A stretch of 64,000 nucleotides of DNA from Candidatus Woesearchaeota archaeon. Lineage in GTDB: Archaea; Nanobdellota; Nanobdellia; SCGC-AAA011-G17; JACPIM01. The notes below the pieces were generated by a model. It had not been told where the DNA came from and did not search any database. It saw nothing but the letters and a program-made list of their open reading frames with translations. Of this stretch, positions 1 to 64,000 are shown one piece after another (the first letter of the stretch is position 1; each line of letters opens with the position of its first letter). The DNA lies in assembly GCA_016188045.1 (NCBI GenBank), contig JACPIM010000002.1:108737-172736 (forward strand). Direction: 5' to 3'. Made by a program: the position numbers and the translations under genes.

Positions 1-404
1 CCTAAGCTACTTCCAGTAACTTGAACAAAATAGTTTTCATCATTTAGTTTTATATTTAATATTTTTTCAAGTTTATTTTGTAATATGACGTCATCAACTT
101 TATCACTTCCAACTTCAACTACAAACCCAGATTGCTCATTTTCTATTCCTTCTATAGATCTAACCAAAACCTCATTTATAGAAAGTTCGTTTTTCAAACT
201 TTCAGCAATTTCATTAATGTTTACTTCTTTATCTAAATAAACAGTAGCACTAATTCCTCCCTTTAAAGAAACATCCTTGTACATTATATCCCCATTTTCA
301 GAATAAAAATTAATCATGAATAAAATGCCAAGAATAAACATTATTATTGGGATAACTAGTAAAATCTTATATCTTTTTTCATAAAACTCTTCAATTTTAC
401 TCAT
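1..404 (-). CDS. secF: Protein translocase subunit SecF, N-terminal part (runs off the window edge)
   Basis: Manual translation MSKIEEFYEKRYKILLVIPII...KDVSLKGG...VTGSSLG matches the archaeal SecF N-terminus; not in the ORF track. Confidence 0.8.
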   Translation of the reverse strand, partial: MSKIEEFYEKRYKILLVIPIIMFILGILFMINFYSENGDIMYKDVSLKGGISATVYLDKEVNINEIAESLKNELSINEVLVRSIEGIENEQSGFVVEVGSDKVDDVILQNKLEKILNIKLNDENYFVQVTGSSL

Positions 405-518
405 TCTTGATTGTTTTTTTCTAACATCCCCTTTATATATCTTGCTCTAGACCTTATTCTAAACACAAAAATTTATATATCTAAAATAGTCTTTTCTTAA
501 TAATTAAGAGGTGTATTC

Positions 519-3029
519 ATGTCTAAATCGCTTAAACTATTTTTGATAATATTCCTAATAGTTATATTTAATTCATTATTAGTCCTGGCCACAAAAGACC
601 CAATAGTAAATATTAGTTTAACAAAAACCGAATATGTCCAAAAAGACAAATTAATAGGAGATATAGTATTAACTTTCACAGATGAAGTGGAAGATAAAGA
701 ATTAGAAATAAGATTTGGGCAAAATTCAGATATAACCCCTTTATCCCAGATTCTTACCATCTTGGGCGAAAATTATGAAACAACACCAGGTAAAAAAGAA
801 TTAGTTCCATTGCAGCAACCAGATGATTCCATAACATTTCCTCCTTTAGTTCAAGAACTTGGAATTTCAGTTCCAAAAAATGCAGAAGACATTACAGCAG
901 TTGGAAACATTGGTGGCTGGGAATCCTTAGGTTCAGTTCCCAAATTTCCTTATTTAGATGTTGCCGGAGATGGTTTGATTGAGTGGTCTTACTTAGGTGA
1001 TTTATTAGGTTGGTCAAACATTATAAATTCAAATGACCTAGGAAGCGAAGCAGGTTTTGTCGATATACAAAATAAAGATGTTTTAGTATGCCAAAAGATC
1101 ACTTTAACTTCAAAAGTAAAAGCAGTTAATATTACAGCAAATTTTAAAGAGGTTTCATCAGGAGCAAAAGTTAAAGCCAGGTTATTAACAATGCCAGACA
1201 ATTCAAAAAAATCTTTTGGATCTTCAGATTGTGAGTTAAAAAAAGATAGCTATCAAACAAACCCTTATGGAAATTGTGTTATTACATTTGATGAAATTCC
1301 TAAAGTTAGGCAGGGAGATTATTTAGTTTGTATATTCCCAGAAGTTAGTGAGCCTACAACTACAACCACGACTCCAACTACAATTACTTTTTTTAAAATA
1401 GCAAAAGACAATAGGCAAACACAAAAATCTTATATTTGCACCCACAAACCAGAAGGTTATTCAGAATGCAATACAAATAATAATTATAATCACATAATCA
1501 AAGTGTCATTACCTATTTATAATGGTTCTTTAGATAGCAGCAGTATTCCGTTTAGCGAAGGAATTACAGAAGCAAACCTGAATAAAAGTATAAAAAATTA
1601 TCTTTCCTCTTCAGCTTGCCAGGATGATGACACAAGATGCATAGTTCCAATTGAAGTTGGTTCACAAACACCAGGAAGGTTATTTTTCAATGGATTCTCA
1701 ATAAAAATAAGGCGGCAAGGCATAGCAGAAGAAGCTTTAATGCAAAAATTAAGAAGCTTGTCTGACACAATAACAAAGATAGATTCAAAAAGCCTATCAA
1801 ATAACGAAGTAAAAGTTTCCATTCCAATAAGGAGCTTTTATAATTTCACAACACCACAAGTTACAACTTTACAAACCATTCCTTTAGAAGTCCGTTACGG
1901 TTCCTCCAGGGCAGTAGAACTAATAGAAATTTCTCCGTCATTATTAACAGGAAAAAAAGAGGTTAATACAACTATCTCAGAAACTTTAGATTTACTAGAT
2001 TCATATTCAAATACAGAGACAAAAGATTTGCTAAATAAAGTTAATATAAATATAGATTCATTAAAAACACAATTTTTAGCAATAAGAACAAGATTAAACA
2101 CAATAGAATCAAACAGCACAAAAACCCAGGTAGAAAAAGACAGGGAAAAACTAACCATATTAAGTGAAGTTGAAAATTTAAAAAAATCAGTTCCTCGCTA
2201 TTTTTATTTAGGTGATAAAGCATTCAACTTGCCTTCAATACCCCCATCTCAGACAGATATAAGTTCTTCTATATTAGGAAATCAAGCTTCAGATAATATA
2301 AAGGAATACATCTTAAGTTTACAAAGGTCAATATCAGTTTCATCAAATGCCAAGGCCTTTTCATTAAAAACATTTGGAAATCAATCTCATGATTACACAA
2401 TGATCACAAGAGTAGTTGCTGGAGCTCCAAGTGATGCTTTTATAGTTGATTTTATTCCGAAAGCAATAGCACAATCTTCTGTAGATTTAGTCCTAGATCA
2501 GTCTATAGAAATTTTAGAATCTGATCCAATAATAAAAAAACAATTATCTTCAGGTTCTGGAACCTTTTCTTACATGGCGAAAGGGAATATAATAGACCAA
2601 ATAACAGATATTAACACCCTGGTTGTTAGTTTAGCCAATGCTCCTTCAGGAACTCCAACAAGATCTGCTTCATACACAAATGTCGAATGTGGCAATAATA
2701 TTTGTGATGTTCCGTTGGAAGATGAAAAAGTATGCCCAGAAGACTGCAAGCCAAAAAGAAACTGGACTTTAATTATAATAGCGTTAGCTGTTTTTGTTTT
2801 GGGCGTTTTTTATATTAACTTTTACAAAGGCCCGGGAAACATTCAAAAATTCCTTACTCAGGTAAAAGAAAGATTATTTCATGTAGAATCAGATAAAGCT
2901 AATTTAATTAATTACATCAAAAGAGCAGCAAAACATAAATCAAAAACAGAAATTGTAAATATTTTGTTTTCAAAAGGATGGACTAGAGAGCAGATAGAAG
3001 AAGCATTCAAAGAAGCATTGAAAAAATGA
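519..3029 (+). CDS. Large secreted, C-terminally membrane-anchored surface protein
   Basis: Signal peptide, poly-Thr linker, CGNNICD...CPEDC box before a C-terminal TM helix, short cytoplasmic tail. Confidence 0.75.
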   Translation: MSKSLKLFLIIFLIVIFNSLLVLATKDPIVNISLTKTEYVQKDKLIGDIVLTFTDEVEDKELEIRFGQNSDITPLSQILTILGENYETTPGKKELVPLQQPDDSITFPPLVQELGISVPKNAEDITAVGNIGGWESLGSVPKFPYLDVAGDGLIEWSYLGDLLGWSNIINSNDLGSEAGFVDIQNKDVLVCQKITLTSKVKAVNITANFKEVSSGAKVKARLLTMPDNSKKSFGSSDCELKKDSYQTNPYGNCVITFDEIPKVRQGDYLVCIFPEVSEPTTTTTTPTTITFFKIAKDNRQTQKSYICTHKPEGYSECNTNNNYNHIIKVSLPIYNGSLDSSSIPFSEGITEANLNKSIKNYLSSSACQDDDTRCIVPIEVGSQTPGRLFFNGFSIKIRRQGIAEEALMQKLRSLSDTITKIDSKSLSNNEVKVSIPIRSFYNFTTPQVTTLQTIPLEVRYGSSRAVELIEISPSLLTGKKEVNTTISETLDLLDSYSNTETKDLLNKVNINIDSLKTQFLAIRTRLNTIESNSTKTQVEKDREKLTILSEVENLKKSVPRYFYLGDKAFNLPSIPPSQTDISSSILGNQASDNIKEYILSLQRSISVSSNAKAFSLKTFGNQSHDYTMITRVVAGAPSDAFIVDFIPKAIAQSSVDLVLDQSIEILESDPIIKKQLSSGSGTFSYMAKGNIIDQITDINTLVVSLANAPSGTPTRSASYTNVECGNNICDVPLEDEKVCPEDCKPKRNWTLIIIALAVFVLGVFYINFYKGPGNIQKFLTQVKERLFHVESDKANLINYIKRAAKHKSKTEIVNILFSKGWTREQIEEAFKEALKK

Positions 3030-4726
3030 GACTAAAAATTTTAATATTATTTTTATTAATAATTAATATAGCAAGCGTTAGTGCTCTTTTAACAGTTCCT
3101 TTTAAACCGTGCAGCGAATCCTATTACAAACAATTATGGGAAACAATACTTAAAGAGCCATACGATACAATAAAGCCAGCAATTTATCATGAAGGACCAG
3201 ATATAAATGGAAACTGTTCAAATTTCGATCTTAGTTTAGTTAAATCAACTTCAAACTATAAAGAAGTTTATTTTTTATTAGTAACAATCTCAAATGCAGA
3301 TGAAAAAAGATTAATAGCTGGAAATTTCCAGATTTCAGATCCAGAAAATGAATGGATTTTACCAACTGATTTTCAACAAAGATATTATACCTATTTTTTG
3401 CCAGGATTTGATATAAGAGACAGAACTACAGTATTAACAACAAAAGAAGATGCAAAGATAGAGCATGAAAGATATCTAAAAGGTTTAACAAATTTAAATC
3501 AATGGATCGTTCCTTCAGGATTGGCAGGGGATTTTACTTATGAAGATATTTTACTTCAAAATCAAATTGAAAAAAGAGAAAGAGTTGAAATCGACAAAAG
3601 ACAAAGATATTTAATTTACAAATACTCAGAATCAAACCTTGCTTCAGACACATCAACAACTACATCTTCCTCTACCTCATCAACATCAGCAGTAATATGT
3701 TCTAAAGGAGAAATAAGAAGTTGTCCCTTGCCTGGCATATGTTCTTTAGGTTCACAAACATGTATTAACAATTATTGGTCAGATTGTTCAATAGGCCCAA
3801 GAAAAGAAACCTGTTTTGATAAACTAGACAATAACTGTGATGGTATAGTGGATGAAAATTGCATATGTAAGGAAGGTTCAACTAAGTCCTGCGGTCCAGG
3901 AATTGGAATTTGTAACCAAGGAACACAAATATGTGCAAATGGAACCTGGTCTCAATGCCAAAACACAATCCAGCCATTAAATGAATCCTGCTCAAACCTA
4001 TTAGATGATGATTGTGATGGTCTAATAGATATACTAGACCCAGATTGTAAACAGCCACCAGTTATTAATCTATGTAATAATAATAAAACAGATTTTGATG
4101 AAACCGGCATTGACTGTGGTGGTTCTTGTTCTCCTTGTTATTCATGTACAGATGGAAAATTAAATCAGGGGGAAACAAAAGTTAATGTTGTAATAGATGC
4201 AACAGGCAAAAAATCAGATTGCGGAGGTTCAAATTGTCCTGCTTGTCCAACTTGTAATGATAACATAAAAAATCAAGATGAGCTAGGTGTAGATTGTGGT
4301 GGCTCTTGTTCAAAAAGTTGTGATGAGTTAAAGGATTCTGATGGTGATGGTGTAACAGACGCTCGCGAATTATCAATAGGAACAGATCCAAGTTTAATGG
4401 ATACAGATAATGACGGTCTTGATGACTTGCAGGATACAATGCCTCTTTGTCCAAATAAGCAATGCAATACAAATTTCAGGGAAGATCCAGATACCTGTCC
4501 GCAAGATTGTAGTTCAATACCAGTTTTTCCAATAATAGTAGTATTTTTTATATTTATTCCAGGAATAGGTTTATTATTATACTTTTTAATCAAAAGACAA
4601 AATAAAACAAAAAAGCAACAAGGACAACAAGTTTTTAAAATACATCCTTCTTTTCTAAAATCTCAGGAAAGAAAAACAAGAGCGGATAAAGTAACAGAAG
4701 AACTTAAAAAGATTAAAGGGAATTGA
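3026..4726 (+). CDS. Cys-rich surface protein with DNNCDG/DCGG and Ca-binding DxDxDG repeats
   Basis: Signal peptide; ETCFDKLDNNCDG, ETGIDCGG, DSDGDG and DTDNDG repeats; CPQDC box then TM; ATGA overlap with the upstream gene. Confidence 0.8.
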   Translation: MRLKILILFLLIINIASVSALLTVPFKPCSESYYKQLWETILKEPYDTIKPAIYHEGPDINGNCSNFDLSLVKSTSNYKEVYFLLVTISNADEKRLIAGNFQISDPENEWILPTDFQQRYYTYFLPGFDIRDRTTVLTTKEDAKIEHERYLKGLTNLNQWIVPSGLAGDFTYEDILLQNQIEKRERVEIDKRQRYLIYKYSESNLASDTSTTTSSSTSSTSAVICSKGEIRSCPLPGICSLGSQTCINNYWSDCSIGPRKETCFDKLDNNCDGIVDENCICKEGSTKSCGPGIGICNQGTQICANGTWSQCQNTIQPLNESCSNLLDDDCDGLIDILDPDCKQPPVINLCNNNKTDFDETGIDCGGSCSPCYSCTDGKLNQGETKVNVVIDATGKKSDCGGSNCPACPTCNDNIKNQDELGVDCGGSCSKSCDELKDSDGDGVTDARELSIGTDPSLMDTDNDGLDDLQDTMPLCPNKQCNTNFREDPDTCPQDCSSIPVFPIIVVFFIFIPGIGLLLYFLIKRQNKTKKQQGQQVFKIHPSFLKSQERKTRADKVTEELKKIKGN

Positions 4727-4746
4727 TAAGAACCGTAGGTGCTTAT
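4725..4746 (+). repeat. GNA-triloop hairpin repeat copy (ATAAGAACC-GTA-GGTGCTTAT)
   Basis: Imperfect stem preceded by ATTG; resembles copies at 5169, 5265, 8403 and 10282. Confidence 0.55.
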
Positions 4747-4990
4747 GATGGCAGAAGAAAAAATTGATATACTAGAAGGAGCAATTAAAATAGAATTAAA
4801 AGCAGGAAGAAAATGTAGTTTTTGTACTTGTGGGCATAGTAAGAAAATACCCTATTGTGATGATTCTCATAAAAAAATAAATGAGGAACAAGGAACTAGC
4901 TATAAACCATTTAAGATAATACCAGAAAAAGATTGCACCCTCTGTGTTTCTTCAAGCAATTGGCCAAATCAAAAAAATAAAAGTTTATAA
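4739..4990 (+). CDS. CDGSH-type [2Fe-2S] domain protein
   Basis: CTCGHSKKIPYCDDSH motif; the true start may be one of the downstream ATGs. Confidence 0.85.
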   Translation: MLMMAEEKIDILEGAIKIELKAGRKCSFCTCGHSKKIPYCDDSHKKINEEQGTSYKPFKIIPEKDCTLCVSSSNWPNQKNKSL

Positions 4991-5017
4991 ACTAATTTTC
5001 TAAGGATTATTCTTAAT

Positions 5018-5110
5018 GCGCCGATAGTTTAGTGGTTAGAATCTCGGCCTTCCAAGCCGATGACCTGAGAAACAGTATACTGTTCAGGATTTCAAATCTC
5101 AGTCGGCGCA
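5018..5110 (+). tRNA. tRNA-Gly(TCC) with a 21-nt intron at position 53/54 (5070-5090)
   Basis: Acceptor stem GCGCCGA/TCGGCGC, anticodon loop CTTCCAA, T-stem CTGAG/CTCAG; intron forms a BHB with central helix CCTG/CAGG. Confidence 0.93.
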
Positions 5111-5131
5111 GATTCTATTAAAATTAAAAAA

Positions 5132-5305
5132 CGGGCCTGATCGGACTTTCATTAAGTCTTGCAGGTTGATAAGGATGCAATCCTTATTTTTGAACCGACA
5201 ACCCCAAGCTAAATCCTAGGATTAGGACGCTTGTGCTCTATTTACTTAATAAGTTTGCAGGTTGATAAGGATGCAATCCTTATTTCCAAGTTGAGCTACA
5301 GGCCC
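5132..5305 (-). tRNA. tRNA-Arg(CCT) with three introns: 19/20 (5242-5285, 44 nt), 37/38 (5211-5222, 12 nt) and 59/60 (5146-5188, 43 nt)
   Basis: Removing the three segments gives a 75-nt cloverleaf GGGCCTG...GGATAGAGC...GTCCTAA...TTCAAAT...CAGGCCCG; each junction has a BHB-like 4-bp helix (ACTT/AAGT, GTCC/GGAT, TTCA/TGAA); A20 fits Arg identity. Confidence 0.88.
5159..5285 (+). repeat. Identical 31-bp direct repeat (5159-5189 and 5255-5285) forming the cores of two tRNA introns
   Basis: TTGCAGGTTGATAAGGATGCAATCCTTATTT occurs twice. Confidence 0.95.
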
Positions 5306-5338
5306 ATAAAGTATATCTTTTTATTTTTATATATAAAA

Positions 5339-7117
5339 CTATAGGTTGCGGAGCTTTTGTAAATAAGGAATTAGAAATCTGCTCCAAGTTTCATATTTTT
5401 TAGTATAATCTGGATCGCCAACCAAGTCAGGAATAGCAATCATTTTCCCAGAAACAATTGAGGCCTCTTTTGGCCTTACAGTCCCATTAGTATGCATAGT
5501 AAAAACCAATCCAAAATGAACTGTATCAACTTCTTTATCATAAGCCATAAGAGTTCCAACTAATTTTGATCTAGTAATCTCACCCAGCATTTCAACCTCT
5601 TCCTCCATAACTTCTCTTTCTAAACATCTTTCAACATATCTTGGACCATCAGCTTTGATGATATGACCACCAGGACCTACAGAATGTTTTCCAAATAACC
5701 TTTCATCACCATAATCCTTGATATCTTTTGATCTAACATACGAAAATACATTTCCATTAGAATCAAATATTACAATATAAGGGATTGGTTGCAATACTTC
5801 AGTATCAAATTCACAATCATATCTAGATTGAAAAAATCCATCTTCTATATCTTTATTTAATCTCTTAGCCTCTTCTTCTGTTATAAACTCAAGACCTTCT
5901 TTAGTTCTTCTATGCTCCATTAAAATTCTGGCATCCTGCACTAATACCATTCTATCAAGTTTTTTATAATTTTTAGCAGCAAAAGCAAAATCAAATCGCC
6001 TAAAATGTTTTGAAGGTCTTGAACCAACCTGGTCCTGGTAATGAGAACCTATATCTACCCCATAAAACTTATCTGGCATTCCAGTTCTAAAAATATCTAA
6101 TTTACTAATAGGCATACCATCTTGTATTTCAATATTAGACAACTCGTCTGATCTCACTTCATAGACGAGAGCACCAAAAAAACGATTATCCACATAGCCC
6201 GAGAGGTGTAATGGCCCGGTAAAACCCACATGAGAATGGCTTTTTAGTTCCATATTAAGATGATCTGGTACTTTTATAACTTCCCTAGATGAAAGCAAAT
6301 AGTGTTCTGATCTGTTAATCATAATTTTACTACCTTTCAAAGGTTCAAAAAAATCTTCCGCCTTGTACTCTCCTTCCTTACTTAAGTCAATTGGTGTTGG
6401 GTTATGCCTAGCTCTAAGTCCGGTAATACCCCAGGTATGTTTTCCCTGCAAGTCAACATGAACTAAAACCGTATCAGTTATAATAGGTTCAACCGGTACC
6501 AATTCATCCTTTTCTTCTACAAATAAGAAGGGGTTTATCTTAAATTCTTCAACTATCTCAGCTGAAGTTAATTGTGAACAAGAACCAATATGAAATCTCA
6601 ATTGATTTAATGAAATACCAGGATATAATATAAGATTAAACGCTAAAGGTTGCAATAGTAACCAAAGCATTAATTCAGAATCAGATTTATACTGAGAATT
6701 TATCTCATCAAAAGAAGGATTATAATCGGCAAGCAGTCTCGTATTTAAGAATAATCTACCCAAACTGCTTTTTGGTGAAGATTTTATATACTCACTAGCA
6801 CTAAGAACAACTCTCTCTTCTAAAGGAACTAAATAAGAATAACCTCTTTTTATCTCAAAACCACCACTAATTTTAACTTTGGGTCTTTGTCCGCCAGGAA
6901 GTTGTAGAAGAGTTCTACGAACGGTTTCATTTATTTGTGGCCTAAATAACCAATTAGTTTCGGTTAGAATATATAACTCATCACTAACAACAGGATCAAA
7001 TGAAGAAGGTTGAATTCTAGATTCATCGACTCTAGGAGTAACTATTCTTTTATTAATAATCCGATCTCTAATATCTTGCGATGGCAAACAAAAACCCATT
7101 TTATTATCCAAAGACAT
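5339..7117 (-). CDS. dcd: dCTP deaminase (dUTPase-fold, duplicated-domain type) fused to a C-terminal NUDIX-like domain
   Basis: IQPSSFD, SPKSSLGRL and GYVDNRFFG motifs; C-terminal LQPIPY...GGHI...LEREVMEE...VHFG resembles COG4112 NUDIX proteins. Confidence 0.8.
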   Translation of the reverse strand: MSLDNKMGFCLPSQDIRDRIINKRIVTPRVDESRIQPSSFDPVVSDELYILTETNWLFRPQINETVRRTLLQLPGGQRPKVKISGGFEIKRGYSYLVPLEERVVLSASEYIKSSPKSSLGRLFLNTRLLADYNPSFDEINSQYKSDSELMLWLLLQPLAFNLILYPGISLNQLRFHIGSCSQLTSAEIVEEFKINPFLFVEEKDELVPVEPIITDTVLVHVDLQGKHTWGITGLRARHNPTPIDLSKEGEYKAEDFFEPLKGSKIMINRSEHYLLSSREVIKVPDHLNMELKSHSHVGFTGPLHLSGYVDNRFFGALVYEVRSDELSNIEIQDGMPISKLDIFRTGMPDKFYGVDIGSHYQDQVGSRPSKHFRRFDFAFAAKNYKKLDRMVLVQDARILMEHRRTKEGLEFITEEEAKRLNKDIEDGFFQSRYDCEFDTEVLQPIPYIVIFDSNGNVFSYVRSKDIKDYGDERLFGKHSVGPGGHIIKADGPRYVERCLEREVMEEEVEMLGEITRSKLVGTLMAYDKEVDTVHFGLVFTMHTNGTVRPKEASIVSGKMIAIPDLVGDPDYTKKYETWSRFLIPYLQKLRNL

Positions 7118-7153
7118 ATTAGACCAAACTTTACTATCATTGTTTAAATAGAT

Positions 7154-7200
7154 TTATGTTTGCAAAAGTTATATTCTTAATATAATAATTAAAATTGCAG
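7154..7200 (+). repeat. 47-bp direct repeat, copy 1 (flanks the fic gene)
   Basis: 43/47 identical to 8420-8466. Confidence 0.85.
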
Positions 7201-7306
7201 CTTAACCTTTCACCTAATAATACTCAAAATCCCATACATTGATACTTAGAGTTAATTAATCATATGCGTAACTCAAATATCAACGTTATTACTTTTCAAT
7301 ATGAAT

Positions 7307-7411
7307 ATGGGCACATAATAAATTTTATAAAACTTGTGCCCACATAATATCAGCTTCTTAATAACACAACTATATGGGCACAAATAGATATATTTATAAA
7401 TATGTGCCCAT
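7307..7411. promoter_or_regulatory. Two tandem inverted-repeat units TGGGCACA-N19/20-TGTGCCCA, each bracketing a TTTATAAA TATA-like box
   Basis: Half-sites at 7307-7315, 7335-7342, 7374-7382 and 7403-7411, upstream of fic. Confidence 0.65.
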
Positions 7412-7421
7412 ACTAATAATT

Positions 7422-8348
7422 ATGGTATATCACGAAATTAGGGTTGTAAAAGGAAAGAAGCAAAATTACTTAGTTTATAATAGAAGAAAAAATGGAAAAT
7501 GGCTCAAGAAGAGTAGATTTATTGGAACAGGCAACATACCGCAACAAGAAATAAAAAGATTAAAAGAAGAATTTGAAATTAAAACAATAGCAAGCTACCA
7601 ATTTGATTATCTTAGTAAAGAGCAGGTTTTAGAAATAGAAAAGCTAAAACAAGAGTATAACAAAAAAATAAGTTCTTTAACTAAAGAGGAATTTGAACAA
7701 TTTGAAACCTCTTTTTTTACAGAATTAACTTATAACAGCAATGCAATTGAAGGCAGTTCTTTATCTTTGCAAGAAACATCATTAGTGATTAATGAAAATC
7801 TCGTGCCGGAAGGAAAAACATTAAGAGAGATATATGAAGCAAAAAACCACAGAAAAGCGTTAGATTTCATTAAGGAATATAGCGGGGAGTTAAGCGAAGA
7901 ATTTATACTAAAACTTCATGCCATTGTTCTAAGGGATATTTCTGAAAGATTTGCTGGAAGATATAGGGAAACTACCGTAAGGATTTTTGGAAGTGATGTT
8001 AAATTTCCTGATTCGGCAGTTGTTCCCCAACTAGTCAAGAATTTAGTCTATTGGTATAACAAAAATAAAAAGAGATATCATCCATTTGAAATGGCGGCAA
8101 TATTCTCTATGAAACTTGTTTCAATACATCCATTTGTAGATGGTAATGGAAGGATTTCAAGGTTGGTTATGAACTTTATCTTAAAAAAGAGGAGATATCC
8201 ATGGATTAATATTTATAATAAGCAGAGGGCAGAGTATCTTAAAGCAGTAAGAAAAGCAAACAATGAAGAGTACAAAGAAATATTATCTTTTTTAATCAAA
8301 AGTTTGAAAGAAAATTTGAAAGATCTTGGGATCACAACAGATCTCTAA
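7422..8348 (+). CDS. Fic-family AMP-transferase (class II, with N-terminal inhibitory motif)
   Basis: HPFVDGNGRISR catalytic motif and SNAIEG inhibitory motif; start placed downstream of the TATA box. Confidence 0.9.
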   Translation: MVYHEIRVVKGKKQNYLVYNRRKNGKWLKKSRFIGTGNIPQQEIKRLKEEFEIKTIASYQFDYLSKEQVLEIEKLKQEYNKKISSLTKEEFEQFETSFFTELTYNSNAIEGSSLSLQETSLVINENLVPEGKTLREIYEAKNHRKALDFIKEYSGELSEEFILKLHAIVLRDISERFAGRYRETTVRIFGSDVKFPDSAVVPQLVKNLVYWYNKNKKRYHPFEMAAIFSMKLVSIHPFVDGNGRISRLVMNFILKKRRYPWINIYNKQRAEYLKAVRKANNEEYKEILSFLIKSLKENLKDLGITTDL

Positions 8349-8402
8349 ATCCATAGCCCCTAGTTTTATTATTGTTATCTAAGAAGGTTCATTAGGAAGA
8401 TG

Positions 8403-8423
8403 ATAGGAAACGTAGTTTCTTAT
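8403..8423 (+). repeat. GNA-triloop hairpin repeat copy (ATAGGAAAC-GTA-GTTTCTTAT)
   Basis: 9-bp stem with one G-T pair, preceded by GGAAGATG. Confidence 0.7.
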
Positions 8424-8466
8424 GTTTGCAAAAATTATATTCTTAATATAACAATCAAAATTACAG
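8420..8466 (+). repeat. 47-bp direct repeat, copy 2
   Basis: 43/47 identical to 7154-7200. Confidence 0.85.
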
Positions 8467-8467
8467 A

Positions 8468-10243
8468 TTAACTCATCAACTCAATTTTCTTTCCAGAATG
8501 TAATGCGTCCAATATCTTTCTTCCAACCTGGCTTTCTTTATGTATCTTAATTTCTCCTTTCCTGCTTGAATAAGCAGTCAATAATAGTTTACCAGATATT
8601 AGTACCTGTACTTCTCTCCCAGGTTCTATAAAAAACCTAATAACTTTTTTATCTTCACCTATCTTAAAATTAATCTCCCTTTTCTCTTCTTTCAACTCTT
8701 TAATCTCTATGCTAATTCCTAAATCTTTCTCAATTTGAGATATTACTTTGCCGTCTTTTCCGATTATTCTTGCAATATCTCTTTCAGGAACTTGAACTAC
8801 AACTCGGTTGTTACTAACAATATCTACATTACATTCCTTGCAATATTTTTTAAATTCCCTTTCAATAGCAACTCTAGCTAAATTTTTAACGCTATCTTTA
8901 GAAACAGTTTCTCCAACAGGAATAACAACTGTTTGCTCTCCATAACTGTAGATCTCATATTCAAGTTTTTCATTTTCAAAATCCCTTACTTCAACAACAG
9001 GTCTGGCTAAATCACTCTCAGTCATTCCAGTAGGAACTTTAACAACCATCTTTAATCCTAAAACCTTTCCTATGCTACCCTTCTCAACAAACAAGATAGT
9101 ATCAACAACACTAGGTATCATTCCAACTTCTAATCTTGAAATAAATCTCTGAACAGCATCTATCGGACTACTTGAGTGAACTACCCCAATACACTCAGCT
9201 CCTGCAAGTCTTAAATCGCTATACAACTCAAAATCAGGAGTGTCTCTCATTTCATCAAAAATGATGTTATCTGGTCTGCTTAAAAATAAAATATCATGAA
9301 TTTCTTCACTAGATGTAAAATTCTTGCTATATTGTGTTATCTCATCCGGTACTTGTAGATCTCTAGGACTTTCAACGGTTTTTATAATCTTGCCTTGCTT
9401 CAAATAAAACTCAGCTAAAGCCTGTACGAAAGTTGATTTACCACTGCCGGGCTCTCCAGCAACAATTATTCCTCTGGATTTTTCCTTTATTCTTTCAAAT
9501 AATTTTTCCTTCAGATGATATTCTTCTAATCTTAATTTCTTTAATGGTTTAACAACAGTTATTTCCCAACCATCTGAAACAGGCGGTCTTACAATAACAA
9601 TTCTATAGTTGTTACATTGTACTATGGTGCTGCCTCTCCTGGAAATTTCAATAAAAGTCTTGGGATCTATTCTAGATTTTTCAATTATCTCTTTGGACAT
9701 TCCTTCTATTTCTTTAGAAGTCAATCTTGTATCATTAACTTTAGTTAGTTCCCATTCACCAGGCTTTCCTTTTTTGGCATAGCAAAAACTATCCTCTTTT
9801 AAGTGGATGCTCATGGTTTTATCATCAAAGAATTTTTCAAACTCTAATTTTTCTTTAATTTCCTTTTTCTCTAGGTAAATAACATCCAATCCAAAAGCTT
9901 TGGCAGATTCAGCTTGGACTTTATCACCAGTAATTAACTTTGCTTTTTCTTTGTAGGCAATTTCCCTTATAAAAGCATCAATCTCTCCTGATTTAGCAAA
10001 CTTAATCTGTTGCTCATTCGGTCTTGCACCAATAAACTCTAGTTTGATTTTCTTTAGTTTTCTTATTTCCTGAATCTCTTCTAAACCCAAAAAACCAATT
10101 TCTAATCCTTTATTTGCCTGATTTTCTAATTCAGCTATTACAGCATTGGGAATTAACACAGTTCCCTCTATTTTTTTCTCACTAGATAATCTAGTAACTG
10201 CCTTCTCTATTACAGCAGACGTATCTACAACATATTTCATCAT
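8468..10243 (-). CDS. PINA ATPase (PIN, P-loop ATPase and KH domains; COG1855)
   Basis: N-terminal VVDTSAVI PIN motif, GEPGSGKST Walker A, C-terminal IIGKDG KH motif. Confidence 0.92.
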   Translation of the reverse strand: MMKYVVDTSAVIEKAVTRLSSEKKIEGTVLIPNAVIAELENQANKGLEIGFLGLEEIQEIRKLKKIKLEFIGARPNEQQIKFAKSGEIDAFIREIAYKEKAKLITGDKVQAESAKAFGLDVIYLEKKEIKEKLEFEKFFDDKTMSIHLKEDSFCYAKKGKPGEWELTKVNDTRLTSKEIEGMSKEIIEKSRIDPKTFIEISRRGSTIVQCNNYRIVIVRPPVSDGWEITVVKPLKKLRLEEYHLKEKLFERIKEKSRGIIVAGEPGSGKSTFVQALAEFYLKQGKIIKTVESPRDLQVPDEITQYSKNFTSSEEIHDILFLSRPDNIIFDEMRDTPDFELYSDLRLAGAECIGVVHSSSPIDAVQRFISRLEVGMIPSVVDTILFVEKGSIGKVLGLKMVVKVPTGMTESDLARPVVEVRDFENEKLEYEIYSYGEQTVVIPVGETVSKDSVKNLARVAIEREFKKYCKECNVDIVSNNRVVVQVPERDIARIIGKDGKVISQIEKDLGISIEIKELKEEKREINFKIGEDKKVIRFFIEPGREVQVLISGKLLLTAYSSRKGEIKIHKESQVGRKILDALHSGKKIELMS

Positions 10244-10281
10244 TTTTTCTCCATTAGCTTTCTGCCCATTAAAGGAAGTTG

Positions 10282-10302
10282 ATAAGAAACGCAGTTTCTT
10301 AT
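10282..10302 (+). repeat. GNA-triloop hairpin repeat copy (ATAAGAAAC-GCA-GTTTCTTAT)
   Basis: Perfect 9-bp stem preceded by GGAAGTTG. Confidence 0.75.
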
Positions 10303-10452
10303 TTGCGAAAGCTTTTTAAACTACTTTTATTTAATTATATATAGGCTAGATTATTAAGAATAAGCACCTTAACTAATCTAGCATTAACAAATATTCCTTT
10401 TTAAATCTTTCTACAAAACATTATTAAATAAATTTGTAAAGCAAAGAAGGTT

Positions 10453-12450
10453 ATGGAAAAGATCAATAAAAAGGTATTTTATTTCATATTATTGATATTC
10501 TTAAATTATGTACTTATACCTGCTTGGTTATTGATTAGAGATACAAAATTTAGGATATTATACTTCATTATTCTAATATTATTTCTCCCATTTTCTGCTG
10601 TATTTTTAAGATATTTATTAAATAAAACACAAATTAAAACATTTGAAAAGCCAGAAAAGAATTTTAAATTGAAATTTTTATTAGTTTCATTATTTGCATT
10701 TTTATCCCAGATATTCCTTATATTCCAGCCAATAACGTTTACAGACGAAATTGCCTATGTTAGCGAAGGAATGTATTCATTTACAATTTTAAATAATTTA
10801 AGTCATTCATTATTTGGTTTTTCTATAATAGTTTTATCTTATCTAGTATTAGCATTATTATTGCTTTTATTTATTATATTCAGAAAAATTAATTTTAAAA
10901 AATATTTTGAGAAAAAAAATTTTATTTTATATACTTTAATAACCTTCATAGTTATATCAGTAATAATTTTCATTTTAATCAATTCATATTTAGAAGTTTT
11001 CCTATCCAAGGCATTCACATCAAAATCTTTGGATTATAAGTTATCGTGGTTAGTCGCAGGGATTCAAATAATATATTACACATTACCAACATTATTCCTA
11101 AATCTAAGTGAATTTTCATTTAGAATAACTTCTCTTTTGATATTTATAGCTGCTGGTTATTTCTTCATAAAGTTACTGCAATTATTAAATATAAGAAGAA
11201 ATATTTTCTATACTTTATTGATTTTCTTTTTTATCCCTTCTTTCTCGTATTTTGCAAACTTAGCATTTGGAACAACAGAACTGATATTTTTCACAGTATC
11301 AATTTCATATTTCTTAGTAAGATACGAACAGCATAAAGATCAGAATTCTTTATTTTATTTCATCCTATTATCAGTTCTTATGGTCTTTTTTGATAAGAAA
11401 GCAAATGCCTTTATCTTGGGATTATTAATTTTTTACATCTTAAAATTAATCATAATTAATAAATTTAGAATAAGAGAATTTTTACAGCAAAATAAAATTA
11501 TTCTTTATTCATTATTATTTATATCTATCTTAACAATACCACAAAACCTAATACGAAGCGAACAGTTTTATCAGACATCATTAAACGAATTAAACCCATA
11601 TCTTGATAATCAAGAAAGTAAATTCTTGAATCTAAGCAACTGGCTAAGTCTATTTCAGTCAACAAGAGTATTATCTAACTTGCCAAATCAGATAACAATA
11701 CCTATGCTTATATTATCCATATTTTCGTTATTTATTGTTATACCTCAAATTTTAATAAGAAAAAACCACCAATTATTGCTCCTAATTTCAATATTTCTGG
11801 GCTATTACATATTCTTCACTTCTTTAATCTATAATGGTTCGCCCAGATATACAGTCCCTATGCTTTTTATTTTTCCAATATTTTATATATATTTTATAAA
11901 AATAATAATTCTTAAAAAACCAAACTTGGCTAATTTTCTAAATATTTTTACTCTAATATTATCTGTTTTCGTAATAGTTTTTACTCTTTTTTTAGCATAT
12001 CACAATTATCAAGATCGTTATCTTCCTGCAGACCAGTTATTTTCATACATCAAACAAGAATTGCCTAATGAAAAATTCCTAAAAACAATGACACCATCTT
12101 CATATAATTTTTATATCATAAAGAATAATCTAAATTTTAATAATTTTGATCCAACAATATGGGAAAAAGCAGAAAATCAAACCTTTGATAATCTTTATGA
12201 TTATATGTCTGAAAATAATATTACTTACTTTATATTACTCTTACCGAATTATTCTTATGATTCTTATTATCCAAGAAAATACACAACTTGGCTGGATTTA
12301 TCAAACTATAAAGATTTAACTTCATTTCCGATTTTAAATCACTCTTTAGTTAACGATTTGTATAATGAAAAAAGCAGCAAGTTCAAAAAAATTAAAGAGT
12401 TCGCTTTTGGCAAAAATGTTATGTTTATTATAAAGAGAATAGATTCATAA
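10453..12450 (+). CDS. Polytopic GT-C fold glycosyltransferase (ArnT/PMT-like)
   Basis: Many TM helices, an early DE motif (TDEIAY), SEFSFR and a late PRY motif. Confidence 0.65.
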   Translation: MEKINKKVFYFILLIFLNYVLIPAWLLIRDTKFRILYFIILILFLPFSAVFLRYLLNKTQIKTFEKPEKNFKLKFLLVSLFAFLSQIFLIFQPITFTDEIAYVSEGMYSFTILNNLSHSLFGFSIIVLSYLVLALLLLLFIIFRKINFKKYFEKKNFILYTLITFIVISVIIFILINSYLEVFLSKAFTSKSLDYKLSWLVAGIQIIYYTLPTLFLNLSEFSFRITSLLIFIAAGYFFIKLLQLLNIRRNIFYTLLIFFFIPSFSYFANLAFGTTELIFFTVSISYFLVRYEQHKDQNSLFYFILLSVLMVFFDKKANAFILGLLIFYILKLIIINKFRIREFLQQNKIILYSLLFISILTIPQNLIRSEQFYQTSLNELNPYLDNQESKFLNLSNWLSLFQSTRVLSNLPNQITIPMLILSIFSLFIVIPQILIRKNHQLLLLISIFLGYYIFFTSLIYNGSPRYTVPMLFIFPIFYIYFIKIIILKKPNLANFLNIFTLILSVFVIVFTLFLAYHNYQDRYLPADQLFSYIKQELPNEKFLKTMTPSSYNFYIIKNNLNFNNFDPTIWEKAENQTFDNLYDYMSENNITYFILLLPNYSYDSYYPRKYTTWLDLSNYKDLTSFPILNHSLVNDLYNEKSSKFKKIKEFAFGKNVMFIIKRIDS

Positions 12451-12482
12451 GATATTTAAATCTAAAAAAAGCAACTCTTTTT

Positions 12483-13100
12483 ATGAACTTAGATTTATTT
12501 TTACTATATCTCGCAAATTATTCTTATTTATCAATAGCTGTTCTTATGTTACTATCATCAATAGGTTTTCCATTTCCAGACGACTTAATCATGATTTCAG
12601 TAGGGTATTTATCTTATTTAAAACTAATAAATCCTTATATTGCCGGTTTTGAAATTATTTTTCTGGGTTTACTATTAGACAATATCTATTTTTTTCTTGG
12701 GAGATACAAAGGAAAATCAATCTTGGATAGATTATCAAATAGATCAGAATTTATTAAGAAAATAGCCCAACAAAACGAATCTTATGTTTTAAGACCAAGA
12801 AAAGTATTCATAGCAAGATTTGTTCCAGTCTTAAGATCTGTAGTCCCGTTCGCGGCAGGAACATCTGAAATAAAATGGAAAATATTCTTCATGTACAATC
12901 TGTTTGCTCTTTTAATTATGACCCCAATTATAATAATATTGAGTTTTCATTTTAGCAGGTATCTTGTAGTATTTTTCAATCTTAATGAAAAAGCAGTTGG
13001 TATAGTTTTATTGCTGCTGGTTTTTTTAGGCTTAATCATAACAATAATAAAAATATTAATTAGGTTATTTAAAAAATCAAATATTTCTCAAAAAAACTAA
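12483..13100 (+). CDS. DedA family membrane protein
   Basis: GFPFPDD and ARFVPVLRSVVPFAAG motifs. Confidence 0.9.
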   Translation: MNLDLFLLYLANYSYLSIAVLMLLSSIGFPFPDDLIMISVGYLSYLKLINPYIAGFEIIFLGLLLDNIYFFLGRYKGKSILDRLSNRSEFIKKIAQQNESYVLRPRKVFIARFVPVLRSVVPFAAGTSEIKWKIFFMYNLFALLIMTPIIIILSFHFSRYLVVFFNLNEKAVGIVLLLLVFLGLIITIIKILIRLFKKSNISQKN

Positions 13101-13775
13101 AAACCCGGTATGTCCAAGAATTAAATTCTTTGGCCTTAATCTTATATCATCAACAATCCATTCTCTTTCAATATTTTCCAAAACTTTTTCAACATAAAAA
13201 CCCATAGCTTCCTTAACTAAAAGATCAACTTGGTTTATATTAGGTAAATAGCAAACTAAAAAACCACCAGATTTCAAGCTTTTTTTAGCGTGTTTTAAAA
13301 CTTTCCAAGGTTCATTTAAATCCAAGGTTATTAAGTCTAAATCATTTTCATCAATTCCTTCATAAATATCTTTGTTCTTTAATTTAACTTTTATACCTAA
13401 AAATTCTAAATTTTTTTTAGCTAGATTAAAAAAGTCTTTATTTTTTTCATAACTTGTAACCTTTTTGCTTATATTACCTAAAAATCCAGCCAAAACCCCG
13501 CAACCAGATCCAGCATCAACAACTTTGCTTTTTGAATTAATTCCAGTATAAGATAAAATTAAACCAATATCTTTAGGAAGCATTATGGCAGGTCCTCTTT
13601 TTATTTTATTTATTTTATCAACAAAACCGCCATCAAAAACAATAAACTCTTTTCCTAAATGACTTTTTACAACTCCATTTCGAATATATTTTTCTTTAAT
13701 AACACCAAAAGAAGTATGCAAATCTCCACCATCCCAATAGTGTTTATTTCCTTTAGAATCTATGATTACTTTCAT
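13077..13775 (-). CDS. trmI: tRNA (adenine-N1)-methyltransferase TrmI/GCD14
   Basis: KRGPAIMLPKD, VVDAGSGCG, LDLNEPW and GHTGFL motifs; start set at MKVIIDSKG. Confidence 0.9.
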   Translation of the reverse strand: MKVIIDSKGNKHYWDGGDLHTSFGVIKEKYIRNGVVKSHLGKEFIVFDGGFVDKINKIKRGPAIMLPKDIGLILSYTGINSKSKVVDAGSGCGVLAGFLGNISKKVTSYEKNKDFFNLAKKNLEFLGIKVKLKNKDIYEGIDENDLDLITLDLNEPWKVLKHAKKSLKSGGFLVCYLPNINQVDLLVKEAMGFYVEKVLENIEREWIVDDIRLRPKNLILGHTGFLVFLRNI

Positions 13776-13776
13776 A

Positions 13777-13998
13777 TTATCTTCTTTCAGTAAAAAAATA
13801 AACCAACATTTTTTTATCAGGAAATCCATTTTTTTTGATAATTAATCTGTATAAATCTATATTATGGGTTCCATACCATGCATAAATTGGATTACCATTA
13901 AACTCTTGACCAACCCTTACAAGTCCATATTTATCTGCATCTCCTAAACTAAGTTCAAGTGGGGGTACTTTTTTATCAGACATTTTGCTCCTAATCAT
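13777..13998 (-). CDS. Small hypothetical protein
   Basis: ORF between tRNA-Leu and trmI; no recognisable motif. Confidence 0.5.
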   Translation of the reverse strand: MIRSKMSDKKVPPLELSLGDADKYGLVRVGQEFNGNPIYAWYGTHNIDLYRLIIKKNGFPDKKMLVYFFTERR

Positions 13999-14012
13999 TT
14001 CTTATGAATATT

Positions 14013-14176
14013 TGCGGGGAACAGGATTCGAATTCGCAACCCTTTTCCGTGAACGCTTTTCCTAAAAGGGTTCCTGCGTAGGCACTAAGCCAATACGTCT
14101 TGAGCGTATCCCGTCAAGTCGATTCTTTCCGAGGTTTCTTCCTAAGAAAGCTCTTTGACCACTCCGGCATCCCCGC
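14013..14176 (-). tRNA. tRNA-Leu(CAA) with two 40-nt introns (D-loop 14115-14154; position 53/54 14033-14072)
   Basis: GCGGGGA/TCCCCGC acceptor stem, CTCAAGA anticodon loop, long variable arm; BHB helices GGTC/GACT and CGCA/TGCG. Confidence 0.92.
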
Positions 14177-14279
14177 ATATAAGGAATTATTCCTTATCAA
14201 CCATAAATAAGTAAGAAAACCTTTATAAATCTTACAATGCAAAAAAGCAAGTAATAGAAAATAGTTATTGGGGGGACAA

Positions 14280-14858
14280 ATGCTAGAAGAATTAACCTTT
14301 TTAGAAGAAGGCAAATTTACTCAAAGAGATGAAGTAGTAAAAAAGAAAGCAAGAGAATTAGCGGATATTGCACAAGGTGAAGAACCAAAAATACTTCACG
14401 AAATATCTAAATATCTATTTAGAATTGCTCAAGAAGTAAGACCTAATTTATTTAGAAAAAGAACTGCTTCTCAAATAATATTATCAGGGTGTACTACGGG
14501 TAGCACAGATAAAGTCATAGTATTTCTGGCATTGGCAAGAGAAAACGGAATACCATCCGCATATATTGAGGCATTTGAAAAATATTGGTTGCAAGAATTA
14601 AGATTTCCAATACAAGGTCATGTTTTTGCTCAAATACTCTTTGCAGATCAGTGGAGAATAGTCGAACCGACAAGGGGCGTATCTAGGGAAAATGAATATA
14701 GGTTTAATGATAGAACTTATATTGAAGCAGGAAAAGGCATTGATTTTTCACAATTATATGTTAAACAAGGAGAAGTTTATGCTCCAAACCCAGAAGGATT
14801 TGCAAATAAGCAAGCACTTATGGATTTAGCACGAAGAATAAAATGTCAGAACAAATAA
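14280..14858 (+). CDS. Transglutaminase-like domain protein (expected catalytic Cys appears replaced by Ser)
   Basis: TGSTDKVIVFLALARENGIP...GHVFAQI...WRIVEPT. Confidence 0.7.
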   Translation: MLEELTFLEEGKFTQRDEVVKKKARELADIAQGEEPKILHEISKYLFRIAQEVRPNLFRKRTASQIILSGCTTGSTDKVIVFLALARENGIPSAYIEAFEKYWLQELRFPIQGHVFAQILFADQWRIVEPTRGVSRENEYRFNDRTYIEAGKGIDFSQLYVKQGEVYAPNPEGFANKQALMDLARRIKCQNK

Positions 14859-15556
14859 TAAAATTAAAAGATGTTTGTAAAATTTACCAAATGGGGGAAA
14901 CAGAAGTTAAAGCTTTATATAATGTATCAATAGATATAGAAAAAGGAGATTTTGTAGCAATAATGGGTCCATCTGGATCAGGTAAATCAACAGGCTTAAA
15001 TCTCGTAGGTAGCCTAGATCTTCCAACTCTCGGAAATATATATCTTGACAGCCAAGACATTTCACATTTAACAGAGTCAGAATTAGCCCAGATAAGAGGT
15101 CAAAAAATAGGTTTTATTTTTCAGCAGTTTAATCTAATCCCAAACTTAACAGCAAAAGAAAATGTTATGCTTCCTTTATTATTTCAAGGAATTGATAAAG
15201 AAGAGCGAGAATCAAGAGCAGAAGAACTGTTAAATCTAGTAGAACTACAAGACAGGATGGAGCACTATCCAAATCAACTCTCAGGAGGTCAGCAACAAAG
15301 AGTAGCTATAGCGAGAGCATTAGCAAATAACCCGGAAGTTATTCTTGCAGACGAACCAACAGGAAATTTAGATACAAAAACAGGAGAAAAAGTATTAGAA
15401 TTTCTAAATAAACTAAATGAAAAAGGAACTACTATTATTATGGTTACCCATGATCAAGATCTAGCAAAAGAGCACGCAAAAACAATTTACTCATTAAAAG
15501 ATGGTTCTCTAGAGGGCGTTTATAAAAGAACTGGCAAAAGCTGGAAAAAATTGTAG
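14843..15556 (+). CDS. ABC transporter ATP-binding protein (LolD/MacB family)
   Basis: GPSGSGKST, LSGGQQQR and DEPTGNLD motifs. Confidence 0.95.
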   Translation: MSEQIIKLKDVCKIYQMGETEVKALYNVSIDIEKGDFVAIMGPSGSGKSTGLNLVGSLDLPTLGNIYLDSQDISHLTESELAQIRGQKIGFIFQQFNLIPNLTAKENVMLPLLFQGIDKEERESRAEELLNLVELQDRMEHYPNQLSGGQQQRVAIARALANNPEVILADEPTGNLDTKTGEKVLEFLNKLNEKGTTIIMVTHDQDLAKEHAKTIYSLKDGSLEGVYKRTGKSWKKL

Positions 15557-15635
15557 AAATTAGTAGTAACTTTATAGTAACAAAAGCTTTATAAATAAAC
15601 TGTATCTAAACTAGCTTAAATAATGAAAAATCAAT

Positions 15636-16469
15636 ATGAACCATAAACTTATCAGTTTTTTAGTATTTTTAATATTAAGCATTAATCTAGCTTCAGCAGT
15701 ATCAGTTAGTAATATTCAAGCAAGCACAATATTTCCAGGAGAATCAACCTATGTATCTATAACTTTAGAAAATAACTTAGATGATACAGTTGAAAAACTC
15801 TCAATTTCTTTAGTTTTAGATAAAACTCCATTCATCACAATAGGAAGCTCGGAAAAAAGTATAGATGAATTAAAGGAAAACAGGCAAAGAAATTTTGAAT
15901 TTCAAATTAAAGCTCCAAACGATATTAAGCCGGGGAATTATAATATACCATATTCAATATTATATAATCTAAATGACCAATCAGAGCAAAAACAAGGAAC
16001 TTTCGGAATAACAGTGGATGCTAAAACAGAATTAAGCTTTTCAGGCGAAGTAGAAAATAATATTGTAGGTGAAAAAGGAAAAGTTTCTTTAAAAATAGTA
16101 AATAATGGATTAGCTGATTTAAGATTTGTTTCAGTTAAGCTTGTTCCAGTAGGTTTTACACTTACATCACCTGATGAAGTTTATATTGGAACAGTAAATT
16201 CAGATGATTTTGAAACAGCAAATTTTGATGTTATTTTTACAGGGGATAATTCAAAATTAAGTTCAATAGTAAACTACAGAGATTTTAATAACAATGTAAA
16301 ATCTGAAGTTGTTGATATTCCTCTAAATGTTTACACAAGAGAAAAAGCATTGGAATTGGGATTAATAAAGAAAAGTTACATTTGGATATATGTTATAATA
16401 GTTTTAGCTGTTTTAGTTTTATGGTTTATTTATAGGAAAATTAAAAAAAGAAGAAGGCTGAATAAATAA
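15636..16469 (+). CDS. COG1361-like S-layer/Ig-domain accessory protein of the ABC system
   Basis: Signal peptide, beta-rich Ig-like repeats, C-terminal TM with basic tail; typical gene context. Confidence 0.75.
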   Translation: MNHKLISFLVFLILSINLASAVSVSNIQASTIFPGESTYVSITLENNLDDTVEKLSISLVLDKTPFITIGSSEKSIDELKENRQRNFEFQIKAPNDIKPGNYNIPYSILYNLNDQSEQKQGTFGITVDAKTELSFSGEVENNIVGEKGKVSLKIVNNGLADLRFVSVKLVPVGFTLTSPDEVYIGTVNSDDFETANFDVIFTGDNSKLSSIVNYRDFNNNVKSEVVDIPLNVYTREKALELGLIKKSYIWIYVIIVLAVLVLWFIYRKIKKRRRLNK

Positions 16470-16477
16470 ATTAAAAG

Positions 16478-17692
16478 ATGAAAGACTATTTCCTTCTTGC
16501 TTTTAATAATCTAAAGCACCGAGGTTTAAGATCCTGGTTAACTATCTTGGGAATTTTTATAGGCATAGCTGCAGTAGTTGCTTTAATTTCCCTGGGTCAA
16601 GGATTAAAAGAAGCAATCACCGGTCAATTTTCAACTTTATCAGCAGACAGGTTAGTTATTACAAGTGCAGAAACAGGTTTCGGACCTCCTGGATCAACAG
16701 CAGTTAAAAAACTTACAGAGCGCGATTTAGATGTAATAAAAGAGGTTCAAGGAATAGAAAAAATAATTTCAAGATTGCTAAGAGTAGTGAAAGCAGAATA
16801 CAATAATGAGTTAAATTTTATTTTTACGGCAAGCATACCAAATAACAAAGAAGGTGCTGAAGCAGTATATGAAGCATTTAATTTAAAAGTCGAAAAAGGA
16901 AAAAAGCTAGAAGCAGGAGTTAAAGGAAAAGTCATTTTAGGAAGTGATATTGCTTCTTCAAATACATTTGATAAAAAAATAGAAGTTGGAAAGCAAATAA
17001 AAATTCAGGATAAAGACTTTGAAGTTATTGGAATTCTAAAAAAATCTGGATCTTTTCAGGTTAATCAAGTTATTTTAATGAATGAAGAAGATATGAAAGA
17101 CATCCTCAATATAAAAGATGAAATTGATATAATTGCTGTCCAAGTTAGTGATAAAGACAGAATAGAAGACATGGCAGAAGAAATAAAAAGAAAACTAAGG
17201 CAGGACAGAAATCAAAAAGAAGGAGAAGAAGATTTTTCAGTTCAAACACCAGTTCAAGCCCTTTCAGCAATTAACACTATTCTTAACATAATTAATCTAA
17301 TTGTTACAGGAATAGCTGCAATTTCTTTATTAATAGGAGGAATAGGCATAGCAAACACAATGTTTACTTCTGTCCTGGAAAGGAGAAAGGAAATTGGTAT
17401 TATGAAAGCAGTAGGAGCAAAAAATAAAGATGTGCTTAAAATTTTTGTTATAGAATCTGGATTATTGGGCCTAGTTGGTGGCATAGGCGGAGCTTTAATA
17501 GGTCTTTCATTAGCTTATTTAACCTCATTTTCAGCAAATTCCGCTTTAAACACAGATCTATTCAAAGTATCGCCTTCAGTTCCACTGCTGGTTGCCTCAA
17601 TTTTATTTGCTATTATAATAGGAATTATTGCTGGATTAATTCCTTCATATCAAGCATCAAAACTAAAACCAGTAGATGCATTAAGACAATGA
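16478..17692 (+). CDS. MacB/FtsX-family ABC permease
   Basis: RSWLTILGIFIG, SVLERRKEIGIMKAVGA and KLKPVDALR motifs. Confidence 0.93.
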   Translation: MKDYFLLAFNNLKHRGLRSWLTILGIFIGIAAVVALISLGQGLKEAITGQFSTLSADRLVITSAETGFGPPGSTAVKKLTERDLDVIKEVQGIEKIISRLLRVVKAEYNNELNFIFTASIPNNKEGAEAVYEAFNLKVEKGKKLEAGVKGKVILGSDIASSNTFDKKIEVGKQIKIQDKDFEVIGILKKSGSFQVNQVILMNEEDMKDILNIKDEIDIIAVQVSDKDRIEDMAEEIKRKLRQDRNQKEGEEDFSVQTPVQALSAINTILNIINLIVTGIAAISLLIGGIGIANTMFTSVLERRKEIGIMKAVGAKNKDVLKIFVIESGLLGLVGGIGGALIGLSLAYLTSFSANSALNTDLFKVSPSVPLLVASILFAIIIGIIAGLIPSYQASKLKPVDALRQ

Positions 17693-18384
17693 AATTAACA
17701 AATCCATTAACCACAGAAGAAAGAATTCAAATTCCTAGATTAATAGATCATGATATCTTAAGTGCTCAGACGGACATTATAATCCATCTCAAAAATCCTG
17801 AAGGTTTTGAATCATATTGTTCGCGTGAAAAAGCTCTAGCTCTAGCAAACTTTACAAAAAGTGTAACAAGGGTAGTTTCATGGATTACTTACCCGCGTGA
17901 TATATGCACAGATAAAGAAAATATCAAAAAAGTCCTAGATAAGTTTAAAATACTGTCTGATAACAAATTACAGATTCCAGATGTAGATATATCAAAGCAG
18001 CTTGTTTCGTATTTTCCTTTATTAGAAACCGTGATATTCAATCTTTATAAAAACGCAAGAAACGCAAGTAGAGATAATCCTATTTCTTTAGAAGTTTCTC
18101 AATCTCCTTTCCCAGAAAACGCATTATATATTCCAGAAGGAGCAAGAGACCACAAAGATTTTACCATTTTTGCTCTTCATAGTTCAGGAAGAGCTTTTCC
18201 AGAAAATCCTTCTTTAATTGAAAGGTTAACAATCTGCCCACCCCTAGGACATCATGGTTTTGGATTATATTTCACAGGACTTGCTGCTAAAGTATTAAGG
18301 GCCCCAGTTCATATTCAATCAGCTCCCGATAACACGACAATCTCATTTTATCATCCTATTTATCCAGATGATGGATCAAAATGA
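17689..18384 (+). CDS. Sensor-less histidine kinase-like protein (GHKL ATPase domain)
   Basis: N-box IFNLYKNA, G2-box GHHGFGLY, possible H-box LIDHDI. Confidence 0.6.
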   Translation: MKLTNPLTTEERIQIPRLIDHDILSAQTDIIIHLKNPEGFESYCSREKALALANFTKSVTRVVSWITYPRDICTDKENIKKVLDKFKILSDNKLQIPDVDISKQLVSYFPLLETVIFNLYKNARNASRDNPISLEVSQSPFPENALYIPEGARDHKDFTIFALHSSGRAFPENPSLIERLTICPPLGHHGFGLYFTGLAAKVLRAPVHIQSAPDNTTISFYHPIYPDDGSK

Positions 18385-19589
18385 TATCTGACTATTTTAA
18401 GCTAGCATTAAAAAATCTAAGAAAGCGCAGATTAAGAAGTTGGTTAACTATAATTGGAATTATAATTTCCATAGCTACAATCTTTGTTTTAATAAGTTTA
18501 TCCTTAGGCTTGGAAAAAGCAGTTCAAGAGCAATTTCGTTTATTAGGAACTGATAAAATTTTCATTCAGCCAAAAGGACAAGCAGGTGGTCCAGGAACAG
18601 CAAGTTCAGTTTCTTTAACAAAAAAAGATGTTGACGTAATTGAAAAAATCCAAGGAATAAAAAAAGTAACTTTTTGGACAGCGGGAAATGCTAAAATAGA
18701 ACACAACAAAAAAATAAAATTCGTTCCTATTATAGGCATTGACCTTGATACAAGTGATTTGTTTACTGAAACAGGAGCTTATGAGGCGCAAGAAGGCAGG
18801 CTTTTGAAAAAAGGAGATTTTAAAAATATTATGATCGGTTCTAGATACAAAAATGATTTTCTCGGAAGACCAATTAAAATAGGAGATACGATTTTTATAA
18901 ATGCTGCTCCATTTAAAGTTAAAGGCATATTAAAACCGATAGGAAACCCAACAGATGATTCTTTAATTTACATGCCCCTTGAAGATTTTCGTCCTTTATT
19001 TGATATACCAGAAAGAGTTGATACTATTATAGCCCAGATAGAGTCTGGAAAAGATATAAATGAAATCAGTAGTTCAATAGAGAAAAAATTAATTAATTCA
19101 AGATCTTTAGATAAAGATAATACGGATTTTATAATACTAACTCCAGAAGAGCTTCTAGAAAGTTTTGGTTCAGTTCTTATTATAATAACTGCGTTCTTAG
19201 CAGGAATTGCAGGTATTTCATTGTTAGTCGGAGCAACAGGAATTGCAAACACAATGTATACTTCAGTATTAGAAAGAACAAAGGAAATAGGAGTTATGAA
19301 GGCAATCGGCGCTAAAAACTCTAATATATTAATAATCTTTCTGATTGAGTCAGGTCTTATAGGCCTTTTAGGCAGCGTTGTAGGTATTTTACTTGGAATG
19401 TTGATAGGCAAATCTATAGAATATTATGCTGTAGAATATTTAGATACAACATTATTGCAATTTTCATTTCCTTCTTACTTAATTATAGGTTGTTTGTTAT
19501 TTGGCTTTTTAATTGGAACAATTTCTGGCTCACTGCCTTCGTATCGTGCTTCTAAATTAAAACCAGTTGATGCGTTAAGATACGAATAG
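18381..19589 (+). CDS. MacB/FtsX-family ABC permease (second paralog)
   Basis: RSWLTIIGIII, SVLERTKEIGVMKAIGA and KLKPVDALRYE motifs. Confidence 0.93.
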   Translation: MISDYFKLALKNLRKRRLRSWLTIIGIIISIATIFVLISLSLGLEKAVQEQFRLLGTDKIFIQPKGQAGGPGTASSVSLTKKDVDVIEKIQGIKKVTFWTAGNAKIEHNKKIKFVPIIGIDLDTSDLFTETGAYEAQEGRLLKKGDFKNIMIGSRYKNDFLGRPIKIGDTIFINAAPFKVKGILKPIGNPTDDSLIYMPLEDFRPLFDIPERVDTIIAQIESGKDINEISSSIEKKLINSRSLDKDNTDFIILTPEELLESFGSVLIIITAFLAGIAGISLLVGATGIANTMYTSVLERTKEIGVMKAIGAKNSNILIIFLIESGLIGLLGSVVGILLGMLIGKSIEYYAVEYLDTTLLQFSFPSYLIIGCLLFGFLIGTISGSLPSYRASKLKPVDALRYE

Positions 19590-20111
19590 CTATTTACTAA
19601 CAAATTTATTATTTTTAATAAAAAATCTTAAATTCTTATACAAATCATTTTTTACACCAATTCTCTTGTTAGAAATAATCTCAAAGCTTTCCTTATTATC
19701 TTCAACATAAACTTCATTAGAAAAAATATTTTTTTTATGGAGTTTTTTATCAATTTGTAAAGCCTTAGTTAATAATCCAGGTCCACAACATCTCAAATTA
19801 AAATTTAAAGGCTCTAAAGCTCTTAATAAAACAGCTTCAGCTTTTCCATTTTCACCAGTAACAAAATTAAACATCCAGTTGTTGTGAATTCCATATACTA
19901 AAACAGCTCCCCCTCCCATCTTCATTGTCTCTCTTAAATCTCCGTTTTTACAAGCTCTTGAAGCAGGATCTTTTTCATCATAATAAGCTTCAGTTTCAAC
20001 TATCTTAGCTTTCATTTCCTTCCCGTTTAATTTTCTTATCAATATTTTTCCAAGTAATTCTTTAGCAACAGTTTCAGCATCTCTTGAAAAAAACTTTTTA
20101 TCTAATCTCAT
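19590..20111 (-). CDS. mpg: 3-methyladenine DNA glycosylase (MPG/AAG family)
   Basis: IVETEAY, AVLLRALEP, GPGLLTKAL and RIGV motifs. Confidence 0.92.
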   Translation of the reverse strand: MRLDKKFFSRDAETVAKELLGKILIRKLNGKEMKAKIVETEAYYDEKDPASRACKNGDLRETMKMGGGAVLVYGIHNNWMFNFVTGENGKAEAVLLRALEPLNFNLRCCGPGLLTKALQIDKKLHKKNIFSNEVYVEDNKESFEIISNKRIGVKNDLYKNLRFFIKNNKFVSK

Positions 20112-20161
20112 AAACTTAATGTAAAAACAAGCTTTATAAATAATTTACTCTTATTTATTTT

Positions 20162-21295
20162 ATGAAAAAAAGCAAGAGGAATGTGTTTCTTTTAGGCTTA
20201 GTAAGTTTATTCAATGATTTCGGCAGTGAAATGATATTTCCAATACTCCCAATATTACTTGCTTCTATGGGTGAAACAGGCCTTGTTATTGGATTAATCG
20301 GCGGTTTAAGAGATGGAATAGCAAGCGTTTTAAAATTGCTTTTTGGTTATTTATCAGATAAAAAAAACAAGAGAAAAGTTTTTGTAATTTCTGGATATTT
20401 TACTTCTTCAATCTCAAAGATTTTATTATCCTTATCAACGTTTTGGACCCATATACTCATTTTTACTTCTTTAGACAGAATAGGAAAAGGAATGCGTGAT
20501 TCTCCAAGAGATGTTATTATTTCAGAATCAATGAAGAAGCACAGAGGAGAAGGTTTTGGAATTCAAAGATCATTAGATACATTAGGTGCAGTTCTGGGAT
20601 CTTTTTCAGTCTTATTGTTAATTTGGTATCTAAACTTAAGTTTCAAAAAGATAATTTTTATAGCAGGTTTAATCTCATTATTATCTCTATTGCCATTAAT
20701 TTTTGTAAAAGACATTAAAACAAAAAATAAATTAAATTTTAGCATAAAAAACGTTTATTTATCAAGAAAAATAAAAAAATTCTTTATAGTTTCATCAATT
20801 TTCGCATTGGCAAATTTTAGTTACATGTTTTTTATTTTAAAGTCAAAAGCAAGCTTTTCAGGAAAATACGAAATAATAATCCCAATTATACTTTACATTA
20901 TTTTTAATATTGTTTATTCTTCTTTTGCTTTTCCATTTGGTAAAATTGCAGACAAAATAGGTAAAACAAAAGTTCTTTCTTTAGGTTATTTTTTCTTTTT
21001 CCTAGTTAACTTAGGTTTCTTGTTTTTAACCTCTGTTTATCATTATATTTTCTTATTTATTCTATACGGTTTGGTTTTTGCAGTAATTCAAGGAAATCAA
21101 TTTGCTTATGTTTCAGAATTGGCAGATAAGAAATCAAAAGGCACAACAATAGGGTTATTCCATGCTATAATAGGAATAACAGCAATAATTTCTGGTTTAA
21201 TAACAGGCCTATTATGGGATTATTCAAGAAATTCAATTTTTATTTTTTCAGCAATTTTATCTTTAATTTCCTTTACTATGATACTAAAAAAATAA
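20162..21295 (+). CDS. MFS transporter
   Basis: About 12 TM helices; GYLSDK and DRIGKGMRDSPRD motifs. Confidence 0.9.
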   Translation: MKKSKRNVFLLGLVSLFNDFGSEMIFPILPILLASMGETGLVIGLIGGLRDGIASVLKLLFGYLSDKKNKRKVFVISGYFTSSISKILLSLSTFWTHILIFTSLDRIGKGMRDSPRDVIISESMKKHRGEGFGIQRSLDTLGAVLGSFSVLLLIWYLNLSFKKIIFIAGLISLLSLLPLIFVKDIKTKNKLNFSIKNVYLSRKIKKFFIVSSIFALANFSYMFFILKSKASFSGKYEIIIPIILYIIFNIVYSSFAFPFGKIADKIGKTKVLSLGYFFFFLVNLGFLFLTSVYHYIFLFILYGLVFAVIQGNQFAYVSELADKKSKGTTIGLFHAIIGITAIISGLITGLLWDYSRNSIFIFSAILSLISFTMILKK

Positions 21296-21685
21296 TTATT
21301 TTTTCTTTTCTTTTTTAAAATTTAAAGCAAGAGAATTTACGCAATATCTTAATCTTGTTGGTTTGGGACCATCATCAAATACATGACCTAAATGACTGCC
21401 GCATTTACTGCAAATAATCTCTGTTCTGTTCATTAGAAAAGCATTATCTCCTTTTGTTTTAACATTTTTCTTAGAAATAGGATTCCAAAAACTAGGCCAA
21501 CCACTGCCGGAATCATACTTCTCATTAGAGCTAAATAATTCATTTCCGCAATTAGCACACAAATAAATTCCTTTTTCTTTATTATACAAATATTTTCCAG
21601 TAAAAGGAGGTTCCGTGCCTTTCTCCATTAGAATATGGCATTGTTCAGGACTAAGTTTCTTATTTTTTTCTTTTTTTGGTTTCAT
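21296..21685 (-). CDS. msrB: Peptide-methionine (R)-S-oxide reductase
   Basis: GTEPPF, GSGWPSF, HLGHVF and RYCVNS motifs. Confidence 0.96.
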   Translation of the reverse strand: MKPKKEKNKKLSPEQCHILMEKGTEPPFTGKYLYNKEKGIYLCANCGNELFSSNEKYDSGSGWPSFWNPISKKNVKTKGDNAFLMNRTEIICSKCGSHLGHVFDDGPKPTRLRYCVNSLALNFKKEKKK

Positions 21686-21693
21686 ATTAAAAA

Positions 21694-22011
21694 CTATTTT
21701 CTTTCAAATCTTTGATTATCCCTACCATAAAGTTTTTTCCCCATCATCTTATCCCATTCAGCCTGTAAATCAATGCCTTCTCTATTAGCTAGACAACATA
21801 ACGTAAACATTACATCAGTTATCTCATCTCCCAAATCGCCTTTAGGTTCAGTTTCCTTTTTCTTTTTTGCACCAAATCGATGATTTAGTTCTCTGGCTAA
21901 TTCACCTGTTTCTTCAACTAATCTAGCAAGAATCTCTAACGGCTGCCAATACGGTAGTTTAAATTGACTGGCCCATTCATCAACCTGTTTTTGAATATCT
22001 CTTAATGTCAT
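21694..22011 (-). CDS. MazG-like nucleotide pyrophosphohydrolase (YpjD-like)
   Basis: EETGELAR...DEITD acidic motif. Confidence 0.9.
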   Translation of the reverse strand: MTLRDIQKQVDEWASQFKLPYWQPLEILARLVEETGELARELNHRFGAKKKKETEPKGDLGDEITDVMFTLCCLANREGIDLQAEWDKMMGKKLYGRDNQRFERK

Positions 22012-22061
22012 AGCTAAATCAAAACAAAAACGAATTAATAAAGATTATTATCTTAAAATAA

Positions 22062-22421
22062 CTATTCCTGATAATACTCAGTTCCTAAAGTCAAGGCAAT
22101 TTCGGCTTTTTTTAATTCTTTGCCTAAATATGCAGCATGATCCTTCCTGTTAAACCATTTTAGGTTATTTTTTTCTTCATAATTAAAAATAGAAGTCCAA
22201 ATGTCTTGCGCCCTTTTTCCTCTAAATTCTTTTAATATCTCATGTTTATAATTACAAACAGCAACACTTATCTGCATCTTATCAAACATAACTTTAATCA
22301 AAACGTAACATCCCAAATCAGTTTTAAAATCTTTATAAGGATCCCAAGTAGGACATTCAATTACTTCAAAATCTTTATCTAATACCTTATCTTTTACCCA
22401 GCTTGGTCTTTCTTTTTCCAT
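22062..22421 (-). CDS. DUF4346-like protein
   Basis: C-terminal DHAAYLGKELKKAEIAL...YYQE; start set at MEKERPSW. Confidence 0.75.
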   Translation of the reverse strand: MEKERPSWVKDKVLDKDFEVIECPTWDPYKDFKTDLGCYVLIKVMFDKMQISVAVCNYKHEILKEFRGKRAQDIWTSIFNYEEKNNLKWFNRKDHAAYLGKELKKAEIALTLGTEYYQE

Positions 22422-22524
22422 ACTAAAATTGTAAAAATATCTCTTTTTAAGATTATCTATAGAAAGAGCACAGGAACATTTATATAATATAAAATATAGA
22501 TTAAAATAGAAAGGGGGTGCTTTA

Positions 22525-22719
22525 ATGAGCAACAAATCAGCGTTAGATTGGATAGCGATAATACTAGCAATTATTGGTTCAATAAACTGGGGTTTAGTTG
22601 GATTATTTGATTTGAACATAGTTGAATCAATTTTAGGTACTTCAATAATAGCAACAATAGTATACGTATTAGTGGGTTTATCAGGTATTTATCTAATATA
22701 TTATGCAACTAAAAAGTAA
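22525..22719 (+). CDS. DUF378 small membrane protein
   Basis: IIGSINWGLVGLF motif. Confidence 0.9.
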   Translation: MSNKSALDWIAIILAIIGSINWGLVGLFDLNIVESILGTSIIATIVYVLVGLSGIYLIYYATKK

Positions 22720-22754
22720 TTTTTCTTTTTTATTCTTTTTTTTCCAGTTTTTCA

Positions 22755-22985
22755 TTAAGAAGTTAATTGAATCTTAACTGGTAAATTTACGCTTATATCC
22801 TTTAATTTCTCGGTTCTTTTTTTAAAATTAAAAATAGCAAAACCCCTTATCTCTCTTGTTTTTTCATCTATTCGCTTAAATAAATCATCTCCCAAGTCTT
22901 CAAAATAGGCCTCGGTGGGTTTACCTATCCTTATCTCCAGAAAATCCCCTTCTTCATCATAATGCACATTTAAATTATCTTTCAT
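22755..22985 (-). CDS. DUF2283-like putative antitoxin
   Basis: YDEEGDFLEI...GFAIFNF; overlaps the upstream gene. Confidence 0.75.
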   Translation of the reverse strand: MKDNLNVHYDEEGDFLEIRIGKPTEAYFEDLGDDLFKRIDEKTREIRGFAIFNFKKRTEKLKDISVNLPVKIQLTS

Positions 22986-23271
22986 TTTTTATATTACTTA
23001 CGTAAAAACTAGTTATAACAAATCCATTACCATTTATATATTTTACTGCAACTAACAAATATTTCCTTACTTTTTTAAAATGTTTATAATAAAAATTAAC
23101 TTTTTCGTCATTCTTACTTTGTTTTACGATTAATGGAGTAATAATCGCTTCTTTAATAATTTCTATATTATTAGATAATTTAGGATGCTCAGAAACTATA
23201 TGTTTCCATCTTTCCTTTGTCAAATAAATAATCCTGCCGGTTTTGTCCTTTATTTCAAATAGTTTATTCAT
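22975..23271 (-). CDS. Putative RelE/DUF4258-like toxin
   Basis: RWKHIVSEHP...GFVITSF; paired with the DUF2283-like gene. Confidence 0.65.
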   Translation of the reverse strand: MNKLFEIKDKTGRIIYLTKERWKHIVSEHPKLSNNIEIIKEAIITPLIVKQSKNDEKVNFYYKHFKKVRKYLLVAVKYINGNGFVITSFYVSNIKNER

Positions 23272-23421
23272 CTATTCTTTTATTTCAGTTCTTTTCTCTA
23301 TTTTCTTACATCGTAAACAATATTTTTGATAGTCCCTTATGTTAGAAGTTGCAGATGTCCAAAATTTTTCTTTGCTCCACTTATGAAATCCCAATTTGCA
23401 CAAAATCTTTCCAAAAACCAT
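23272..23421 (-). CDS. Small Cys/His protein (DUF1660-like), 49 aa
   Basis: Manual translation MVFGKILCKLGFHKW...YCLRCKK; not in the ORF track. Confidence 0.6.
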   Translation of the reverse strand: MVFGKILCKLGFHKWSKEKFWTSATSNIRDYQKYCLRCKKIEKRTEIKE

Positions 23422-23443
23422 ATTGTTTCAATATTTTAATAAT

Positions 23444-23872
23444 TTAAATATTTATTGAAACCAAATCACCTGTTTTTATGTTATTTTCCTCGCTAAAATT
23501 GGCATTTACTTCTAAAACATACATAGCAGGAATATCAGAACTATGAATATTACAAACTTTATTTTCACATAAACCGGCATATTCTATTTTAATTATACTT
23601 TTACTTTCGTTTATAAATAACATATCTAAAGGAAATTGCATATTTGCCATCCAGAAATTTCTTACTCTGGAATCATTATATACAAATAACATACCCGTAT
23701 TTTCATCCAATTTCTCCCTATACATCAATCCTTTTAATTGTTCTTCTCTTGTATCAGCAATTTCAACATTGATTTTTTTGCCTTTAATCTCAACATAATT
23801 GCTACTGGAACATCCGATTAACACAAGTAACAATAGGGCGAAAATTACGAATTTATACGACTTCATAACCAT
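23444..23872 (-). CDS. DUF192 (COG1430) exported protein or lipoprotein
   Basis: GLMYR, GMLFVY, FWMANMQFPLD and VLEVNA motifs. Confidence 0.9.
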   Translation of the reverse strand: MVMKSYKFVIFALLLLVLIGCSSSNYVEIKGKKINVEIADTREEQLKGLMYREKLDENTGMLFVYNDSRVRNFWMANMQFPLDMLFINESKSIIKIEYAGLCENKVCNIHSSDIPAMYVLEVNANFSEENNIKTGDLVSINI

Positions 23873-23944
23873 TATTCGTAAAGTTACAATTATAAATTTT
23901 TCTACAAAAAATATTTAAAACAAACAAGACGTTATTTTACTAAA

Positions 23945-24766
23945 ATGCCAATAAACGCAGATTATGAATACTCAAATGCTATGAAAGAGTATGAAAAAGC
24001 CCAAACAGATGAAGAAAGACTTCAATGTCTTAAAAAAATGCTTTCAGCAGCACCAAATCATAAATCAAGCCAAACTTTAAGAGCAGACATTAAAAACAGG
24101 ATATCAAAATTAAAAGAAAAATTAATAAAACAAAAAAAATCAACTAAAAAAACCTCCCAGATTTCAATAAAAAAAGAAGGATCTTCTACTATAGTTTTGG
24201 TAGGTACAGAACACACTGGAAAATCTTATTTGTTAAATAAACTAACAGGAGCTAAAACAATTACCGGGTTATACAAGCCGCAAGTGGGAATTTATGATTA
24301 TCACGGAATAAAACTGCAAATAATTGAAATCCCTTCTATAAAAGAAAATTTTGATCAAACAGACCTGGGCCCTTCCTTATCAGCAATAATAAGAACAGCC
24401 GATCTGGTTTTATTATTTTTTAACACACCGAAAGAAAAGAGTTTGTTAGACCACGAATTGGAAAAAGCAGAGATAAATTTACCAATATTAATTTACAATA
24501 ATCAAAAAAATATAGGTGACGAGATCTGGAAAAGACTGCCCATTATAAAAGTTCAGACTAAGCAACCAGGCAAAAAACCAGACTACCCCCTGGTTTCATT
24601 AAAAAAAGGATCAACAGTAAAGACCCTGGCGGAAAAAATACATAAAGATTTTGTAAAAAATTTCAAGTTTGCTCGTATCTGGGGCTCTTCTAAATTCCCC
24701 GGGCAAGCACTTGGCTTTAATCATGTTTTAAAAGATAATGATATAGTTGAATTTCATATAAAATAA
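23945..24766 (+). CDS. DRG/Obg-like GTPase with C-terminal TGS domain; G motifs degenerate
   Basis: GTEHTGKS G1, IEIPS in place of DxxG, TGS motif IHKDF...ARIWG...LKDNDIVE. Confidence 0.8.
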   Translation: MPINADYEYSNAMKEYEKAQTDEERLQCLKKMLSAAPNHKSSQTLRADIKNRISKLKEKLIKQKKSTKKTSQISIKKEGSSTIVLVGTEHTGKSYLLNKLTGAKTITGLYKPQVGIYDYHGIKLQIIEIPSIKENFDQTDLGPSLSAIIRTADLVLLFFNTPKEKSLLDHELEKAEINLPILIYNNQKNIGDEIWKRLPIIKVQTKQPGKKPDYPLVSLKKGSTVKTLAEKIHKDFVKNFKFARIWGSSKFPGQALGFNHVLKDNDIVEFHIK

Positions 24767-24922
24767 TGTTTGAAACAATTTATGAAAAGAAAAACAGATT
24801 AATGCTTGCGTTGTTTTTGAAGAAAGAAATATTTCATAGATATCTTGGTTAGTATAGCAAGGATTATATTAATTAAATAAATAGAAAATGATAAAAAAAT
24901 AAAAGATATCTACTTTTTCATC

Positions 24923-25747
24923 CTAATCAACCCATTTTTTACTTAATCCCTTTGGTAATTTTTTAATAAAATCAATTATCTTTTGAATTAAAGATTCTTG
25001 TTCATTAATTCTTTCTTCTAATTCGTCCACTCTATTTTCTAATTCTTCTAATCTTTCCTCTATATCTGGTTCAGGTTCGGGAGTTATCCCATTAATAGTT
25101 AATATTTTCACTTCATCAATAATCCCATTAAAAAACTGATTAAGACCAGGTTCCCCCCACGAAATAAAAATCTGTTGTGATACTTGTGGCATTTGTCCAA
25201 TCTTTGGTACACTTCCATCTAAAATATCATTTACATATACATTAATGCTAGTACCATTATACTCCATTTTTAGTTTATACCATACCTCCTGCTCTAGGAT
25301 GGTATTTCCATTAACAGCAGTCCATGTATTTGAAGTAATACAGCTAGTAGGACAATTTCCATCATTGGCATAAACTCCACCAGCGATTACATTATCTCTA
25401 ATAGCTAAATAATAAGGACCGTTCTTTGCAATAATACTACCATCGGTATTAGATTTTCTTTTTACGTAAGCTTCTAATACTACATTATCGGTAAGGTCAA
25501 CAGAGGAAGTTTTTATAATTGAAATTTTATCATCTACTCCATCGAACTCTAATGCATAACCAGATATACTATCTGTTGTCCATATCGCTTCACCATATAT
25601 CATTCCATGATTTCCGTTTGTTGTTTCATCAAATACGTTATTACCACTACCTTCGTCAAACTTCCAATAAGCTATTGTATCAGCTAAAACATAAAAAGAA
25701 CTTAAAATTAATATTAATCCCATCAATAATATTGGTTTTATTTTCAT
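24923..25747 (-). CDS. Secreted LamG/concanavalin-like domain protein
   Basis: AYWKFDEGSG...FDGVDD...FNGIIDEVKI; C-terminal coiled coil. Confidence 0.85.
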   Translation of the reverse strand: MKIKPILLMGLILILSSFYVLADTIAYWKFDEGSGNNVFDETTNGNHGMIYGEAIWTTDSISGYALEFDGVDDKISIIKTSSVDLTDNVVLEAYVKRKSNTDGSIIAKNGPYYLAIRDNVIAGGVYANDGNCPTSCITSNTWTAVNGNTILEQEVWYKLKMEYNGTSINVYVNDILDGSVPKIGQMPQVSQQIFISWGEPGLNQFFNGIIDEVKILTINGITPEPEPDIEERLEELENRVDELEERINEQESLIQKIIDFIKKLPKGLSKKWVD

Positions 25748-25803
25748 AGTTATAACCTCTCTAAAAACACAAAACAAAAGCTTTATATATTTTATGATTG
25801 TCC

Positions 25804-25819
25804 TTATGATATATCATAA
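25804..25819. promoter_or_regulatory. Perfect 16-bp palindrome TTATGATATATCATAA in a divergent promoter
   Basis: Lies between the lamG and wHTH genes. Confidence 0.55.
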
Positions 25820-25838
25820 AGAAGTATCATATACTAAG

Positions 25839-26048
25839 ATGGAAGAAATTCAAAAAAAGATAGTTGAATTTTTAGAAAAACAAGAATGGCCTGTAACGAC
25901 AGAAGAAGTAGCTAAAGAGCTTAAAATAAGTTGGAATACTGCGCAAGTTCATTTATTAAAATTAATTAATCAAGGAAAGATTAAATATAAAAAAGTTGGA
26001 AGACAAAATCAGTTTTGGTTAGTTAAGAAATATGAGAAGGAATTTTAA
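25839..26048 (+). CDS. Small winged-helix DNA-binding protein
   Basis: TTEEVAKELKISWNTAQVHLLKL helix-turn-helix. Confidence 0.85.
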   Translation: MEEIQKKIVEFLEKQEWPVTTEEVAKELKISWNTAQVHLLKLINQGKIKYKKVGRQNQFWLVKKYEKEF

Positions 26049-26065
26049 ATTAATATTAAGTTCTA

Positions 26066-26476
26066 TTATCTTCTATTAAATAATCTTAGAAAAAAATAGA
26101 TAACTTTTTTTGTAAAACTTTTAATAATCATTGGTGATAGTTTATCATTAAAATAACTTAAACATCTAGTAAGAGTATTAATTTTCAATTCTGATTCATA
26201 TTGTTTTTCCCAATATTTAAATAATGTAAGGCCTTTGGTTATATTTAAATGAGACTTAAATTGAAGTAATGTCTCCCTTATCTCTAAACCATCTATCCAG
26301 GCAATTAATTTGATATCATAATCCCCTCCTTGAAATGGTTTAGGTAATTTTAAAATAAACTCTAATCTTTTGCTAAAACTAGTTCTGGGTGGTATTGAAA
26401 ATTGCAGATCTTTTTTCACCCTATCCACTTTTTTTAATTCTAGAAGCAAGGGACTTCTAGAATATTTATCCTTAAT
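26066..26476 (-). pseudogene. 5'-truncated gene fragment of unknown function
   Basis: Open frame runs up to the TTAATTAA junction with no ATG start. Confidence 0.4.
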
Positions 26477-26900
26477 TAATTACAAAATAGGAACAATGAT
26501 AGAATTTCCAAGAGCAGCATTAAATGCAGATGAGTTAGCTCAAGAAGCAGAATTTATGAGTTTTGGAACTAATGATTTAACTCAAACAACATTGGGATTT
26601 TCAAGAGATGATGCTGGAAGATTCATTCCGCATTATTTAAGCAAAAATGTTTTTGAAAAAGACCCATTCCAGACAATAGATCAGGAAGGTGTTGGTAAAA
26701 TAATGAAACTTGCAGTTGAAAAAGCTCGTTCAGTTAATTCAGAAATTGATTTTGGGATTTGCGGTGAACATGGCGGAGATCCATCTTCTGTTAAATTCTG
26801 TCACAAGATAGGATTAAGCAACGTTTCATGTTCTCCATATAGAGTTCCAATTGCAATCTTGTCAGCTGCACAAGCAGTTATTGAAGAAAAAAATAATTAA
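26475..26900 (+). pseudogene. ppdK: C-terminal fragment of pyruvate phosphate dikinase
   Basis: [29 protein letters not shown] and VSCSPYRVP motifs; only the last ~140 aa are present. Confidence 0.9.
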
Positions 26901-27130
26901 TATTTTCTAGAATCAACAAGATAAACTCCAGGTTGTTCTATATCCTGGGCTGGCCTTTGTTCTAAAGTTCCAAGACTCTCAGCTATAGGTTTCATTATGT
27001 CCATAATAGCAGTATACCCACTACAAATACCATTTCTAAACTCACCTTCAATTTTTTTCTGAGCTAATATCATAAGTCCAGATCCAACTAAAAACGTCAA
27101 TCCCATTTCCAATAAATCTCTTCTGTTCAT
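26897..27130 (-). CDS. Small hypothetical protein with N-terminal TM or Tat-like signal
   Basis: MNRRDLL followed by a hydrophobic stretch. Confidence 0.55.
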
Positions 27131-27237
27131 CTTAGATCAATTAATATTCCATTTACAATATTTAAATCTTTCTATTTTAACTACTTAAAAGTAAATAATA
27201 AATTCATTTAAACCCATATCACCATATCAATAAAATC

Positions 27238-27324
27238 GCCCTGATAGCTCAGTTTGGCGGAGTAGCTGCTTCGTATTAAAAAAGAAAAAGCAGTTGGTCG
27301 CAGGTTCAAATCCTGCTCAGGGCT
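27238..27324 (+). tRNA. tRNA-Thr(CGT) with a 13-nt canonical intron (27276-27288)
   Basis: GCCCTGA/TCAGGGC acceptor stem, GCTGC/GCAGT anticodon stem, T-arm GCAGG-TTCAAAT-CCTGC, U73. Confidence 0.88.
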
Positions 27325-27626
27325 TATCTCTTAGAAAAAGGATATCTCTTTATTTTTTTACAATTTGTACAATAATAAATTAATTTTTTATTTTTTACTC
27401 TGGCCCTTAATGTTCTCCCCGGTATTAAATAAGAATAACAATATTTACAGATAAATCTTTTATATCCTAAAGGTATTTTTACCTTGTATTTCATAGAAAT
27501 TTTTCTTGCTAAAGTTACATACCTATTTGCCAATTCTAAATTATTCTTAGAACTTTTCTTAGCTTCATTAAATAAGGTTTCAATCCTTTCTTTAGCAATT
27601 TGTTTTTGTTTTGATTTTGGTATCAT
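27324..27626 (-). CDS. rnp4: RNase P protein component 4 (Rpp21)
   Basis: IAKERIETLF, RYVTLARKISMK, CKYC...CTNC. Confidence 0.95.
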   Translation of the reverse strand: MIPKSKQKQIAKERIETLFNEAKKSSKNNLELANRYVTLARKISMKYKVKIPLGYKRFICKYCYSYLIPGRTLRARVKNKKLIYYCTNCKKIKRYPFSKR

Positions 27627-27679
27627 TATAATTATAAAACAATAAAGAAATAATAAAGCTTTCTAAATTTTTAATAAAG

Positions 27680-27695
27680 GTGGGCAACTAACCAA
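27680..27695 (-). repeat. 16-bp duplicate of the 5S rRNA 3' end (att-like site)
   Basis: GTGGGCAACTAACCAA is identical to 29738-29753. Confidence 0.85.
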
Positions 27696-27718
27696 AGAAC
27701 CTATTTGGGAAGCTCCAT

Positions 27719-28030
27719 TTATTTTTTTGGTGGAAACCTCTGTGCATTCTTCTCCATTTTGCGTGCGAAAGCTTCCCCCAAATTAATATTACATTCATTA
27801 GACATTTTAAGCAAGAGATAAAGTAAGTCTGCTAACTCTTCATTCATATTAATGTCTTTTTCTGAGGTGTGTTGTCCACCATAATTTTTCATGTGTAAAA
27901 CATTTCTTGCTACCTCACCTAATTCTTCGATCATATGAGTTAGAATATCGCTAGGAGGCGTTTGCCAATCTCTTTCCTTTACAAAATTATCAATGTGGTC
28001 TTGTAGCTCCTTTATATTTTTATTTTCCAT
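27719..28030 (-). CDS. MazG-like nucleotide pyrophosphohydrolase
   Basis: EELGEVAR...EELADLL; start set at MENKNIK (track start 28054). Confidence 0.88.
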   Translation of the reverse strand: MENKNIKELQDHIDNFVKERDWQTPPSDILTHMIEELGEVARNVLHMKNYGGQHTSEKDINMNEELADLLYLLLKMSNECNINLGEAFARKMEKNAQRFPPKK

Positions 28031-28046
28031 TAGATATACACTCTCT

Positions 28047-28469
28047 CTATACAAATCTTTTCAGTATATTTTTTATTCCATCAATACTCGAACTCTTATT
28101 ATTGCCAGAAATTCTGTGCCATGCACCTTCTAGCATCATACCCAAGTTCTCAGAGTCAATGCTGGACTTTGACCTGTATCCAATTATAGGTTTTTGAGCT
28201 ATATAAATTCTTTGATATTCCATCGCAACTCCAGCACTAGCCTGGTCAAATACTATTAGCATTAAATCTGAAGTATCTACTGCTCTTTCGTTTGCTTCTA
28301 ATATCTCAATAGGACTCAATCTTGTGTCAATAGGTACCTCAATTTGAGGCAAGTAGGTGTCAAAACCCAGATCATTACATAATTTGAACAAATCCAGATT
28401 AAGCCTTTGTTGTTTGTAATCTCCAATTTTAGAAGAAATGAATATTCTTGAAGTTTTTCTTTTAGACAT
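28047..28469 (-). CDS. Nucleoside 2-deoxyribosyltransferase / N-glycosidase (NDT/Rcl family)
   Basis: IFISS, YLPQ, SDLMLIVFD, SAGVAME (catalytic Glu) and KPIIGY motifs. Confidence 0.8.
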   Translation of the reverse strand: MSKRKTSRIFISSKIGDYKQQRLNLDLFKLCNDLGFDTYLPQIEVPIDTRLSPIEILEANERAVDTSDLMLIVFDQASAGVAMEYQRIYIAQKPIIGYRSKSSIDSENLGMMLEGAWHRISGNNKSSSIDGIKNILKRFV

Positions 28470-29031
28470 TTATTCCCCTATCTCCTAGTATTTTTTTAGT
28501 CGTTGCAATTGATTCTCTGTAAAAATCCCTTAGGTTTCCGTTGTTACTTATTCTTGCATCAACAGTGATCAATAATTCATCTGTCCCTAAGGCTCTTTCC
28601 CTATCTTCTAATTCTAAGAAAGCTTCTAAAGTTAGAGGGTCTCCCTCTCTACCACGTAATACTGTTCTATTGTATCTAATATCCCTATCAGCATAAATTC
28701 CAATAGTTATCAATCCAGAAGCACAACTTTTGATAGATTGTTTATCTGCCAACTCCCTTAAAGAATCAACAACTATGACTTGATTGTCTACCAATAGTTT
28801 TTCAATATATGGCTTTGCAATGTCCATAAAATGGTTATTTGTTTCTTCCCTAATTTTATCGCTGACTCTTGCTATGTTTTCTACAGTTAGTTCTAAATCT
28901 CTACGTTTTACTTCAGCCCTCACAATATCTCCAGTAGATAACGAAGGTATTTTGAGATCTCTCTTTACAAAATGTGAATAAGTTCCTTTTCCTGAATTTG
29001 AATAACCCACCAATCCTATTACAAAGCTCAT
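28462..29031 (-). CDS. P-loop nucleoside/nucleotide kinase (UPF0200/dephospho-CoA-kinase-like)
   Basis: GYSNSGKGT, STGDIVR, VVDSLR and RGREGD motifs. Confidence 0.8.
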   Translation of the reverse strand: MSFVIGLVGYSNSGKGTYSHFVKRDLKIPSLSTGDIVRAEVKRRDLELTVENIARVSDKIREETNNHFMDIAKPYIEKLLVDNQVIVVDSLRELADKQSIKSCASGLITIGIYADRDIRYNRTVLRGREGDPLTLEAFLELEDRERALGTDELLITVDARISNNGNLRDFYRESIATTKKILGDRGINV

Positions 29032-29657
29032 CTTTTTCTCATTAAATAATGATCCAATTTAATTTTCGCAATTCCTACATCAACAGTTTGTTTTCTTTCT
29101 AAGTGAAAATATTTCTCTAGTTTAGAATCTAATTTTCGCAAGTTATGAAAATCACTTTTAACTTCATAAACTTCTCCTGTTAAAGACCTATATCTTAAAT
29201 TTTCTTCCCCTCCTCTAAATTGTATCATACTTTCAGCGTTAAAATTCGCCAAAATTAATTTTCCATTAGTTTTTAGAACCTTTGAAATTCCACCCAAAAA
29301 GGCTTGTAAATCTTGTACGTGATCTAGAACAAATGATGTATGTACAAGATCACTTATTCTAGTTTCCAGATGGACTTCTGGAAACTGTCCTAATATGTAC
29401 ATGGCTTTTGGAACCTGTCGTGAATTAAGTTTTATCATTTCAATAGAAACGTCTACTCCTATCTTATCCTGAGCCCTAATCTTTCTTAAAAATGAACCAT
29501 CAGCACAACCTATATCGATCACTGTATCATATATGCTTCCACTAATTATCTCTCCAGTTAATTCTTCTTCTAACTTTCTTACTGCGGCAGTAGTTGGATG
29601 GTTAACAGCATCGCTATATTCCTCAGCAATCTTGTCATAGAATTCCCTAACTTCCAT
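29028..29657 (-). CDS. Class I SAM-dependent methyltransferase
   Basis: VIDIGCADG, GVDVSIEMI and VLKTNGKL motifs. Confidence 0.88.
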   Translation of the reverse strand: MEVREFYDKIAEEYSDAVNHPTTAAVRKLEEELTGEIISGSIYDTVIDIGCADGSFLRKIRAQDKIGVDVSIEMIKLNSRQVPKAMYILGQFPEVHLETRISDLVHTSFVLDHVQDLQAFLGGISKVLKTNGKLILANFNAESMIQFRGGEENLRYRSLTGEVYEVKSDFHNLRKLDSKLEKYFHLERKQTVDVGIAKIKLDHYLMRKR

Positions 29658-29737
29658 ATTATTTCCGAAATTTCAAACTATTTAAAAAGATTAATCTATA
29701 ACCAACAATAATAAGTTACGGTGCCTATTTGTAAAAT

Positions 29738-29850
29738 GTGGGCAACTAACCAAGGTTCCCACGCGAAGCGCAGTACAGCTTGGAACGTGTACGGTCTTGA
29801 CTGCCAAGTTCGAAATGGGTTTGGGTAGAACCGTAGCTATGGTCGCCCTA
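29738..29850 (-). rRNA. rrf: 5S rRNA (stand-alone)
   Basis: Reverse complement GGGCGACCATAGC...CCCATTTCGAAC...AGTCAAG...GTACTG...GGGAAC...GTTGCCC; helix I GGGCGAC/GTTGCCC; ends approximate. Confidence 0.92.
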
Positions 29851-30132
29851 TTTTTTAAGTTTAGCAAGAGGTTTATAAAATTTTCTATCCCTATTTTCAA
29901 CAGCTTTGCCTATTGTACCACCAAGATAATTATGATCAATGAACCATGTAGGCCTTAATTCAGTAGTCTCTGGATCCTGGGTGTATACCATACCAGAGCG
30001 CGCCCCGTAAACTAGTTTAACTTCTGGCTGTATTTGTTCTTCATTTTTACTCATTAATTTACAATAAGTACCAACAGTTAAAACACCCAATAAAGTAACC
30101 AACCCAATATTTCTTATTCTTTCAGATATCAT
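29848..30132 (-). CDS. Small hypothetical membrane-anchored protein
   Basis: N-terminal TM; 3' end overlaps the probable 5S promoter. Confidence 0.5.
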   Translation of the reverse strand: MISERIRNIGLVTLLGVLTVGTYCKLMSKNEEQIQPEVKLVYGARSGMVYTQDPETTELRPTWFIDHNYLGGTIGKAVENRDRKFYKPLAKLKK

Positions 30133-30392
30133 AAGAATTCTCCTCTTCTTATTTTACTCATAACACCAAGCAATTCCCTGGTCCTCATATTGTAAAAACC
30201 GTTAGGCAAACCAACCTTATTCATTCTGCAATATTCTTTTACCCATTGTCTATATCCACCGACAGTAGAAGGGCCAACTTCCCATCTTGGCATTTTAACT
30301 TCTTGCCTTTGCGCTTGTTCTTCTACAGTTCTGTCTAAACCATTAAAATCCAGAAGCTCCAATTGCCCCATTATTTCTTTCCTTTTTGCCAT
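30129..30392 (-). CDS. Small hypothetical protein
   Basis: ORF with an upstream TATA box and an ATGA overlap. Confidence 0.55.
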   Translation of the reverse strand: MAKRKEIMGQLELLDFNGLDRTVEEQAQRQEVKMPRWEVGPSTVGGYRQWVKEYCRMNKVGLPNGFYNMRTRELLGVMSKIRRGEFL

Positions 30393-30515
30393 ATTTTTAT
30401 TTATACATTTAAAGTTTATAAATTTTTCTATTTTTATTTACCCCATAGTAGTAAATAAGATATATATAGCCTATTAGTCTTCTTTTTACTAAAATAAACA
30501 AGGGGTGCTATACTT

Positions 30516-31070
30516 ATGAAAGCAAAATCAAATAAACATGATCTTTCAGCTGTGTTAGTATTGTCTTTGGTTCTTACCTCAATATTAATAATAAATGGTA
30601 ACTTTAAAACAGGCCAAGTAGTTGGAGGACAAGGAAGCATACTGGCTGATTCAAATCCAGACGGAGCAAATATTTTAGTTAATGGAGTAAATCAAGGATT
30701 TACAGCAAGAACAGTTCCAGTTTCAGTAGGAACACATAACGTTGTTATAAGCAAAACAGGCTACTTAGATTATAGCACTACAGTTAACGTTGCTTCAGGA
30801 GAAATAGTAAGAGTCAATACAAATTTAATGGTTGATCCGAATTATTGGGACAGCACACAATATGGTTCTGTAACAGTAATGTCAACTCCGCCAATGTCAA
30901 ATGTATTCATAGACGATGTTTACAAAGGAGTAACACCAATTACAATAAGAAATGTTTCACCAGGAACTCATGGAATTAGAGTTTCAAAAGCAGGATACAA
31001 TGAGTACATAAATACAATCTACACATATGCTCAACAAGACAACAATTTCAATGTAAACTTAGTTCCTTAA
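30516..31070 (+). CDS. PEGA-domain membrane-anchored protein
   Basis: Two repeats of S.P.GA.V.VDG...G.TP...G.H.I.VSK.GY. Confidence 0.9.
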   Translation: MKAKSNKHDLSAVLVLSLVLTSILIINGNFKTGQVVGGQGSILADSNPDGANILVNGVNQGFTARTVPVSVGTHNVVISKTGYLDYSTTVNVASGEIVRVNTNLMVDPNYWDSTQYGSVTVMSTPPMSNVFIDDVYKGVTPITIRNVSPGTHGIRVSKAGYNEYINTIYTYAQQDNNFNVNLVP

Positions 31071-31137
31071 TTTCTATTTTTTATTTTATTTTTTCTAGTG
31101 TAATAATGCTTAAATACCCCACAACTAAATTATATCT

Positions 31138-31455
31138 ATGAGAAGTATAGCATTAACTTCAATAGGCTTAGCAGGATTATTAGTTTCTGGTTGTAGTAGT
31201 TTTTCTAGTGCTAATTATGGTTACCAGATAACTTATCCTAAATATGTTGAGATTTTAGCTAAAGATGCTGAAAGCTTAGCCCGTAGAGGTAATGCTGATG
31301 ATTTATATGAAGCTGGAAAGATCTTCATGAAAATTGGAAGAATAGAAAGAGCAGAGGGCGTTGCAGAAGCATTGTTAGAAAATAAAAGAAATTTCGCATT
31401 AAATTTGTATGATGAATTGCAAAGATATAGAGATTCACATCCATCAAAGAAATGA
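31138..31455 (+). CDS. Hypothetical lipoprotein
   Basis: Lipobox LVSGC; helical C-terminal half. Confidence 0.6.
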   Translation: MRSIALTSIGLAGLLVSGCSSFSSANYGYQITYPKYVEILAKDAESLARRGNADDLYEAGKIFMKIGRIERAEGVAEALLENKRNFALNLYDELQRYRDSHPSKK

Positions 31456-31456
31456 T

Positions 31457-31795
31457 TTAATACATTTTTAACTTTCCGGTTATCTTATCAATTTTATCCT
31501 CTTTATCAGGCCCAATGGCCAAACAAGTTTTGGTTGGTTCTTTAAAAAAAGTTTTTCCGGCATCAGTTATCAAAGAAGTTACTAATTTTAGTGCTTTGGC
31601 CTTTTTTTGAAAATCTAATAATTCTTTTTCATCCTTTACTTTAAGAATCACTTTTTTCATCCCCTGTTCTCGCCATTCTCTAACTATCATTTCAGAGGAT
31701 TTTAAAACTGCTTCAACAGAAGCATGGCTACATTGTGCTGCTAGCTTTCCCTTATCCATTCTCAAGTCCAGTCTACAGAGAATTACTTGTTTCAT
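31457..31795 (-). CDS. pth2: Peptidyl-tRNA hydrolase Pth2
   Basis: GKLAAQCSHA, DAGKT and TCLAIGP motifs. Confidence 0.95.
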   Translation of the reverse strand: MKQVILCRLDLRMDKGKLAAQCSHASVEAVLKSSEMIVREWREQGMKKVILKVKDEKELLDFQKKAKALKLVTSLITDAGKTFFKEPTKTCLAIGPDKEDKIDKITGKLKMY

Positions 31796-31869
31796 AAAAT
31801 TTTTATTACTTTGTCGTTTAAAAAACTTTTGAAGTAACTTTTATATAATATTAGATACTACATAAATGC

Positions 31870-32385
31870 ATGAAAAGGGGTTTATTTTTGTTATTTCTTG
31901 TATTATTTAGTGCTTTCGTTAGTTCAAGGTCTATTGATTTAATAACTAGCTCAAATTATCAAATTGAAGATAAGAATATTACCCTATTAAGAGTATATGA
32001 AGATAAGGCCTTGGTTTGCGTGAATGGATTCAAAACAATAGTAACAGAAAACGTCATAAAAAAAGTAAATGGTGTTAATATAGAATTAAGAAATACTAGG
32101 GATAGTATTGCAAATTTTGATTTTGATTATTCCTGCAAAGGCTCCTGTGTTTGTACAGATGATTGCAACAATAATCCCTGTCTTAAAGAAAGTAATGAAA
32201 TAATTCCAGAAATTAACCAGATCGAAGATGGTCAAGCCAGCAACGAAATAATAGATAACCTAGTTGAAACAGGAGAAGATGAAGTTGTAACAAGTGAAAA
32301 CATAGGTATTGGAAGCATCATAATTGCAGCCTTAATTATTATTGTCCTATTTCTAGGAGTAATCATATTATGGAAGGTATATTAG
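31870..32385 (+). CDS. Secreted, TM-anchored hypothetical protein with a Cys cluster
   Basis: Signal peptide, CKGSCVCTDDCNNNPC, C-terminal TM. Confidence 0.7.
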   Translation: MKRGLFLLFLVLFSAFVSSRSIDLITSSNYQIEDKNITLLRVYEDKALVCVNGFKTIVTENVIKKVNGVNIELRNTRDSIANFDFDYSCKGSCVCTDDCNNNPCLKESNEIIPEINQIEDGQASNEIIDNLVETGEDEVVTSENIGIGSIIIAALIIIVLFLGVIILWKVY

Positions 32386-32681
32386 CGTTTTAATTTTCTC
32401 TTTGCTTCTTCCTCAAGTTTATCAAATATCTTGTGCGTTACCTTAGCAATATCCCAGTCATCTGCCTGCGCAATTATTTTTATTTTCGGAGCCTCTATTT
32501 TTCCATTAATAGAAATTTTTGCTCTCGTTCCTTGGCTTTTTGAATGTGTCTTTATCACCAGAACCAAAGTTTCATCAGGATAATATCTTTCTAATTTTGG
32601 ATATGCTTTTTCAGAAATTTCAGTTAATTTCTCCATGTCTTTTTCATTTAAATTATCTAAACCCACATATTGAATTGGCAT
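32382..32681 (-). CDS. Possible HPF/RaiA-like ribosome-associated domain protein
   Basis: Length and beta-alpha-beta3-alpha pattern ending AQADDWDIAKVTHKIFDKLE. Confidence 0.45.
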   Translation of the reverse strand: MPIQYVGLDNLNEKDMEKLTEISEKAYPKLERYYPDETLVLVIKTHSKSQGTRAKISINGKIEAPKIKIIAQADDWDIAKVTHKIFDKLEEEAKRKLKR

Positions 32682-32694
32682 AATTTATCACCCT

Positions 32695-33378
32695 TTATTT
32701 AATCTCTTTTAATTTTCCAAAGTTATAAACTTTATCCTCCACAATAAATATTTCAAAATTTCTTAAATCTTTCAAATAAGGAGATAAAAACTTTTCTTTT
32801 GTTATATCAGATCCTTCTATTAAAGGATTAAATGAAGGCATTACTATTAAATTATGCGATTTATACTTTCCTTTCAAAAAACACTTAAATCTTTCATCTG
32901 GTCTTTCCTTGAATGAAATTGCAGGATGTTCGTGGCTTATTATTACTGTTTTTTTTAGGTTTTTTACTATAGCATCCCCGTGTATTATAGAAATACTATC
33001 TATATCTAGCTTTTCTTTTATTTCTATATCCCTCTTTCTTGCAATGGGCTCTAAAATAGTATCATGATTTCCCTTAATAAAAATTAATTTATATTTTTCT
33101 TTTAAAGAATCTATAAATTTTAATGAATCCCTCCATTCCTGTTGGCTTATTCTGCCGAATTCATCTTTCAAGTCACCATTTATGATTATTATTTTTGGTT
33201 TTGCTTTTTCTATTATTTTATTAACGCTTTTTATGACTTGATCTATCTGAGAATACGGAACTAAAATACCTTGATTTACTAAAGACTCTTCAAAACCCAG
33301 ATGCAAGTCACCAAATATTAAGTAATCTTTATATTTTAAAGCTAAATCAACTATTTCTATATTATCTAGTATTTTCAT
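32695..33378 (-). CDS. Metallophosphoesterase (COG1407, Lhr-associated)
   Basis: GDLHLG, NGDLK, KGNHD, IHGD, SHEHP and MPSFN motifs. Confidence 0.9.
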   Translation of the reverse strand: MKILDNIEIVDLALKYKDYLIFGDLHLGFEESLVNQGILVPYSQIDQVIKSVNKIIEKAKPKIIIINGDLKDEFGRISQQEWRDSLKFIDSLKEKYKLIFIKGNHDTILEPIARKRDIEIKEKLDIDSISIIHGDAIVKNLKKTVIISHEHPAISFKERPDERFKCFLKGKYKSHNLIVMPSFNPLIEGSDITKEKFLSPYLKDLRNFEIFIVEDKVYNFGKLKEIK

Positions 33379-33413
33379 TAATAAAAGAGAAATAAGAAAA
33401 AATAAAAAGGTTT

Positions 33414-34127
33414 CTAACCTCTTCTAAACAAACGCCTTGTTTGACCTGTTGTTAAATTACCCAATGGCTGAGTTGAAGTTGATGTAGATGAAGAAGTACT
33501 TGTCTCTGCGCTAGTGCTTGTAGTAAACTCCGTGGTTGAAGTTGTTATTTCTGTTGTTGTGCTTGTTTCTCCAGTTGTTGTACTAGTTAACTCTGTTGTA
33601 GAAGTGCTACTTGACGAAGTGCTTGTCGTTTCTTCAGTAGTGCTGGATGTTGTAGATGAAGTTGAACTTGTTGAGGTACTAGAAGTTGTTGTACCGGCCT
33701 CATTTCTGCAAATTTCTTTGCATTGTAAATCAGCATCTCTAACTTCTTCTTCACAAGATTTCTTCTCTTCCCTTGCTGATTTTCTACATTCCCTATAGTC
33801 TCCAATACAATCCATCTTTTGACTCAAATAATTTACCCTGCATACATTTCTGCTTTCACCTGAAGATTTACATTCCTCATAGTTATTGTTTGCTTCTTCT
33901 GTACAGGATTTATAAGTTTCTCTGCAATCAGAAGTATCATCTTTATACGTTTGTACACAGTCGCTTCTATCTGTTAATTTCTCTTCTCTGCATTCACTAT
34001 AGCAATCACGTATGAATCTTCCATGACCTTGGGAATCAAAATCGGTGTGGGGGTTTACAGCATAAACTGCAATTGCTGAGAGTATTATCATAGAAAAAAG
34101 AATATACAATATAGCTTTTCTTTTCAT
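33414..34127 (-). CDS. Secreted helical Cys-repeat protein with Ser/Thr-rich tail
   Basis: Signal peptide, periodic Cys in charged helices, long S/T tract; upstream GGAGG. Confidence 0.75.
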   Translation of the reverse strand: MKRKAILYILFSMIILSAIAVYAVNPHTDFDSQGHGRFIRDCYSECREEKLTDRSDCVQTYKDDTSDCRETYKSCTEEANNNYEECKSSGESRNVCRVNYLSQKMDCIGDYRECRKSAREEKKSCEEEVRDADLQCKEICRNEAGTTTSSTSTSSTSSTTSSTTEETTSTSSSSTSTTELTSTTTGETSTTTEITTSTTEFTTSTSAETSTSSSTSTSTQPLGNLTTGQTRRLFRRG

Positions 34128-34268
34128 AAACCTTACCTCCTTTTGTTAAAAAAGGCCCTTATTATTTTTAAATATTATTGTGATTAATTTATATATCAAA
34201 TTTTTTAGCAAGTGGTAGTAAAATTAAGCTCATTTTTGATAAATTTTTAAAAAATTAAATAAGCAAGT

Positions 34269-34814
34269 TTAGTCTTTTCGTATAAATAACGTAGCCCCGC
34301 TTTTTTCTTGATTAAAGTTTATTGGAATATCTCTAATCGCAAGTCTTATGCCTTCGCTTGCTTTAGGTGGTATCTTATCACCGAGCAAACATGTGACCAT
34401 TAATGTACTTTCAAAGCTTTGTCCAACATTATCAGGATCAATTATGACTTTAATAAGGGCTCTACCACCTTCAAAATTATCTGGTAAACCTTGTGAACCA
34501 CCGTTGCCATATGATTGGAAAGTTATTAACTTAGTAACAATCCACTTGCCGGTTCCAATAATTTCCCCATTTGAATTTTTATGTATAACAGTACCAGATC
34601 CAGTAATATTTTTTGGTTTTGTATTAAAGCTTCCTTCACCAACAAGTTCAATAGTATCCCCGTTTTTAGCTGTTGATATTACATTACCAAAGTCTCTCAG
34701 AAACCCGGTACCTATCATAAAATCATATTTAGAGTTTTCTCTTGCTGTTATAAAAGGCACTAATAAGCAAATCATTAAAAACAGAATAAGAATCTTGTTA
34801 ACAACGAATTTCAT
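34269..34814 (-). CDS. Secreted hypothetical beta-rich protein
   Basis: Signal peptide and Gly-rich beta strands. Confidence 0.65.
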   Translation of the reverse strand: MKFVVNKILILFLMICLLVPFITARENSKYDFMIGTGFLRDFGNVISTAKNGDTIELVGEGSFNTKPKNITGSGTVIHKNSNGEIIGTGKWIVTKLITFQSYGNGGSQGLPDNFEGGRALIKVIIDPDNVGQSFESTLMVTCLLGDKIPPKASEGIRLAIRDIPINFNQEKSGATLFIRKD

Positions 34815-34877
34815 ATATTTTAACAAGCTTTTTCTTTTTTTATATCCTTTGTTTAATCATAAAAAATATTTTAAAGC

Positions 34878-37451
34878 TTATTTTTGATAAATCTTAGCTA
34901 AGACCATATCGTGCATCCTTCTTATAAATTCTATTTTATCTTCCATCTTCATTACGTCTGTGTACCCCTGTAAAACTAAATTAAAAGCAAATGGTGTTGG
35001 TAATGTAGTATGGATTTGTTTTACTTCAACTTTTCCAGATTTTATCTCAGCTAAAACTTTTTTTGCATTTTCAATATCCATTAAATCCTGCAAAACTTCT
35101 CTTCTAGCTTCTTTCAATATTGAAAAGTCATTATCTATTGCTTTCACGGCCTTTAGTAATATCATTGAAGAAACAGTTTGTCTGCCAACTTTTTTAACTC
35201 TTCCTTTATAAGATCTCAATATCATTAAAGCCCTCATAGCACAATGCCTAAATCTTCTTTTCAATACTTCTGTTTTCTCAATCGCCCTCTTCATTACTTC
35301 TTCTAAATTCTCGCCAGTTAATAATTCGAAAGCCCTCAAAACCTGCATATTTTGATAAGAACTTAAATAAAAACCGTTGTCATTTATTCCAATTTCAACA
35401 TCTCTCTTTTGTATTTTAGCTATCGCATAAGCTACTGCTCTTGATAAGACATCATTAACCCTTCTTCCGTATAGAGAATGGAAAACAACATATTTTTTAT
35501 TTTTTTCGTCATGATAAAATTCTATTAATAATTTTCTATCATCCGGAATTTCAGAGTATAAATATTGCTCATTAAAATATTCATAAATTGCATTTGCCGA
35601 GTTATTATCTAAATATAAGTATTCATTGATAAACTTGATTATCTCTTCCTTTGTTTTTTTATTAACAAATAAATCTTCAACATATCTTCTAAATTTCTGA
35701 ATATCATTTGCTAAATCAAAGCTTAAAGGAAGCATTTCAGAAAACCAACTAGGAACCGTAGGGTTTTTTTCAGGAACAGCCTTAACTTGCGCTACTGTTC
35801 CTCTGGAAAACAGAAATTGGTAAGTGCTCCCCCCCAAAACAAATATATCTCCTCTTTTTAACCTCTCTAAAAACACTTCATCTATAGATCCAATAACTTG
35901 CTCTCCTATTTTGACTTTAACAGAGGTTTCATCAGGTATTGTTCCTATGTTGGTCATGTAAAGAACTCTTGCTAATTTACCCCTTTTTCCTATGTTCTTG
36001 GTTTTTTGATCATACCATATTTTAGCATAAATATAACGATTTTCTAAAGAGGAATATTCTCCGGCTAAATATTTTATAATCTCATCAAAATCTTTTCTTT
36101 GTAAATCCCTATAAGGATAAGCTTGTTTTATTAATTTGAATAAATTATCAACATTCCATATTCTTTGAATAGCCATACCAAATATTTGCTGTGCTAAAAC
36201 ATCCAGGCAATTTTTAGGTATGTGTATCTTGTCTATCTTTTTTTCTATTGCCGATTTTAATAAAACGGAGCATTCAACTAAGTCATCTCTGTCTAAAACT
36301 ATTAATCTTCCTTTAACAGTATCATGTAATGCATGTCCACTGCGACCCACTCGTTGGACAAAACGGGCAACTGACTTTGGTGAACCCAAGCAAATAACCA
36401 AGTCTATAAAACCAATATCTATTCCCAATTCTAAGCTTGTGGAGCAAACAACAGCTTTTAATTTTCCTTCTCTTAATTTCTGCTCAACATCTAGCCTGTG
36501 TTTTTTTGATAAAGACCCGTGATGTGCTGCGATATTCTCAATATATTTCTTGGGGAATTTCTCTTTTAAATGATGAACTACTCTTTCCGTTCCTGCTCTA
36601 GTATTTGTAAATATTAACGTTGTTTTATGTTGCTCTAGTAATTCATCAAGCAAAGAATAAAGTTTATGATGTAATTGATATTGTGTAATATTTATTAAAT
36701 CAGAAACCGGGGAAATTACTTTTAAATCATATTTTTTTAAATGTTGAACATCAGCTATTTTACAGTTTCTTTTAGAACCAACTAAAAATTGAGCAATTTC
36801 CTCTAAAGGAGCCACTGTTGCCGATAACCCAATTCTTATCATATCTTCAGACATTTTTCCCAATCTTTCTAACGAAAGTGATAAGTGCGTTCCTCTTTTA
36901 TTCTCAGCCAATGAATGTATTTCATCAACTATACAGTATTGAACATCTTTCAATAACTCTGAAAACTTTATTGATGACAGCATTAAAGCCAAGGATTCAG
37001 GGGTGGTTATTATTATGTGTGGGGTTGCTCTTAACATCTTTTGTTTATCTGCGGCTTTAGTGTCCCCAGTTCTAACACCGATTCTAATGCCAAAGGATTT
37101 ATTTGACTGAGAAGCCATTTCTTGTAAAGGTTTTATTAAATTAATTTCAATATCATTGGATAAGGCCTTTAACGGTGAAATGTAAACTACATAAACCCGG
37201 TTTTCCAATTTATTTTCTTCCGACAAATTAATTAATTCATTAATGATTGAAGTAAAAGCAGTTAATGTCTTACCAGAGCCAGTTGGCGCGGAAACCAAGA
37301 TATTTTCTTTTTTATGTATAGGAATTATAGCATATTTTTGTGGTTCTGAAAAAGTTTTAAATTTGTTTTTAAACCAAGTTCTAACTATAGGATTTAAAAT
37401 TTCAAATATTTCTTCATCACTATTTTGGTTTTTTATAAAGGTTAGAGACAT
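34878..37451 (-). CDS. lhr: Lhr-like ATP-dependent SF2 helicase
   Basis: APTGSGKT, DEIH, GLSAT, AHHGSLS and QRVGRSGH motifs. Confidence 0.95.
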   Translation of the reverse strand: MSLTFIKNQNSDEEIFEILNPIVRTWFKNKFKTFSEPQKYAIIPIHKKENILVSAPTGSGKTLTAFTSIINELINLSEENKLENRVYVVYISPLKALSNDIEINLIKPLQEMASQSNKSFGIRIGVRTGDTKAADKQKMLRATPHIIITTPESLALMLSSIKFSELLKDVQYCIVDEIHSLAENKRGTHLSLSLERLGKMSEDMIRIGLSATVAPLEEIAQFLVGSKRNCKIADVQHLKKYDLKVISPVSDLINITQYQLHHKLYSLLDELLEQHKTTLIFTNTRAGTERVVHHLKEKFPKKYIENIAAHHGSLSKKHRLDVEQKLREGKLKAVVCSTSLELGIDIGFIDLVICLGSPKSVARFVQRVGRSGHALHDTVKGRLIVLDRDDLVECSVLLKSAIEKKIDKIHIPKNCLDVLAQQIFGMAIQRIWNVDNLFKLIKQAYPYRDLQRKDFDEIIKYLAGEYSSLENRYIYAKIWYDQKTKNIGKRGKLARVLYMTNIGTIPDETSVKVKIGEQVIGSIDEVFLERLKRGDIFVLGGSTYQFLFSRGTVAQVKAVPEKNPTVPSWFSEMLPLSFDLANDIQKFRRYVEDLFVNKKTKEEIIKFINEYLYLDNNSANAIYEYFNEQYLYSEIPDDRKLLIEFYHDEKNKKYVVFHSLYGRRVNDVLSRAVAYAIAKIQKRDVEIGINDNGFYLSSYQNMQVLRAFELLTGENLEEVMKRAIEKTEVLKRRFRHCAMRALMILRSYKGRVKKVGRQTVSSMILLKAVKAIDNDFSILKEARREVLQDLMDIENAKKVLAEIKSGKVEVKQIHTTLPTPFAFNLVLQGYTDVMKMEDKIEFIRRMHDMVLAKIYQK

Positions 37452-37518
37452 TTTTAAAAGACGGGTGTAATAATGAAATTAGCTTCTTAAACTTATTGTT
37501 TCTATTTTAAGAAATTAG

Positions 37519-37803
37519 TTATACTACAACAACTGCCGGATTTCTTTGAAATTTTAATGCCCTTTCATAAATGTTCAATCTATTTATGAGTAAAAATCTT
37601 TCATTATAGTTAAGATCTTTTGTACAACCATTGAAAGGCACCACATCTCTTGAACCGTAAAGATCTAGATGTAAACGCAGAGATAATACATAGAAATCTA
37701 AAGCCCCGCCAGTTAATCCCTCTGGTTTGGGAAATGCCTCTTTCCACTCTTCTGGTTCTTCCTTAGTTAACTCTTCTGATGTAGGAATCGATTCTATTCC
37801 CAT
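37519..37803 (-). CDS. Hypothetical protein
   Basis: ORF with an upstream TATA box. Confidence 0.5.
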   Translation of the reverse strand: MGIESIPTSEELTKEEPEEWKEAFPKPEGLTGGALDFYVLSLRLHLDLYGSRDVVPFNGCTKDLNYNERFLLINRLNIYERALKFQRNPAVVVV

Positions 37804-37849
37804 AATAAATCTTAGAGAATAGAAATATATAAACTTGTTGTTTAATGTA

Positions 37850-38176
37850 TTACTGTTTTTCAGAAGATAAATTATTCTCTTTCTTACTTCTTCTTAAAGA
37901 CCCAACTAATTCTTCTAATTTTCTCATTATCTCATCTTTAGAACTAAATCTTTCTCTAGTTGACAAATTAGAGGGTGGACTTGAAATTGATTCAACATCA
38001 AGCTCTAATCCATTTGGGTTATGAATCCACTCTGTACTATCAAAAGTGTTTACTGAATATCCACTAGAGAGGATGCGCCTATGCTTTTCCACATATTCTA
38101 ATGCCTCATCAACTCCATCACTCGTAGATTTATACATTAGATTAAGAAAAGGCCTTCTTACCATATTATTTAACAA
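37850..38176 (-). CDS. Hypothetical protein
   Basis: ORF only. Confidence 0.5.
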   Translation of the reverse strand: MLNNMVRRPFLNLMYKSTSDGVDEALEYVEKHRRILSSGYSVNTFDSTEWIHNPNGLELDVESISSPPSNLSTRERFSSKDEIMRKLEELVGSLRRSKKENNLSSEKQ

Positions 38177-38276
38177 TTCTATAAAATTAATTAACCTTTC
38201 TCACCACAGCAGGTAGTGAATTTGGATAGATTATTTTATCATATGTTGAACAAGATTTATTAATAATCATTTAGTT

Positions 38277-38702
38277 ATGTTATATATGAACCATACAGCC
38301 TTAGAAGTCATAGCTGTCAAAGAAGACCCAATTGTTTTGGATTATGCTAAATCAGAAAAACCAAAAAGAAAATGGTATAACCCTTTAAAATATAAAGGAG
38401 CCGTGGTTGGTTTGGGATATAGCTTAATCTGGCCTGCAACTGTTTTAGCTTATATCTCCGGTTGTAAAGATCTTTATGATAAGTATTTACCACATGAAAG
38501 TTTTCAAGATAACGCTGTTTATTATTTATTCAAAACGCCATCAGAATTCGTAGCTGATTCTATTGAAAACCTAGTTAGAGATACTAACATGAATAATCGT
38601 TTTGTTGTACTTGGCGTTTATCTTGGATCATGGGCTTTAACTAGTCACATTATAGAGAAAACTGTTTCTTTCACCAAGAAAAAAATATTAAAGAGAAAGT
38701 AG
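38277..38702 (+). CDS. Hypothetical two-TM membrane protein
   Basis: Two hydrophobic segments. Confidence 0.55.
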   Translation: MLYMNHTALEVIAVKEDPIVLDYAKSEKPKRKWYNPLKYKGAVVGLGYSLIWPATVLAYISGCKDLYDKYLPHESFQDNAVYYLFKTPSEFVADSIENLVRDTNMNNRFVVLGVYLGSWALTSHIIEKTVSFTKKKILKRK

Positions 38703-39359
38703 ATTTTTATTATTAAAATTGCAATACTTCTCAATAGGACATTTAAAACACAAGGGTTTTATTGGTTTGCATATATTTTGGCCGTGAGATACAAAGGCCC
38801 TGTTAACATTTTTCCATTCGTTTTTAGGAAATAATTCTTCAAGTGTTCTTTCTACTTTTAATGGATTTCTTCCCTTTACAAATTCTAGTCTATTGCTAAC
38901 CGTCATGCAATGAGTATCAATACCTATAACATCTAAATTATGAACTTCAGCTAAAAAAACATTAGCTGTTTTTCTTCCAACACCAGGTATTTTAATTAAC
39001 TCATCAAACTTTTTAGGAACTTCCCCCTTATGATTATCTAATAAGTATTGTGCTGCTTTTTTTATTCTCTTCGATTTTTCTCTGTAGAATCCAATGGATC
39101 TTATTATTTTTTGCAGGTCATTTAAGGAAAGTTTAGCTAATTTATTAGGATTATCAGCATATTTAAATAAATCATTAGAAACTTTTTTTGTTTGTGTATC
39201 TCTTGCTCTAGCGCTCAATATTGTTGCTATCAAAACTTTAAATGGATCTTTTGTTTTCTCCTGTATTGAAGTTGAAACTGGTTTTTGGTATTTATTATAC
39301 TCTCTTTTTAGAATTTTTAATATAATCAACGCTCTCTGTTTTTTATCCATATTAAACAT
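38688..39359 (-). CDS. nth: Endonuclease III
   Basis: HhH motif IPGVGRKTA, IDTH, and 4Fe-4S motif CKPIKPLCFKCPIEKYC. Confidence 0.95.
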   Translation of the reverse strand: MFNMDKKQRALIILKILKREYNKYQKPVSTSIQEKTKDPFKVLIATILSARARDTQTKKVSNDLFKYADNPNKLAKLSLNDLQKIIRSIGFYREKSKRIKKAAQYLLDNHKGEVPKKFDELIKIPGVGRKTANVFLAEVHNLDVIGIDTHCMTVSNRLEFVKGRNPLKVERTLEELFPKNEWKNVNRAFVSHGQNICKPIKPLCFKCPIEKYCNFNNKNLLSL

Positions 39360-40236
39360 TAATGCTAAAAAACTTTCTTACTAATAAACCTATCAAAAAA
39401 GTTAATAAAGCTATTCCTAAACTAAGAAAAACCATCTCAAAAAATCTTTTCTTAAATGGTATGTCTTTTGCAATAGATGAATAAAAAGTAAATAAAAATA
39501 TTATTAATATTGCACTTGATACTGTCAAGGTTAAAGCTAAAAAGATGTTAGAAACCATAAAATAAGGCAGAACTAATATAAAAACAGTTACTATGTAAGT
39601 TATTCCAGTATATACTGCTGCTCTTACAGGATGTTTTTCATTGCCAGGTTCTGATTTTGTTGATAAATATTCTGAAGCCGCCATTGAGAAAGAAGCAGCT
39701 ATTCCAGTAATCAAACCAGTTATGGCAATTAGTCTTGTGTTCTGTAAGGCAAGAGTTAATCCTGTTAATGCCGCAGTTAATTCTACTAAAGCATCATTTA
39801 AACCAAGAACAATTGAACCTATGTAACTAAGTTTTTTTTCATTAATCATGGAAAGTAATTGTTTTTCATGCTTGTGTTCATCTTTTTCTATTTTCCTTGC
39901 ATTTGGTATGTATTTGGCTATTTTTTTATATGATTTCTGAGAAAATTCTTCTCCTCTTTCCATTAATTTTACGCCAAAAGTTAATCCTAGTAATTTAGAA
40001 AAGATGTAATAAAACCATATTTTAATTTTATTAGGCCTTACATCTTTATTTGTATATTTTTTCCATATATCGTGATGTTTTATTTCATCTTTTGAAATCT
40101 TTTCTAGGATTTTCTTATTTCCTTTGTTTTTTTCTGTTTTTGCTAGTTTATCATAAATATTATACTCGGTTAATTCACTTTTTTGTGCGGATAGAAGAAG
40201 ACTTAATACTTTACTATCTATTACCTCTTTTTTCAT
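39352..40236 (-). CDS. Rubrerythrin/ferritin-like domain fused to a VIT1/CCC1 iron transporter
   Basis: ExxH motifs (DEIKH, DEHKH), VLGLNDALVE and SMAASEYLS. Confidence 0.9.
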   Translation of the reverse strand: MKKEVIDSKVLSLLLSAQKSELTEYNIYDKLAKTEKNKGNKKILEKISKDEIKHHDIWKKYTNKDVRPNKIKIWFYYIFSKLLGLTFGVKLMERGEEFSQKSYKKIAKYIPNARKIEKDEHKHEKQLLSMINEKKLSYIGSIVLGLNDALVELTAALTGLTLALQNTRLIAITGLITGIAASFSMAASEYLSTKSEPGNEKHPVRAAVYTGITYIVTVFILVLPYFMVSNIFLALTLTVSSAILIIFLFTFYSSIAKDIPFKKRFFEMVFLSLGIALLTFLIGLLVRKFFSINV

Positions 40237-40278
40237 ATATAACTATCACAATTGATTATTTATAAAACTTTTTTATTT

Positions 40279-40716
40279 TTAATACTCTAACTTATTTGTC
40301 CAAGCAGGAACTTTTACATCTTTAGCAACATCATATTGTGGCGTATAGGGTTTTATATCTAAGATGGGGGTATTATCTATTATATCTAAACCTTTCACAG
40401 TTATGATATTATTGTCAATTGAAACTATTTTTGCAGTCGATATTCCTATTGGATTTGGTCTTTCAGCACAACGGCATGCAAAAATACCAACTTCAGGAAC
40501 TTCTTTAGTTTTTCCTTGCGGTACGTGCTTAATATCACATTTTTTAACTTCATGCATCCAATAAATAACAACGAGATGTGAATATTCATTTAAACCATCT
40601 AAGGCATCTTTGTATTCTTTATTAATAACTAATTTTGTAATAACGTTACGCCAATTACCAAAATGCTTTTTTTCTTGATTTTTTGCAATACCAATTGATT
40701 TTATTTTAATTTCCAT
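40279..40716 (-). CDS. tsaA: tRNA m6t6A37 methyltransferase TrmO/TsaA family
   Basis: GIFACR..RPNPIG and GLDIIDNTPILDIKPY motifs. Confidence 0.88.
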   Translation of the reverse strand: MEIKIKSIGIAKNQEKKHFGNWRNVITKLVINKEYKDALDGLNEYSHLVVIYWMHEVKKCDIKHVPQGKTKEVPEVGIFACRCAERPNPIGISTAKIVSIDNNIITVKGLDIIDNTPILDIKPYTPQYDVAKDVKVPAWTNKLEY

Positions 40717-40787
40717 AATTAATTTCGTTAAAGAAAAACCTTATATAAACCTATTGCTTAAATAAAAATTATGTCCTATAAATTAAA

Positions 40788-41309
40788 ATGAACAAAAAAA
40801 TATTAAATCTATTAATAGAATTAGAAGAGTTTGGTAAACTGAATTTTATGTTTAATGTTCCAAGAGAAACAGGAGAATTATTAAATTTATTAGTTAAAAT
40901 AAAAAAACCAAAAAAAATTTTAGAAATAGGGATGAGTAACGGATATAGTACAATTTGGTTGGCAGAACCAGGTTTTCCAGTTATTTCAATAGAGGCAGAT
41001 CCTAAAAAAATAATCCTGGCAAAAGAAAACTTAAAAAAAGCAAACTTAAAAAATATTAAAATTTTGCAAGGTTTTGCTTTGGATATTCTAAAAAACATAA
41101 AAGAAAAATTTGATTTTGTTTTCATAGATGCTACAAAAAAAGAATATTTGGATTATTTTAAATTATTAAAATTAAATAAAAGCGCAATAGTTGTGGCTGA
41201 TAATATCATTTCACATAATATATTACATTATCATGAATTTGTTAATAAAAAATATAAAAGTTGTTTAATCAAAATTGGTTCTGGGATTGAAGTTACATCC
41301 ATAGATTAA
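40788..41309 (+). CDS. O-methyltransferase (Methyltransf_3 family)
   Basis: LEIGMSNGYSTIW, FDFVFIDATK and VADN motifs. Confidence 0.88.
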   Translation: MNKKILNLLIELEEFGKLNFMFNVPRETGELLNLLVKIKKPKKILEIGMSNGYSTIWLAEPGFPVISIEADPKKIILAKENLKKANLKNIKILQGFALDILKNIKEKFDFVFIDATKKEYLDYFKLLKLNKSAIVVADNIISHNILHYHEFVNKKYKSCLIKIGSGIEVTSID

Positions 41310-41311
41310 AC

Positions 41312-41503
41312 CTATTTCTTCTTTCCAATATGTTCTAACAAATCTTTAGTAGCATAATAGCTCAATTGTTTCTTCTTTTGAAAAAGAGAATTATAACATT
41401 CCTTGCAAATCCAGTTTTTTCCGTCAACATCCGCTCTCAAATCGCCCATATTGGTTTGTTTCTTGCATCTGAAACAAGCGATTGTTGTATTTCTATCCAC
41501 CAT
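41312..41503 (-). CDS. Small zinc-finger protein
   Basis: CFRC...WICKEC; start set at MVDRN. Confidence 0.7.
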   Translation of the reverse strand: MVDRNTTIACFRCKKQTNMGDLRADVDGKNWICKECYNSLFQKKKQLSYYATKDLLEHIGKKK

Positions 41504-41648
41504 ACTTGTTATATATCTGAACAAATATTTAAATTTGATTATTTTTATTAAAAACTTATATTCTTTAATATCGATAACTTTAAATAGGGGTAAATAGTTG
41601 AGCCGTTTAATTAAAATTAGCATTTCGCTAATTAAGGGAGGAATTTCC

Positions 41649-41771
41649 ATGATAGAAGAACTTGAAAAAATCTATAGATTAGATGATGAAGACGACTCAG
41701 ATGATGACACAGATGATGATTCTGATGATGATACCGATGATGAAGACGAAGACGACTCAGACGAGGAATAA
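41649..41771 (+). CDS. 40-aa hyperacidic microprotein
   Basis: GGGAGG RBS; MIEELEKIYRLDDEDDSDDDTDDDSDDDTDDEDEDDSDEE; not in the ORF track. Confidence 0.65.
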   Translation: MIEELEKIYRLDDEDDSDDDTDDDSDDDTDDEDEDDSDEE

Positions 41772-41826
41772 TCAAAAACAAGGAGAATATGTTTCTAAAA
41801 AATCTTAGGTTCAATACCTATGATTT

Positions 41827-42804
41827 TTAAATATTTTTTATGAAGTAGTCTTCAGGCAAAAACTTTTTTTTATAAGTTTTGAACACCTGAAGGCTTTCAG
41901 AATCTTCTATTATATCTTCAAATCTTTCTCTTATAGAAATGTAAATATTCCTAAATTCTTCTTTCGTTTTGGTTTCAACAGTTAATTCTAAATCCCAGTC
42001 TCCTATTAATTTATTTAATTCAATTATATTCTGGTTTAATTTGCAAAAAGTCTGTAATTCCTGCTCTCTTTCAACAGATAAATGGTGATATTTTAATAAT
42101 ATCTTGTTAACAGAGAAATCAATTTTCTGTACATTCAACAAAGGCTTAAATCCTTTTATTATGTCTGCCTTCTTCATATTTTTTATCCTTAATATTACTG
42201 TTTTGGGATTAACTTCCAGATCTCTTGCAATTGAAACAGAACTCATTTTGGAATTTTCATTTAGATAAAACAAAATATTTTTATCTAATTCATCTATTGT
42301 TAATATTTCCCTGTCCCCACCAATAATTATATCTTCTTCTTTAACATCCCCCAATAAATAAGCTCTCGGGTAATGATGTGATACTACACTAGTGGTTATA
42401 TCATAATTTTTTAATTGTGGATTCTGTCCTATTAGTGCTTTGAACTGTTTGTTAAATTGTGAAGGATTTCTATTAGAAAAAACAGTCAATAAGTCATAGC
42501 TCCCACCGCATTCTGTTATTTCAGTTACATTTCCGGTTTTAGATATGTTTTTAATTAACTCAATAAATTTTTCTTTGCTTTGGTAGTTTATTTTGAATAA
42601 AACTCTGAAATTAAGAAAACCAAACTTAGCATAATCTATTAAAGAATAAAAGCCCAACACAAGTCCGTCATCAGTATAACTTTTAATCTTATGACTTACT
42701 AATTGCTGGCTCATTCTAATATTCTTACCAATTTGAGAGAGAGCCAGTCTAGCATCTAAATCTAGCATTGAAAGAAGTTTTAAATCCTTAATCTTGTTTT
42801 TCAT
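41827..42804 (-). CDS. Duplicated Lrp/AsnC-family transcriptional regulator
   Basis: Two HTH+RAM modules (DARLALSQIG...GSYD; NSKMSSVSIAR...GDWD). Confidence 0.9.
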   Translation of the reverse strand: MKNKIKDLKLLSMLDLDARLALSQIGKNIRMSQQLVSHKIKSYTDDGLVLGFYSLIDYAKFGFLNFRVLFKINYQSKEKFIELIKNISKTGNVTEITECGGSYDLLTVFSNRNPSQFNKQFKALIGQNPQLKNYDITTSVVSHHYPRAYLLGDVKEEDIIIGGDREILTIDELDKNILFYLNENSKMSSVSIARDLEVNPKTVILRIKNMKKADIIKGFKPLLNVQKIDFSVNKILLKYHHLSVEREQELQTFCKLNQNIIELNKLIGDWDLELTVETKTKEEFRNIYISIRERFEDIIEDSESLQVFKTYKKKFLPEDYFIKNI

Positions 42805-42898
42805 TAATTTGTATTAAAGTAATCTTATTTAAATATCTTTCCGATTTTACAAATTTTTTGTTAGTAATGTTATAATATAAGTAAAATAAAAAAGTATT

Positions 42899-43615
42899 AT
42901 GACAAGATACAAAGGACAAGAGGAAAGAAATCTTCACGATTACACAATACTAGATCGCGATTTAAGATTAGGGCAGACAGAAGTTAACATTTGGTCATCA
43001 AGTAATGTTTTTTCGGCTCTTCAAGAAGTAAGAGATGAACAGATTAGAAGAAAAAATAATAATCCTGTTAGATTAGTTTCTGCCTTAGGCAGATTATTTG
43101 GATATGAAAGAGCCGATTTTTCAAATTTCTCCCCGTACTTCATAGTTCTGGGCTATAATTCACAAAGCCAGGATCATGAAAGATGGGTTACACCAAAAGT
43201 AGATACGCCTCTAGTTGGAGAAAGATTTAGTAGTCTAAGGCTAGATGATAGACTTGATTTGGGTTTCGATTTAAAAGGACTTCCACTTATTTTAGATAAA
43301 GACGGAAAAATTGTTTATGTTGCTCCAACAATAAATATCCCAGGACTTAATGGTAATTCACATAAAAATGGAGTAGAATCTTCAAAATATCTTAAAGGAA
43401 CACAAGTATACACTATGTGTAGAGATAATGGTGCAATAAACAGATTTTCAGATGGTAAACTAACTTTCTCAACAGATCAAGAACAAATAGATAGAATAAA
43501 ACAAAGAATGTCGCTAGAAGATGTTAGGGCAATTACTCCTGGAATGGAAAGCCCACACGATGTTTTTTTAAGATTAGGTTACTCACAAGATGCGGCTTTT
43601 CTAGATGTTGCTTAA
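42899..43615 (+). CDS. Degenerate DAC/DisA_N-like domain protein
   Basis: ILDKDGKIV...GNSH...VYTMCRDNGAINRFSDGKLTFS follows DAC spacing but lacks the DGA and RHR motifs. Confidence 0.45.
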   Translation: MTRYKGQEERNLHDYTILDRDLRLGQTEVNIWSSSNVFSALQEVRDEQIRRKNNNPVRLVSALGRLFGYERADFSNFSPYFIVLGYNSQSQDHERWVTPKVDTPLVGERFSSLRLDDRLDLGFDLKGLPLILDKDGKIVYVAPTINIPGLNGNSHKNGVESSKYLKGTQVYTMCRDNGAINRFSDGKLTFSTDQEQIDRIKQRMSLEDVRAITPGMESPHDVFLRLGYSQDAAFLDVA

Positions 43616-44166
43616 TTATCAGTAAAAGTCTCAGTTTCATAAACATATATTTCAGAATTGGGATTTTTCCAAGCATCTTTATCCAAACCCGCTTTTTCGC
43701 ATATTAATTGTAAAAACTCAATTTTATTATCAGCTTTTTCCCATTCACCAGGCAATAAAGTGCCTATTCTAACACTATGTCTTACTATAACACCATTAAT
43801 CCCTTTATTTATTTGATCTAATAGCTCAACTTCAGATTCATAAGATAATTTTTTGATATTTTTAATAATAGATATCTCTATTTTAGCTATTTTCAAATCA
43901 TCAATATTTAAAGGCGCAAATCTTTTATCTTCAAAGGCAGCAATTTTGGCATTTTCAATTACATCTAAGAACAATTCTTGATGCTCAAATAAAGTGCCAA
44001 TAGAACCTAAGTTTTCATCATTAATTTTTATAGTAATGAAACTTGCTCCTCTGTTTTTAAGTTCATCTGGAATATCTTCAATATCAGATTCTTTTCCTTC
44101 CAGATGTTCTTCTAATGCTTTTCTCGCTAGATTAAGTAAAAATCTTTTATTTTCTTCTGAAACCAT
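43612..44166 (-). CDS. AMMECR1-domain protein (AmmeMemoRadiSam protein A)
   Basis: GASFITI, AAFEDKRF, IEISI, TLLP and LICEKAGL motifs. Confidence 0.9.
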   Translation of the reverse strand: MVSEENKRFLLNLARKALEEHLEGKESDIEDIPDELKNRGASFITIKINDENLGSIGTLFEHQELFLDVIENAKIAAFEDKRFAPLNIDDLKIAKIEISIIKNIKKLSYESEVELLDQINKGINGVIVRHSVRIGTLLPGEWEKADNKIEFLQLICEKAGLDKDAWKNPNSEIYVYETETFTDN

Positions 44167-44219
44167 GATAAAAACCTTAAAGAAAAGGTATTTAAATATA
44201 TTTAGTTTATTTATTATTA

Positions 44220-44723
44220 ATGAATAATAAGAAGCTCGGAATAGTTATTTTGTCAATTGGAGTTATCACATTAATATTATTAGTCAATTTAATAGGAAAA
44301 TATAATCAAGCCATAATAGACGAAGGTTGTTTTCCTTCTGAAGACTGTAAAAAAATTGAATCTTCACTTTCAATATCACATCTAGCTTTTGGTGTAATGG
44401 GTTTTGTTATTTCTTTGGGTTTTTACTTACTATTTTTTTCTAAAAGTGAAGAAGCCTTACTTAAAAGCCTTAATGAAGAAAAACAAACTAGAAATAAGGA
44501 AGATAGGTTTAGCATATTATTAAAAGCATTAGATCCATTTGAGCAAAGAATTTTAAAGGTTATTAAAGAACAGGATGGAATTACTCAAAATACGTTAAGA
44601 ATAAAGGCAGATCTATCAAAAGCAAAAACTAGCTATGTTGTTAATGATCTTGAGGATAAAGGACTGATAAAAAGAATTAAAAAAGGCAAGACTTTTTCTG
44701 TTTATTTAAGAGGCAATATCTAA
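44220..44723 (+). CDS. Two-TM membrane-tethered winged-helix regulator
   Basis: TM-loop(CFPSEDC)-TM, then EQDGITQNTLR...LSKAKTS wHTH. Confidence 0.8.
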   Translation: MNNKKLGIVILSIGVITLILLVNLIGKYNQAIIDEGCFPSEDCKKIESSLSISHLAFGVMGFVISLGFYLLFFSKSEEALLKSLNEEKQTRNKEDRFSILLKALDPFEQRILKVIKEQDGITQNTLRIKADLSKAKTSYVVNDLEDKGLIKRIKKGKTFSVYLRGNI

Positions 44724-44728
44724 ATGCT

Positions 44729-44803
44729 TCTATGAACGATATAACCTTAAAATATTGATATTTTTAAGTATTTTCAAGCAATAGTTCACAACCAAAAATA
44801 TAT
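44729..44803 (+). repeat. ~75-bp imperfect palindromic element, copy A
   Basis: Homologous to 53932-54006; ends in BRE/TATA-like CCAAAAATATAT. Confidence 0.8.
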
Positions 44804-44853
44804 AAACTACTTTATAATAAAAAATTCCATATAAAAGATAAATAGGGGGTTTA

Positions 44854-45594
44854 ATGATGGAAGAGAAGAAAGAAGAAACTGTTACGTTAAAAAAATCAAC
44901 TGTTTGGATGAGTATTTCTGGGGTTTTAGCGGTATTGTTAATAATCTCTGTATTTACCGCTGGTTTTGGGATTAGAGGAAATAGTATTACAGGAAAAACT
45001 GTAGATGTTCCTAGTCCAAGTCCCTCTCCTAGCCCTTCACCAAGTCCTTCGCCTTCGGGTATAGGCTTAGTTGATGCTAAAAAATGGGTTGATGATGATC
45101 CAAGTTTAGGGGATAAAAACGCAAAGTTAACTATCGTAGAGTTTTCAGATTTCCAATGTCCTTTCTGTGGTAGATTTAGAAGCCAAACTTTTGATCAGAT
45201 TAAAAAAGAATATATTGATACTGGTAAAGTTAAATTTGTTTTCAGAGATTTCCCATTAAACAGCATACATCCATATGCTCAAAAAGCTTCTGAAGCTTCT
45301 GAATGCGCAGACGAGCAAGGCAAATTCTGGGAATATCATGACAAGTTATTTGAAAACCAAGGAGCTTTAACTGTAGATAACTTAAAGAAATATGCTTCTG
45401 ATTTAAGTTTAGATACCAAGAAATTTAATGACTGCTTAGATTCAGGAAAAATGGCCAGCGAAGTTAACAAGGATACACAAGATGCTCAAGCTTCTGGTGG
45501 TTCAGGAACACCTTATTTCTTAGTAGGAAATAAGCCAGTTAGTGGTGCACAGCCATTTGCAAATTTCAAAGCTGCAATAGACACGCAGCTTTAA
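44854..45594 (+). CDS. Membrane-anchored DsbA/BdbD-like thioredoxin
   Basis: EFSDFQCPFC, GTP and VSGAQP motifs; (SP)n linker. Confidence 0.92.
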   Translation: MMEEKKEETVTLKKSTVWMSISGVLAVLLIISVFTAGFGIRGNSITGKTVDVPSPSPSPSPSPSPSPSGIGLVDAKKWVDDDPSLGDKNAKLTIVEFSDFQCPFCGRFRSQTFDQIKKEYIDTGKVKFVFRDFPLNSIHPYAQKASEASECADEQGKFWEYHDKLFENQGALTVDNLKKYASDLSLDTKKFNDCLDSGKMASEVNKDTQDAQASGGSGTPYFLVGNKPVSGAQPFANFKAAIDTQL

Positions 45595-45612
45595 TTTTTT
45601 AATTTTTTTAAT

Positions 45613-46104
45613 GTGGGAAAATTTGAAGAACGTTTAGGAAGAATAAAGGAAGTGACTTTAACAAGACCTTATGTTTATTATTTTATTTTAATATTTCTTG
45701 TTTATTTAATCATAAATATTATTGTAAATAAGGTTTATATAACAGCACCAACATTGCTAACAAATAACCTTAAGATTATTATCCCATATTTAATATTTAC
45801 CATCTTTATTGCTTTTTTAGTGGCTTTGAATATTAATCTTACTGTTAAAAAGTTTAAAGATTTAAGAAAAGTAAAAAAGGAAAGTGGATTAACATTTATT
45901 GGTATTTTTGGTGGTGTTTTAGGTGGTGCTTGTCCTAGCTGTTTTGTTGGATTATTTCCTGCCTTTTTAGGTTTGTTTGGAATTACAGCGACATTAAGTA
46001 GTTTGCCGTTTTTTGGTATTGAAATATTAGTTGGCTCTGTTATATTTTTAGTTATAGGTATGGTTTTATTAACCAGGGATAATGTTTGTAAAATTAAGAA
46101 ATAG
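45613..46104 (+). CDS. Four-TM membrane protein with CxxC
   Basis: GGACPSC in a TM segment; paralog at 56817. Confidence 0.75.
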   Translation: MGKFEERLGRIKEVTLTRPYVYYFILIFLVYLIINIIVNKVYITAPTLLTNNLKIIIPYLIFTIFIAFLVALNINLTVKKFKDLRKVKKESGLTFIGIFGGVLGGACPSCFVGLFPAFLGLFGITATLSSLPFFGIEILVGSVIFLVIGMVLLTRDNVCKIKK

Positions 46105-46168
46105 AGTTATATAATATTATTTAAGCGGTTTTATTAATCATTTTCTTAGATTTTTCCAAGAAAAAGCA

Positions 46169-46324
46169 TCATTCATTATATCCATTCATAAAGGCTTCTT
46201 CCTCACCAGAAATCTCATCATTTTCTAATAATTCTTCAGTATACCTCTGGTCATATATATCTGTCTCATCAATATAACTATCATCTTCTAAATTAAATTT
46301 TGCCTTCAAATGATGTCTTTTCAT
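46169..46324 (-). CDS. 51-aa acidic protein
   Basis: GGAGGT RBS; ...DIYDQRYTEELLENDEISGEEEAFMNGYNE; not in the ORF track. Confidence 0.7.
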   Translation of the reverse strand: MKRHHLKAKFNLEDDSYIDETDIYDQRYTEELLENDEISGEEEAFMNGYNE

Positions 46325-46356
46325 TTTAACCTCCCATATGTTTTTATAAATAAAAT

Positions 46357-46380
46357 AACCCTGACAAAAATGCCAGGGTT
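46357..46380. terminator. Hairpin AACCCTG...CAGGGTT (terminator or leader structure)
   Basis: 7-bp stem between a start-stop element and the 51-aa gene. Confidence 0.4.
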
Positions 46381-46549
46381 CTAGTGATTGAGTTTTTTAA
46401 GTTTGTTTTTACATTTTGCACCTCCGATGTTTATTTTAGAAAACAAGAGGTAATTAATTATTAAATACCCTATGAAAAACAAGTATAGAAAACTCTACTA
46501 GAGGTATCTTTCATAAGTCTTTTAAACAGAGCGTTAAAACAAATTAAAT

Positions 46550-47263
46550 ATGGTAATAGAGCTAGTCCATGGTCCGGGATGGTTTAATGGTGCAGACATA
46601 ATCATCGACTTGGTTAGCATCTTTGTTTTGTCATTGATTGCTTTCTTCAGTGCAAAATATTACAGAATTAATGAAAACAGAAATTATCTATACCTAGCAA
46701 TATCTTTTTCTTTATTAGCCAGTTCTTTTATCTTCAAAAACTTGATCAATTTTTTTATTTATTATAAATTTATTGAATTAGGCGGAGCCAAGATTATAAC
46801 TCTAACATTCAAGACAACAGAAATATTAGAAGATCTGCTCTTTTTTGGTGTTTTATTATACAGATTACTAACTTTGTTTGGTTTTTATATATTATATTCT
46901 ATTTATCAAAAACAATCAAAGGCTACTATCTTCTTGATAAGCTATTTAATTTTAGTGTCAACTTATTTTAGTAAAGAAATATATTATGTTTTTCACACAA
47001 CGGCTTTTGTTTTATTATTAACAATAATAATCAGTTATTATTGGAAACATTTAAATAGGCAGTATTCCTCAACAGGATTATTAACATACAGTTTTATGAT
47101 TATAGCAATAAGCCAAATATTTTTTATGGTTGCTGGCCTTGACAATCATTTCTACGTGGCAGGAAAACTTATACAATTGGTGGGATATATTTTGTTATTA
47201 ATTACATTCATCATAGTGATTAAGTATGGCAGGAAAAAGAACAAAAACAGACATCATACATGA
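46550..47263 (+). CDS. 7TM membrane sensor-like protein
   Basis: Seven hydrophobic helices; overlaps the downstream wHTH gene. Confidence 0.7.
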   Translation: MVIELVHGPGWFNGADIIIDLVSIFVLSLIAFFSAKYYRINENRNYLYLAISFSLLASSFIFKNLINFFIYYKFIELGGAKIITLTFKTTEILEDLLFFGVLLYRLLTLFGFYILYSIYQKQSKATIFLISYLILVSTYFSKEIYYVFHTTAFVLLLTIIISYYWKHLNRQYSSTGLLTYSFMIIAISQIFFMVAGLDNHFYVAGKLIQLVGYILLLITFIIVIKYGRKKNKNRHHT

Positions 47264-47498
47264 TATGCTGAGTTCTATAATTGATAAAGGCATGCAAATA
47301 AAGCCAACACACCTGATGTATAGGTCTAATCTTTCTCATTCCCAAATGACTTTATATCTTGAGGAGCTTGTAAGAAAGAATTTTATAAAAAAGATAGATA
47401 AATCAGGTTATGGGTATCTCATAATTACAGATAAAGGTTTGCGTTTTGTACAAAAATTCAGGGAAATGAAAGAATTTGAAAAAGCCTTTGGTTTATGA
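47226..47498 (+). CDS. Winged-helix regulator (COG3432/HTH_45)
   Basis: KPTHLMYRSNLS...YLEEL...ITDKG. Confidence 0.88.
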   Translation: MAGKRTKTDIIHDMLSSIIDKGMQIKPTHLMYRSNLSHSQMTLYLEELVRKNFIKKIDKSGYGYLIITDKGLRFVQKFREMKEFEKAFGL

Positions 47499-47548
47499 TT
47501 TTAGCATTAGAAATGTTTATAATGCTTTCTTCAGTGTAATTTAATAAA

Positions 47549-48088
47549 ATGAATAACAAAACTTTAGGATTAATTTTAATTGCAATAGCTTTAATTTTCA
47601 CAATACCGTTAATTATTTTTAAAATCCAAGTTAATGATTTAGTTGCAACTACGATGGAATTAAGCGGCGGAACTTGCATTAGAAATGGTATTTGCGAACA
47701 TCAGCAAAGCAATTTACCAATCTATATAGGTATAATTATCATAGTTCTCACTCTATCATTGGGTTTATACCTCCTATTTTTTGAAAGCGGCCAGAAAGTA
47801 TTACAAGAAACGCATGAAAACATAGTAAAAAGATTAGAAGAGACTAAAAAAGAAAGAAGTAAAAATGAGAAATTTGATATATTACTAAAAGGCTTAAATG
47901 AAGATGAAAAAAAAGTAATAACCGCAGTTAAAGAACAGGATGGAATAAAACAAAATACTTTAAGATTAAGAACAGACATGTCTAAATCCAAATTAAGTCT
48001 TGTTTTAACTGAATTAGAAAAAAAGAACCTCATTAAAAAAGTACCAGAAGGAAAAACCAATAAAGTTTACATCAAAACAGGTTTATAA
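47549..48088 (+). CDS. Two-TM membrane-tethered winged-helix regulator (paralog of 44220)
   Basis: TM-loop(CIRNGICEH)-TM, then EQDGIKQNTLR...MSKSKLS. Confidence 0.8.
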   Translation: MNNKTLGLILIAIALIFTIPLIIFKIQVNDLVATTMELSGGTCIRNGICEHQQSNLPIYIGIIIIVLTLSLGLYLLFFESGQKVLQETHENIVKRLEETKKERSKNEKFDILLKGLNEDEKKVITAVKEQDGIKQNTLRLRTDMSKSKLSLVLTELEKKNLIKKVPEGKTNKVYIKTGL

Positions 48089-48192
48089 ATAAAAAATACA
48101 AAGTTTAATTTATAAAAATAATAAAAAGAACCTATTATCTAAAAAAATTATTTGTCAATTAAAAGATCTCACTTTAAAATATCTATTCCTAA

Positions 48193-48624
48193 CTAAGGTC
48201 GCTGTTTAGAAGATAATTCTTTGTATTTTGATTTAGCCGCACTCAATAGATTAAGTTGCGATCTAACAATCTCTTTTTTTCTGTTTTGTATATAGGGAAA
48301 AGACCCTCTGACCCATTTAGTATGGTCTGCTAACAAATCTCTAAACTCCTCTTCTGAAGGATTGTTTGGATCTTTCCAATCTTGAAAAACTTTGAAATCA
48401 TTTAAATTGGATATTATAAATATTTTAACTAAATCTCCCAAATCTTGGGCCTTAGTCATCTTTTCCATTTGCTTCTGAGTAATCTCAAGTCTATATTCGG
48501 GATTTATTGCAAATTCTCCTGGGAATTTTTCTGGCCCCCATAACCTAAAACACCGTTTATATTTCATTCTTTGCTCATCAAGTGGGACTCCTGAATATTG
48601 CGTATAGTTTCTAACGTTTAACAT
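48193..48624 (-). CDS. Hypothetical protein
   Basis: ORF only; start uncertain. Confidence 0.5.
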   Translation of the reverse strand: MLNVRNYTQYSGVPLDEQRMKYKRCFRLWGPEKFPGEFAINPEYRLEITQKQMEKMTKAQDLGDLVKIFIISNLNDFKVFQDWKDPNNPSEEEFRDLLADHTKWVRGSFPYIQNRKKEIVRSQLNLLSAAKSKYKELSSKQRP

Positions 48625-48862
48625 AAAGATCCACCATAGATGATTATTTATAAATCTTTCTATTTTTAACTATCATATAGTAATTATTATTTTTAGTTTT
48701 ACTAAAATTATTAGCTAAAACTCATTTATAAACGGTCTAGTACCATTTCTTGAGGGTTATAAACGATAAGGCCCTTTCTGTTTCACAGGTTAATTATAAA
48801 TCAACTCTCTTTCTAGAAGAAGCATATGATTTTAGAATTATTTAAACATAGGAGGTTAAATA

Positions 48863-49531
48863 ATGGAAAAAAATGAAAAGTTTTTAGTTAGTTTGCTAGT
48901 AATAACACTGGTTATAGGGGTTTTTAACCAAATACAGCTTTTTTCTATGAAATCTGATGGCAGTATTGGCATTAATAATCCACTAAGTAGTGTTGGTAAT
49001 TTGCCTACGGGCGTATCTTTAGTGTCCGCCAGTGTTATTCCTGGTGGTGTGCCAAAAATATATGGCAAAGAACTGAATGTTAAATATGATGACATAAGCC
49101 CAAATGATCCTCAATTAGCAAATCAAAAAATTGCTGTTTTGGGTAATCTGGATAAAACAATAACGTTAACAGGAGATGATTTACAGAGATATATTAGAAT
49201 CGCCTCACAAATTAGTTGCGAATATTGTTGTGGTGCTAAATCAATAATATTTAGTACAGGACAGCCAGCATGTGGATGTGCTCACAGTTATGCAATGAGA
49301 GGATTAGCCAAGTATATGATTACAAAACACGGTAAAGAAGTTTCTGATGATGAGATTTTAAGCGAGATGGCCAAATGGAAAACTTTGTTCTTCCCGGGCG
49401 TAATGCAATCTAAAGCAGATGCACTAAAGCAAAATGGTATAGAATTTAATTACGTTAACTTGGGGAGCAACAAATACAGAGGCATAGAGAAAGGTCAAAG
49501 TTCCAGCGGTGGAATGGTAGGAGGTTGTTAG
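48863..49531 (+). CDS. Membrane-anchored Cys-rich protein ending in MVGGC
   Basis: N-terminal TM, CEYCCG...CGCAH cluster, C-terminus GGMVGGC; GGAGG RBS. Confidence 0.85.
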   Translation: MEKNEKFLVSLLVITLVIGVFNQIQLFSMKSDGSIGINNPLSSVGNLPTGVSLVSASVIPGGVPKIYGKELNVKYDDISPNDPQLANQKIAVLGNLDKTITLTGDDLQRYIRIASQISCEYCCGAKSIIFSTGQPACGCAHSYAMRGLAKYMITKHGKEVSDDEILSEMAKWKTLFFPGVMQSKADALKQNGIEFNYVNLGSNKYRGIEKGQSSSGGMVGGC

Positions 49532-49532
49532 T

Positions 49533-49787
49533 ATGGAAAAGAAAGATTATTTTATTATTTCTATGGTCACCCTATTAGCCGTAGTTTCGATTGTGCAGGC
49601 ATTTCAGATAGGATCGCTTAAACCTTCAGGTATAATAACCGGAAACGCTGTTGGTGGAGCTATTGATACAAGCGGATGGACAGAAACTGAGAAAATGAAT
49701 TATGAACACCATGGTATCTTGCCAGCAAGATTACAGGGAAGCGTAAAACAAAATGCAGCAAGCCCGACAATGGTCGGAGGATGTTAA
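49533..49787 (+). CDS. Small membrane-anchored protein ending in MVGGC
   Basis: TM ending VQAFQI, MNYEHHG motif, C-terminus PTMVGGC. Confidence 0.85.
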   Translation: MEKKDYFIISMVTLLAVVSIVQAFQIGSLKPSGIITGNAVGGAIDTSGWTETEKMNYEHHGILPARLQGSVKQNAASPTMVGGC

Positions 49788-49788
49788 A

Positions 49789-49995
49789 ATGAAAACTAAT
49801 CTACTTATGACAATTTTAATTATCGCCTTACTGGTATTAAGCGCAGTACAGGCATTTCAAATTAATACCATAAAAAGCGGATCTGGTGGTAGTATAGTTA
49901 AGTCTAGTAATAGCGAAGACAGTTATCCTAGTCAAACCCAGCAAACTACTAGGTATACACCAACAAGTTCTCCTCAAATGGTTGGTGGTTGTTAA
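49789..49995 (+). CDS. Small membrane-anchored protein ending in MVGGC
   Basis: TM ending VQAFQI, S/T/Q linker, C-terminus PQMVGGC; start set at MKTNLL. Confidence 0.85.
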   Translation: MKTNLLMTILIIALLVLSAVQAFQINTIKSGSGGSIVKSSNSEDSYPSQTQQTTRYTPTSSPQMVGGC

Positions 49996-51185
49996 TGAAT
50001 AAACTTTTTTTTATTTTATTTTTTATTTTATTTTTAATTCCGGTTAGTTATGCTGCTGATCAAGCAATCATATATAAAAATTCTGCTTGCGGTCATTGTA
50101 ACGTTTATCTTAAAGAACTTAATGATTTCTTAACCAGAAATAATATTGAAAATGTTGTCGAGAAAAATATATTAGAAGATCAAAAAGCACTGGTAGAGTT
50201 AGATAAATTTACTCAAGAAAAAAATATTCCATATGAATTACAAGGCCATATGGTTGTTGTTATTAATAACTTAATAATAGAAGGCCATGTTCCTATACAG
50301 GTTTTAGAAGAAATTTTTGAAAAATACCCCGATAAAAACTTTCCAAATCTAGTTTTATTCCAGGATTCAATGGATGAAAATGTTAAAACATATACCTTAT
50401 TAGATGAAAATGGCGATATAAAAGAATGTAATGTTGATAGTTTAGAAAATTGTAAAAATATTAAAACAAATAATAAGATTACAGGCAATGTTGTTAAAGA
50501 TGGTTTGATACAAAAATCCTTGCCTTTTTTAGTTATATTTAATGGTTTGTTTGCAGGTATTCACCCATGTACAATAAGTGTTTTATTGTTCTTTATAGCT
50601 TTCTTGTTTACACTAAGAAGATCGAGAGCAGGAATTTTTAAAGTTGGATTAAGTTATATCTTAGGTATATTCCTTGCATATTTTGGAATAGGTATAGGAA
50701 TTTTTAAAGCGGTTTCATTTAGTAATAACCCGCATTTTGCAGCAAAAATAGGAGCACTGTTAGTTTTATTGCTAGGTTTATTTAACATAATAGCTTTTTT
50801 TACAAAGAAAAAGAATGTTTCACTAGGAATACCTTCATCTAGTAAACAATATATTGTAGATTTAATCCAGAGAGCCTCTGTGCCAGCAGCTTTCATTGTC
50901 GGATTATTTGTTGGTATATGCTCTTTTGGATGCACAGCAGGGATTTATTTATCAATAATGAGTATGTTATTTGTAAAAGCCAATTACTTGCAAGGATTAT
51001 TTTATTTATTCCTTTACAACTTAATGTTCATATTGCCATTAATAGTAATCTTGATTTTAGCAGCCAATAAAAAAGTTGTAGAGAAAATAGAAAAATTAGA
51101 ACTAGCCAAAAAAGATTATATTAAATTAGTTGCAGGATTTTTAATGATAATCTTGGCCATAGCGATATACTTGATTTCAACATGA
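49995..51185 (+). CDS. CopG/DUF411-like thioredoxin-fold domain fused to a CcdA/DsbD transmembrane domain
   Basis: YKNSACGHC...IIEGHVP; then GIHPCT and CSFGCTAGIY in TM segments. Confidence 0.75.
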   Translation: MNKLFFILFFILFLIPVSYAADQAIIYKNSACGHCNVYLKELNDFLTRNNIENVVEKNILEDQKALVELDKFTQEKNIPYELQGHMVVVINNLIIEGHVPIQVLEEIFEKYPDKNFPNLVLFQDSMDENVKTYTLLDENGDIKECNVDSLENCKNIKTNNKITGNVVKDGLIQKSLPFLVIFNGLFAGIHPCTISVLLFFIAFLFTLRRSRAGIFKVGLSYILGIFLAYFGIGIGIFKAVSFSNNPHFAAKIGALLVLLLGLFNIIAFFTKKKNVSLGIPSSSKQYIVDLIQRASVPAAFIVGLFVGICSFGCTAGIYLSIMSMLFVKANYLQGLFYLFLYNLMFILPLIVILILAANKKVVEKIEKLELAKKDYIKLVAGFLMIILAIAIYLIST

Positions 51186-51727
51186 AAAAATATTATATAT
51201 TTGGAACTTTAGGATTTTTAATTTTGATTAGTTTTTACTTTTTAATTTTAAGCATTTTTAATTCATATTCTCATGCTATTGAACAATTCAAAGAAATGTG
51301 GTATTGGGTTTTATTATTGTCTTTAGGATTTGGAACACAAATAGGTCTCTATTTTTATATGAAAGAGTTAAGTATAGCTAACACAACATCTATGGCAAGT
51401 ACGGCTGGTTCAAGCGCTGTATCAGGAACATCTATGGTTGCTTGCTGTGCTCACCATTTATCAGATATTTTGCCTTTTTTAGGATTAACAGGGCTTGCTA
51501 TATTTTTAAATAAATACCAGTTATTTTTTGTTTTATTAGGTGTATTCTCAAGTGCACTTGGAATAATCTATATGTTAAATATTATAAAAAAACATCACTT
51601 TAAGCAGATTAAAAACAACTTTATGAAAAAAATTCTTAGTTTCAACTTAGATTTCTTATTTAAAACAAGTTTATTAGTCTCGTTAATAATATTATCATTT
51701 ACAATCATGATAAAGGTGAGAGCATGA
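51182..51727 (+). CDS. Membrane protein with a CCAHH motif
   Basis: SMVACCAHHL in a multi-TM protein. Confidence 0.75.
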   Translation: MKKYYIFGTLGFLILISFYFLILSIFNSYSHAIEQFKEMWYWVLLLSLGFGTQIGLYFYMKELSIANTTSMASTAGSSAVSGTSMVACCAHHLSDILPFLGLTGLAIFLNKYQLFFVLLGVFSSALGIIYMLNIIKKHHFKQIKNNFMKKILSFNLDFLFKTSLLVSLIILSFTIMIKVRA

Positions 51728-51951
51728 ACAATGAAAACCTCTTTTATATATTCCTCTTGATTATAGCTGTAGTCTTGTTGATCTATGGTGTTTGGTATAC
51801 AACCACATATAGAGGAACTAGTTACCAAAATGCATTGAATGTTGAGAATAAAGAAGATATATGTGCAACTCCAGAAGGCTATACAGACCAAGAATGGAGA
51901 GAACATATGGGCCATCACCCGGATAGATATAAAGATTGTTTGGGAGGTTAA
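51724..51951 (+). CDS. Small TM protein with C...HMGHH...C metal-binding-like motif
   Basis: DICATPEGYTDQEWREHMGHHPDRYKDC. Confidence 0.75.
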   Translation: MNNENLFYIFLLIIAVVLLIYGVWYTTTYRGTSYQNALNVENKEDICATPEGYTDQEWREHMGHHPDRYKDCLGG

Positions 51952-51952
51952 A

Positions 51953-52117
51953 ATGTTCGGTTTATTTAAAAGAAAGGATCCAATTTGCGGAATGAAAGAA
52001 GAAAAAGGAAAAGGAATAGAAAATAATGGAAATTGGTTTTGCTCTAATTCATGTTCAGAAAAATATGAAAAAGCAAGAAGCAAAATAATTAACAAAAAAC
52101 CAGGATGTTGCCATTAA
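51953..52117 (+). CDS. YHS/TRASH-like small metal-binding protein
   Basis: KDPICGM...FCSNSC...GCCH; GGAGG RBS. Confidence 0.85.
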   Translation: MFGLFKRKDPICGMKEEKGKGIENNGNWFCSNSCSEKYEKARSKIINKKPGCCH

Positions 52118-52452
52118 AGATGATAGAATTAGTTTTATTTTTAATTTTAGTATTATTTTTCATATTTATTATTTTAAAGCCTTACATAGTGAAACTTACA
52201 GGAAGATTCTGCTCAATTTGCTCCTCAGTTAGTTTAACCTGGATTATTTTGCTGTTATTAAAAATTTTAAACTATAACATTGATCCATTAATTGTTGGAA
52301 TATTGATGGGCGGTAGTGTTGTTGGAATAATGTATAAGTTTGAAGATTATGTTAAAAAACATAACAAAAAATTATTGCTATTTAGGATTGTTTTATTACT
52401 TATTGGCTTCCTAGTAGTATATTCCTTAATAAAATATTTATGGGAACTTTAA
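52105..52452 (+). CDS. Membrane protein with CxxC
   Basis: FCSICSSVSLTW and LMGGSVVG motifs. Confidence 0.7.
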   Translation: MLPLKMIELVLFLILVLFFIFIILKPYIVKLTGRFCSICSSVSLTWIILLLLKILNYNIDPLIVGILMGGSVVGIMYKFEDYVKKHNKKLLLFRIVLLLIGFLVVYSLIKYLWEL

Positions 52453-52453
52453 A

Positions 52454-52579
52454 ATGATATTGTTAATTATTTTTTTAATAATACTGTTAATAATCATAGT
52501 TACATTATTAAGTTTAAGAAAAAACAAAAAACACAGACTAATGAGAAAATTACAGGAAAAACTTGAAAATTGCTGTTGA
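52454..52579 (+). CDS. 41-aa TM peptide ending ENCC (possibly the frameshifted tail of the previous gene)
   Basis: Manual translation MILLIIF...KLQEKLENCC. Confidence 0.5.
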   Translation: MILLIIFLIILLIIIVTLLSLRKNKKHRLMRKLQEKLENCC

Positions 52580-52709
52580 TTAAATAATAAAAACTGCATT
52601 GTTTTGTTTTTTAAGTTGACTGATGTTTATACTTAAAAATACTAATATTTAATTATGATTCAAACAAAAAATAGAAAAATTAAAAAGAAGAAATCATCAA
52701 TCTATAATT

Positions 52710-53912
52710 ATGGGAATATTTAAATATTTTCAGAGGAATAAAGAAAAAAGTAAACTAATTAGAAAAGTTTCTCTAGAAGAAATTACTTACGATATCGAGA
52801 AGCTATTTAATGAATTAAAAGATAAAACTAAAATAATTAAAGAAGAGATAAATAAGAATCTAATTTTAATGATTAATGATATAAGAACCCAGATTAATGT
52901 ATTAAAATCCATAACCTTAGAAGAAAGAAGGGAAGATGAAAGATTAAAAAAAATAGTTCTGGAAAATCTCAAGTTCTATATAGATCATCTTGAAAAATTC
53001 ATAGGGGAGTTTGAGAAAATTGAGAATTTGGAGGTAAAAGAGTATATCTCTGAGATTCAACTTATTTTAGATAATTTTTATAAAAGATCCTTTAAAAGCT
53101 ATGAGAAAGCAACAATCTTAATTGGAGAAGAAATCAAGCAGATAAAAGATATTATTAAAAACTTTAATAAGGATTTTGTTAAAATACTACAAGAAAATGA
53201 GGTTGTTTTCATTAAAATGAATTCTATAAAGGAGTTTAAAGAATTGAATAACAAAATTAAAGATTTGGGAAAGATTAGAGAAGAGATAGATAAGCAAACA
53301 AATATTTTCAGAGAGTCAAGAATAAAGCTGGAAAAACAGAAGTCTTTTTTTGAGGAAGATTATCACAAATTTAAGCAGAGTGAAGAATTTAAAGAGGATT
53401 TATTGCAAGAGCAAAAATTTAAGGAGGAATTAAGCAATCTTAATAATAAAATTAAGGAGATTAAAGAGAAAATTGATATAAAACTTTTATTGAAGTGTTA
53501 TCATAATGACAACAAATATAATGAATTGCTAAAAAGTTATAGGGAAAATTTTATGGAAGCATTAGAAAGTGATGAAAATCTTGAAATTGTAAAATTGGTT
53601 GAAAAAGCCAGTTATACAAACATAAAAAAAGAAATTTTCGATTTAAAAGAAAAGATTGAAAAAATGAAAATAAGAAATAATAAACCTTCTCAAACCAAAT
53701 TAAAAATTTTCGAGGACAGGATAAAAAATGTTGATTTAGATATATCTGGGTTAAAAGAAAAAGAAATGACAGAAATAAAAAAATCTAAAAGGTTTAATGA
53801 AATGGAAACTTCTTTAGTAACCGAGAAGGCTAATAAAGCAAAGGATATATTTGAAAATATTGAAATCATAAATCCAAATGAAACTCAGGGAAGAAAAACG
53901 AATTGCTGTTAA
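52710..53912 (+). CDS. Coiled-coil hypothetical protein
   Basis: K/E-rich heptads; ends TNCC. Confidence 0.75.
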   Translation: MGIFKYFQRNKEKSKLIRKVSLEEITYDIEKLFNELKDKTKIIKEEINKNLILMINDIRTQINVLKSITLEERREDERLKKIVLENLKFYIDHLEKFIGEFEKIENLEVKEYISEIQLILDNFYKRSFKSYEKATILIGEEIKQIKDIIKNFNKDFVKILQENEVVFIKMNSIKEFKELNNKIKDLGKIREEIDKQTNIFRESRIKLEKQKSFFEEDYHKFKQSEEFKEDLLQEQKFKEELSNLNNKIKEIKEKIDIKLLLKCYHNDNKYNELLKSYRENFMEALESDENLEIVKLVEKASYTNIKKEIFDLKEKIEKMKIRNNKPSQTKLKIFEDRIKNVDLDISGLKEKEMTEIKKSKRFNEMETSLVTEKANKAKDIFENIEIINPNETQGRKTNCC

Positions 53913-53931
53913 ACATAATGTTTAAATAAGC

Positions 53932-54006
53932 TCTATGAACGATATAGCCTTAGAATTTGATGATTTTAGGTTATTTTTCAGTCATCGTTCACAACCAAAA
54001 ATATAT
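53932..54006 (+). repeat. ~75-bp imperfect palindromic element, copy B
   Basis: TGAACGAT...ATCGTTCA outer stem; homologous to 44729-44803. Confidence 0.8.
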
Positions 54007-54031
54007 TAATATGATAATGTGGGAGGTTAAT

Positions 54032-54235
54032 ATGAAAAAAGTAATAAAAGTTACAGGAATGCACTGCTCAAGCTGCGAATTTTTAATAAAAGACTCGTTA
54101 AATGATCTAGGAATTAAAGCAACAGCAGATCATAAAAAAAATGAAGTAATAATAGATAACTTTGATCCTAAAAAAATAGACTTAGAAAAAGTTTATAAAG
54201 CAATAGAGGAAAACGGGTATAAAATTGTAAAATGA
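54032..54235 (+). CDS. copZ: CopZ-like HMA metallochaperone
   Basis: VTGMHCSSC motif; GGAGG RBS. Confidence 0.85.
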   Translation: MKKVIKVTGMHCSSCEFLIKDSLNDLGIKATADHKKNEVIIDNFDPKKIDLEKVYKAIEENGYKIVK

Positions 54236-54735
54236 GAAAAATATTATTTACCATTTTAGTTGTAATCTTGCTTAGTTTCTTCTCTGTTTTTGCTCAAGAT
54301 AATCATGAAAATAAAATTGAAGAAGGAAAAAATCTAGTGCAGAGTAGTATTGATTGCAATGATTTAACAGAAGAACAACTTGAAGCCATAGGAGAATATT
54401 ATATGGAACAAATGCACCCGGGAGAAGCCCACGAAATAATGGATAATATGATGGGCGGAGAAGGTTCTGAATCTTTAAGACAAGTGCATATAAACATGGC
54501 AAAAAGAGTGTATTGTAATGATAAAATTTATATCGGATATGGAATGATGAGTGGTGGCATGATGAATGGTTATAATATGCCATATCAAGGAATGATGAAT
54601 AATTATAACTATGGCGCTTACGGATATTCATGGAATGTCTTTGGCGTACTTTACTTTTTTTTACTTTTGGGTTTGATTATCATTGTTGCTCTTGTTATTA
54701 TAAAACTATTAAAAGGGAATATTAAAAAATGGTAA
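54232..54735 (+). CDS. Exported Met/His-rich membrane-anchored protein
   Basis: MEQMHPGEAHEIMDNMMGG and GMMSGGMM; C-terminal TM. Confidence 0.8.
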   Translation: MRKILFTILVVILLSFFSVFAQDNHENKIEEGKNLVQSSIDCNDLTEEQLEAIGEYYMEQMHPGEAHEIMDNMMGGEGSESLRQVHINMAKRVYCNDKIYIGYGMMSGGMMNGYNMPYQGMMNNYNYGAYGYSWNVFGVLYFFLLLGLIIIVALVIIKLLKGNIKKW

Positions 54736-54941
54736 AAATCAAAAATAAAGAAAACAATACCTTGTTAATTGTTTTAGTTTTATTAGCAATATTTCTCTTT
54801 TTTAGTTTTGGTGGTAATATGATGCTAGGTACTGGTTATGGAATGATGGGAAACAGTATGTTTGTATTTGGCCATATTTTCATGATACTTTTACTTGTGC
54901 TAATAGTGTGGCTAGTTATATCTTTAATAAAAGACAGGTAA
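54729..54941 (+). CDS. Small two-TM protein with a Met/Gly loop
   Basis: GGNMMLGTGYGMMGNSM between two TM helices. Confidence 0.7.
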   Translation: MVKIKNKENNTLLIVLVLLAIFLFFSFGGNMMLGTGYGMMGNSMFVFGHIFMILLLVLIVWLVISLIKDR

Positions 54942-54948
54942 AACAAAA

Positions 54949-55866
54949 ATGAATATTTTAAAATTAAGAATTACAGGAATGCATTGTGAAGCTTGCGAAA
55001 AAACATTAAAAAAAGCACTATCAAAGCTAGATCATGTTAAAGATATTGATATTAAATATAGTAATGAACTAGCTAAGATAAGTTACAACCCTGAAATCAA
55101 TGTAAACCAAGCAATAGATATAATAAGGCAGGTTGGTTATGACGCTACTGTTGCTAATGGTGATTATTCTTCAGATAATATAAATATTAAAGGATATTTA
55201 AAAAACTTAAAAAATAAGGAAAAACTAGAAGGAAATTTAATTTATCTTGCTTTAGGCACTTTATTGGTATTGGGTATATTGGAAGTTATCGCGTATTATG
55301 GTTTTTTTATCGATATCCCTAATTTTTTTAATAGGTTTGGTTATTATATAATCTTCTTGATAATTAGTGTGGTAGTTTGCGGTACATCAATATGGCATAT
55401 AAAAGCATATGGAAACTCATTTAGTTGCATGAGTGGTATGATGGTTGGCATGACAATAGGCATGATAAGTGGATTTTTAATTGGTATGATAGTTGGCGCA
55501 ACAAATGGAATGTTTATTGGTTCTGTTGCAGGAATTTTGATAGGCATGTTTGCTGGTAGCTGGACAGGTAAATGTTGTGGTGTAATGGGTATAATGGAAG
55601 GCATGATGGCGGGTTTAATGGGGGGTTTAATGGGAGCTATGACAAGTTTAATGTTACTAAATGATAATCTTAAGATAATAATCCCAATATTAGTAACCTC
55701 CTCAGTTATGATACTAATAGGGCTAGACTACATGATATACAAAGAAACAGTAGACAAAACATTTAATAAACCAGGATTTATGCAGTTTATTACATTTTGC
55801 TTTATAGTTACAATGGCATTAACATTTTTAATGATATATGGTCCGAAATCATTACTATTTCAATAA
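54949..55866 (+). CDS. HMA domain fused to a Met/Gly/Cys-rich multi-TM domain (putative Cu transporter)
   Basis: GMHCEAC; SCMSGMMVGMTIGM; KCCGVMGIMEGMMAGLMGGLMGAM. Confidence 0.8.
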   Translation: MNILKLRITGMHCEACEKTLKKALSKLDHVKDIDIKYSNELAKISYNPEINVNQAIDIIRQVGYDATVANGDYSSDNINIKGYLKNLKNKEKLEGNLIYLALGTLLVLGILEVIAYYGFFIDIPNFFNRFGYYIIFLIISVVVCGTSIWHIKAYGNSFSCMSGMMVGMTIGMISGFLIGMIVGATNGMFIGSVAGILIGMFAGSWTGKCCGVMGIMEGMMAGLMGGLMGAMTSLMLLNDNLKIIIPILVTSSVMILIGLDYMIYKETVDKTFNKPGFMQFITFCFIVTMALTFLMIYGPKSLLFQ

Positions 55867-55875
55867 GGAGGAAAA

Positions 55876-56316
55876 ATGGCAGAAGAAGTAAAAATAAAAA
55901 AAAGAACAATATTCACGATTATAGGAATTGTATTAATCTTAGGTTTTGTTTTATTTGCATTTAAAAATATTCTTTCAACCAAGGGTAATGAGATTACAGG
56001 AGATTTAGTTAAAGGCGGAGAAGCCGGTTCCAATAAAGTCATAAATGAAGGAGATACACAGATTGTTAATTTGGGGGTTGCTAATTATAACTATGATCCC
56101 AATACCATAACAGTTGAATCTGGAAAAAAAGTAAAAATAATTGGTAATATGAATCAATTGCAAGGTTGCCTAAGGGCATTTAGAATTCCAAACCTTGGGG
56201 TTTCGAAAGTATTTAACTCAAATGATAATGTGTTGGAATTCACTCCAACATCAAAAGGAACATTTGGTTTTACATGTAGTATGGGTATGGGTACAGGAAC
56301 TTTAATTGTTAAATAG
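55876..56316 (+). CDS. Membrane-anchored cupredoxin (CupA-like)
   Basis: YDPNTITV...GC...FTCSMGM. Confidence 0.85.
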   Translation: MAEEVKIKKRTIFTIIGIVLILGFVLFAFKNILSTKGNEITGDLVKGGEAGSNKVINEGDTQIVNLGVANYNYDPNTITVESGKKVKIIGNMNQLQGCLRAFRIPNLGVSKVFNSNDNVLEFTPTSKGTFGFTCSMGMGTGTLIVK

Positions 56317-56369
56317 AAATCTGAATTTCAAGAGAAAGATTTATATATTAATATGTTCATAAATAACAT

Positions 56370-56672
56370 ATGTTAAAAAAGCCATATAAATTATTTTTTG
56401 GTACATTAGCTAATAACCAAAGGTTAGAAATAATAAACTTTTTGATAAAAAGTCCTAAAACAGTAACCCAAATTTGTAGAGAATTAAAGTTCAATCAAAC
56501 CACAGTATCGCATAATCTTAACATATTGAAAAAATGTAGTTTTGTATTTTTTAAGAAAAATGGCAAGGAGCGCATTTATTCAATAAACAAAGATACAATT
56601 GGGCCTTTGATGAAGCTTATCGATAATCACACAGAAAAATTCTGTAAATATTTATGTGGATGTAAAACTTAG
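56370..56672 (+). CDS. ArsR/SmtB family metalloregulator
   Basis: LANNQRLEII and QTTVSHNL motifs; C-terminal H...C...CGC. Confidence 0.9.
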   Translation: MLKKPYKLFFGTLANNQRLEIINFLIKSPKTVTQICRELKFNQTTVSHNLNILKKCSFVFFKKNGKERIYSINKDTIGPLMKLIDNHTEKFCKYLCGCKT

Positions 56673-56684
56673 GAGGCAAACAAA

Positions 56685-56813
56685 ATGGTAAAAAATTGTT
56701 GCAAAGGGGGAACTTGTCCAACATGTGATTGTTGTATATGTATCTGTACTAAAGATTTAAAAAAGAACTTAACACCAGAAGCCAAAGAATTATTATTAGA
56801 TATGCTTAGGTAA
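56685..56813 (+). CDS. 42-aa metallothionein-like peptide
   Basis: GGAGG RBS; MVKNCCKGGTCPTCDCCICICTKDLKKNLTPEAKELLLDMLR; not in the ORF track. Confidence 0.75.
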   Translation: MVKNCCKGGTCPTCDCCICICTKDLKKNLTPEAKELLLDMLR

Positions 56814-56816
56814 CAA

Positions 56817-57284
56817 ATGATAAAACAAGTTTTTAAAAAACCCTATTTGTATTTTTTTATTTTAATATTTCTTGTTTATTTAACATTGAATGTAATAATC
56901 AGCCAATTTTACATTACAATTCAATATATTCCAAAATATCTAGAGACTATAAACTGGTTAGAACTAATTCTGTCTGGAATCTTTAGTTTAATCATAGGAA
57001 TTTTAATCTCCATTAGTGCAGTTCTAGTTTATATTAAATATAAAGAAAGAAAAAAGATAAAAAAACAAACATTCTTGGCCAGCTTAGGAACAATTGGTGG
57101 ATTTTCAACAGGAATTTGCAGCGCCTGTGTTGCTGGTTTATTTCCTCTAATCTTCAGCCTATTTGGAATAAGCTTTAGTTTTCTTTCATTGCCATTTAAA
57201 GGAATGGAAATACAGCTATTAATTATATTAATCCTAACCAGTAATTTATATTTTTTAAATAAAGAGAAAAAAGTTTGTTCTTGA
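56817..57284 (+). CDS. Four-TM membrane protein with CxxC (paralog of 45613)
   Basis: TGICSACVAGLFP. Confidence 0.75.
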   Translation: MIKQVFKKPYLYFFILIFLVYLTLNVIISQFYITIQYIPKYLETINWLELILSGIFSLIIGILISISAVLVYIKYKERKKIKKQTFLASLGTIGGFSTGICSACVAGLFPLIFSLFGISFSFLSLPFKGMEIQLLIILILTSNLYFLNKEKKVCS

Positions 57285-57347
57285 AATAGTTCTAAATCAC
57301 CCAAACATTTATATATTCCATATATATACCAAATATATAGAGATAAA

Positions 57348-57593
57348 ATGGTACAGGCAATGATCGAAATTCCAAAGGAAGTAAATCAAGTTTTGAATAT
57401 TGTGAAAGCTAGATTCGGTCTTAAAACAAAAAGTGAAGCAATAGCAAAAGTTGTTATTGAATATGGTGTTGAAATTTTAGAGCCAGAATTGAGGCCAGAA
57501 TATGTAGAGAAATTAAAGAAGATTGAAAAAGAAGGAAAATTTATTAGTTTTGATTCTATTGAAGATCTAAAAAAGAGTATTGAAAATGCTTAA
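57348..57593 (+). CDS. DUF2683-like antitoxin
   Basis: VLNIVKARFGLKTKSEAI...EPELRPEY. Confidence 0.8.
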   Translation: MVQAMIEIPKEVNQVLNIVKARFGLKTKSEAIAKVVIEYGVEILEPELRPEYVEKLKKIEKEGKFISFDSIEDLKKSIENA

Positions 57594-57855
57594 GTTTGAC
57601 ATAGAAGAAAAACTCCACCAGACTCTTAAAAAGCTTTTTAAAAAAGATAAGGAAAGATATGAAATTGTTTGGAAAAAGATTAATGAAATTATAAATAGCT
57701 CAGATATAGAACATTACAAAAATCTTAGATTTCCCATGAATGAATTCAAAAGAGTCCATATTGATAAAAGTTTCATTCTAATTTTCAAATATGATAAAAC
57801 AAATGATAAAATAATTTTTTACGATCTAGACCATCATGATAAAATCTATAAATAG
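57586..57855 (+). CDS. RelE/YafQ-like toxin
   Basis: KNLR...KRVHI...DHHDKIY; overlaps the antitoxin gene. Confidence 0.85.
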   Translation: MLKFDIEEKLHQTLKKLFKKDKERYEIVWKKINEIINSSDIEHYKNLRFPMNEFKRVHIDKSFILIFKYDKTNDKIIFYDLDHHDKIYK

Positions 57856-58004
57856 CTTATTTGATCTAAAATAAATTTTATGTTAAATTGCAAACTTTAT
57901 TATCTCTAAATTACAGCTTTTATGTTCTTTACACCAAGCATAGCATTTCTCAGCAGTTTCTTTATCTTTATAATACAGTTTACATATTTTGCATTGATAT
58001 CTTT

Positions 58005-58697
58005 TCATGTTTTTATTACTCTTTTCCAGTTTATATGCTCATATAACCCAGCCCAGTACATTCCCAAAGTAAAAGCAAACATTAGTTCTTCTAAAGGTAT
58101 TCCGAATATTAAGATACCACTTATGGCTGAAAAATTCCACACATTACTAACGTAATTTGGATACATGGCAATAAATAAAATGAAAAAAATAAAATATAAT
58201 CCTAAAAATAGAAATCCTCCCTTTATTATCTTATCCTTTAAGTCTTTTCTACAATTAACAATCGCTATTGCACCCAAAAAAAGAGAAATCGCTGTAACAT
58301 AAATTGGATTTAAGTTAGTCATAAAATAAAAGAATAAAAAAACCAAAATAGGAACAAAAACATAAAAATAATGAAGCGTATGCTTTTTCCTTTCTTTTGA
58401 AGATAATGTGATGTGCTTGACTTTAAAAAGTTCTTCATATAATATAGACGCTATGCCCCCCATTGCAAAAGAAAAAATAAGACTTTCGATATCTAAACCG
58501 GTTGTTTTAGCCAAATTAAATATTGTTGGTGGATCCCAATATTCTGGTACAAAAATAAATTCTGTTAAGCCTAATGGAGCGGTAAAAATACTGGTTAATA
58601 GCATTTCTTTTCTAACTTCTTTTTTAATTTCAAATAATAGAATCCAAATTATTAACAGTATTAAAGAACCGATCAGATATTCATACAAAAATATCAC
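58005..58697 (-). CDS. Lycopene-cyclase-domain-like membrane protein
   Basis: Duplicated domain: PEYW...DIESLIF and W...GIPLEELMFAF. Confidence 0.7.
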   Translation of the reverse strand: MIFLYEYLIGSLILLIIWILLFEIKKEVRKEMLLTSIFTAPLGLTEFIFVPEYWDPPTIFNLAKTTGLDIESLIFSFAMGGIASILYEELFKVKHITLSSKERKKHTLHYFYVFVPILVFLFFYFMTNLNPIYVTAISLFLGAIAIVNCRKDLKDKIIKGGFLFLGLYFIFFILFIAMYPNYVSNVWNFSAISGILIFGIPLEELMFAFTLGMYWAGLYEHINWKRVIKT

Positions 58698-58757
58698 CCC
58701 ATATAAAATTTAATAATTTTATAACTAATTAAATCTTGCTTCTGTTAAAAATATAAC

Positions 58758-59021
58758 TTATTTCACAAATTTATTATAAATTGAAGCAAATACTGCACCA
58801 ATTAAATAACCACTAATAAAAACTACAATAAATCCTAATATGGTTCTTCCATCAAAACCGGGAGTTATTGCGATCTTTGTTATATCAATTCCATGCATAA
58901 AAGAGCCAAATAAACTCAAGGCAAATCCGGGTGCAATTAAAACTAACAAAAGACACACAACACTTACTATTAAAAATGTTAATCCAAGTGCAATTCCAGA
59001 TGCATTTACATCTTTCTTCAT
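58758..59021 (-). CDS. Small membrane protein (DUF5676-like)
   Basis: VVC...FMHGID between TM helices. Confidence 0.65.
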   Translation of the reverse strand: MKKDVNASGIALGLTFLIVSVVCLLLVLIAPGFALSLFGSFMHGIDITKIAITPGFDGRTILGFIVVFISGYLIGAVFASIYNKFVK

Positions 59022-59036
59022 TACTTTTCACCTCCT

Positions 59037-59237
59037 TTATTGACTTTTATTGTTTATTCTAAACTTATCATGTAGCCAACACCAGCCAGTAAAGCTTTCT
59101 ATTAAAGCAATCCACCCAATAATAATTATGATCCAGTTTACAAGTTCTGTGTTGGTTCTTAATGCCCACGGACCAAGCCACCAAAAAGCCAATGCAAATC
59201 TTAAAACTCTATCTAGTTTACCTAAATTTTGTTTCAT
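59037..59237 (-). CDS. DUF2892/YgaP-like membrane protein
   Basis: NLGKLDRVLR...GWC. Confidence 0.85.
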   Translation of the reverse strand: MKQNLGKLDRVLRFALAFWWLGPWALRTNTELVNWIIIIIGWIALIESFTGWCWLHDKFRINNKSQ

Positions 59238-59251
59238 AAATTTCACCTCCC

Positions 59252-59656
59252 TTAATGTTTTGCGCAATGTTCACAACAAAAAATTAATTTCTTTCCATTT
59301 ACTATTTTTTCAAAGCCATTTTTATAAATTTCACACTCACAGTTTGCGCATTTGTGTACTTTAGATTCAACAAAAGCACCTATTATATCATTAAACTTCG
59401 TCAATAAGTCATTAGTAAACTCTTTGCCTTTCTCAGTTATAAAATAACTCTTCTTGTCTCTTGAACCTGTTTTTTTAACTTCAACTAATTTATTTTTCTG
59501 TAAAACTTTCAAAAAGGGATAAACATGGGAAGTGCTTATTTCTTTTCCAAACAAATGCTCTAATTCTTTTATGAGTTCATAGCCATGTTTAGGTCCTTTA
59601 TTTATTAAAACCACCGTATAAAATTTTATTAAATTACCAACCTTTATATTTTCCAT
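59252..59656 (-). CDS. PadR-family regulator with C-terminal TRASH-like Cys domain
   Basis: HGYELIK...VYPFL...ITEKG; CANC...FCCEHC. Confidence 0.88.
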   Translation of the reverse strand: MENIKVGNLIKFYTVVLINKGPKHGYELIKELEHLFGKEISTSHVYPFLKVLQKNKLVEVKKTGSRDKKSYFITEKGKEFTNDLLTKFNDIIGAFVESKVHKCANCECEIYKNGFEKIVNGKKLIFCCEHCAKH

Positions 59657-59690
59657 CACCAATGTTAATATAGCACAAAGTTTATATACT

Positions 59691-59706
59691 TTTTGATATA
59701 TCAAAA
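59691..59706. promoter_or_regulatory. Perfect 16-bp palindrome TTTTGATATATCAAAA (candidate PadR operator)
   Basis: In the divergent padR/copA promoter next to TTTATATA; an extra half-site follows. Confidence 0.65.
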
Positions 59707-59714
59707 TTTGATAT

Positions 59715-59768
59715 ATGGTAAAAATAAGATTAATCAAGGAAAAATGCGAATATTGCAGGGATGACTAA
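59715..59768 (+). CDS. 17-aa CxxC leader peptide candidate
   Basis: MVKIRLIKEKCEYCRDD*, ending 1 nt before the YHS start. Confidence 0.35.
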   Translation: MVKIRLIKEKCEYCRDD

Positions 59769-59769
59769 A

Positions 59770-59922
59770 ATGTTTTGGAATAAACCTACTGACCCGGTAT
59801 GCAAGATGAAATTAAAAAAAGTAACACAATTTAAGAGCGAGTTTCAAAATAAGACATATCATTTCTGCTCTTTAAACTGTAAACAAAAATTTGATAAAAG
59901 TCCGCGAGAATATGCAAAATAA
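59770..59922 (+). CDS. YHS-domain protein (50 aa)
   Basis: TDPVCKM...TYHFCSLNCKQKF...PREY; not in the ORF track. Confidence 0.88.
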   Translation: MFWNKPTDPVCKMKLKKVTQFKSEFQNKTYHFCSLNCKQKFDKSPREYAK

Positions 59923-59926
59923 GACA

Positions 59927-60388
59927 ATGAGCAAAATGCATAATAAAAAACCAGTTTTCGAGTATTCAAAAATAACAGAATACATATACATAGGAACAAA
60001 CTTATGTTGTGCTGAACATTTTAAAAAAGTGCTATTAAAAAAAGGAATAAAGGCAGATATAAGTTTGGAAGAAAAAAGACTGGATCACCCTATTGGAGTA
60101 GATTATTACTTATGGTTGCCTACTAAAGATCAAACACCTCCAAGTTTTAACCAGCTTTTAATTGGCTCTAAATTCATTAAAGATTTAATTAAAAATAAAG
60201 TAAAAGTTTATATACATTGTGAATTTGGGCATGGAAGAAGCCCAACTTTAGTAGCAGCTTATTTTATTTCAGAAGGAAAAGAAGTAAAAGAAGCAATTAA
60301 AATAATAAAAAATAAAAGACCAAGTATTCATTTAAGCAAATCTCAAATTAAAGCACTAGAGAATTTTAGAAAAAGAATAAAATGGTAA
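59927..60388 (+). CDS. Dual-specificity protein phosphatase
   Basis: HCEFGHGRS (HCx5R) P-loop. Confidence 0.9.
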   Translation: MSKMHNKKPVFEYSKITEYIYIGTNLCCAEHFKKVLLKKGIKADISLEEKRLDHPIGVDYYLWLPTKDQTPPSFNQLLIGSKFIKDLIKNKVKVYIHCEFGHGRSPTLVAAYFISEGKEVKEAIKIIKNKRPSIHLSKSQIKALENFRKRIKW

Positions 60389-62799
60389 AAAAAGGAATTT
60401 TAAAAGTTACAGGAATGCATTGTGCTAGCTGTGCTTTGCTTATTGAAAAAAATTTGAAGAAAAAACCAGGAGTTATTAATGCTTCTGTTAATTATGGAAC
60501 TGAAAAAGCAACAATAGACTATGACGAATCTAAAGCAGATATAAAACACTTTGTTCATGCAATAAGGGAAGTAGGCTATGATGTTATTGAAGAATCTTCA
60601 AGTTCAAATGAAAGAATAGTTACATTAAAGATAATTGGTATGGATAATCCTCATTGTGTAAATGAAATTAAAAATGCCTTACAGCCACTAAAATCAAAAG
60701 GAATTCTTGATGGAGAATTAAATATTAATGAAAAAGCAGTAATAAAATATGATCCATCAAGATTAGGTTTAGAAGAAATAAAAAAAGCAATAAATAATGC
60801 AGGGTATAAAGCATTAGAAGAAACAAGTTTGGATAGAGAAAGAGAAGTCAGGGAAGAGGAACTAAGAAAACTTAAGAATTTGTTTTTAATAGGTTTAATT
60901 TTTTCCATTCCCATAGTAATGTTATCATTTCCTGAAGTTTTTAAAATTGATTTTTCTTTAAGGAATTTTGTTTTGTTAATTTTAACAACCCCAGTTCAAT
61001 TTTATGTTGGAGCAAGATTCTACAGAAGTGCTTGGGGTGCATTGAAAGCCAGAAGTGCAAACATGGATTCTTTAATAGTTGTAGGAACTACAGCTGCTTA
61101 TATTTATAGTTTATTTGTAACATTTACTACGTCAAATGGTGCAACTTATTTTGATACCGCTTCTGTAATTATAACTTTCATTGTATTAGGCAAGTTTTTA
61201 GAATCAAAAGCAAAGGGAAAAACCTCTGAAGCCATTAAAAAACTAATAGGATTGCAAGCTAAAACTGCAACGGTAATAAGAGACAAAAAAGAGATTAAGA
61301 TACCGATAGAAGAAGTGCGTGTTAATGACATAGTTATAATAAAGCCAGGTGAAAAAATACCAGTTGACGGCCTTGTTGTTGAAGGTGGCTCTAGTGTTGA
61401 TGAATCAATGATAACCGGCGAAAGCATTCCTGTTGAAAAAAAGATTAATAGCATAGTTATCGGAGGAACAATAAATAAAAATGGATTATTGAAGTTTAAG
61501 GCAACTAAAGTTGGCAAAGATACTACATTAGCGCAGATAATAAAAATGGTTGAAGAAGCCCAGGGAAGCAAGGCCCCAATTCAAAGATTAGCTGATAAAG
61601 TATCTAGCATATTTGTTCCTGTTGTTATTGTAATCTCATTATTGACCTTTTTTGTTTGGTTCTTCTTTGGACCGCAACCAGCATTTACTTTTGCCTTAAG
61701 TAATTTTGTTGCTGTTTTGATTATTGCCTGTCCTTGTGCTTTAGGATTGGCCACTCCAACTGCGATTATAGCAGGAACTGGCAAAGGAGCAGAGCATGGA
61801 ATCTTAATAAGGGGCGGTGAAGCCCTGGAAACAGCACATAAAATAACTACCGTTGTATTTGATAAAACAGGTACATTAACTAAAGGAAAACCAGAAGTTA
61901 CAGACGTTCTTGATATTGGAAAGGATAAAAATACTTTGAAATATGCAGCAATAGCTGAAAAAGGATCAGAGCACCCATTAGGAGATGCAATAATAAACGA
62001 AGCCAAGAAAAGAGAAATAAATATTCCAGACGGCACCAGTTTTAAGGCAATTTCTGGAAAAGGTGTTCAAGTTAGATACTTGAGCAAAAACATTTTATTA
62101 GGAAATAGAAAACTAATGGAAGATAATGAGATAGATATAAAAAATATCAATGATAAGATAAGCGAGTTAGAAGAGCAGGGAAAAACAGTAATGATTCTTG
62201 CTTTGGATAAAAAACTGTATGGTCTAATAGCCGTCGCTGATACTTTAAAGGAAAACTCAAGAAGTGCAGTTTATAGGTTGCAAAGAATGAATAAGGAAGT
62301 TGTTATGATAACAGGAGATAATAAAAGAACCGCCCATGCTATTGCAAGGCAAGTGGGAATTAGATATGTTCTTGCAGAAGTATTGCCAGGTGATAAGGCT
62401 AATGAAGTTAAAAAACTGCAAAAGCAAGGAAGAATAGTTGCAATGGTAGGCGATGGTATTAATGATGCTCCAGCCCTGGCACAAGCTGATGTTGGAATTG
62501 CTTTAGGTTCTGGAACTGATGTTGCTAAAGAAACAGGAGATATAGTTTTAATTAAAAGTGATTTGATGGATGTTGTTACCTCAATAGATTTAAGCAGTTA
62601 TACTATAAAGAAAATAAGACAGAATTTGTTCTGGGCATTTTTTTATAATTCAGCAGGAATTCCAATAGCTGCCGGAATATTATATCCTTTCTTTGGGTTT
62701 TTGTTAAATCCAATGATAGCTGCTGCAGCAATGGCCCTAAGTTCTGTTTCTGTAGTAAGTAATTCTTTATTAATGAGAAGATATAAAGGAATTAGGTAA
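60382..62799 (+). CDS. copA: Cu(I)-exporting P1B-type ATPase
   Basis: GMHCASC HMA, TGES, CPC, DKTGT, SEHP, GDGINDAP, YN and MALSS motifs. Confidence 0.96.
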   Translation: MVKKGILKVTGMHCASCALLIEKNLKKKPGVINASVNYGTEKATIDYDESKADIKHFVHAIREVGYDVIEESSSSNERIVTLKIIGMDNPHCVNEIKNALQPLKSKGILDGELNINEKAVIKYDPSRLGLEEIKKAINNAGYKALEETSLDREREVREEELRKLKNLFLIGLIFSIPIVMLSFPEVFKIDFSLRNFVLLILTTPVQFYVGARFYRSAWGALKARSANMDSLIVVGTTAAYIYSLFVTFTTSNGATYFDTASVIITFIVLGKFLESKAKGKTSEAIKKLIGLQAKTATVIRDKKEIKIPIEEVRVNDIVIIKPGEKIPVDGLVVEGGSSVDESMITGESIPVEKKINSIVIGGTINKNGLLKFKATKVGKDTTLAQIIKMVEEAQGSKAPIQRLADKVSSIFVPVVIVISLLTFFVWFFFGPQPAFTFALSNFVAVLIIACPCALGLATPTAIIAGTGKGAEHGILIRGGEALETAHKITTVVFDKTGTLTKGKPEVTDVLDIGKDKNTLKYAAIAEKGSEHPLGDAIINEAKKREINIPDGTSFKAISGKGVQVRYLSKNILLGNRKLMEDNEIDIKNINDKISELEEQGKTVMILALDKKLYGLIAVADTLKENSRSAVYRLQRMNKEVVMITGDNKRTAHAIARQVGIRYVLAEVLPGDKANEVKKLQKQGRIVAMVGDGINDAPALAQADVGIALGSGTDVAKETGDIVLIKSDLMDVVTSIDLSSYTIKKIRQNLFWAFFYNSAGIPIAAGILYPFFGFLLNPMIAAAAMALSSVSVVSNSLLMRRYKGIR

Positions 62800-62882
62800 T
62801 CGATGATTTGTCAAGTACGCTTTGGTGTATATATTAAAGATTAATAATTTATTTATACTGAAAATATTTGATTTAAATCAAC

Positions 62883-63437
62883 TTGTTAATAGACAGATTA
62901 AGAGAAAAAATAAACAAAATAGAGAAAGTTAGACAAATTTTTCTTATGTTATCTATAATTCTATCAGTATTACTAATATATTTTTCGTTACAATTTAGAA
63001 TAAACTTTATTTATATCGCCCTGTATATTTTATTTATAATAATAACATATATGTTAATAAAAGAAACAAGTGAAGTTTATTCTAAAAAAGAGCAGTTAGA
63101 TAAAAGAGATATTAAAAGAGAATTCATTAAATTTATTATTATCTATATGATTATAATTGTGTCATACATAATCTTGTTTTCATTTTTATTCTTTTTAACT
63201 GCGAAATTGAATATCGGACAAATTATATCAAATGACGGCATTAAACCAGTTGAAAACTTTAGAGACTTTTTATTCTTCAGTGGAATCACCTTCGTATCAT
63301 ACGATGCCGGTTTCTTCCCTACCCAACTTATGAAAATCTTTGTATTCATAGAATTGTTCTTATCACAAATTATAATTTTAGGATTTTTATTTATAATATT
63401 TGGACATTTAATGGAAGAAATAAAAGAAAAACTTTAA
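62883..63437 (+). CDS. Ion-channel-like (Ion_trans_2) membrane protein with atypical filter
   Basis: FRDFLFFSGITFVSYDAGFFP pore-helix-like segment. Confidence 0.5.
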   Translation: MLIDRLREKINKIEKVRQIFLMLSIILSVLLIYFSLQFRINFIYIALYILFIIITYMLIKETSEVYSKKEQLDKRDIKREFIKFIIIYMIIIVSYIILFSFLFFLTAKLNIGQIISNDGIKPVENFRDFLFFSGITFVSYDAGFFPTQLMKIFVFIELFLSQIIILGFLFIIFGHLMEEIKEKL

Positions 63438-63440
63438 TAA

Positions 63441-63737
63441 ATGATAGGAGCAGATAATTATAATATGAACAAAAAAGGCGAGATTATTATTATAAGTGGC
63501 ATAATAATTGTAGCTATAGCTTTTTTAGGGCTTTATTACATAGAAAATAAACTTATACCACAAAAAGAATTACAGTACATAGGAGATACCTCTACAAAGA
63601 TTGCTTATAATTTAAGAAGCGAAAATTCAGAGTGTAACTTAAATTTGATTAATATAGAAAAAAGAAATATTATCTTCTTTGAAAATATACAAGAGATTAA
63701 TTCAGAAGGATATATAGTAGACACAGTATGTTTTTAA
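63441..63737 (+). CDS. Small membrane-anchored hypothetical protein
   Basis: MNKKG followed by a hydrophobic segment (class III-like signal). Confidence 0.6.
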   Translation: MIGADNYNMNKKGEIIIISGIIIVAIAFLGLYYIENKLIPQKELQYIGDTSTKIAYNLRSENSECNLNLINIEKRNIIFFENIQEINSEGYIVDTVCF

Positions 63738-63868
63738 GTAATTTGAATAATAGCTAAAATAAATACTAAACTTAATAATATAACAATGGTAAAAAATAGA
63801 CCATAATCTATTCTTAAAGAAGGATCTCTTTCAAATTCATTTTTTAACATAGCTAACAATAATACCAT
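63734..63868 (-). CDS. Possible 44-aa single-TM peptide
   Basis: Manual translation MVLLLAMLKNEFERDPSLRIDYGLFFTIVILL... Confidence 0.35.
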   Translation of the reverse strand: MVLLLAMLKNEFERDPSLRIDYGLFFTIVILLSLVFILAIIQIT

Positions 63869-64000
63869 CTTGTTACATATACCTACTATTTGTATACTTA
63901 TATATTTTTTTATTTTTTATTATTCATAAACCAAAGATAAAAGTAGGATAAAATCAAATAAAAAAACTGATCATTTCTTGATCAGAATTTGAAGCTTTAT

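Follow-up and report, generated by a model that had tools for sequence, protein, structure and literature searches.

Introduction

Why would three adjacent genes with unrelated bodies all finish on the same five residues, Met-Val-Gly-Gly-Cys, immediately before the stop codon? The question is raised by a stretch of 64,000 nucleotides (the window) on contig JACPIM010000002.1 of a Candidatus Woesearchaeota archaeon (assembly GCA_016188045.1); the runs listed as matching it are of groundwater metagenome DNA, and none is of RNA. The original prediction, made from the letters of this DNA, took the three products for an undescribed carrier system outside the cell, whose tethered arms would bind or shuttle copper, sulfur or electrons, with SoxY as the analogue and a CcdA-type protein as the source of reducing power.

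The shared ending in the window and across the phylum

The large protein of 222 aa is encoded at 48863..49531 of the + strand, and is followed by two small proteins, type B (49533..49787, +, 84 aa, represented by the 20 sequences of alignment A3) and type C (49789..49995, +, 68 aa counted from the ATG at 49789; the frame in the ORF listing begins at the upstream ATG 49753, has 80 aa and overlaps the type B gene). Both the ORF list and the sequence agree with the prediction that these are consecutive genes, each ending in M-V-G-G-C-stop; they are also translationally coupled. The synonymous codons do differ, as had been claimed: ATG GTA GGA GGT TGT TAG in the large protein (49514..49531, +), where the next ATG follows GGAGG at a distance of 7 nt, ATG GTC GGA GGA TGT TAA in type B (49770..49787, +), and ATG GTT GGT GGT TGT TAA, which lacks GGAGG, in type C (49978..49995, +).

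The whole 1,021,983-bp genome has 3,716 ORFs of at least 40 aa, and the only 3 with GGC at their end are these adjacent genes. Across 301 genomes of the phylum, the DNA pattern ATGGTNGGNGGNTGYTRR has 160 matches in 73 genomes, usually two to four to a genome and lying within about 1 kb of one another; reversed as a control, it has a single match in the same 301 genomes. Given these two results, a chance origin of the shared ending is excluded. The pattern also follows the large protein, being found in 72 of the 76 genomes that have it and in 1 of the 225 that do not, where the single match is a 13-codon chance frame. Counted over species-level genomes, the module is kept in 340. A search of the main text of articles, which also covered DPANN, copper, CcdA and DUF411, found neither the motif nor the system described.

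The constancy of the ending could have been a by-product of the need for a GGAGG ribosome-binding site in a compact operon, a caveat already attached to the original prediction, and part of the evidence is of the kind that this would produce: GGAGG is present in 124 of 233 tails, GGA is the commonest first Gly codon, and for 59 of 85 tails an ORF on the same strand begins within 20 nt. However, GGAGG is absent from the other 109 tails, all Val, Gly and Cys codons are in use, the Met, Val and Cys are conserved although they lie outside any such site, and of the 26 tails with no nearby downstream start 25 still read MVGGC. Nor is there read-through to Trp: a stop codon follows the Cys in all 150 matches listed for ATGGTNGGNGGNTGYTRR, and none has TGG in its place. 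As a sufficient explanation, the ribosome-binding site is refuted by the codon use, by the tails without a downstream start and by the endings of the diverse representatives described below, and we give it practically no weight. Since the best 120 homologues all end in MVGGC (120/120), every codon is used and 26 of 85 tails have no downstream start, the motif is, on the evidence of the sequences, selected at the level of the protein, just as had been proposed.

The 150 diverse representatives of the family, taken at 50% clustering, define a more general ending, [M/Q]-V-G-x-Cys-COOH. The terminal Cys is found in 125 of them and [VI]GxC in 116, most of the others being fragment-like, and in one subfamily a longer ending, [ND]-L-P-x-M-V-G-G-C, is shared by large and small proteins alike. 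The expectation that Met, Val and Cys would all be kept in homologues is borne out among the closest 120 and loosens further away, because position -5 is Gln in 27 of the 150 and Trp, Ile or Phe in a few others. The Met is not, then, a required ligand, which weakens the idea that Met and Cys together bind Cu(I); a role of this residue in packing or recognition seems to fit better than one as a thioether ligand.

Architecture and topology of the proteins

The large protein consists of an N-terminal transmembrane (TM) helix, a disordered spacer, a helical ectodomain rich in Cys and His, a short linker and MVGGC-COOH. Six residues of the ectodomain are invariant (C119, C122, C123, C137, C139 and H141). 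The AF2 model is helical, with a helix at residues 3-31, and models the short-linked tail with confidence (pLDDT 94, 86 and 67 for residues 201-210, 211-220 and 221-222). The ectodomain has no match in Pfam, NCBIfam, PDB sequences, PDB folds or named Atlas clusters, and none of the three MVGGC proteins matches Pfam. In type B, a TM helix ending in VQAFQI leads into a conserved Met/His motif, in which W49, E53, M55, Y57, H60, G61 and P64 are invariant in alignment A3, and then into a linker and the tail; in type C, a helix with the same VQAFQI end is followed by a low-complexity linker of S, G, T, Q and P and by P-x-MVGGC-COOH. In the small proteins the linker has 21-65 residues (median 43 aa), rich in S, A, G, T, Q and P, and the Cys of the tail is the sole Cys after the TM helix, with another in 0 of 123.

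The hydrophobic N-terminal helices read from the DNA, with NQIQL, VQAFQI and VQAFQI, are all present, and the fraction of Lys plus Arg is 0.19 before the helix and 0.07 after it (119/120 proteins). This asymmetry and the AF2 helix support the earlier view of membrane-anchored extracytoplasmic proteins: by sequence and model, the MVGGC proteins are tethered N-in/C-out, with the body outside the cell. A cytoplasmic N-tail rich in His or Cys was considered as a general feature and rejected, as it is that of a minority (at least three His in 16 of 119, CC in 7 of 119).

The same N-terminus could be taken instead for a cleaved signal, V-Q-A | F-Q, in which case the small proteins would be precursors of secreted or modified peptides, metallophore-like or signalling, and the large protein a component of their maturation or reception. 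V-Q-A does agree with the -3/-1 pattern of signal peptidase, and the type C bodies are short and of low complexity. Yet conservation extends past the putative cut, to F-Q-[IL], and in the large protein the related N-Q-x-Q-L comes with no A-x-A site, so that a motif of the membrane helix fits better than a cleavage site; the large protein, moreover, bears the same tail, and no maturase of RiPP type or exporter was seen in the neighbourhoods. We consider such precursors very improbable.

The module comprises the large protein and one to three small ones, which adjoin it in 20 of 20 loci and then in 76 of 80 further loci. Where the Cys-rich domain occurs without the tail, a small MVGGC protein is directly next to it in all four variants (4/4), which indicates the Cys-rich domain itself as the partner of the tail. 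The one co-fold, of the large ectodomain (residues 55-222, A2) with type B (residues 30-84, A3), scored 0.03 against a mark of 0.32, with no control runs, and carries no weight in either direction. A tail-less variant of 412 aa has no Pfam match; a relationship of its membrane half to the CPSC membrane protein of the window (45613-46104) is not supported by BLASTP (E 0.43), the resemblance being one of motif only.

An invariant terminal pentapeptide on unrelated bodies, extended to [ND]-L-P-x-M-V-G-G-C in one subfamily, also resembles a recognition peptide. The tail might, then, be a tag for a dedicated enzyme, which would attach a lipid to the Cys, cross-link the whole protein to a partner or the envelope, or trim the tail; V-G-G-C, which we take to be lipobox-like in its choice of residues, counts in its favor, as do several conserved membrane proteins of the operon that have no assigned function. 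Known sorting signals, among them PGF-CTERM, PEP-CTERM and LPXTG, place a motif before a hydrophobic helix and a basic tail and mark many dispersed and diverse proteins. In contrast, the Cys of MVGGC is the last residue before the stop in the 150 DNA matches listed, with no TM or basic segment beyond it, and the tail is confined to two to four proteins per genome, all of one operon, and in this genome to three adjacent ORFs. The two subfamilies of loci have no candidate enzyme in common, the neighbours that they best share being thioredoxin-fold proteins and CcdA, and the tail-less variants with their small tail proteins point to the Cys-rich domain as partner. A tag is in our opinion distinctly unlikely. 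The ubiquitin-like and ThiS-MoaD sulfur carriers, small beta-grasp proteins of the cytoplasm that end in Gly-Gly with or without further residues, differ as well, since the MVGGC proteins have an N-terminal TM helix, a body outside the cell, a helical model with no beta-grasp and no Pfam match.

The fusion protein and the rest of the operon

The next gene (49989..51185, +, 398 aa), analyzed by BLASTP, hhalign, AF2 and Foldseek, encodes what had been described as a fusion of a thioredoxin-fold domain with CcdA; this holds, and can be given more precisely. A signal peptide is followed by an outside domain of CopG/DUF411 fold with CGHC, and this by a six-helix membrane domain of CcdA/DsbD_TM type (AF2 pLDDT 82.6). 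In 31 relatives there is no variation at C34 and C37, nor at P193-C194 and C311/C315 in the membrane domain. For residues 1-170, the similarity to CopG is seen in Foldseek ranks 1-5 (6WJE/6WIS, E 2e-3 to 6.5e-3, prob 1.00, target TM 0.60-0.63) and in a BLASTP match to a DUF411 neighbour (E 6e-16); against PF04214 these residues score 18.1 bits, below the Pfam cut-off of 27, and CGHC replaces the CGCC of the CxCC copper-cluster motif, which the domain lacks. The free CopG neighbours of other genomes have CxCC and pass the Pfam cut-off.

For the membrane half the similarity is more remote. BLASTP against a DsbD_TM protein is not significant (E 5.8), and the link therefore needed profile-profile comparison, in which residues 170-398 align with 19 DsbD_TM neighbours over 208 columns (hhalign 99.1%, E 4.8e-19), HPC being aligned to SPC and FGC to AC. 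The NMR structure of CcdA, 5VKV, appears at Foldseek rank 6 (target TM 0.48). The isolated membrane half has no match to PF02683 at E up to 10, the genome-wide profile search giving E 4.3e-4, and of the 237 relatives of the fusion protein, mostly of equal length, 3 of 120 among the matches listed have a precomputed PF02683. Profiles and models thus concur that the membrane half is a divergent member of CcdA/DsbD_TM.

Upstream of the array (47549..48088, +) lies a putative thiol-sensing regulator in which two TM helices enclose an outside loop Cys-x5-Cys-x-His (GGTCIRNGICEH) and precede a cytoplasmic winged-helix domain (Pfam DUF7343, E 6.6e-12); the two-Cys loop, often with the His, recurs among members of its family. 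Downstream, the two proteins predicted with CCAHH and HMGHH are both present: a membrane protein with intramembrane CCAHH (51182..51727, +), whose start overlaps the preceding stop (ATGA), and a 75-aa TM protein with EHMGHH (51724..51951, +), of a small family that recurs in related loci. The putative YHS or TRASH-like protein of the prediction is a 54-aa Cys-rich protein (51953..52117, +) that contains DPICGM and ends in GCCH, and its only Pfam match is a sub-threshold one, to the treble clef of DUF2116 (E 0.0017). The membrane protein of the CC-tail family, with an FCSICSS motif, is divided here into two adjacent ORFs (52105..52579, +) of 115 aa and of 41 aa, the second ending in ENCC; in its relatives it is one protein of about 148 aa that ends in CC[KR]xW. 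The CPLC, CCAHH, CHNxC and CC-tail proteins of the operon have no Pfam match. The operon further contains cytoplasmic proteins that end in CC and several membrane proteins that have Cys pairs within the membrane. Copper-type neighbours occupy 53957..56316 (+), namely HMA (CopZ-like), Met-rich, HMA plus Met-rich membrane, and cupredoxin-like proteins (HMA E 2.9e-13 for 54949-55863; Cupredoxin_1 for a member of the cluster).

Copper and thiol redox as two sets of partners

The prediction had expected a search for the motif to lead to copper and redox genes, and this is what the neighbourhoods contain. The loci have one of two sets of partners, CopG/DUF411 with copper genes (tier-1, the loci of the close relatives) or CcdA with a triple thioredoxin (tier-2, those of the second subfamily), as grouped by crude ORF calling and BLAST clustering. 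In tier-1, the regulator family is directly upstream of the array in 20 of 21 loci, the next gene is a free CopG/DUF411 lipoprotein in 12 (DUF411/CopG E 3e-23), HMA or P-type ATPase genes occur in 13, and the CCAHH family in 8. In tier-2, DsbD_TM and the triple thioredoxin are each present in 13 of 16 loci and copper genes are nearly absent (HMA 1/16, DUF411 2/16). Cupredoxin occurs in both (8/21 and 7/16). Judged from sequence and model, the CopG-fold/CcdA fusion of the window joins the two sets. PF02683 was found in 58 of the 76 genomes with the system as against 100 of the 225 others, support that these counts overstate, the genomes being related rather than independent. The proposed coupling to CcdA stands in that the arrays are tied to CcdA and thioredoxin genes; it does not extend to the fusion, which is a variant architecture, or to every genome, as PF02683 has no match in 18 of the 76.

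These contexts raise another possibility, namely that the terminal thiol carries sulfane sulfur or a mixed disulfide, or acts as a sacrificial buffer of the surface against oxidants and electrophiles, is recycled by thioredoxin and CcdA, and is loaded or unloaded at the Cys-rich domain. This would agree with tier-2, in which triple thioredoxin and CcdA are the rule and copper genes almost never occur, with the canonical redox CGHC that the CopG-like domain of the window has in place of the copper-cluster CxCC, and with an alternation of Met and Gln at -5 that does not suit a Met ligand. It is opposed by the position of the tier-1 loci, the window included, within copper islands, and by an invariant cluster of five Cys and one His, which is more typical of metal sites. 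No enzyme of sulfur oxidation was found in the neighbourhoods, and neither SoxY nor SoxZ exceeds the cut-off in the genome: PF13501 reaches 14.3 bits (E 0.031; cut-off 28.4 bits) elsewhere on the contig, and PF08770 has no match in this genome, which is 92.55% complete. We regard this alternative as unlikely on balance, with a minor share of the probability.

Comparison with known systems

The C-terminal consensus of SoxY is GGCGG. The MVGGC proteins end in GGC-COOH, with Cys as the last residue, and are helical and TM-anchored, whereas SoxY is a soluble heterodimer, and Sox enzymes were not found near the MVGGC loci. Together with the lack of SoxY and SoxZ above the cut-off, this leaves the analogy unsupported as one of homology or shared pathway. 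What survives is a principle, that of a mobile extracytoplasmic arm that visits its partners and bears one reactive Cys, placed after Gly-Gly close to the C-terminus (PMC5336275); a lone exposed Cys on a flexible arm recalls it, and this too counts for the redox or sulfur alternative.

CopG, a thioredoxin-like protein in which CxCC and two Met bind a Cu4 cluster and which serves anaerobic copper resistance (PMC7558416), would be a direct partner, given its place after the array in tier-1. The MVGGC proteins themselves are not CopG, and the CopG-like domain of the window is CcdA-fused and differs from it as described. In the Scs system (PMC10907172), copper stress is linked to an envelope thiol-reducing pathway by ScsB, which is DsbD-like, and by ScsC and ScsD, which are thioredoxin-fold and bind Cu(I). 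The MVGGC loci likewise place a membrane protein of CcdA/DsbD type and thioredoxin-fold partners beside copper genes; in contrast, Scs belongs to the periplasm of bacteria (Salmonella and others) and lacks both tethered proteins with a terminal Cys and a helical Cys-rich domain, and the two systems are homologous only in the generic DsbD_TM and thioredoxin folds.

More distant parallels exist among mobile thiols. In the mer relay (MerP, MerT and the tails of MerA) and in copper chaperones with MxCxxC, a soft metal is passed between thiols on mobile segments, both across the membrane and along it, and the intramembrane Cys pairs and CC-ending cytoplasmic proteins beside the MVGGC arms are similar; the arm differs in having one Cys rather than a pair, and homology was not found. 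The Cys-Gly-Cys tail of Erv2 and the Gly-Cys-Sec-Gly tail of thioredoxin reductase ferry redox equivalents from a buried center to partners outside, and, as in the MVGGC proteins, the tail is flexible, C-terminal and contains both Gly and Cys. Rank 11 of the Foldseek list is an Erv1 chain.

A proposed tethered thiol arm

The reading that we prefer, and to which we would give nearly an even chance, is that of a tethered extracytoplasmic thiol arm, reduced by CcdA, whose task, shared with the Cys-rich domain, would be to handle Cu(I) or another thiophilic cargo. The steps would be as follows: (i) the terminal thiol would be the working group of the MVGGC proteins, and would dock on the Cys/His cluster in the ectodomain of the large protein, either in cis, as the tail of that protein, or in trans, as the tail of a small one; (ii) at that cluster a thiophilic cargo, most likely Cu(I), would be swapped by ligand exchange, and the small proteins on their long linkers could act as fishing lines that capture or deliver it near the membrane; (iii) and finally, arm and cluster would be held in the thiol state by electrons sent out through CcdA to a thioredoxin-fold domain, which in the window would be the fused CopG-like domain with CGHC. 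The net role would be to buffer and hand over copper, or a soft metal, at the surface of an organism with no periplasmic multicopper oxidase route.

The cargo, whether Cu(I) or another, is read from the neighbouring genes only. The Met/His motifs of the type B proteins speak for copper, and the purely thiol-redox context of tier-2 fits a redox or sulfur role equally well.

Of the original idea of an undescribed carrier, the tethered arm, as carrier or ligand, is still the best reading, and what finds no support is the kinship with SoxY. In its widest form, which we put forward tentatively and hold as somewhat doubtful, this would be a new class of carrier in DPANN: single-pass proteins whose sole functional element is a terminal Cys on a long tether, which is read by a Cys/His-cluster domain and recharged through CcdA, and which shuttles copper, sulfur or electrons between the membrane of the symbiont and its surroundings. 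By analogy, such a carrier would do at the cell surface, tethered to a protein, what the SoxY arm or a small-molecule thiol does.

Significance

DPANN genomes are tiny and rich in unannotated genes, and yet this module has been retained in several hundred species. With it come two or three new protein families, a predicted fold that is new, and a terminal motif conserved residue by residue, all of them absent from Pfam, NCBIfam, the PDB and the literature searched, and the motif MVGGC offers a simple handle for annotation and metaproteomic detection. In summary, this is a conserved and undescribed DPANN gene set whose surface proteins probably serve as thiol arms, tethered to the membrane, that handle copper or a cargo like it. 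If the tether model is true, it would represent a new way of building an extracytoplasmic carrier arm, it would provide a concrete candidate client for CopG and for archaeal CcdA, both of them poorly understood, and it would explain the copper or thiol chemistry at the surface of organisms that have neither a periplasm nor a multicopper oxidase.

The array and its operon

The host genome comprises 1,021,983 bp in 24 contigs, with 30.4% G+C, and among its 3,716 ORFs of at least 40 aa exactly three end in Gly-Gly-Cys: the genes of an array at 48863-49995 (+) that code for proteins of 222, 84 and 68 aa (48863-49531, 49533-49787 and 49789-49995), lie one base apart, and all finish in Met-Val-Gly-Gly-Cys-stop. 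The window sequence reads as the original prediction had it, with three MVGGC ends written in differing valine, glycine and stop codons. An alternative start at an upstream ATG would give the third gene 80 aa. Its end is overlapped by the gene of a 398-aa protein (49989-51185, +), which the following gene overlaps in turn by ATGA; therefore the array and the genes that follow it are one translationally coupled operon. Elsewhere in the window there are a 5S rRNA gene, at 29737-29850 (-), and two tRNA genes, at 27238-27324 (+) and 5018-5110 (+), both given by Rfam and only the tRNA-Ser by ARAGORN.

Conservation of the tail

A word-indexed search with the 222-aa protein gave 1,985 proteins at E<=1e-3 among 2,177 candidates, and all of the best 120 of these (identity 53-96%) end in MVGGC. 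Relatives of the window genes are labelled Woesearchaeota, Pacearchaeota, Nanoarchaeota and other DPANN archaea, the labels being those of the deposited MAGs, and the array represents a DPANN-wide module of membrane-tethered, surface-exposed proteins. Three loci of this DPANN-type family (L081, L089 and L090) lie in MAGs labelled Bacteroidetes, Gammaproteobacteria and Methanosarcinales, which probably reflects errors of binning or labelling and not gene transfer.

At the DNA level, 73 of 301 genomes drawn from across the phylum contain the MVGGC-stop pattern, with 160 matches, usually two to four inside about 1 kb, against a single match for the reversed pattern in the same genomes; none of the 150 matches listed has TGG in place of the stop. 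The profile of the large protein is positive in 76 of the 301, and profile and pattern coincide in 72. The four genomes with the profile only all carry variant tails, namely QVGGC (G245 and G029), IVGEC (G199), and QVGDC in the large with QVGSC in the small protein (G065), while the one genome with the pattern only contains a 13-codon chance frame. An exhaustive profile search over 1.84 billion cluster representatives returned 308 matches at E<=1e-3, 254 at 1e-10 and 136 at 1e-30. In the best 150 the last residue is Cys in 125 and the end is [VI]-G-x-C in 116, with MVGGC in 72 and QVGGC in 27; several of the 25 that lack the final Cys end within or just past the conserved core or are shorter than 170 aa, and look like fragments. 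From this tally and the variants the general ending is [M/Q]-V-G-[G/A/S/D/E]-Cys-COOH, with the terminal Cys as its most constant element.

Given that the Gly codons could serve as the ribosome-binding site of the next gene, a caveat raised in the original prediction, the codon use of 233 distinct ORFs was tallied; these were picked for their GGC ending, so that G-G-C is fixed by construction, and the two preceding positions are M in 227 and V in 231. All synonymous codons occur: GTT 83, GTA 74, GTC 44 and GTG 30 for Val; GGA 124, GGT 47, GGG 31 and GGC 31 for the first Gly; GGT 71, GGA 70, GGC 63 and GGG 29 for the second; TGT 136 and TGC 97 for Cys. GGAGG is present in 124 of the 233 tails, and in many of them it likely doubles as a Shine-Dalgarno site. 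However, such a need cannot account for the motif: of 85 tails in 41 loci, 26 have a stop that, by our own simple gene calls, lies further than 20 nt from any ORF start on the same strand; 25 of these still end in MVGGC and one in QVGGC.

Anatomy of the tailed proteins

In the large protein the tail is linked to a new Cys/His-rich domain, whose invariant core (C119, E120, C122, C123, C137, G138, C139, A140, H141 and S142) is accompanied by an equally invariant M218-V-G-G-C222 end in alignments of 25 and 97 members. Built on the larger of these alignments, a confident AF2 model (mean pLDDT 88.5, pTM 0.73) has a helix at 3-31, a disordered stretch at 40-52 and then a helical ectodomain; toward the end pLDDT runs from 94 (201-210) to 86 (211-220) and 67 (221-222), the tail region not being modelled as disordered, which suggests that this short-linked tail packs on its domain. 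The bias of K+R across the TM helix (19% ahead of it and 7% in the 15 residues beyond, in 119 of 120 proteins) supports an N-in/C-out topology.

The 31 small ORFs of 21 loci divide into 12 of the kind of the 84-aa gene (type B), with a motif invariant in 20 sequences (W49, E53, M55, Y57, H60, G61, P64), and 19 of the kind of the 68-aa gene (type C), in which nothing but a low-complexity linker joins a TM helix to the tail, often P-x-MVGGC. Two type C proteins, of loci L040 and L041, have an additional Met/His motif, ETYE-x-MMARMHPDQ, in the linker, and there are therefore more than two body types. The terminal Cys, conserved to the residue, is the sole Cys beyond the TM helix, no second one occurring there in any of 123 small proteins; helix and tail are 21-65 residues apart (median 43), across linkers rich in S, A, G, T, Q and P. 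In 87 of the 123 a Q-x-x-Q motif marks the helix at its outer end, and the related [Q/N]-x-x-Q is found in 57 of 104 large proteins.

Neighbourhood and subfamilies

In all 20 loci inspected with about 8 kb of flank on either side, one to three small tail genes come after the large gene, and in 80 further species-level loci the large gene is always tailed and is joined by a small tail gene in 76. BLAST clustering of our own ORF calls, on which the neighbour tallies depend, separates two subfamilies. The first (tier 1, 21 loci including that of the window) is accompanied by a DUF7343 winged-helix regulator that has two TM helices and two Cys in its outside loop (20/21), proteins ending in CC[KR]xW or DCCKEW (16/21), a signal-peptide membrane protein with AHCPLC (15/21), HMA or P-type ATPase genes (13/21), a DUF411/CopG lipoprotein (E 3e-23; 12/21, excluding the fusion of the window), Met-rich proteins (9/21) and cupredoxin-like proteins (8/21). 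The second (tier 2, 16 loci), whose large and small proteins share the longer ending [N/D]-L-P-x-MVGGC, has a membrane-anchored protein with three CxxC thioredoxin domains (13/16), a DsbD_TM/CcdA protein (13/16), a small WCPAC thioredoxin (7/16), a cupredoxin (7/16), DUF411 in 2/16 and HMA in 1/16. The module is thus co-located with an outward electron pathway of CcdA and thioredoxin-fold proteins and, in one of the subfamilies, also with genes of copper homeostasis. Genome-wide, PF02683 is enriched in system-positive genomes (58 of 76 versus 100 of 225 others), short of proof, as kin are not independent.

A third architecture, present in four genomes, is a protein of 403-412 aa that fuses a multi-TM domain, bearing ICPVCQS, to the Cys-rich core and finishes in ...LEAQ, without a tail; in all four a small protein ending in NLPSMVGGC follows it directly. 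The tail can thus come from a separate protein, in trans, and of the evidence here these tail-less variants speak most strongly for the tail and the Cys/His-rich domain acting together. The CPVC membrane domain of this fusion has no significant similarity (E 0.43) to the 163-aa membrane protein at 45613-46104, which bears GGACPSCFVG in a TM segment and whose family (c22) recurs in related copper islands.

The winged-helix regulators, in the window at 47549-48088 with a second copy at 44xxx-45xxx (167 aa, cluster c2), precede the array in 20 of the 21 close loci, with the two-Cys loop, often with an added His, between two TM helices; they resemble transcription factors that sense thiols or metals outside the cell, a design unusual in archaea. 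In five of the 16 tier 2 loci (among them L063, L064 and L065) the two-TM regulator is replaced by a divergent upstream pair, a BlaI/CopY-type repressor (Penicillinase_R, E 5e-17) and an M56/M48 BlaR1-like membrane protease.

Other proteins of the island, presumably cytoplasmic, end in Cys pairs: ...GCCH (51953-52117), ...ENCC (52454-52579) and ...TNCC, the latter in a 400-aa, highly charged, coiled-coil-like protein (52710-53912). Among relatives, DCCKE(W) ends 8 of 9 members of one family and CC[KR]x[WS] 7 of 8 of another. A CC-tail membrane family (about 148 aa, CC[KR]xW in relatives) appears at 52105-52579 as two ORFs in different frames, of 115 aa and, after one base, 41 aa with the ENCC end, which may stem from a frameshift, an assembly error or a genuine split.

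The fusion protein next to the array

The 398-aa protein matches a DUF411 neighbour over its residues 1-115 (29% identity, E 6e-16), its CGHC falling at the CGCC position of CopG. The membrane half, searched alone, is unrecognised by Pfam; a profile of 31 fusion relatives matches one of 19 DsbD_TM neighbours with 99.1% probability (E 4.8e-19, 208 columns), both conserved Cys positions matching up. The top five PDB folds for its AF2 model (pLDDT 82.6) are CopG 6WJE/6WIS (E 2e-3 to 6.5e-3, target TM 0.60-0.63) and the sixth is the CcdA NMR structure 5VKV (E 0.56, target TM 0.48), so that describing it as a CxxC thioredoxin-fold/CcdA fusion was right. Such fusions are common (237 relatives at E<=1e-3, mostly 385-395 aa), and this one unites in one chain both types of partner that are separate in the two subfamilies. 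A 555-aa protein of locus L042 (11781-13445, -), in which Pfam finds HMA (E 4.7e-07), DsbD_2 membrane (1.6e-30) and cupredoxin-like (5.7e-17) domains, is a second case in these archaea of copper-binding domains joined physically to the DsbD superfamily.

Discussion

The terminal thiol would be the working group of these proteins and would need to be kept reduced; it may dock on the Cys/His cluster, and its cargo could be Cu(I) or another thiophilic species. This reading is coherent because CopG is described as a thioredoxin-like, Cu4-cluster protein important in anaerobic conditions (PMC7558416), and the Scs system as a DsbD-type transporter coupled to Cu(I)-binding thioredoxin-fold proteins (PMC10907172). 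The Met-plus-Cys copper site originally proposed fares less well in its simple form, as Gln stands in for Met in 27 of the 150 representatives and copper genes are almost absent from tier 2 loci; this makes a role as redox or sulfur carrier a serious rival, and the tail might also be a modification or attachment tag. The comparison with SoxY (PMC5336275) holds only as an analogy of design: neither fold nor ending is alike, and neither SoxY nor SoxZ is found above the cut-off in the genome.

Full-text searches of open-access papers and bioRxiv gave no description of the motif, nor of the module in DPANN with copper, CcdA or DUF411. The accessory parts, CopG, CcdA, thioredoxins and HMA proteins, are of already known kinds, and what is new are the tail-bearing proteins, the fold of their ectodomain and the terminal motif. 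That they form a distinct class of tethered carrier is a tentative proposal, with the chances leaning against it; the module itself we rate as belonging to extracytoplasmic thiol and metal handling.
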